24,328 nt of DNA. It comes from a bacterium (GTDB taxonomy: Bacteria; Krumholzibacteriota; Krumholzibacteriia; LZORAL124-64-63). The stretch lies in the NCBI GenBank assembly GCA_031441465.1, contig JANOEP010000021.1:1-24328 (forward strand). The letters are read 5' to 3'. Position 1 is the first letter of the stretch. Every line of letters begins with the position of its first letter. Below are positions 1 to 24,328 of this stretch, one piece after another. A model generated the notes under the pieces. That model was not told the DNA's origin. It did no database searches and was given only the letters and a program-made list of their open reading frames with translations. The translations under genes and the position numbers were made by a program.

Positions 1-42
1 CGGCAGAAGAGAACCAGGTCGAAGGATCAAAAGAAGGGCTGA
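1..42 (+). CDS. 3' end of a CDS entering the window (RQKRTRSKDQKKG*), possibly an IstB-like ATPase of an IS21-family element
   Basis: Open frame 1 ending in TGA at 40-42. The basic tail lies about 100 bp before an IS21-like end. Only 13 codons are visible, so identity comes from context alone. Confidence 0.35.
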   Translation, partial: RQKRTRSKDQKKG

Positions 43-91
43 GAGGTGGTGTTGACGCCCCTGCCCGCGAGGGGTTAAACTTGTGCTGGGT

Positions 92-140
92 GCCGCACTA
101 TTGGACCGGCCCCCGCCGCACTATTGGACCGGCGTTCACA
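92..140. mobile_element. Probable terminal end of an IS21-family insertion sequence
   Basis: Two perfect 19-bp direct repeats GCCGCACTATTGGACCGGC (92-110, 115-133; 23-bp period) are followed by GTTCACA, so the end reads TGTGAAC-GCCGG... on the minus strand. TG..CA termini with reiterated subterminal transposase sites are characteristic of IS21. Confidence 0.65.
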
Positions 141-303
141 AGATGATTCTACAGACCCTAATGTGACCTTGTGTGTACCAGAAGGGCGCAAGCAAGTTAC
201 TCCACACCTGCCACGATACTGATATATCTCGCAACCCACTCATTATATTATACTTATGACGGTGTCGCTCGGCCGGCACCGCAGCCGATAAATTGAGTTT
301 CGA

Positions 304-1533
304 TCAACTGAAGAATAGATAAGTCACGAGGATTGCAGCAAGGATGCCAGCGGCATCGGCTACGAGGCCACATCCCACCGCATGCCGCGTCCGCCGGATG
401 CCAACGCTCCCGAAATAAACCGCCAACACATAAAACGTCGTCTCCGAACTCCCCTGCAACACACTAGCCAACCGGCCCGCAAACGAATCCGCCCCATGCG
501 TCTGCATCGTCTCGATCATCACGCCCCGCGCCCCGCTCCCCGACAGCGGCTTCATCAACGCCGTCGGCAACCCATCCACCCAGCGCGCGTCGACCCCCAA
601 GGCCCCCACCCCGGCGCGCACCCCATCCAGCGCCAGATCCAACGCCCCGCTAGCCCGCAGCACCCCCACCGCCACCAGCATCGCCACCAGATACGGCACG
701 ATCCCGATCGCCACCTTGAACCCGTCCTTCGCCCCCTCGACGAACTCGCCGTACACCGCCACCCGCCGCCGCGCCGCCGCCAACACGAACCCGACCATCA
801 CCGAGAAGATCACGGCGTTGGCCAGCACCGACGACGCGGCCTGGGCCGTCTCGCGCGGCAGCGAGGCGAACAGCGCAACCGTGCCGACGACCAGCAGGGT
901 GAGCCCGCCCAGCCAGCCCGCGATCACCGGGTCGGCCAGCCGTCGCCGCTGCACCGCCATGGTGGCCAGCAGGCCGGTCAGGGTGCCGCAGAAGGTGGCG
1001 ATCAGGATGGGCAAAAAGACGTCGGTCGGGTCGGCGGCGCCCATCTGCGCGCGGTAGGTGAAGACCGACACCGGCAGGACGGTCACCGACGCGGTGTTGA
1101 TGACCATGAACAGGATCTGGTCGTCGCTGGCCGTGTCGGGGTCGGGGTTGAGCGTCTGCATCTCGCTCATCGCCTTGAGCCCCAGCGGCGTGGCGGCGTT
1201 GTCCAGGCCGAGCATGTTCGACGCCATGTTCATGACGATGGCGCCCTCGGCGGGGTGGCCGGCCGGGATCGAGGGGAACAGGCGGCGCAGCAGGGGCGAG
1301 GTCAGGCGCGCCAGCAGCTCGACCGCGCCGCCCTTCTCGCCCAGGCGCATCAGGCCCAGCCACAGGCACATCACGCCGGTCAGGCCCAGGGCGATCTCGA
1401 AGCCGGTCTTGGCGGAATCGAAGGCCGCGCCGACCATGTCGGCGAACACGGCGGCGTTGCCCAGCACTAGCGCCTGCACGAGCGCGGCCAGCAACGCGAT
1501 GACGAACAGCCAGGTCCAGATCCGGTCGAGCAA
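304..1533 (-). CDS. SpmA/SpmB-like fused membrane protein (nucleoside recognition Gate domains)
   Basis: 409 aa, hydrophobic. Motifs NMLGLDNAATPLGLKAM, FVEGAKDGF, MKPLSGSGARG, QGSSETTFYVLAVYFGSVGI. TTG start preceded by GGAGG. Confidence 0.9.
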   Translation of the reverse strand: MLDRIWTWLFVIALLAALVQALVLGNAAVFADMVGAAFDSAKTGFEIALGLTGVMCLWLGLMRLGEKGGAVELLARLTSPLLRRLFPSIPAGHPAEGAIVMNMASNMLGLDNAATPLGLKAMSEMQTLNPDPDTASDDQILFMVINTASVTVLPVSVFTYRAQMGAADPTDVFLPILIATFCGTLTGLLATMAVQRRRLADPVIAGWLGGLTLLVVGTVALFASLPRETAQAASSVLANAVIFSVMVGFVLAAARRRVAVYGEFVEGAKDGFKVAIGIVPYLVAMLVAVGVLRASGALDLALDGVRAGVGALGVDARWVDGLPTALMKPLSGSGARGVMIETMQTHGADSFAGRLASVLQGSSETTFYVLAVYFGSVGIRRTRHAVGCGLVADAAGILAAILVTYLFFS

Positions 1534-1682
1534 GAGTCCTCCGCGGGTGGGTGTCGCTGGCAGTCTAGCCGAGGCGGCCGGATACTGTCATGGTGTATGT
1601 CGGTGCGGTGCCCCGGCTGGCGCCTTGCCCGCGAGGGCGGGATGTGGGAACCTTGGCTGTCGGCTGCGAATGGGAGGATGCC

Positions 1683-2537
1683 GTGCGCGAGATCTGGTCG
1701 GGAACCTGGGGCAAGCTGCGGGCCGCTGAAGGCGATCCCGTGCTCTACGCGCTGTGCGACCGGGGCCATAGCGCTGCGGCAGACGCTACCAGCGCCGCGA
1801 CCCGCGCCCCCGACCTGCCCCTGAACGACCTGCTCGGCCGCCCCCTCGAGGTCCGCTTTACCGGCAAGATCGCCTGCACCGCCTGCGGCCGCGCCGTGAA
1901 GAAGACCTTCGGCGAGGGCTTCTGCTTCCCCTGCTCCCAGTCCCGCGCCGACGCCGACATCTGCATGGTCAAGCCCGAGCTGTGCCACCACGGCAACGCC
2001 GCCTCGCCCTGCCGCGACGAGGCCTTCGCCATGGCGCAGTGCTTCCAGCCGCACGTGCTGTACGCCTCGCTGACCTCGGGGCCCAAGGTCGGGATCACTC
2101 GCAAAGTCAACGTGCCGACACGCTGGTTCGACCAGGGTGCGGTGCGCGCCGCACCTCTGGCGGAGCTGCCCGACCGCCGCGCCGTGGGGCTGATCGAACA
2201 CGAGCTCGCGAGCCGCCACGCCGACCGCACGCACTGGATGGCCATGCTGAAGCAAGCCGAGCCCGAGGCCGACTTCGACGGCTTCGTCGCGAAGATCCTA
2301 GCCGAACTGGCGGAGCTGGGCGTCACGGCCCTGCCGGCCGAAGCCCGCGCCGTGCGCCGCTTCCGCTACCCGGTGCTGCGCCACCCGACGAAGGTCGTGA
2401 GCTTCAACCTGGACCGCGAACCCACCGCCGGCGGCGTCCTGGACGGCGTCAAGGGCCAGTACCTGATCTTCGACCAGGGCGTGATCAACGCCCGCAAGTA
2501 CGCGGGCTACCGCATCGTCGTGAGCGAGGAGCCGTGA
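1683..2537 (+). CDS. DUF2797-family protein (Cys-rich putative Zn-binding)
   Basis: 284 aa from GTG 1683 (GGAGG at 1673-1677). CTACGRAVKKTFGEGFCFPC, CMVKPELCH, KVGITR, TRWFDQGA, GVKGQYLIFD match my recollection of DUF2797. Confidence 0.8.
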   Translation: MREIWSGTWGKLRAAEGDPVLYALCDRGHSAAADATSAATRAPDLPLNDLLGRPLEVRFTGKIACTACGRAVKKTFGEGFCFPCSQSRADADICMVKPELCHHGNAASPCRDEAFAMAQCFQPHVLYASLTSGPKVGITRKVNVPTRWFDQGAVRAAPLAELPDRRAVGLIEHELASRHADRTHWMAMLKQAEPEADFDGFVAKILAELAELGVTALPAEARAVRRFRYPVLRHPTKVVSFNLDREPTAGGVLDGVKGQYLIFDQGVINARKYAGYRIVVSEEP

Positions 2538-2821
2538 GCGCGGACGAGCTGGACATCGACGGCACCCTCGACCTGCACATGTTCCAGCCCCGGGACGTGA
2601 AGGACCTGGTGCGCGACTACCTGGACGCCTGCCTGGAGCGCGGCATCCTCGACGTGCGCATCATCCACGGCAAGGGGATCGGCGTGCAGCGGGAGATCGT
2701 GCGCGCGGAGCTGGCGCGGCACCCGGCCGTGGAAAGCTTCGGCACGGCCCCGGACGCCGGCAGCTGGGGCGCCACCGTCGTACGGCTCGCACGGCCGGCG
2801 GCAAAGGACGAAGATGGGTAA
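2534..2821 (+). CDS. Standalone Smr (small MutS-related) domain protein
   Basis: 95 aa. GTG start overlaps the upstream stop (GTGA). IDGTLDLH, VRIIHGKGIG and SWGATVV are Smr motifs. Confidence 0.88.
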   Translation: MSADELDIDGTLDLHMFQPRDVKDLVRDYLDACLERGILDVRIIHGKGIGVQREIVRAELARHPAVESFGTAPDAGSWGATVVRLARPAAKDEDG

Positions 2822-3200
2822 GCACAAGAGCCGCCAGCCCGGCAGCAGCGGCCGCACCAAGGGCACGGGCCGCTCCATCCGCCACGAGGCCTACGAAGCC
2901 GAGGACCGCCCGCGCCCCTCGGGCGAGCCGCCCCCGGCCATCCACCTGCGGCAGCTTCGTGCCGCCCAGGCGCTCGAGAAGCTGGAGATGCAGATCTTCC
3001 TGCTGCAGCGCCGCGGCGCGCGGCAGGTGCTGGTGGTTCACGGCAGGGGACTGCGCTCGCAGGGCGAGCCCGTGATCGCGCCGCTGGTGCAGGATTGGCT
3101 CAAGGCCCACCCCGACATCGTCGCGAACTGGGAGCCCGCGCCCCGCGACTGGGGCGGCGAGGGCGCGCTGGTGGTCACGCTGAGGAAGGTGCTGTCATGA
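2814..3200 (+). CDS. Second Smr-domain protein with basic N-terminal extension and degenerate DLH motif
   Basis: 128 aa. VLVVHGRGLRS and APRDWGGEGALVVTLRK are Smr motifs; IHLRQL occupies the usual LDLHG position. Overlaps the upstream gene by 8 nt. Confidence 0.82.
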   Translation: MGKHKSRQPGSSGRTKGTGRSIRHEAYEAEDRPRPSGEPPPAIHLRQLRAAQALEKLEMQIFLLQRRGARQVLVVHGRGLRSQGEPVIAPLVQDWLKAHPDIVANWEPAPRDWGGEGALVVTLRKVLS

Positions 3201-3934
3201 CCGAACTGAAGGGGCGCGTCGCGCTGGTGACCGGTGGCGCGGTGCGTGTCGGCCGCGCGCTCGCCGTGAAGCTGGCTGGGGCGGGGGTCGACGTGGCCGT
3301 CCACTACAACCGGTCCCTGGACGAGGCGCGCGCGACGGCGTTCGCGATCTCGGAACTGGGCGCCCGCGCGACCTTGGTGCAGGGCGACCTGCTGGATGCC
3401 GAGGCGCCGGCGCGCCTGCTCGCCGAGGCGTCCGCCGAGCTGGGACCGGTCGACATCCTGGTCAACAACGCCTCGCTCTTCGACCAGGGCCGCTTCGCCG
3501 CCACCGACCTGGATGTCTGGAGCCGCATGCAGCGGATCAACCTGCGCGCCCCGCTGCTGCTGAGCCAGGCCTTCGCCGCGGCGCTGCCCGCCGACCGCGA
3601 CGGCGACATCGTGAACTTGAACGACATCCACGCCCTGCGCCCCCGCGCCGAGTACTTCGCCTACACCCAGAGCAAGGCCGCCCTGCACGACCTGACCCGC
3701 AACCTGGCGCTGGCCCTGGCGCCGCGGGTGCGCGTCAACGAGATCGCCCTGGGCGCCGTGCTGCCGCCCGCCTCGCCGCCCGAGGCCTACGCGCACGTGT
3801 CCCGCGACGCGCTGCCGCTGCGCCGTTTCCCGACGCCCGACGACGTGGGCGACGCGCTGCTGTTCCTGCTGGGATGCCGGGCGGTGACGGGGCAGACGAT
3901 CCTCGTCGACGGCGGCGAGCATCTGCGCGCCTGA
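3197..3934 (+). CDS. SDR-family oxidoreductase, pteridine reductase/FolM-like
   Basis: 245 aa from ATG 3197 (ATGA overlap). TGGAVRVGRA, VAVHYNRS, LVNNAS, YTQSK (YxxxK), VTGQTILVDGG. Confidence 0.85.
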   Translation: MTELKGRVALVTGGAVRVGRALAVKLAGAGVDVAVHYNRSLDEARATAFAISELGARATLVQGDLLDAEAPARLLAEASAELGPVDILVNNASLFDQGRFAATDLDVWSRMQRINLRAPLLLSQAFAAALPADRDGDIVNLNDIHALRPRAEYFAYTQSKAALHDLTRNLALALAPRVRVNEIALGAVLPPASPPEAYAHVSRDALPLRRFPTPDDVGDALLFLLGCRAVTGQTILVDGGEHLRA

Positions 3935-3936
3935 GA

Positions 3937-5457
3937 TCAGGGCGTGTGGTAGGGCATGGCGAGTTCTTCGACCACGCGGCCGTTCAAGCGAATCCGGAAG
4001 TTGAACGGGTTGGGCCACACCCCGCTGCCCATCTCCAGGCGGACATCCCCGTACGTGAAACCGCGCGTGAAGACGTTCCCCTGGATGGCCGCCGGCCCCA
4101 GGGGCGCGCCCAGCGAATGCGCCACGTCCGGCCAGCCGAACAGGTGCTCGCCGAAGTCGTCCCAGACCGGGTAGCAGCCGTCGATCAGCAACGAGATGGC
4201 GCGGAACGAATCGCCCGGGTTGAGCGTGGTCAGCACGTTCTGGTCGTCGTAGTAGAAGGCGCGGTTGATGTTCTCCAGCAGCAGGTAAGGGCCGCCGTTG
4301 ACGGTGCGCGGCCAGCGCCGCGCGTGCCAGAGGCTGTTGAAGATGCCCGGGTCCATGGCCTTGCGCATCTTGTCCGGGGCCTGGAAGCCGAGGGTCGGGA
4401 ACAGCTCGTAGTTCATGCCGTCGGAGAGCGCCGCGAAGGTGGAATCCGTGTAGGCGCGCTGCCCGTTGAAGACCTGGATGAAACCATCGCCCAGCCGCGC
4501 CCGCAATTCCGTGACCATGTCCGCGCAGGCCGCCTTGTAGGCGGCCAGTTCGTCGGCGTCGTGCATGATGTCGATGCCGTCGCCGTCGAGGTCGGGCTCG
4601 CCGGTCACGTTCACGAAGTCCGGGATCCAGATGCCGGCGTTGAAGTAGTCCCAGAAGACGCCGTCGAAGGCCGTGCCCGAGTGCTCCTGGAAGTCGGCGA
4701 TGATCGCGACGATCGTGTCGCGGCAGGCGGGCTCCAGGATGTTCACGTTGACCTTGCCCGGCCAGCTCTGCAGCGTGTCGCCCGTGGTGGTGGAGGCCCA
4801 GTAGGGCCGCAGGGCCTCCCAGCGCGTGCGGGCGTAGCTGCCGGCCGGGTAGCCCTCCCAGTCGAGGCGGATCATCTGCACCGACACGTAGCCGATGACC
4901 GTGCAGTCGGGATTGACGGCCTTGATGCGCTCGACCACCGACGGCCCGCTCGGGGCGGGATCGCTCCAGAGCACCTCGGCGTCGATGCAGAGCAGGTCGG
5001 CGCGGGCGATCTCCTCGATCATCGCGTCGTCGCTCCAGTCGTGGTCGCCCCAGTGCAGGGCGGCGTAGCGACGCGGGGAGTGGGCCGTGTGGTCGACGCC
5101 GAGATCGCTGGCCGCCACGCGCAGCCTCAGGTCCCCGCTCGCGAATCCGGGGTGGTCGAGGCCGATGTTCCAGGTCAGGACGCGGCCGGCGCCGGGCGCC
5201 ACGCCTGCTCCGGCGTCACCGTCGAGGCTCGGGCAGGGCAGGTCCCAGGTCGCGCCGCCGTCGGGCGAGGCCAGCAGGCTGACGAAGCAGGTGTCGCCTT
5301 CGGCGTCGGCGAGGTCGTAGGCCACGTCGACGATGCCGCTGCCGTCGGTGCGTTGGGCGGTGGACACGTTGCTCACGACGGGGTCGGCGGCCGCGGCGGG
5401 GCCGGCGCCGATCGCCAGCGCGGCTGCGATCACGAGCAGGGCAGCGTGCAGCTTCAC
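3937..5457 (-). CDS. Secreted protein, copy 1: N-terminal Ig-like domain + putative TIM-barrel glycoside hydrolase-like domain
   Basis: 506 aa from GTG 5457 (GTGA overlap with the upstream gene). Signal peptide ends AAAA|DPVVSNV. FDGVFWD and DGMNYE resemble the acid motifs of GH114/GHL-type barrels; DLDGDG is a Ca-binding-like loop. No C-terminal sorting domain. Confidence 0.7.
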   Translation of the reverse strand: MKLHAALLVIAAALAIGAGPAAAADPVVSNVSTAQRTDGSGIVDVAYDLADAEGDTCFVSLLASPDGGATWDLPCPSLDGDAGAGVAPGAGRVLTWNIGLDHPGFASGDLRLRVAASDLGVDHTAHSPRRYAALHWGDHDWSDDAMIEEIARADLLCIDAEVLWSDPAPSGPSVVERIKAVNPDCTVIGYVSVQMIRLDWEGYPAGSYARTRWEALRPYWASTTTGDTLQSWPGKVNVNILEPACRDTIVAIIADFQEHSGTAFDGVFWDYFNAGIWIPDFVNVTGEPDLDGDGIDIMHDADELAAYKAACADMVTELRARLGDGFIQVFNGQRAYTDSTFAALSDGMNYELFPTLGFQAPDKMRKAMDPGIFNSLWHARRWPRTVNGGPYLLLENINRAFYYDDQNVLTTLNPGDSFRAISLLIDGCYPVWDDFGEHLFGWPDVAHSLGAPLGPAAIQGNVFTRGFTYGDVRLEMGSGVWPNPFNFRIRLNGRVVEELAMPYHTP

Positions 5458-6209
5458 GGCAGCATCACCACCTTGCGCGACGGCGCGGCGCGGCCGTCGA
5501 CCGTCAAGCGCACGAGATAGGCGCCGCTGGACACGCGGCGCCCGGCGTCGTCGCGGCCATCCCACGCGCGCGTGTGGAGGCCGGCGGGCAGCTCGGCGTC
5601 GAGCAGCGTGCGGACCCGCCGGCCCGCGGCGTCGTGGATCACGAGGCGGGCGCGGCCGGGCTCGGCGATCTCGAAAGCCAGGTCGGTCTGCGGGTTGAAC
5701 GGGTTCGGCGCCGGCGCCGCCAGCAGCGGGGCGCGCAACGAGGGCGGTGCGTCGGTGCCGGGCAGCAGGATCCGGAAGTCGCCATCTTCGACGACGGACT
5801 GGTTGCCGAACAGGTCGCGGACGGTGACGCGCAAACGGCAGGTCCCGCTGGCGACCTCGGGCACGGGCCAGTTCCAGGCATGGTAGCCGTTCACGAATTC
5901 CAGGTCGATGCTCGCCAGGAGCGAGTTGCTGGCCAGGACGTCGGCCTGATGCCCCTGGATCTCCAGGGTGGGCGAATCGTCCTGCACGGACCAGCTGAAG
6001 ACGACCGAGGCGGGAGAGGTGAACGTCTCGCCGCCCTTCGGCGCCGTGATGTCGTAGATCACCGGCGGCAGCGTGTCGACGACCAACGGGCCGCTCGTGC
6101 CCGCGCCGATGCCGGCCGCGACGGGCCCCGCCGCCGCCAGCAACGTCGCTAGCAACATCGCCGGGGCGTACCCGACCCCGCGGATCTTGTATCGGAACCC
6201 GATACGCAT
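5454..6209 (-). CDS. Secreted Ig-like protein with C-terminal FlgD-Ig/T9SS-type-A-like domain, copy 1
   Basis: 251 aa; start chosen by alignment with the paralog. Signal peptide GPVAA|G. CTD PNPFNPQT...GRRVRTL...WDGRDDAG...SGAYLVRL...RKVVMLP. Confidence 0.8.
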   Translation of the reverse strand: MRIGFRYKIRGVGYAPAMLLATLLAAAGPVAAGIGAGTSGPLVVDTLPPVIYDITAPKGGETFTSPASVVFSWSVQDDSPTLEIQGHQADVLASNSLLASIDLEFVNGYHAWNWPVPEVASGTCRLRVTVRDLFGNQSVVEDGDFRILLPGTDAPPSLRAPLLAAPAPNPFNPQTDLAFEIAEPGRARLVIHDAAGRRVRTLLDAELPAGLHTRAWDGRDDAGRRVSSGAYLVRLTVDGRAAPSRKVVMLP

Positions 6210-6262
6210 CTTGAACTTACCAACTTTCGTCCGAGGCCGACGTGTTGCCCGCCACTTCTTAC

Positions 6263-6292
6263 ATAATATCATGTAATCGGCATTTATTGCAA
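6263..6292 (-). promoter_or_regulatory. Putative sigma70 promoter of duplicated operon copy 1
   Basis: TTGCAA-N18-TATTAT with TGn extension. It aligns with the copy-2 upstream region and overlaps the inverted repeat TTACAT-N6-ATGTAA (6259-6276). Confidence 0.55.
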
Positions 6293-6347
6293 CTCCTGAA
6301 GCCGATTCCCGGCAAGGTCGCGCGACGATCCGCATCGACGGCGGCGC

Positions 6348-7865
6348 TTAGGGGTGATGGTAGGGCAGGGCGATCTCCTCGACCACGTTCCCGTTGATGC
6401 GGATCCGGTAGTCGAAGGGATCGGGCCACACGCCGCTGCCCATCTCCAGGCGGACATCCCCGTACGTGAAGTCGCGTGTGAAGACGTTGCCCTGAATCAG
6501 CGTCGGCCCTAGCGGCGCGCCCAGCGAGTGCACCACGTCGGGCCAGCCGAAGACGTGCTCCACGTAGTCGTCCCATACCGGGTAGCAGCCGTCGATGAGC
6601 AGCGAGACGGCGCGGAACGCATCGCCGGGGTTGAGCGCGGTGAGCACGTAGTTGTGGTCGTAGTAGTAGGCGCGGTTGATGTTCTCCAACAGCAGGTAGG
6701 GCCCGCCGTTGACGGTCCGCAGCCAGCGCCGCGCGTTCCAGAGGCTGTTGTAGACGGCCGGATCCATCGCCTTGCGCATCTTGTCCGGGGCCTGGAAACC
6801 GAGGGTGGGGAACAGCTCGTAGTCGAGACCGTCGGCGAGCGCCGCGAACGTGGAATCCGTGTAGGCGCGTTGCCCGTTGAAGATCTGGATGAAGCCCTCG
6901 CCCAGCCGCGCCCGCAGGCGCGTGACCAGGTCCACGCTGGCGGCCCTGTAGGCGGCCAGCTCGTTGACGTCGGACGCCATGGGGATGCCGTCGCCGTCGA
7001 GGTCGGGATCGCCGGTCACGTCCATGTACGACGGGATCCAGATGCCGGTGTTGAAGTAGTCCCAGAAGACGCCGTCGAAGACCGTACCCGAGTGCTGCTG
7101 GAAGTCGGCGACGATCTCGACGATCGCGGCTCGGCAGGCGGGATCCAGGATGTTCACGTTGACCTTGCCCGGCCAGCTCTGCAGCGTGTCGCCGGTGGTC
7201 GTGTACGACCAGTAGGGCCGCAGGGCTTCGTAGCGCGTGCGCGCGTAGGTGCCGACGGGGGCGTCCGCCCAGTCCAGGCGCACCATCTGCACCGACACGT
7301 AGCCCATCACCTTGCAGCCGGGGTTGACGGCTTTGATGCGTTGGACCACGGAAGGGCTGCTCGGCGGTTTGCTCCAGAGCACCTCGGCTTCGACGCAGAG
7401 CAAGTCGGCGCGGGCGATCTTCTCGATCATTGCGTCGTCCGACCAGTCGTGGTCGCTCCAGTGCAGGGCGGCATAGCGCAGGGGCGAGTGGGCCGTGTGG
7501 TCCACACCCAGGTCGCTGGCCAGCACGCGCACCCGCAGGTCGTCACGGATGATCCCAGGGTGGTCGAGGCCGATGTTCCAGGTCAGGACGTGGCCGGCGC
7601 CCGGGGTCACGCCCGCGCCGGCGTCGCCGCCGAGGGTCGGGCAGGGCAGATTCCAGGTGGCGCCTCCGTCGGCCGAGGCCAGCAGGCTGATGCAGCACGT
7701 GTCCCCGTCGGCGTCGGCGAGGTCGTAGGTCACCTCGAGGATGCCGCTGCCGTCGGTGCGTTGGGTGGTCGTCATGTTGCGCACGACGGGATCGGCGGCC
7801 TTGGCGGCGCCGGCGCCGAGCGCCAGCGCGGCGATGATCGCGAGCAGTGCGGTGCGGTGCTTCAC
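6348..7865 (-). CDS. Secreted Ig-like + putative glycoside hydrolase-like protein, copy 2
   Basis: 505 aa from GTG 7865 (GTGA overlap). Colinear with copy 1 along its whole length (e.g. identical TTGDTLQSWPGKVNVNIL, FDGVFWDYFN, YELFPTLGFQAPDKMRKAMDP). Confidence 0.7.
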   Translation of the reverse strand: MKHRTALLAIIAALALGAGAAKAADPVVRNMTTTQRTDGSGILEVTYDLADADGDTCCISLLASADGGATWNLPCPTLGGDAGAGVTPGAGHVLTWNIGLDHPGIIRDDLRVRVLASDLGVDHTAHSPLRYAALHWSDHDWSDDAMIEKIARADLLCVEAEVLWSKPPSSPSVVQRIKAVNPGCKVMGYVSVQMVRLDWADAPVGTYARTRYEALRPYWSYTTTGDTLQSWPGKVNVNILDPACRAAIVEIVADFQQHSGTVFDGVFWDYFNTGIWIPSYMDVTGDPDLDGDGIPMASDVNELAAYRAASVDLVTRLRARLGEGFIQIFNGQRAYTDSTFAALADGLDYELFPTLGFQAPDKMRKAMDPAVYNSLWNARRWLRTVNGGPYLLLENINRAYYYDHNYVLTALNPGDAFRAVSLLIDGCYPVWDDYVEHVFGWPDVVHSLGAPLGPTLIQGNVFTRDFTYGDVRLEMGSGVWPDPFDYRIRINGNVVEEIALPYHHP

Positions 7866-8605
7866 GGCAGCAACACCACCTTGCGCGACGGGGCGGCGCG
7901 GCCGTCGACCGTCAACCGCACGAGGTAGGCGCCGCCGGACACGCGGCGCCCGGCGTCGTCGCGGCCGTCCCAGGCGCGCACGTGGCGGCCCGCCGGGAGC
8001 GGCTCGTCGGCCAGCGTGCGGACCAGGCGGCCCGCCGCGTCGTGGATCGCGAGGCGGGCGCGGCCCGCGTCGCCGATCTCGAAAGCCAGGTCGGTCTGCG
8101 GGTTGAACGGGTTCGGCGCGGGCGCCGCCAGCTGCGGCGCGCGCAACGCGGGCGGCGCGCCGGTGCCGGGCAGCAGGATCCGGAAGTCGCCGGCCTCGGC
8201 GACGGTCTGGTTGCCGTAGATGTCGCGGGTGGTCACGCGCAGCCGGCAGGCCCCGCTGGCCGCCTCGGCCACGGGCCAGGTCCAAACGTGGTGGCCGTTG
8301 ACGAATTCCAGAGCGGTGCTCGCCAGCAGTTCGCCGCTGGCCAGGACGTCGGCCTGGTGGCCCTCGATCTGCAGGGCGGGCGAGTCGTCCTGCAGGTCCC
8401 AGATGAAGACGATCGAAGCGGGCGAAGAGAAGGTCGCGCCGCCGGTCGGCGCGGTCAGGCCGGTGATCACCGGCGGCACGGTATCGACGGCCACCGGGCC
8501 GCTCGTCGCCGCCCCGATCCCAGCCGCGGCGGGTCCCGCCGCCAGCAAGACCGTCAGTGTGTACCCAACCCAGGCGATCTTATCGCGAATTTCATCACGC
8601 ATCAT
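7862..8605 (-). CDS. Secreted Ig-like protein with C-terminal FlgD-Ig/T9SS-like domain, copy 2
   Basis: About 247 aa; start is 8605 or 8602, with 8623 also possible. Signal peptide GPAAA|G. Paralog of 5454-6209. Confidence 0.8.
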   Translation of the reverse strand: MMRDEIRDKIAWVGYTLTVLLAAGPAAAGIGAATSGPVAVDTVPPVITGLTAPTGGATFSSPASIVFIWDLQDDSPALQIEGHQADVLASGELLASTALEFVNGHHVWTWPVAEAASGACRLRVTTRDIYGNQTVAEAGDFRILLPGTGAPPALRAPQLAAPAPNPFNPQTDLAFEIGDAGRARLAIHDAAGRLVRTLADEPLPAGRHVRAWDGRDDAGRRVSGGAYLVRLTVDGRAAPSRKVVLLP

Positions 8606-8654
8606 GGGCTTGCCGACTTTCATCAGAGCCAACGAAGCCCCTCCAACTCCGTAC

Positions 8655-8684
8655 GCTTTATCATGGAATCGACCACCTTCGCAA
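8655..8684 (-). promoter_or_regulatory. Putative promoter of duplicated operon copy 2
   Basis: TTGCGA-N18-TAAAGC with TGn, positionally homologous to 6263-6292. The -10 is a weaker match. Confidence 0.4.
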
Positions 8685-8756
8685 CTTATTGAGCCAATCC
8701 CGACAAAATCGCCCATTAATGCGATTTTAAGGAGCTAGGCTACCCCGCCGCAGGGC

Positions 8757-8891
8757 AAAGCACGCGCGGTCCGCTTCCCGGGGCGCCTGAAGGGATCCGG
8801 CGCCAGGAGGGCGCCGGATCCCGAAAGCCGAGCGAGCCGGTGACAGGAAGTCACCGGCTCGCGCCCCCGGGAAACGGACCGCGCGTGCTTT
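8757..8891. other. Nested inverted-repeat element (three-way junction); may act as terminator/3' stabiliser of the S9 gene
   Basis: Outer ~30-bp arms 8757-8786 / 8861-8891. Inner perfect 13-bp hairpins 8792-8822 (loop AGGAG) and 8832-8862 (loop AGGAA). Confidence 0.85.
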
Positions 8892-11403
8892 AGTTTGGAT
8901 ACATGGAGTCCCACCAGCCTTCATCGCCGAGCAGTTCGCGCGCGAACCAGGCCAGGATCGTGTCGTTCCAGACGATCCGCCGGTCATGGTCCAGGATGTG
9001 GTGGTTCTGTCCCACCACCTGCACGTACTCGACTTCCTTGCCCAGCATCGTCAGGGCGATGTACATGCCATCGCTCTCGCCGGGCGGGACGTTGGTATCC
9101 TCGGCGCCGTGCAGCAGCAGCAGGGGGGTCGTGATGCGGTCGGCGTGGTAGAGGGGGCTCTGCTCCACGTACAGCTCGGGCGCGTTCCAGGGGAAGGAGT
9201 CGGCCAGCGCCCGCCCGCCATACGAGTAGCCCCAGTAGCCCTCGGCCCAGTAGCTGCTGAGGTTCGAGATGCCGGCGTGGCTGACCGCGGCGCGGAACAT
9301 GCCCGTCTGCTCGATGAGGTAGAGCGTCAGGAAACCGCCGTACGAGGCGCCGATGCAGCCCAGGCGCGCGCCGTCGGCGTCGGGGAAGGCGGCGAGGAAG
9401 GCCTTCGTCCCCTCGATCACCTCGCCCGCGGTGCGCCGGCCCCAGTCGTTGACGTGACGCGCGGCGAACTCCTGGCCGTAGCCGACGGCGCCGCTGGGGT
9501 TGGGCACGTAGACGAAGTAGCCCTGGCCGGTCCAGACGTTCTTCGGGTAGCGGGTCCCGAACTCGCGCGTGATCGGCGAGGTGCCACCGTAGTAGAAGAC
9601 GATCACCGGGTACTTGCGCCCCGGCACGTAGTCGCGCGGGTAGTAGACGAGCCCGTCCAGCAGCGTGCCGTCGGCCAGCGCCGAGGCGAAGGGTTCGACC
9701 CGGCCGAAGGTGACGTCGGCGAAGTGCTCGGCCCCGGGAGCCAGCAGCAGGCGGGCCTTGCCGTCGAGCGGGACCACGGTGACGCGTTGCGGCGTGACCG
9801 CCCCGGTGCCGGTGCAGACCACGACCTTGCCGCGCTCGGCGGCCTCCCAGTCGCCGACCACCTCCACGCCCGCGTCCAGCGCGCGCCACTCGCCGTCCCG
9901 CGTGCCCACCGCCAGGCGCACGTACTGCCCGTCGAGCACCTCGGCCACGATCCGCCCGTCGCGGTGCCAGACCGCACCCTGGACCACGGTGTCGAGATCG
10001 CGGGTCAGCGGGGTCGCCCGGCGGGCGCCGCGGTCGTAGAGGTAGAGCTGCCCGCCGTAGTCGTTGGGCGTCACGCCCGCGGGCAGCGTGTTGCCCAGGC
10101 CGTCGAAGGCCGAGGGGGAACCGGTCACCAGCAGCGTGTTGCGGTCGGGCCCGTAGGCGACGTTGTCGAGCCAGCGGTCCTCCAGCACGACGGCGACCGC
10201 CAGGTCCTTCAGGTTCAGCTCCGACCAGACCGCGCGGGCGTAGGGCCGCGCCAGGGGATCCGGCCAGGTGCGCGAGAACAGCAGGCAGGCGCCGTCGGGG
10301 CTGAACGACCAGCCCTCGGCGCTCACCGCGCCGGCGGTCAGGCGCCGCGACACGCCCCCGGGCCAGGTCGTCTCGACCAGGTAGCTGTGGTCGCGCCAGC
10401 CCGGCCAACGGTCCTCGATGGCGCGCAGGCGCTTGACCTGGCGCTTGTCGGCCTCGGACTCCACACCGTAGGCGTGCACGAGCGAGCGGCCGTCGGGGTT
10501 CCAGGCGTAGGACTGGAAATGTTCGACGTCGCGCAGGGCGGGCCGCGTCACGCCCGTCGCGAGTTCGTGGACCCATAGCGTCGACTTGCCGTCGTTCTCG
10601 CTCACGTAGGAGAAGGCCTTGCCGTCGGGCAGCCACGCCAGCTGGGCGGCCGTGAGCGCGCCGCGCCAGCTGAACGCCGGCGAACCGTCCTTCACGCGGC
10701 GCACCTCCAGCCAGCTCTCGCGCGTCCCGTCGGGCGAGTAGGCGCCCAGCGACAGCGCGACCAGTTCGCCGTCGGGTGAGACGGCCATCGCGGACACCTT
10801 CGGGGTGTCGAGTTCGTCGCGGATGTCGGTCGGCCGGGTCGGGATCAGCGTCGTGGTGAACGTCGGCGACGGCTCGCCGGTCGTCACGGCCAGCAGGGCC
10901 CCGAGCGTCCAGGGCTCGGCCACGGCGGGGTCGCGCAGCGTGCGCACGGCCAGCCGTCGCAGGCCGGGTTCGAGCTTCAGGTCCGCGTTGCGCGTGCCGC
11001 CCTTCTCGACCAGGGCGACGGGTTGGCCGTCGAGCCAGACCTTCACCGGATGCTTGCAGGTCAGCTCGAGGGTCGGGGCAGTCCAGCGGGTCGCCTCGAT
11101 GTAGGTGAACAGCCAGGCCTCGGCGGCGCCCTCCGCCGCCAGCGCGATGCCGTCCGCCGTCGCGGCCCGTCGCCGCCAATCGGCGTCCTCGCGCGGCCGC
11201 AGCCGGGCGACATCGCGGGCGGGGAAGTCGAGCAGGTCGGCCAGGGCGACCTTGCCGGGCTCCTCGTCGTGGAAGGCGGGCAGGGCGACCGGCGCGGGGC
11301 CCGACACGAGCCAGGCGTCCACGGGGACGGTCAGGCGCTCGGCGGCGGCGGCCGACGAGGCGGTGAACAGGACGGCCAGCAGCAGGCGGACGGCGGACTT
11401 CAT
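8890..11403 (-). CDS. Secreted S9-family (prolyl oligopeptidase/acylaminoacyl peptidase) serine peptidase
   Basis: 837 aa from ATG 11403 (GGAGG upstream). Signal peptide; beta-propeller repeats (SPDG, WLPDG, WNPDG, FSPDG); triad GASYGG / HGAEDTNV / GQNHH. Confidence 0.93.
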   Translation of the reverse strand: MKSAVRLLLAVLFTASSAAAAERLTVPVDAWLVSGPAPVALPAFHDEEPGKVALADLLDFPARDVARLRPREDADWRRRAATADGIALAAEGAAEAWLFTYIEATRWTAPTLELTCKHPVKVWLDGQPVALVEKGGTRNADLKLEPGLRRLAVRTLRDPAVAEPWTLGALLAVTTGEPSPTFTTTLIPTRPTDIRDELDTPKVSAMAVSPDGELVALSLGAYSPDGTRESWLEVRRVKDGSPAFSWRGALTAAQLAWLPDGKAFSYVSENDGKSTLWVHELATGVTRPALRDVEHFQSYAWNPDGRSLVHAYGVESEADKRQVKRLRAIEDRWPGWRDHSYLVETTWPGGVSRRLTAGAVSAEGWSFSPDGACLLFSRTWPDPLARPYARAVWSELNLKDLAVAVVLEDRWLDNVAYGPDRNTLLVTGSPSAFDGLGNTLPAGVTPNDYGGQLYLYDRGARRATPLTRDLDTVVQGAVWHRDGRIVAEVLDGQYVRLAVGTRDGEWRALDAGVEVVGDWEAAERGKVVVCTGTGAVTPQRVTVVPLDGKARLLLAPGAEHFADVTFGRVEPFASALADGTLLDGLVYYPRDYVPGRKYPVIVFYYGGTSPITREFGTRYPKNVWTGQGYFVYVPNPSGAVGYGQEFAARHVNDWGRRTAGEVIEGTKAFLAAFPDADGARLGCIGASYGGFLTLYLIEQTGMFRAAVSHAGISNLSSYWAEGYWGYSYGGRALADSFPWNAPELYVEQSPLYHADRITTPLLLLHGAEDTNVPPGESDGMYIALTMLGKEVEYVQVVGQNHHILDHDRRIVWNDTILAWFARELLGDEGWWDSMYPN

Positions 11404-11445
11404 GGATCCTCCCGGAGAGGCGGGTGGGGGTGCGGGGCCTCGGGA

Positions 11446-11507
11446 ATCCTGCCACGGCTCGCCCCGGCGCTCAACCCATTGCTTTTTCGGCACGGCGACC
11501 GCATTCT
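11446..11507. promoter_or_regulatory. Back-to-back putative sigma70 promoters for S9 (-) and YihY (+)
   Basis: Minus strand TTGAGC-N17-CAGGAT (11474-11446). Plus strand TTGCTT-N17-CATTCT (11479-11507), 9 nt before the YihY ATG. Confidence 0.45.
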
Positions 11508-11516
11508 ACATCCGCC

Positions 11517-12407
11517 ATGAAGTACAAACGCGCCCTGAAAAGATCCTGCCTGTTCCTGCGGCGCCTGCAGCGGGAGATCGGCTACGACGACTGCATGGGG
11601 ATGGCGGCGCAGATCGCCTACTACATGATGCTGGCCCTGTTCCCTTTCATCCTGTTCCTGCTGAGCCTGATCAGCTACCTGCCGATGCTGCAGCCGGACC
11701 TGGTGCTGAGCGTCCTGAGCGAGGCGTTGCCCGGGGATACCTACGAGCTGGTGGCCGAGACGGTGCGCTCGCTGCTGGTCCAGCGCGGCGGCGGCCTGCT
11801 GGGCATCGGCCTGCTGGCCGCGCTGTGGTCGGGCTCGATGGGCGTGGGCGCCCTGATCACGACGATCAACCGGGCCTACAACATCCACCCCAAGCGCAAC
11901 CTGGTGCACCAGAAGATCCTGTCCATCGTGCTGACGCTGGCGCTCAGCGGTTTCGTCATCATCTCCACGGCGCTGGTGCTGCTGGGGCCGGACCTCACGC
12001 ACGAGTTCTTCCGCATGCTGGGCCTGGCCGGCGACAGCCAGGGCTTCTGGCTGACCCTGCGCCTGCCGCTGGTGCTGCTGCTGAACCTGCTGGCCCTGTC
12101 GATCCTCTACCACTTCGCGCCCGAGGCGAAGCAGCGCTACGTCTGGGTGCTGCCCGGCACGGTGACGGCCACCGTCCTGTGGTTCGGCGCTTCGTCGCTG
12201 TTCCGGCTGTTCCTGCGCAACTTCAGCTCCTACAACCTGACCTACGGTTCGATCGCCACGGTCATCGTCCTGATGGTCTGGCTGTGGGTGTCGGGCTTCA
12301 TCTTCCTGCTCGGCGCCGAGATCAACTCCCTGATGCGCCGGGTCGACCACTACGAGGACGTGCCGCGCCGGCGCGGCCGGATCCGCTGGCGCGTGCACCG
12401 CCATTGA
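11517..12407 (+). CDS. YihY/virulence factor BrkB family membrane protein
   Basis: 296 aa. AAQIAYYMMLALFPF, INRAYN, LYHFAP, YNLTYGSIATVIVLMVWLW...LLGAEIN. Confidence 0.92.
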   Translation: MKYKRALKRSCLFLRRLQREIGYDDCMGMAAQIAYYMMLALFPFILFLLSLISYLPMLQPDLVLSVLSEALPGDTYELVAETVRSLLVQRGGGLLGIGLLAALWSGSMGVGALITTINRAYNIHPKRNLVHQKILSIVLTLALSGFVIISTALVLLGPDLTHEFFRMLGLAGDSQGFWLTLRLPLVLLLNLLALSILYHFAPEAKQRYVWVLPGTVTATVLWFGASSLFRLFLRNFSSYNLTYGSIATVIVLMVWLWVSGFIFLLGAEINSLMRRVDHYEDVPRRRGRIRWRVHRH

Positions 12408-12426
12408 AACTACTCCGGAGGAGCCC

Positions 12427-12837
12427 ATGCCGCAGCACACCGTGACCTGGGAGGGCGGCCGCCGCTTCACGGGCCGCACCGCCGACGGCCGCGAGAGCCG
12501 CTTCGACGTCCCGGTCGAGATGGGCGGCGACGGCACGGCCCCCTCGCCGATGGACGCCGTCCTGCACGCGCTGGCCGCCTGCTCGGCCGTCGACGTGGTC
12601 GCCATCCTGGAGAAGATGCGCTGCCCGCCGGACACCCTGCGCGTGGAGATCGGCGCCGAGCGGGCGGCCGACCACCCGAAGGTCTACACGGCGATCGACC
12701 TGCTGTTCGTGGTGTCCGGCGAGGTGCCGGAAAAGAAGCTCGCGCGCGCCATCGACCTGTCGGCGGGGACGTTCTGCTCGGTGGGGGCGATGCTGGCCGG
12801 AACCGCGCAGATCACCCATCGCTTCGAACTGCGTTGA
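12427..12837 (+). CDS. OsmC/YhfA-family protein
   Basis: 136 aa; GGAGGAG RBS. PSPMDAVLHALAACSAVDVVAILEKMR, HPKVYTAI, FCSVGAML (two conserved Cys). Confidence 0.9.
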   Translation: MPQHTVTWEGGRRFTGRTADGRESRFDVPVEMGGDGTAPSPMDAVLHALAACSAVDVVAILEKMRCPPDTLRVEIGAERAADHPKVYTAIDLLFVVSGEVPEKKLARAIDLSAGTFCSVGAMLAGTAQITHRFELR

Positions 12838-12867
12838 ACGCGCCAACCCTCGTCCAAGGAGCCGGAC

Positions 12868-13545
12868 ATGCATGAATTCCTCTCGTTCCACCCCTGGCGC
12901 CCCCACCCCTGGCACGGCCTGTCGGCCGGCCCGCAGCCGCCCGAGCTGGTGCATGCCTACATCGAGATCACGCCGTTCGACGTGATCAAGTACGAGGTGG
13001 ACAAGACGACGGGCTACATGCGGGCCGACCGCCCCCAGCGCTCGTCGGCGCAGCCGCCGGCCCTCTACGGCTTCGTGCCCCGGACCTACTGCGGCCCGCG
13101 CGTCAGCGCCCTCTGCCCCAAGGCCTCGGTGGGCGACGGCGACCCGCTGGACATCTGCGTGCTGAGCGAGCGGCCGATCGCGCGCGCCGAGGTCGTGCTG
13201 AGCGTCAGGGTGATCGGCGGCTTCCAGATGATCGACAACGGCGAGGCCGACGACAAGATCGTGGGCATCCTGCACAACGACCTGATGTGGGACCGCGTCC
13301 ACGACATCCGGCAGGCGCCCGCCGCGCTCATCGAGCGCCTCGAGCACTACTTCACCACCTACAAGCTCGTGCCCGGCCACAAGGCGAAGCAGTCGATCGC
13401 CAAGACCTACGGCGCCGTCCACGCCCGCAAGGTCGTCAGCGCCGCGATCCGCGACTACGACGAGACCTTTGCGAAGTTGTCGGGCACGGGCAGCGAACAG
13501 CCCCGCCCGCCTGCGCCCCCGGCCCGCAAGCCCCGCCGCCGCTGA
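12868..13545 (+). CDS. ppa: Family I soluble inorganic pyrophosphatase
   Basis: 225 aa; [51 protein letters not shown]. Confidence 0.93.
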
Positions 13546-13588
13546 ACCGGCGGCGCCCGCCGCCGCGCGACGAAACGCGCCCCCCCCA

Positions 13589-13617
13589 TTGCCCCGTGCT
13601 CCGGGATGGGGTACAGT
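13589..13617 (+). promoter_or_regulatory. Putative sigma70 promoter of the S8 protease
   Basis: TTGCCC-N17-TACAGT about 60 nt upstream of ATG 13677, which has a GAGGAG RBS. Confidence 0.55.
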
Positions 13618-13676
13618 GAGACATACCCCGCACCGAATGCCCCCGAGCCTGATACATCAGCCCGAGGAGACTCAAC

Positions 13677-16600
13677 ATGCCGCGTCGTATAATGTTGTTA
13701 TCACTGGCGTTAGCCGCGACAGCCCTGCTGGCGGGCCTCCCGGCGGCCGCCCTGGACGTCGATCCCGGCCTGCAGGCGGCCCTGGCCGCCAAGGCCGACG
13801 GCGGCACGGTGCCGGTCCTGGTGCTGCTCCCGGGCGGCGCCGACCTGGAATCCCTCGCCCCGTCGCTGGAGGGTCTGACACCCTCGGCCCGGCGCGCCGC
13901 GGTCATCGCCGCGCTGCGCGACCACGCCGCGACGGCGGAGGCGCCCGTGCGCGCGGCGCTGCGCGCGGCGGCGACCGCGGGGCGCGTCGAGAAGGTGCGC
14001 TCGCTCTACGTGGCCAACGCCCTGATCTTCGAGGCCGACGCCGCCGCGGTGGCCGTCCTGGCCGCCGACAAGGCCGCCGGCGAAATGCGCCACGACCGCA
14101 ACTACGACCTGCTCTCGTCCGTCATGGATTCCCGCACACCCGTCGCGCCGGCGCCGGAAGCGGCCGGCGAGAGCCCCCTGCTGGCGAACGTCTGGAGCAT
14201 CGGCTGGATCAACGCCGACGACGCGTGGGCCCTGGGCTACCACGGCGACGGCATCGTCGTCGGCCACATCGATTCGGGCGTCTGGCTGACCCATCCGGAC
14301 ATCGCGAACCGCCTGTGGACCAACCCCGGCGAGGTCGCCGGCAACAGCCTCGACGACGACAACAACGGCTACGTCGACGACGTCCACGGCTACGACTTCG
14401 GCGATCTCGACGGCAACCCCAACGACGACTCCGCCAGCCCCGGCCACGGCACGCACACCGCGGGCACCGTCGCCGGCGACGGCACCGGCGGCACCTCCAC
14501 CGGCGTTGCGCCGGGCGCGCAGATCATGGCCTGCAAGGCGTTCGACAGCACGGGCGCCGGCAGCCTCGGCATGATCTGGCAGGCCTACCAGTACATCCTG
14601 GTGAACGGGGCACGGGTGATCACCATGTCGCTGGGCGTCCCCGGCGTCCTGGACGCGTCGCTGATGCGCTCCGAGCGCGTGGCTTGCAACACCATGCGTA
14701 CGGCCGGCATCACCATCTTCAACTCCTCGGGCAACGACCACGGCGGGGTCAACCCGCCGCCGAACGAGTGCGGGCTGACCGCGCGCGTCCCGGCCCCCTG
14801 GAACGCCATCGACGGCACGCGCTACTCCTCGACCGGTGGCGTCATGGCCGTCGGCGGTACCGGCTACAACAGCAACAGCGGTTACACCGCGTCGTCGCGC
14901 GGTCCCGCGAAGTGGGACAACGTCGACCCCTGGAACGACTGGCCGTACAACCCCGGCGTCGGGCTGCTGAAGCCGGACGTCTCGGCCCCGGCGGTCAACG
15001 TGAACTCGCTGGTGGCCCCGAGCGGCTACTCCGGCAACTCCTGGAGCGGCACCTCGATGGCCTGCCCGCACGCGGCCGGCGTCGCGGCGCTCATGCTGCA
15101 GAAGAACCCGACCCTGTCGCCGGCCGGCGTCGATTCGATCATGGAACTGTCGTCGCTGGATCTCGGCACCATCGGCAAGGACAACCAGTTCGGCTCCGGC
15201 CGCATCGACGCGCTGGCGGCCGTCAACCTGGTCCCGGCGACCCAGGCGCCCCAGCTGTCGTGGAGTTCCTTCGCGATCCTGGACGCGACCGACGACGGCG
15301 TCATCGACCCGGGCGAGGCGTTCGACGTCGTCTTCACCCTGGCGAACACCAGCTCGCTGGTCACGGCCACGTCCGTCGCCGCCGGCCTGGCCGTCGTCGC
15401 CGGCGGGCCGACCACGGTCACCGACGGCGCCGCCGTCTTCGGCACGATCGCGATGAACGGCGGGACGGCCGACAACACCGCCGACCACTTCTCCCTCGTG
15501 GCCGACCCCGGCGCGATCCAGGGCGCGGTCTTCACCATGCTGATGACGGTCACGGCCCAGGACGGCTACGAGGTGACCTTCGACGCGGAGTTCTTCGTCG
15601 GCCTGCCCGAGTGGCGGACCCACGACGTCGGCCACGTCCTGGCCACGGTGACCGACACCGGCTCGCTCGGCTTCACCTCCTCCGACCAGGCCGCGGGAGC
15701 CGGCTTCGGCCCCGCCGGCGCCAACGGGCTGTACGTCGGCTCGTTCTGGGGCGGCGCCAGCGTGAGCTACGTCTGCAACCACGACTACGCCGAGGGCGGC
15801 AACGTCTACGACTGGCGGACCGTCACCGATCCCAACGGGCGCATGACGGACCTGGGCACCGCGATCTCCGATCAGCAGTACCAGGGCATCTACAAGGACT
15901 CCGGCAACATCTCGCCGCGCAACGTCACGGTGACGCAGGAGAGCTTCGCCTTCGCCGACGCGCCCAACGACGACTTCGTCATCCTGCGCTACACGGTGCG
16001 CAACGACGCGGCGACGACGCTCAGCGGCTACTACACCGGCATCTTCTGCGACTTCGACATCGACGACTCGTCGCTGAACCGCGGCGCCGTCGACGCCACG
16101 CGCCGCCTCACCTACATGTACCCCGACGCCGGCGGCGCGTACTTCGGCATCGCCCTGCGCGAGCCGACCACGGCCAAGAACCTGACGCTGATCTCCAACC
16201 CCTCGCACGTCTACCCCAACGGCTATATCAGCGACACCAGCAAGTTCCGCATGCTGAACGCGACGATCTCGACGCCGACGACCGCGACGGCCAACGACTG
16301 GTCGGCCCTGACGTCGGCCGGACCGGTGACCCTCGCGCCCGGCGCAGAGGCCGTCTACCTCTACGCGCTGGTATGGGGCGAGAACCTGGCCGACCTGCAG
16401 GCCAACACGGACGCGGCCCTGACCGTCGACCTCACCGCGCCCACGCCGGTGGCGGACGCGGGCCTGCCGCGCTCGCTCGCCCTGTCCCAGAACGCGCCCA
16501 ACCCCTTCAACCCGCAGACGACGATCGTCTTCGCCGTCGACCGCGCGACCGGTGTGCGGCTGGGCGTGTACGACCTCCAGGGTCGCCTGGTGCGGACCCT

Positions 16601-16748
16601 GGCCGAGCGTGTCTACGCCCCGGGCGAGCACAGTGTCGTCTGGGACGGCCGCGACGATGCCGGCTCGGAGATGCCCTCGGGCCTCTACCTGTACCGGCTC
16701 GAGGACGGCCGGCGCACCCAGACCCGCAAGATGGTGCTCGTGCGGTAA
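13677..16748 (+). CDS. Secreted S8 (subtilisin-like) protease with C-terminal FlgD-Ig/T9SS-like domain
   Basis: 1023 aa. Signal peptide and propeptide; triad GHIDSG / HGTHTAGT / GTSMACPH; oxyanion SGN; CTD QNAPNPFNPQT...WDGRDDAG...SGLYLYRL...RKMVLVR. Confidence 0.95.
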   Translation: MPRRIMLLSLALAATALLAGLPAAALDVDPGLQAALAAKADGGTVPVLVLLPGGADLESLAPSLEGLTPSARRAAVIAALRDHAATAEAPVRAALRAAATAGRVEKVRSLYVANALIFEADAAAVAVLAADKAAGEMRHDRNYDLLSSVMDSRTPVAPAPEAAGESPLLANVWSIGWINADDAWALGYHGDGIVVGHIDSGVWLTHPDIANRLWTNPGEVAGNSLDDDNNGYVDDVHGYDFGDLDGNPNDDSASPGHGTHTAGTVAGDGTGGTSTGVAPGAQIMACKAFDSTGAGSLGMIWQAYQYILVNGARVITMSLGVPGVLDASLMRSERVACNTMRTAGITIFNSSGNDHGGVNPPPNECGLTARVPAPWNAIDGTRYSSTGGVMAVGGTGYNSNSGYTASSRGPAKWDNVDPWNDWPYNPGVGLLKPDVSAPAVNVNSLVAPSGYSGNSWSGTSMACPHAAGVAALMLQKNPTLSPAGVDSIMELSSLDLGTIGKDNQFGSGRIDALAAVNLVPATQAPQLSWSSFAILDATDDGVIDPGEAFDVVFTLANTSSLVTATSVAAGLAVVAGGPTTVTDGAAVFGTIAMNGGTADNTADHFSLVADPGAIQGAVFTMLMTVTAQDGYEVTFDAEFFVGLPEWRTHDVGHVLATVTDTGSLGFTSSDQAAGAGFGPAGANGLYVGSFWGGASVSYVCNHDYAEGGNVYDWRTVTDPNGRMTDLGTAISDQQYQGIYKDSGNISPRNVTVTQESFAFADAPNDDFVILRYTVRNDAATTLSGYYTGIFCDFDIDDSSLNRGAVDATRRLTYMYPDAGGAYFGIALREPTTAKNLTLISNPSHVYPNGYISDTSKFRMLNATISTPTTATANDWSALTSAGPVTLAPGAEAVYLYALVWGENLADLQANTDAALTVDLTAPTPVADAGLPRSLALSQNAPNPFNPQTTIVFAVDRATGVRLGVYDLQGRLVRTLAERVYAPGEHSVVWDGRDDAGSEMPSGLYLYRLEDGRRTQTRKMVLVR

Positions 16749-16770
16749 GGCCATCTGTCCCTGGTCCGAC

Positions 16771-16809
16771 GCGACGGCCCTCTTTCCGACCGGGAAGGAG
16801 GGCCGTCGC
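16771..16809 (+). terminator. Putative terminator hairpin after the S8 gene
   Basis: GCGACGGCCCTC(TTTCC)...(GGAAG)GAGGGCCGTCGC: a 12-bp perfect outer stem. U-tract is poor. Confidence 0.6.
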
Positions 16810-16811
16810 CG

Positions 16812-16840
16812 TTGACGGCGGGACCCGCCGGCCCCATGCT
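16812..16840 (+). promoter_or_regulatory. Putative promoter for a leaderless panE-like mRNA
   Basis: TTGACG-N17-CATGCT, then 6 nt to ATG 16847. No Shine-Dalgarno. Confidence 0.55.
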
Positions 16841-16846
16841 CTCCGC

Positions 16847-17737
16847 ATGGACACGCGACCGTTCCGTCAGAACGTCGTCTTCGGCGCCGGCGCCCTCGGC
16901 AGCTGGCTCGGCGCGCGCCTCGATCCCCCCGCCGTGCTGGTGGCCCGCGGCGAGCACGCGCGCGCGATGCGCGCCGGGGGCCTGCACCTCGCCGGCATCG
17001 AGAACGACGTCGTGCCCGTGATCGTGGCCGACGAATGCCCGCCGTTGGAGCCCGAAGCCCTGTTGCTGGTGGCGGTCAAGGCGACGGACCTGGCGGCCGC
17101 GGCCCGGGCCGTGCGCGGGTGCCTGCGGGAGGACACGGTGGTCGCGGTGGTCGCCAACGGGCTCGCGCCGCAGGAGTCCCTGGGCGGGGCCCTGGGGCGG
17201 CCGGTCGTGAGGATCGTGGCGGAGTTCGGTGCGACGCTGGACGCGCCGGGCAGGGTGTCGGCCTGGGGAGGGCGCGCGCTGCTGCTGCGGGGGGTGCGCG
17301 AGGATCGGGTCGCGGCGGCTCTGGCGCCCACCGGCCTGCGCGTCGAGCGGATCGACGACCTCGCGCGGACCGCCTGGGAAAAGCTCGCCCTGAACTGCGT
17401 GGCCAACCCGCTGGCCGGCCTCACCGGTCGCCGCAACTGCGACCTGGTGGACGACGACCTGACCGACCTGCGGCAGGCCGTGGCCCGCGAGGTCATGGAA
17501 CTGGCGGCCCGCGACGGCGTGGACCTGCCGGACGAGCTGCCCGACCGCATCGACGCCCAGCTGGCGCGCTCGCGCAACCTCAACTCCATGGCGCAGGACC
17601 TGGCGCGGGGCCGCCCCACCGAGATCGAGCACCTCAACGGCTTCGTCGCGCGGCAGGCCGAGGCGCAGGGCTTCGACACGCCGCTGAACCGCTGGCTCGC
17701 CGCGCTGATCCGCCTGCGCGAAGAGAGCGCCGACTAG
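16847..17737 (+). CDS. panE: Ketopantoate reductase (PanE/ApbA) family protein
   Basis: 296 aa. VFGAGALGSWLG, LVARGEH, VAVKA, ANGL, WEKLALNCVANPL, SMAQDLARGRPTEIEHLNG. Confidence 0.85.
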   Translation: MDTRPFRQNVVFGAGALGSWLGARLDPPAVLVARGEHARAMRAGGLHLAGIENDVVPVIVADECPPLEPEALLLVAVKATDLAAAARAVRGCLREDTVVAVVANGLAPQESLGGALGRPVVRIVAEFGATLDAPGRVSAWGGRALLLRGVREDRVAAALAPTGLRVERIDDLARTAWEKLALNCVANPLAGLTGRRNCDLVDDDLTDLRQAVAREVMELAARDGVDLPDELPDRIDAQLARSRNLNSMAQDLARGRPTEIEHLNGFVARQAEAQGFDTPLNRWLAALIRLREESAD

Positions 17738-18624
17738 CGCCCCCGCCCCTGCCAGACCAGCCCGCCCACGATCAGCACCAGCCCGCCCAGCGTCGCCGGC
17801 CGTACCGATTCTCCCAGCACGAACTGGATGAAGACGAGCGACAGGAACGGCGAGAGGAAGATGAGGTTGGCGACACGCGAGGTGTTCTCCGCCAGCTTCA
17901 GCGCCGTCAGCCAGATCACGAAGGTGAAGCCCATCTCCACGGCGCCGACGTACAGCGCGCCCAGCAGGCCCGGTCCCAGGTCCTGCGGGCCCAGATCGGC
18001 GCCCAGGTCCCGCCGCGCCCAGCCGTACAGCAGCACCAGCGGCGTGCCGACGGCGAAGTTCACCAGCAGCCCCGACGCCGGTTCCAGACGCGAGCGCGCG
18101 TTGCCGAGCCAGTAGAGCGCCCACAGCAGCGTGCTGCCCAGGGCCAGGGTCACGCCGACCGGATCGATGCCCCGCCAATCCCGCAGATCGCCGCCGGTGC
18201 TGATCACCGCCACGCCGGCGTAGCACACCAGACCCGCCAGCAGGTCGCGCGCGCGCAGGCGCTGCCCGAGCAGGGGTACCGACAGCCAGGTCAGCGTCAG
18301 GGCCCAGGTGTAGTTCAGGGGCTGCGCGACCTGCGCGGGCAGGCGGTCGTAAGCCTCGAACAGGATCAGGTAGTAGAGGCAGGGATTGATCGCACCCAGC
18401 CCGGCGGCTGCCAGCAGGTCGCGGCGCGGCGCCCGCCGCAGGGCCGTCCAGCCGCGGCGCGCCGTCACCACGCCGGCCAGCACCAGCAGCGACACGGTCG
18501 CGGACCAGGCCAGCAGGGTCACCGGCGAGAGGTGCCGCAGGGAGAGCTTGAAGGCCGTCGCCACGGTCGACCACAGCAGCACCGTTGCGAGGCCCAGCAG
18601 GATGGCCCGACGCTGATCCTTCAT
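17734..18624 (-). CDS. DMT/EamA-family transporter
   Basis: 296 aa, about 10 TM segments. LWSTVATAFKLSL, NPCLYYLILFEAYDRLPAQVAQPLNYTW, NLIFLSPFLSL. Its stop overlaps the panE stop (CTAG, 17734-17737). Confidence 0.9.
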   Translation of the reverse strand: MKDQRRAILLGLATVLLWSTVATAFKLSLRHLSPVTLLAWSATVSLLVLAGVVTARRGWTALRRAPRRDLLAAAGLGAINPCLYYLILFEAYDRLPAQVAQPLNYTWALTLTWLSVPLLGQRLRARDLLAGLVCYAGVAVISTGGDLRDWRGIDPVGVTLALGSTLLWALYWLGNARSRLEPASGLLVNFAVGTPLVLLYGWARRDLGADLGPQDLGPGLLGALYVGAVEMGFTFVIWLTALKLAENTSRVANLIFLSPFLSLVFIQFVLGESVRPATLGGLVLIVGGLVWQGRGR

Positions 18625-18631
18625 GGCGGGC

Positions 18632-18660
18632 AGCATGCGGGTTGGGGGCGGGAAGCGCAA
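18632..18660 (-). promoter_or_regulatory. Putative promoter for a leaderless EamA mRNA
   Basis: TTGCGC-N17-CATGCT, then 7 nt to ATG 18624. No Shine-Dalgarno. Confidence 0.5.
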
Positions 18661-18666
18661 CAAGGA

Positions 18667-18696
18667 CGCGGCCCCCCTCCCGCGAGGGGGGCCGCG
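18667..18696 (-). terminator. Putative intrinsic terminator of the 18723-19766 gene
   Basis: Perfect 13-bp stem CGCGGCCCCCCTC / GAGGGGGGCCGCG with 4-nt loop, followed on the minus strand by TCCTTGTTG. Confidence 0.65.
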
Positions 18697-18722
18697 CCGT
18701 GACCGCGGAGGCGGTGTGCCGG

Positions 18723-19766
18723 CTACCGGTACATCGACTTCACGTCGCTCCAGCTGGCGTTCTCGTTGCCCACCGGCGCGTCGATGGTGACGGTCGTCGC
18801 GCTGCAGGCATCGGTGCCGTAGCCGTCGACGATCATGTAGTACCAGGCCGCGGCGGCGGCCACGTAGGTGATGGTCTCGTAGCCCTCGGACACCGTCTCG
18901 TCGGCGCCGGCGACGCAGGTGCCGGCCGCGTCGGCGCAGTCGGTCACCAGCCACAGGGCGGCGTCGTGGGTGCCCTGCATCGAGGCGCTGAAGGTCTCGT
19001 CCTGGTTCAGGTGGATCTTGTAGACGAGGTCCTTGCCGTCCGAGGAGTAGCCGGTGCAGCCGCCGCTCGGGGCGCTGTAGTCGTCGGCGGCCAGGCACAG
19101 GTCCACGTCGAACACGGTGAGGCCCTGCGCCTGCAGGTCGATCGCGTTCTCGCAGAGGTCGTTGGCCGGCGGCGGCGGCGGCGGCGGCGCGCCCTCGTCC
19201 AGGGACACCGCGTCGAAATAGTGGTCGGCGCCGTCGTTGCCCGCGTAGATGAAGGCGATCGTCACGGTCTGGCCGTCGTAGGCGGACAGGTCGACGTCGA
19301 CCAGGTCCCAGATCCAGTTGCCGGCGGTGAACTCGTTCAGGAAGTTGTAGACCTCGTTGCCGTTCACTTCGACGGTGAAGTTGGCGTTGGTCGCCCAGTA
19401 CATGCTGCCTTCGGTGGCGAAGATCAGGTGGTCCTCGTTGGCGGCCGAGTCGATCAGGTGCGTGAACGAGAGGACTTCGTACTGCGGGACGCCGATGTCC
19501 GCCTGCCAGGGAACGTAGGCCGCGGCCGCGCCCTCGTACGGCGTCGCGAAATCCTGGACCCAGGTGTACGCGGGGTTGGTGATGGTCTGGGTCCAGCCCA
19601 CGGGCGGGAAGGCGCCCTCGAAGCCTTCGAGGTAGGCGCGCACGGCCTCGGTGCGGAACACGGAGCGGCCGTCGTTGGTGCGCGGCGGGACCTTGTCCGC
19701 GGCGAAGGCGGCGACGGTCAGGGAGAGGATGGCCAGGATGACCAGCGGTAACAGACTGCGACGCAT
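18723..19766 (-). CDS. Secreted adhesin-like protein: cleaved-adhesin/choice-of-anchor-J-like beta-sandwich, Pro7 linker, Cys-containing PPC-like domain, short C-terminal SWxxVKxxYR tail
   Basis: 347 aa from ATG 19766. Signal peptide; EGFEGAFPPVGW...VDLSAYDGQTVTIAF; PANDLCENAIDL...WYYMIVDGY; ends APVGNENASWSDVKSMYR. Confidence 0.72.
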   Translation of the reverse strand: MRRSLLPLVILAILSLTVAAFAADKVPPRTNDGRSVFRTEAVRAYLEGFEGAFPPVGWTQTITNPAYTWVQDFATPYEGAAAAYVPWQADIGVPQYEVLSFTHLIDSAANEDHLIFATEGSMYWATNANFTVEVNGNEVYNFLNEFTAGNWIWDLVDVDLSAYDGQTVTIAFIYAGNDGADHYFDAVSLDEGAPPPPPPPANDLCENAIDLQAQGLTVFDVDLCLAADDYSAPSGGCTGYSSDGKDLVYKIHLNQDETFSASMQGTHDAALWLVTDCADAAGTCVAGADETVSEGYETITYVAAAAAWYYMIVDGYGTDACSATTVTIDAPVGNENASWSDVKSMYR

Positions 19767-19939
19767 GACGACCCCCCAAGAGTTGAATGGTGCTGCTGAG
19801 GCTCGACGCGCCCGGGTGGCCCCGGCCGAGCGTCCGCCGTTCACGATGTGCCGCGATGGGCACGGCGTCCCGGGCGACAGGATCTCATGTTCATCCGTGG
19901 GGTGCGAACTCGACCATCCATGTTGGGATCCTCGCTATG

Positions 19940-19968
19940 ATTTTGAAGGATAATCCTATTTCCGTCAA
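19940..19968 (-). promoter_or_regulatory. Putative sigma70 promoter of the adhesin-like gene
   Basis: TTGACG-N17-CAAAAT in an AT-rich patch. The spacer contains the palindrome AGGAT-N-ATCCT. Confidence 0.55.
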
Positions 19969-20000
19969 GCAGTTTTGATGTTATGTGCCCAAATAGAACA

Positions 20001-20948
20001 CTAAATGCCGAGTTGCTCCAGCACCCGCCCCGCGAGCGGCGCGTCGTTGTAGACGAAGAAGTGCACGCCCGGCGCACCGCCCGCGAGCAGGCCGCGCGCC
20101 TGGGCCAGGGCGTGCGCGACGCCGGCCTCGGCGGCTTCCTGCGCGTCGCGCGCGTGCAGCACGGCGTCGACCAGCGCGTCGGGCAGATCGACGTGGAAGT
20201 GGCGGGGGATGTTCGTGAGCAGGCCCTTGCGGCCGACCACCTTCAGCCCCGGGATGATCGGCACGGCGATGCCGGCCCCGCGGCAACGCGCCGTGAAGTC
20301 GAAGTAGGCGGCGTTGTCGAAGAACATCTGGGTGATGACGTAGCTCGCCCCGGCATCGACCTTGGCCTTGAGGTGCTGCAGGTCGTAGGCCGCGCTGGGC
20401 GCTTCGAAGTGCTTCTCGGGGTAGCCGGCCACCCCGACGCAGAAATCCGTGGGCGTCGCACCGGTCATGCGGTGCAGGTAGCGGCCTTCGTTCATTTCCA
20501 GAGTCTGCCGCACGATGTCGATCGCGTACTGGTTGCGGGCGCCGGGGCGCACGGCCCGCCAGTCCGTCTGGTCGCCGCGGACGGCCAGCACGTTGCGGAT
20601 GCCCAGGAACGACAGCTCGATCAGGGCGTCCTCGGTCTCCTCGCGGGTGAAGCCGTGGCAGAGCAGGTGCGGGACCGTTTCGATGTCGTGGCGCCACTTG
20701 AGGGCCGCGCACAGGCCCAGCGTGCCGGGCCGCTTGCGGGTGATGTGGCGGTTGAACGTGCCGTCGCCGCCCTCCTCGAACCAGCTGTCGGCGGCGTGGT
20801 TGGTCACGTCGATGAACAGGGGCCGGTAGGGCTTCAGCACCTCGACGGCCTGATGCACGTCCTCGATGCCGGCGCCGCGCTCCGGCGGCGTCAGTTCGAA
20901 GCTGAAGAAAGGCTCGCGGCGGGCGGAGAGCGCTTCGGCTATGTTCAT
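20001..20948 (-). CDS. metF: 5,10-methylenetetrahydrofolate reductase (Bacteroidota-like type)
   Basis: 315 aa. FSFELTPP, FIDVT, RKRPGT, VPHLLC, NVLAVRGD, VAGYPEKH, KVDAGASYVITQMFFDN, PIIPGLK, GVHFF. Confidence 0.95.
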   Translation of the reverse strand: MNIAEALSARREPFFSFELTPPERGAGIEDVHQAVEVLKPYRPLFIDVTNHAADSWFEEGGDGTFNRHITRKRPGTLGLCAALKWRHDIETVPHLLCHGFTREETEDALIELSFLGIRNVLAVRGDQTDWRAVRPGARNQYAIDIVRQTLEMNEGRYLHRMTGATPTDFCVGVAGYPEKHFEAPSAAYDLQHLKAKVDAGASYVITQMFFDNAAYFDFTARCRGAGIAVPIIPGLKVVGRKGLLTNIPRHFHVDLPDALVDAVLHARDAQEAAEAGVAHALAQARGLLAGGAPGVHFFVYNDAPLAGRVLEQLGI

Positions 20949-21090
20949 GTGCCCCGATCCTGGTTAACATGTGCGGTCGATCGGGGTGATGATAACAGAG
21001 CACGATCAAGACCGCATCCCGGGACCAGCCGCCGGGGCGGCGACGGGGTCGGGCGCGAACGGGGAGCGGGCACCAGTGGGAGTCGGGCCG

Positions 21091-24328
<3,238 letters not shown>

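Follow-up and report, generated by a model that had tools for sequence, protein, structure and literature searches.

Paired carrier and cargo genes in a Krumholzibacterial genome are predicted to divide one Ig-like domain between two proteins

The window (the whole stretch of 24,328 nucleotides that was analysed) carries on its minus strand two neighbouring pairs of carrier and cargo genes, here called A and B. We consider it probable, at about 0.6, that in each pair an Ig-like domain is split between two proteins, a strand of the carrier completing the domain of the cargo, so that an enzyme without an export tag can make use of the carrier's sorting domain. This would be a new way of loading untagged proteins onto a tagged carrier. 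Computation on the sequences and on structural models supports the pairing of the genes, the truncation of the cargo domain and the resemblance between the carrier peptide and the strand that is missing, and it predicts a complex for which the controls are clean. The cargo would be a glycoside hydrolase (GHL15/GH168 type) that is exported by Sec and bears no export tag, and whose PVV domain has strands A to F and is without the seventh strand, G; the carrier would be a small Sec-exported protein in which the first ~14 mature residues form a detached G strand and are followed by an Ig body and a type IX-type C-terminal sorting domain (CTD). The N-terminal strand of the carrier would insert between cargo strands A and F, antiparallel to F, and this donor-strand complementation would yield a non-covalent heterodimer through which the untagged enzyme may use the carrier's sorting domain for export, for attachment to the cell surface, or for both. 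We infer that the two proteins really bind, that they assemble in the periplasm, and that the complex is transported through the T9SS translocon and attached at the surface.

In pair A, the carrier gene (5454..6209, minus strand; 251 aa) was defined by its open reading frame and translation and by Pfam and NCBIfam profile matches. It encodes a signal peptide (6114-6209), a mature N-terminal candidate donor-strand peptide of 14 residues (6072..6113), an Ig body (about 5760-6071) and a CTD (5481..5723) which is matched by the CTD profile, Pfam and NCBIfam. The cargo gene (3937..5457, minus strand; 506 aa) encodes a signal peptide (about 5386-5457), a PVV domain with strands A to F only (5104..5391), of which the last, F, covers mature residues 85-95, and, at about 4048-4923, a (beta/alpha)8 glycosidase head; it has no CTD. 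Pair B, also on the minus strand, has the same layout; carrier gene B (7862..8605; 247 aa) encodes a signal peptide, a 14-residue candidate donor-strand peptide (8480..8521), an Ig body and a T9SS-like CTD (7889..8131, matched by the same three sources), and cargo gene B (6348..7865; 505 aa) encodes a signal peptide, an Asp-box Ig-like PVV domain, again with strands A to F only (7512..7799, domain profile E 7e-40), and a GHL15-type glycosidase without a CTD. The carriers of A and B are 76% identical and the cargoes 79%. The initial annotation had described a carrier with a signal peptide, a conserved mature N-terminus, an Ig domain and a CTD, and all of these were found in both copies, where it had placed them. 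It had also described a cargo coupled to the carrier by a GTGA overlap, which was read directly from the sequence at both junctions (5454..5457 in A and 7862..7865 in B, minus strand); both junctions read ccGTGAag, so that the GTG start of the cargo overlaps the TGA stop of the carrier, and both have an AGGTGG motif ~12 nt upstream.

The cargo PVV domain is a roughly 96-residue Asp-box Ig-like domain. Cargo residues 22-125 matched no Pfam or NCBIfam family, and the PVV profile found no relative among solved structures, the matches being of the Asp-box to sialidases only (best E 0.00059). The heads of cargoes A and B match Pfam GHL15 (PF14885) with 41 and 36.8 bits (cut-off 27), and the AF2 model of cargo A (pLDDT 95.2, pTM 0.92) has GH168 endo-1,3-fucanases as the best Foldseek matches to its head (8rg3_A, E 1.8e-14, target TM 0.66, 17% identity). 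On family profile and predicted (beta/alpha)8 fold, the head is classed as a GHL15/GH168-like glycoside hydrolase. The PVV strands of this model lie at residues 6-14, 21-29, 36-43, 57-59, 62-65, 68-76 and 90-96, with no further strand between the last of them and the barrel. Profiles and model thus agree with the earlier description of an Ig-like domain that runs straight into a TIM-barrel-type enzyme lacking a CTD.

The strand that appears to be missing can be seen in proteins of other organisms that carry PVV domains as tandem arrays of up to 30 copies. These provided 224 inter-repeat segments of 15-19 residues after strand F, with the consensus G-x-x-x-x-S-s-x-F-x-V-D-T-x-x-P-V-V and within it the strand motif S-x-x-F-x-[VLI]-D-T; among the 224 segments the columns hold S in 167, F in 203, V, L or I in 222, D in 154 with N in a further 28, and P in 215. 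When a 115-position profile of the repeat unit was used, 744 of 1039 matches in array-type proteins reached positions 114-115, against none of the 74 Krumholzibacterial PVV copies extending past position 106, which bears out the proposal of an incomplete cargo domain, the reference being PVV in tandem arrays. Cargoes with a C-terminal PVV domain end 0-4 residues after the last strand. The PVV profile gave 6425 representative matches, and among the best 150, which were inspected for single-copy proteins, all 24 such proteins were without the strand motif.

The peptide at the mature N-terminus of the carriers had been said to resemble this missing strand, and a 19-position profile built from the arrays only does rank carriers A and B first and second, at exactly this place (13.5 bits, E 0.075 and 13.3 bits, E 0.092; the next of 23,331 frames scores 6.2). 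These E-values are marginal, and the third carrier of the genome, on contig C66, is outside the 12 best matches of this profile. A 14-position profile of the G strand only fails to single out the carriers, carrier B being fifth with 4.7 bits (E 65). It also speaks against the likeness that, in the carriers with an Ig body, D-[ST]-x-P-P could simply be how bacterial Ig domains commonly begin.

Beyond this peptide, carriers A and B match Pfam FlgD_ig (PF13860) with 43.6 and 44.5 bits (cut-off 27) and the NCBIfam T9SS type A sorting domain (TIGR04183) with 21.9 and 18.3 bits (cut-off 23). The Pfam and NCBIfam searches matched no catalytic domain in the carrier, in keeping with what had been read from its sequence. 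The AF2 monomer model of carrier A has a pLDDT of 85.3, and the closest structure to it is PorU of P. gingivalis (6za2). Its own Ig body is complete in this model, with both F (93-101) and G (106-117) present; residues 1-18 are coil with a pLDDT of 50-75, and the peptide is not packed on the carrier's own Ig body, an arrangement which would have counted against the proposal. There is little homology between this Ig body and PVV (17 columns only in hhalign, probability 13.7%). Neither cargo nor carrier signal peptides contain a lipobox cysteine, their sites being of the A-x-A type.

Modelling of carrier and cargo together gave a complex score of 0.74 (0.77, 0.73 and 0.74 in the three runs), against 0.00 for the best control. 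This score is the model's own confidence; in its calibration the threshold was attained by 116 of the 157 solved complexes and by 2 of the 215 mismatched pairs, counts which hold only roughly here because the alignments were our own and not those of the calibration. The pLDDT of the partner does not fall below 81, and 94% or more of the contacts are shared between runs. In the predicted interface, carrier residues 1-17, which are the last signal-peptide residue and the first 16 mature residues and so include the donor peptide, together with 47-48 and 102-106, meet cargo residues 2-26 and 77-98. The cargo-carrier residue pairs with the lowest error are 94-5, 92-7, 91-8, 89-11, 86-13 and 85-14, and as their sum stays at ~99 the peptide is predicted to run antiparallel to cargo strand F, carrier residues 4-14 lying along cargo 85-95; on the other side, cargo residues 7 and 10 of strand A contact carrier residues 4-6. 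Six nearly invariant PVV residues (V8, Q15, R16, R93, A96 and D98 in the numbering of the PVV alignment) are in the interface. The modelled peptide thus takes the place of the missing last Ig strand, beside F and A, as had been proposed. With the carrier Ig modelled as complete and no donor peptide in the cargo, nothing beyond a 1:1 complex is to be expected.

A strand that fills the place beside F would also be expected if the carrier acted on the cargo as a chaperone in the periplasm or as a temporary inhibitor, much as a PapD-type chaperone caps a pilin, and were released before or after export instead of staying as an anchor; donor-strand complementation by a chaperone is how chaperone-usher assembly begins. 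We regard this as very improbable, as the peptide is predicted to be antiparallel to F, the orientation of the stable end state of complementation, and the CTD of the carrier, of a kind matched by the CTD profile in 127 open frames of the genome, suggests that the carrier is exported and does not stay in the periplasm. Furthermore, the genome (96.8% complete) has no match to the Usher family (PF00577), and its single PapD_N-like match (29.7 bits) is on another contig and unlinked to the pairs.

The split-domain reading also draws on the company that these genes keep. The genome of the window contains three PVV genes, each directly downstream of a CTD frame that bears the peptide, and the third pair, with its carrier on contig C66, has an S8 peptidase as cargo; the GTGA overlaps of pairs A and B and a 23-nt spacer represent tight gene coupling. 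Only three of the 127 CTD frames bear the peptide, namely those preceding the three PVV genes. With the peptide profile the three carriers score 27.3, 22.8 and 21.5 bits (the last being carrier B) and the highest-scoring other frame, out of 23,331, reaches 9.8; as these three carriers were among the sequences used to build the profile, the evidence lies only in the peptide being absent elsewhere.

Co-occurrence in other genomes had been set as a test of the proposal. A first set of relatives (41 genomes, 38 PVV matches, 35 of them assessable) has a CTD gene on the same strand directly upstream of 32 of the 35 assessable PVV genes, with the peptide visible in 31, and in a second set this holds for 16 of 36 PVV genes; the co-occurrence asked for was found. 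The strict 1:1 pairing of anchor and cargo that had been suggested is not universal, given that some arrays lack carriers and some cargoes have none adjoining them. Among the exceptions of the second set, 13 belong to one array in one genome (L115, L116), which has no carrier per gene. Across the loci, the GHL15-type PVV genes of L053, L054 and L119, and the second such gene in L124, have no adjoining carrier, and in L121 the PVV gene lies behind a 931-aa CTD protein without a recognisable peptide. In other phyla, no adjoining carrier was detected by the CTD and peptide profiles for six PVV genes at three assessable loci (L128, L136, L173).

Common to the carriers of these cargoes are only the signal peptide, the N-terminal peptide and the CTD. 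At ten loci the carrier is short and has no Ig body (L057, L068, L073, L075, L077, L078, L117, L118, L120 and L123), and L124 also has a short carrier, in which the peptide lacks the conserved aspartate; the carrier of L076, at ~1000 aa, has the same N-terminal peptide. The heads that bear PVV domains include GHL15, Peptidase_S8, S8 with GDSL lipase, FGE-sulfatase, FGE with GH32N, and LVIVD; FGE-sulfatase heads, which the initial annotation had named for this domain, were thus confirmed in relatives. The PVV domain is found at the N- or the C-terminus of cargoes, and the association with a carrier persists across the differing heads and at either end.

It is nevertheless conceivable that no specific interaction takes place, the PVV domain being a carbohydrate-binding or stalk module, the small CTD proteins independent surface proteins that do no more than share operons with it, and the peptide a leftover domain boundary. 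Several glycosidases do have a PVV domain attached, the long arrays are typical of adhesin stalks, D-T-x-x-P is the usual inter-domain junction in those arrays, the significance of the short sequence profiles is marginal, and some PVV genes have no adjoining carrier. We consider this quite unlikely, as it leaves unexplained that short carriers without an Ig body keep the peptide, which the other 124 CTD frames of the genome lack, and as the last strand of the arrays is missing from every Krumholzibacterial PVV copy. The association is moreover kept when the head is a peptidase, an FGE-sulfatase or LVIVD and when the domain sits at the other end, and the complex model fills the place of the missing strand with the peptide where the controls score nothing. 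Sugar binding and the acceptance of a strand are in any case compatible.

With regard to secretion, the genome encodes an SprA-like protein (470.8 bits, cut-off 200) and a PorU-like protein (403 bits, cut-off 420), the latter adjoining a PorV-like barrel (95 bits, cut-off 250). The match to GldK is limited to its FGE-type part, and the GldL and GldM models found no match, which says little because the same models matched neither protein in any of 14 control genomes. The lack of detected T9SS motor genes, read with that caution, would suit an explanation in which the strand-complemented complex forms outside the cell; the carrier would be exported and anchored by its CTD, and the cargo would exit in some other way and dock on it as dockerin-bearing enzymes do on a cohesin scaffold, with no joint passage through the T9SS. 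The evidence for binding is the same here as for the split-domain reading, and cargo genes without carriers, as well as the 13-gene array, fit free docking onto shared carriers. We think this unlikely, since the tight coupling of the genes suggests co-production in matching amounts and in the same compartment, both proteins having Sec signal peptides, and since a strand-deficient domain is likely to be unstable before it meets its partner.

The proposed assembly by complementation before export resembles several known systems in part. Chaperone-usher pilins (Pap and Fim, with the chaperones PapD and FimC) have an Ig-like domain without a G strand, and in the finished pilus the N-terminal extension of another polypeptide fills the place beside F in antiparallel orientation. 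The acceptor described here is likewise without a C-terminal G strand and is modelled with the N-terminus of its partner paired to F. It differs in that an enzyme-carrier heterodimer and not a fibre would be formed, in that the Ig body of the carrier is complete in its model, and in that enzymes bear the acceptor as a module, at one end or the other, with a partner that has a T9SS-type CTD. Membership of the chaperone-usher family was rejected given that there is no usher and that the PapD_N-like gene is unlinked, although the mode of working appears similar. In the type V pili of Bacteroidota (FimA, Mfa1), strands are exchanged after proteolytic maturation and the T9SS exports the maturing proteases; the pilins are lipoproteins which polymerise and need a strand to be cleaved off first. 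The superphylum, the complementation in trans of a beta-sandwich by a strand and the link to the T9SS are shared. The donor strand of the carriers, however, is N-terminal and would be free once the signal peptide is removed, and no polymer is expected. Identity as type V pilins was rejected, there being no lipobox cysteine and no polymerising architecture.

The carrier ends in a ~80-residue beta-sandwich like that of T9SS substrates with a type A CTD (TIGR04183 / PF18962; RgpB, PorU). One review describes T9SS substrates as requiring their own folded C-terminal domain (PMC9251779). In the literature searched, no description was found of a T9SS enzyme borrowing the CTD of a partner; the known substrates have it in the exported protein itself, whereas here a CTD-less enzyme would borrow it. 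Cohesin and dockerin in cellulosomes are similarly modular, in that many different enzymes bear one kind of small docking module and are held at the cell surface by a partner, but they are two complete folded domains that meet surface to surface with calcium, and here a single fold would be split over two chains. In Tat hitchhiking, a signal-less subunit is co-exported with a partner that bears the signal. The proposed route is similar in that a folded complex would be exported on the signal of one partner, and differs in membrane, machine and signal.

PVV domains were found on peptidases, glycosidases and FGE-sulfatase-type proteins as well as on repeat proteins and lectin-like domains. Unrelated heads thus bear the same module, the proposed socket, and a carrier can be reduced to a signal peptide, the strand, a short linker and the CTD. 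As a tentative extension, which we hold with some doubt, the G-less PVV domain might be a widespread socket that marks many secreted enzymes for strand-supplying carriers, with type IX-type secretion exporting or displaying hetero-complexes of which a single partner carries the sorting domain. If true, this would be the first case of donor strands joining enzymes to carriers rather than building fibres, and the first of hitchhiking in the T9SS; it could also offer a natural plug-and-socket pair for protein engineering.

Two promoter-like sites were found where 0.4 would be expected, including one 5' of carrier A (6263..6292, minus strand; a consensus match only, with 9/12 hexamer positions and TG before the second hexamer). 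An alternative start of carrier B is possible 8-9 codons upstream, and the database copy of this protein is 256 aa long.

The minus strand of the window (contig C21 of a 3.49 Mb genome with ~70% G+C, assigned to the uncultured phylum Krumholzibacteriota by the public names of homologous proteins) carries four genes arranged head to tail between 3937 and 8605: carrier B (7862-8605), cargo B (6348-7865), carrier A (5454-6209) and cargo A (3937-5457). The two carrier-cargo pairs described in the initial annotation are real open reading frames; in both, the TGA stop of the carrier is overlapped by the GTG start of the cargo (GTGA), and an AGGTGG motif lies ~12 nt upstream of the overlap. The copies share 76% (carriers) and 79% (cargoes) identity. 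Gene fission or a frameshift artefact was ruled out, as each gene encodes its own signal peptide and dozens of genomes show the same layout; fission is also contradicted by the carrier-first order, which is the reverse of a simple split.

Each carrier consists of a signal peptide, a conserved mature N-terminal peptide (6072-6113 in carrier A and 8480-8521 in carrier B, both on the minus strand), an Ig-like body and, joined to it by a proline-rich linker, a ~80-residue C-terminal domain (CTD). The CTDs match Pfam FlgD_ig with 43.6 and 44.5 bits (cut-off 27) and the NCBIfam type A sorting domain used by type IX secretion systems (T9SS) with 21.9 and 18.3 bits, just below the cut-off of 23. The carrier is similar to a T9SS type A substrate, and structurally its model came closest to PorU of P. 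gingivalis (6za2). The cargoes have a signal peptide, a ~96-residue Ig-like domain, named PVV after its first strand, and a GHL15 domain (41 and 36.8 bits, cut-off 27), and are without a CTD. An AlphaFold2 model of mature cargo A (pLDDT 95.2, pTM 0.92) placed its enzyme head nearest to GH168 endo-1,3-fucanases (8rg3_A, E 1.8e-14, target TM 0.66, 17% identity). PVV matched no Pfam or NCBIfam family; it includes an Asp-box, which was the sole match of the PVV profile among solved structures (sialidases, best E 0.00059). A search of the ESM Atlas returned only unnamed clusters with scores <0.9. The Ig body of the carrier is not supported as a full PVV homologue, as hhalign covered the F strand only (17 columns, probability 13.7%) and no carrier body matched the PVV repeat-unit profile at E 1e-5.

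The PVV profile detected 6425 representative proteins at E <=0.001 among 1.84 billion, including giants with up to 30 copies. In such tandem arrays a constant 14-19 residues separate consecutive copies, and 224 of these inter-repeat segments have one consensus: strand F (r-V-R-l-r-A-x-D), a g-x-g-N turn, and G-x-x-x-x-S-s-x-F-x-V-D-T-x-x-P-V-V, with S in 167 segments, F in 203, V/L/I in 222, D in 154 (N in a further 28) and P in 215. The alternating pattern of the segment and its position after the F-strand turn fit a seventh strand, G; a comparable turn precedes strand G in the model of the carrier's own Ig body (F 93-101, G 106-117). The end (114-115) of a 115-position repeat-unit profile was reached by 744 of 1039 matches in array-type proteins, whereas none of 74 Krumholzibacterial copies extended past position 106 and 60 ended at 97-100. 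Relative to the array domain the cargo Ig domain is thus incomplete, as proposed in the initial annotation, and this truncation is shown by computation only. The 150 best representatives include 24 single-copy PVV proteins, each of which likewise lacks the strand motif, PVV being followed directly by another domain or by the end of the protein.

Position by position, the carrier peptide follows the consensus of the array strand (S, two residues, a hydrophobic residue, one residue, [VLI], D, [TS]), and in long carriers the x-P-P-[VI] after the peptide matches the start of the next array domain. With a 19-position profile built from arrays only, the carriers of the window ranked first and second of 23,331 frames, exactly at their mature N-termini, at 13.5 and 13.3 bits (E 0.075 and 0.092; next best 6.2), although the significance of such short profiles is marginal at best. 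This match gives modest support to the likeness between peptide and strand, itself a computational observation. The carriers were not significant with a 14-position profile of the G strand only, and the carrier of a third pair, on contig C66 of the same genome, was outside the 12 best matches of the 19-position profile. Overall, a carrier with its cargo resembles two successive array domains severed inside the first, between its strands F and G.

In a model of the carrier monomer, residues 1-18 are coil (pLDDT 50 for 1-10, 75 for 11-20) and the N-terminal peptide is not packed on its own Ig body, which is complete; the packing onto self that would have spoken against strand donation is therefore not predicted. 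The complex was predicted from mature cargo A (485 residues, 114-row alignment) and residues 1-128 of carrier A (23-row alignment). Three runs scored 0.77, 0.73 and 0.74 (median 0.74) and the best control 0.00; this score reports how confident the model is and does not measure binding. The calibration mark of the tool is reached by 116 of 157 solved complexes and 2 of 215 mismatched pairs, counts that hold only roughly here because our alignments differed from the tool's own. The pLDDT of the partner was >=81, and >=94% of contacts were shared between runs. Carrier residues 1-17 (with 47-48 and 102-106) are predicted to contact cargo residues 2-26 and 77-98. The lowest-error cargo/carrier pairs (94/5, 92/7, 91/8, 89/11, 86/13 and 85/14) sum to ~99, so the peptide is predicted to run antiparallel to cargo strand F, and carrier residues 4-6 contact two positions of strand A (cargo residues 7 and 10). 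In the model the peptide sits where a canonical G strand would and runs in its direction, beside F and A; the initial annotation had proposed that it supplies the missing final strand. Six of the nearly invariant residues of the PVV alignment, V8, Q15, R16, R93, A96 and D98, are part of the predicted interface. No solved sequence relative exists for the model to have copied, but strand complementation as a general pattern is common among solved structures. A SpyTag-like isopeptide link, considered because the conserved aspartate of the peptide is sometimes asparagine, was ruled out as the PVV domains of the window contain no lysine.

In the genome of the window the CTD profile matched 127 open frames and the PVV profile three. 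In the S8 peptidase encoded by the third PVV gene, on contig C66, PVV is the very last domain, at the C-terminus, and this gene too lies behind a small carrier gene, after a 23-nt spacer with GGAGG. Of 23,331 six-frame ORFs, a carrier-peptide profile matched just the three carriers, at 27.3, 22.8 and 21.5 bits, while the next-best score was 9.8; as the profile was partly trained on them, the informative part is that the peptide is absent from the other 124 CTD frames.

Among a first set of 41 related genomes PVV was present in 19, giving 38 matches whose surroundings were each examined. A CTD gene was directly upstream on the same strand for 32; the peptide was visible in 31 of these and the 32nd was cut by a contig end. 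Three matches at contig ends were left out of the assessment, and three had no upstream CTD gene. Two of the latter, L053 (6787-8232, minus strand) and L054 (5459-6853, minus strand), have in the carrier's place a GHL15-type paralogue without PVV but with a lipoprotein-like signal (a cysteine after the hydrophobic stretch), which suggests an alternative way to hold the same enzyme at the envelope. In the third, L074 (G014:C7), the ORF at 4956-6281 (+) is a fusion: it opens with a signal peptide of carrier type and ~12 residues from the start of the donor peptide, which lead directly into a PVV with an FGE-sulfatase head. This PVV begins at profile position 17, lacking strand A, and there is no CTD; the frame may reflect a deletion between carrier and cargo or an assembly artefact. 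At the tandem pair L045 (G001:C28, ~6174-6957, +) the second carrier gene changes reading frame partway, apparently through a frameshift or an error in sequencing, and its cargo gene is intact.

Across the phylum PVV was found in 49 of 151 genomes, all in two families (41/60 and 7/10), and in none of 80 genomes of the other seven families searched. Twenty further regions from genomes not previously used contained 36 PVV matches: 16 had a carrier with a recognisable peptide, including all seven loci of the second family, 13 belonged to one array in one genome without a carrier per gene, and seven had no carrier or an unclear one. The array (L115/L116, G143:C247:104000-124536) has 13 PVV genes in a row; among the genes scanned the position of PVV varies between N- and C-terminal, and the first gene is preceded by one for a CTD protein that measures at least 810 aa, its N-terminus being outside the fetched stretch. 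The co-occurrence of PVV genes with upstream CTD genes predicted by the initial annotation is thus shown by computation and conserved in relatives, but its 1:1 ratio does not extend to the array of 13 or to PVV genes without a neighbouring carrier. A search of other phyla from a single protein (P0270) returned 80 loci, of which four had PVV genes; none of the four had an adjacent CTD gene by profile, and the three assessable loci held six PVV genes with no adjacent carrier by the profiles used. The pairing is not universal, and outside this phylum none was seen in the loci examined. At L136 (OY843751.1), from an unrelated bacterium, a PVV-FISUMP gene is flanked by two large genes (372-2630 and 3981-6110, +) whose products share one 30-residue tail; past the signal peptide, the product of the downstream gene begins with a stretch weakly similar to the donor peptide (4.3 bits, not significant).

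The cargoes and arrays without a neighbouring carrier would fit separate export of carrier and cargo, with the complex docking outside the cell, although we consider this unlikely.

The upstream proteins have only the signal peptide, N-terminal peptide and CTD in common across loci. The peptide has the rough consensus G-x-[GAD]-x-S-x-x-x-x-[LIV]-[DN]-[ST], with the aspartate invariant in 23 aligned long carriers. Carriers at ten loci have no Ig body and, once mature, comprise just the peptide and the CTD with a linker of ~15 residues between them. The short carrier of L124, an eleventh, lacks the aspartate in its degenerate peptide, and at L076 the N-terminus of a ~1000-aa CTD protein is formed by the same peptide. 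PVV may be N- or C-terminal in the cargo, and C-terminal forms end 0-4 residues past the last strand. In the first set the cargo heads were GHL15, Peptidase_S8, S8 with a GDSL lipase, LVIVD repeats and FGE-sulfatase, and the second set had FGE-sulfatase combined with a GH32N-like domain, so the FGE-sulfatase-like heads named in the initial annotation were seen in both. The scanned genes of the carrier-less array have FGE-sulfatase, Laminin_G_3, FG-GAP and GH130/GH32N-like heads. Were there no interaction, and PVV simply a sugar-binding or stalk module, the short carriers, the restriction of the peptide to 3 of 127 CTD frames and the uniform loss of strand G would all be left unexplained, and this reading appears distinctly improbable.

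A T9SS-like pathway is likely in this genome because of the 127 CTD frames. A SprA-like protein scored 470.8 bits (cut-off 200), a full-length PorU-like protein 403 (cut-off 420) and a PorV-like barrel encoded next to the latter 95 (cut-off 250). The GldK model matched through its FGE-type part only. GldM and GldL had no match in the genome, which says little because the same models also matched none of 14 control genomes.

We favour, with a probability of roughly 60%, donor-strand complementation of the cargo PVV by the carrier, with a shared CTD. Both proteins would cross the inner membrane by Sec, in matching amounts as suggested by the overlap of their genes; the free N-terminal strand of the carrier would complete PVV, and the enzyme would then share the carrier's CTD for export and/or surface attachment. 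Here we infer the binding itself, the compartment of assembly, the passage of the complex through the translocon and its final location. The strand donation first proposed is supported by three largely independent lines, namely gene neighbourhood, the missing strand derived from arrays and the complex prediction with its controls. That the carrier is instead a transient chaperone or inhibitor of the cargo seems very improbable.

The predicted interaction would work in a similar manner to that of chaperone-usher pili, but the pairs are not members of that system: no usher was found in the genome, there is no fibre, and the single PapD_N-like match (29.7 bits, cut-off 23) is unlinked, on another contig (G000:C46:24862-25275, +). 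Unlike type V pili, which the 'donor strand' literature that we found concerns, the pairs have no lipoprotein precursor, cleaved strand or polymer. Functionally they resemble cohesin-dockerin display and Tat hitchhiking. The donor-strand principle is known, and the new element would be the supply of an enzyme's sorting domain in trans. In the mostly open-access T9SS literature searched, every substrate has its own C-terminal sorting domain, and no CTD-less cargo riding on a partner was found there, including in passages of PMC9251779 and PMC6247017. If correct, a CTD borrowed from a small partner would alter secretome prediction for the Fibrobacteres-Chlorobi-Bacteroidetes group, in which proteins lacking a CTD currently count as periplasmic. 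Donor-strand complementation, so far a means of building fibres, would gain a role in the modular display of enzymes. The mechanism would also give a function to a widespread domain without a Pfam/NCBIfam family or solved relative, and provide a small natural peptide-domain pair (~14 and ~96 residues) that is directly testable with a synthetic peptide.

Elsewhere in the window, long open frames at 17035-18702 (+), 16685-18574 (-) and 18723-19844 (-) had no Pfam match at E 0.001. The genes flanking the pairs are ordinary housekeeping genes except for one at 13677-16748 (+), which encodes a 1023-aa S8 subtilase (Peptidase_S8, E 1.4e-42) with a CTD of the same FlgD_ig type in cis (E 3.2e-09), the ordinary one-chain arrangement in proximity to the split pairs.
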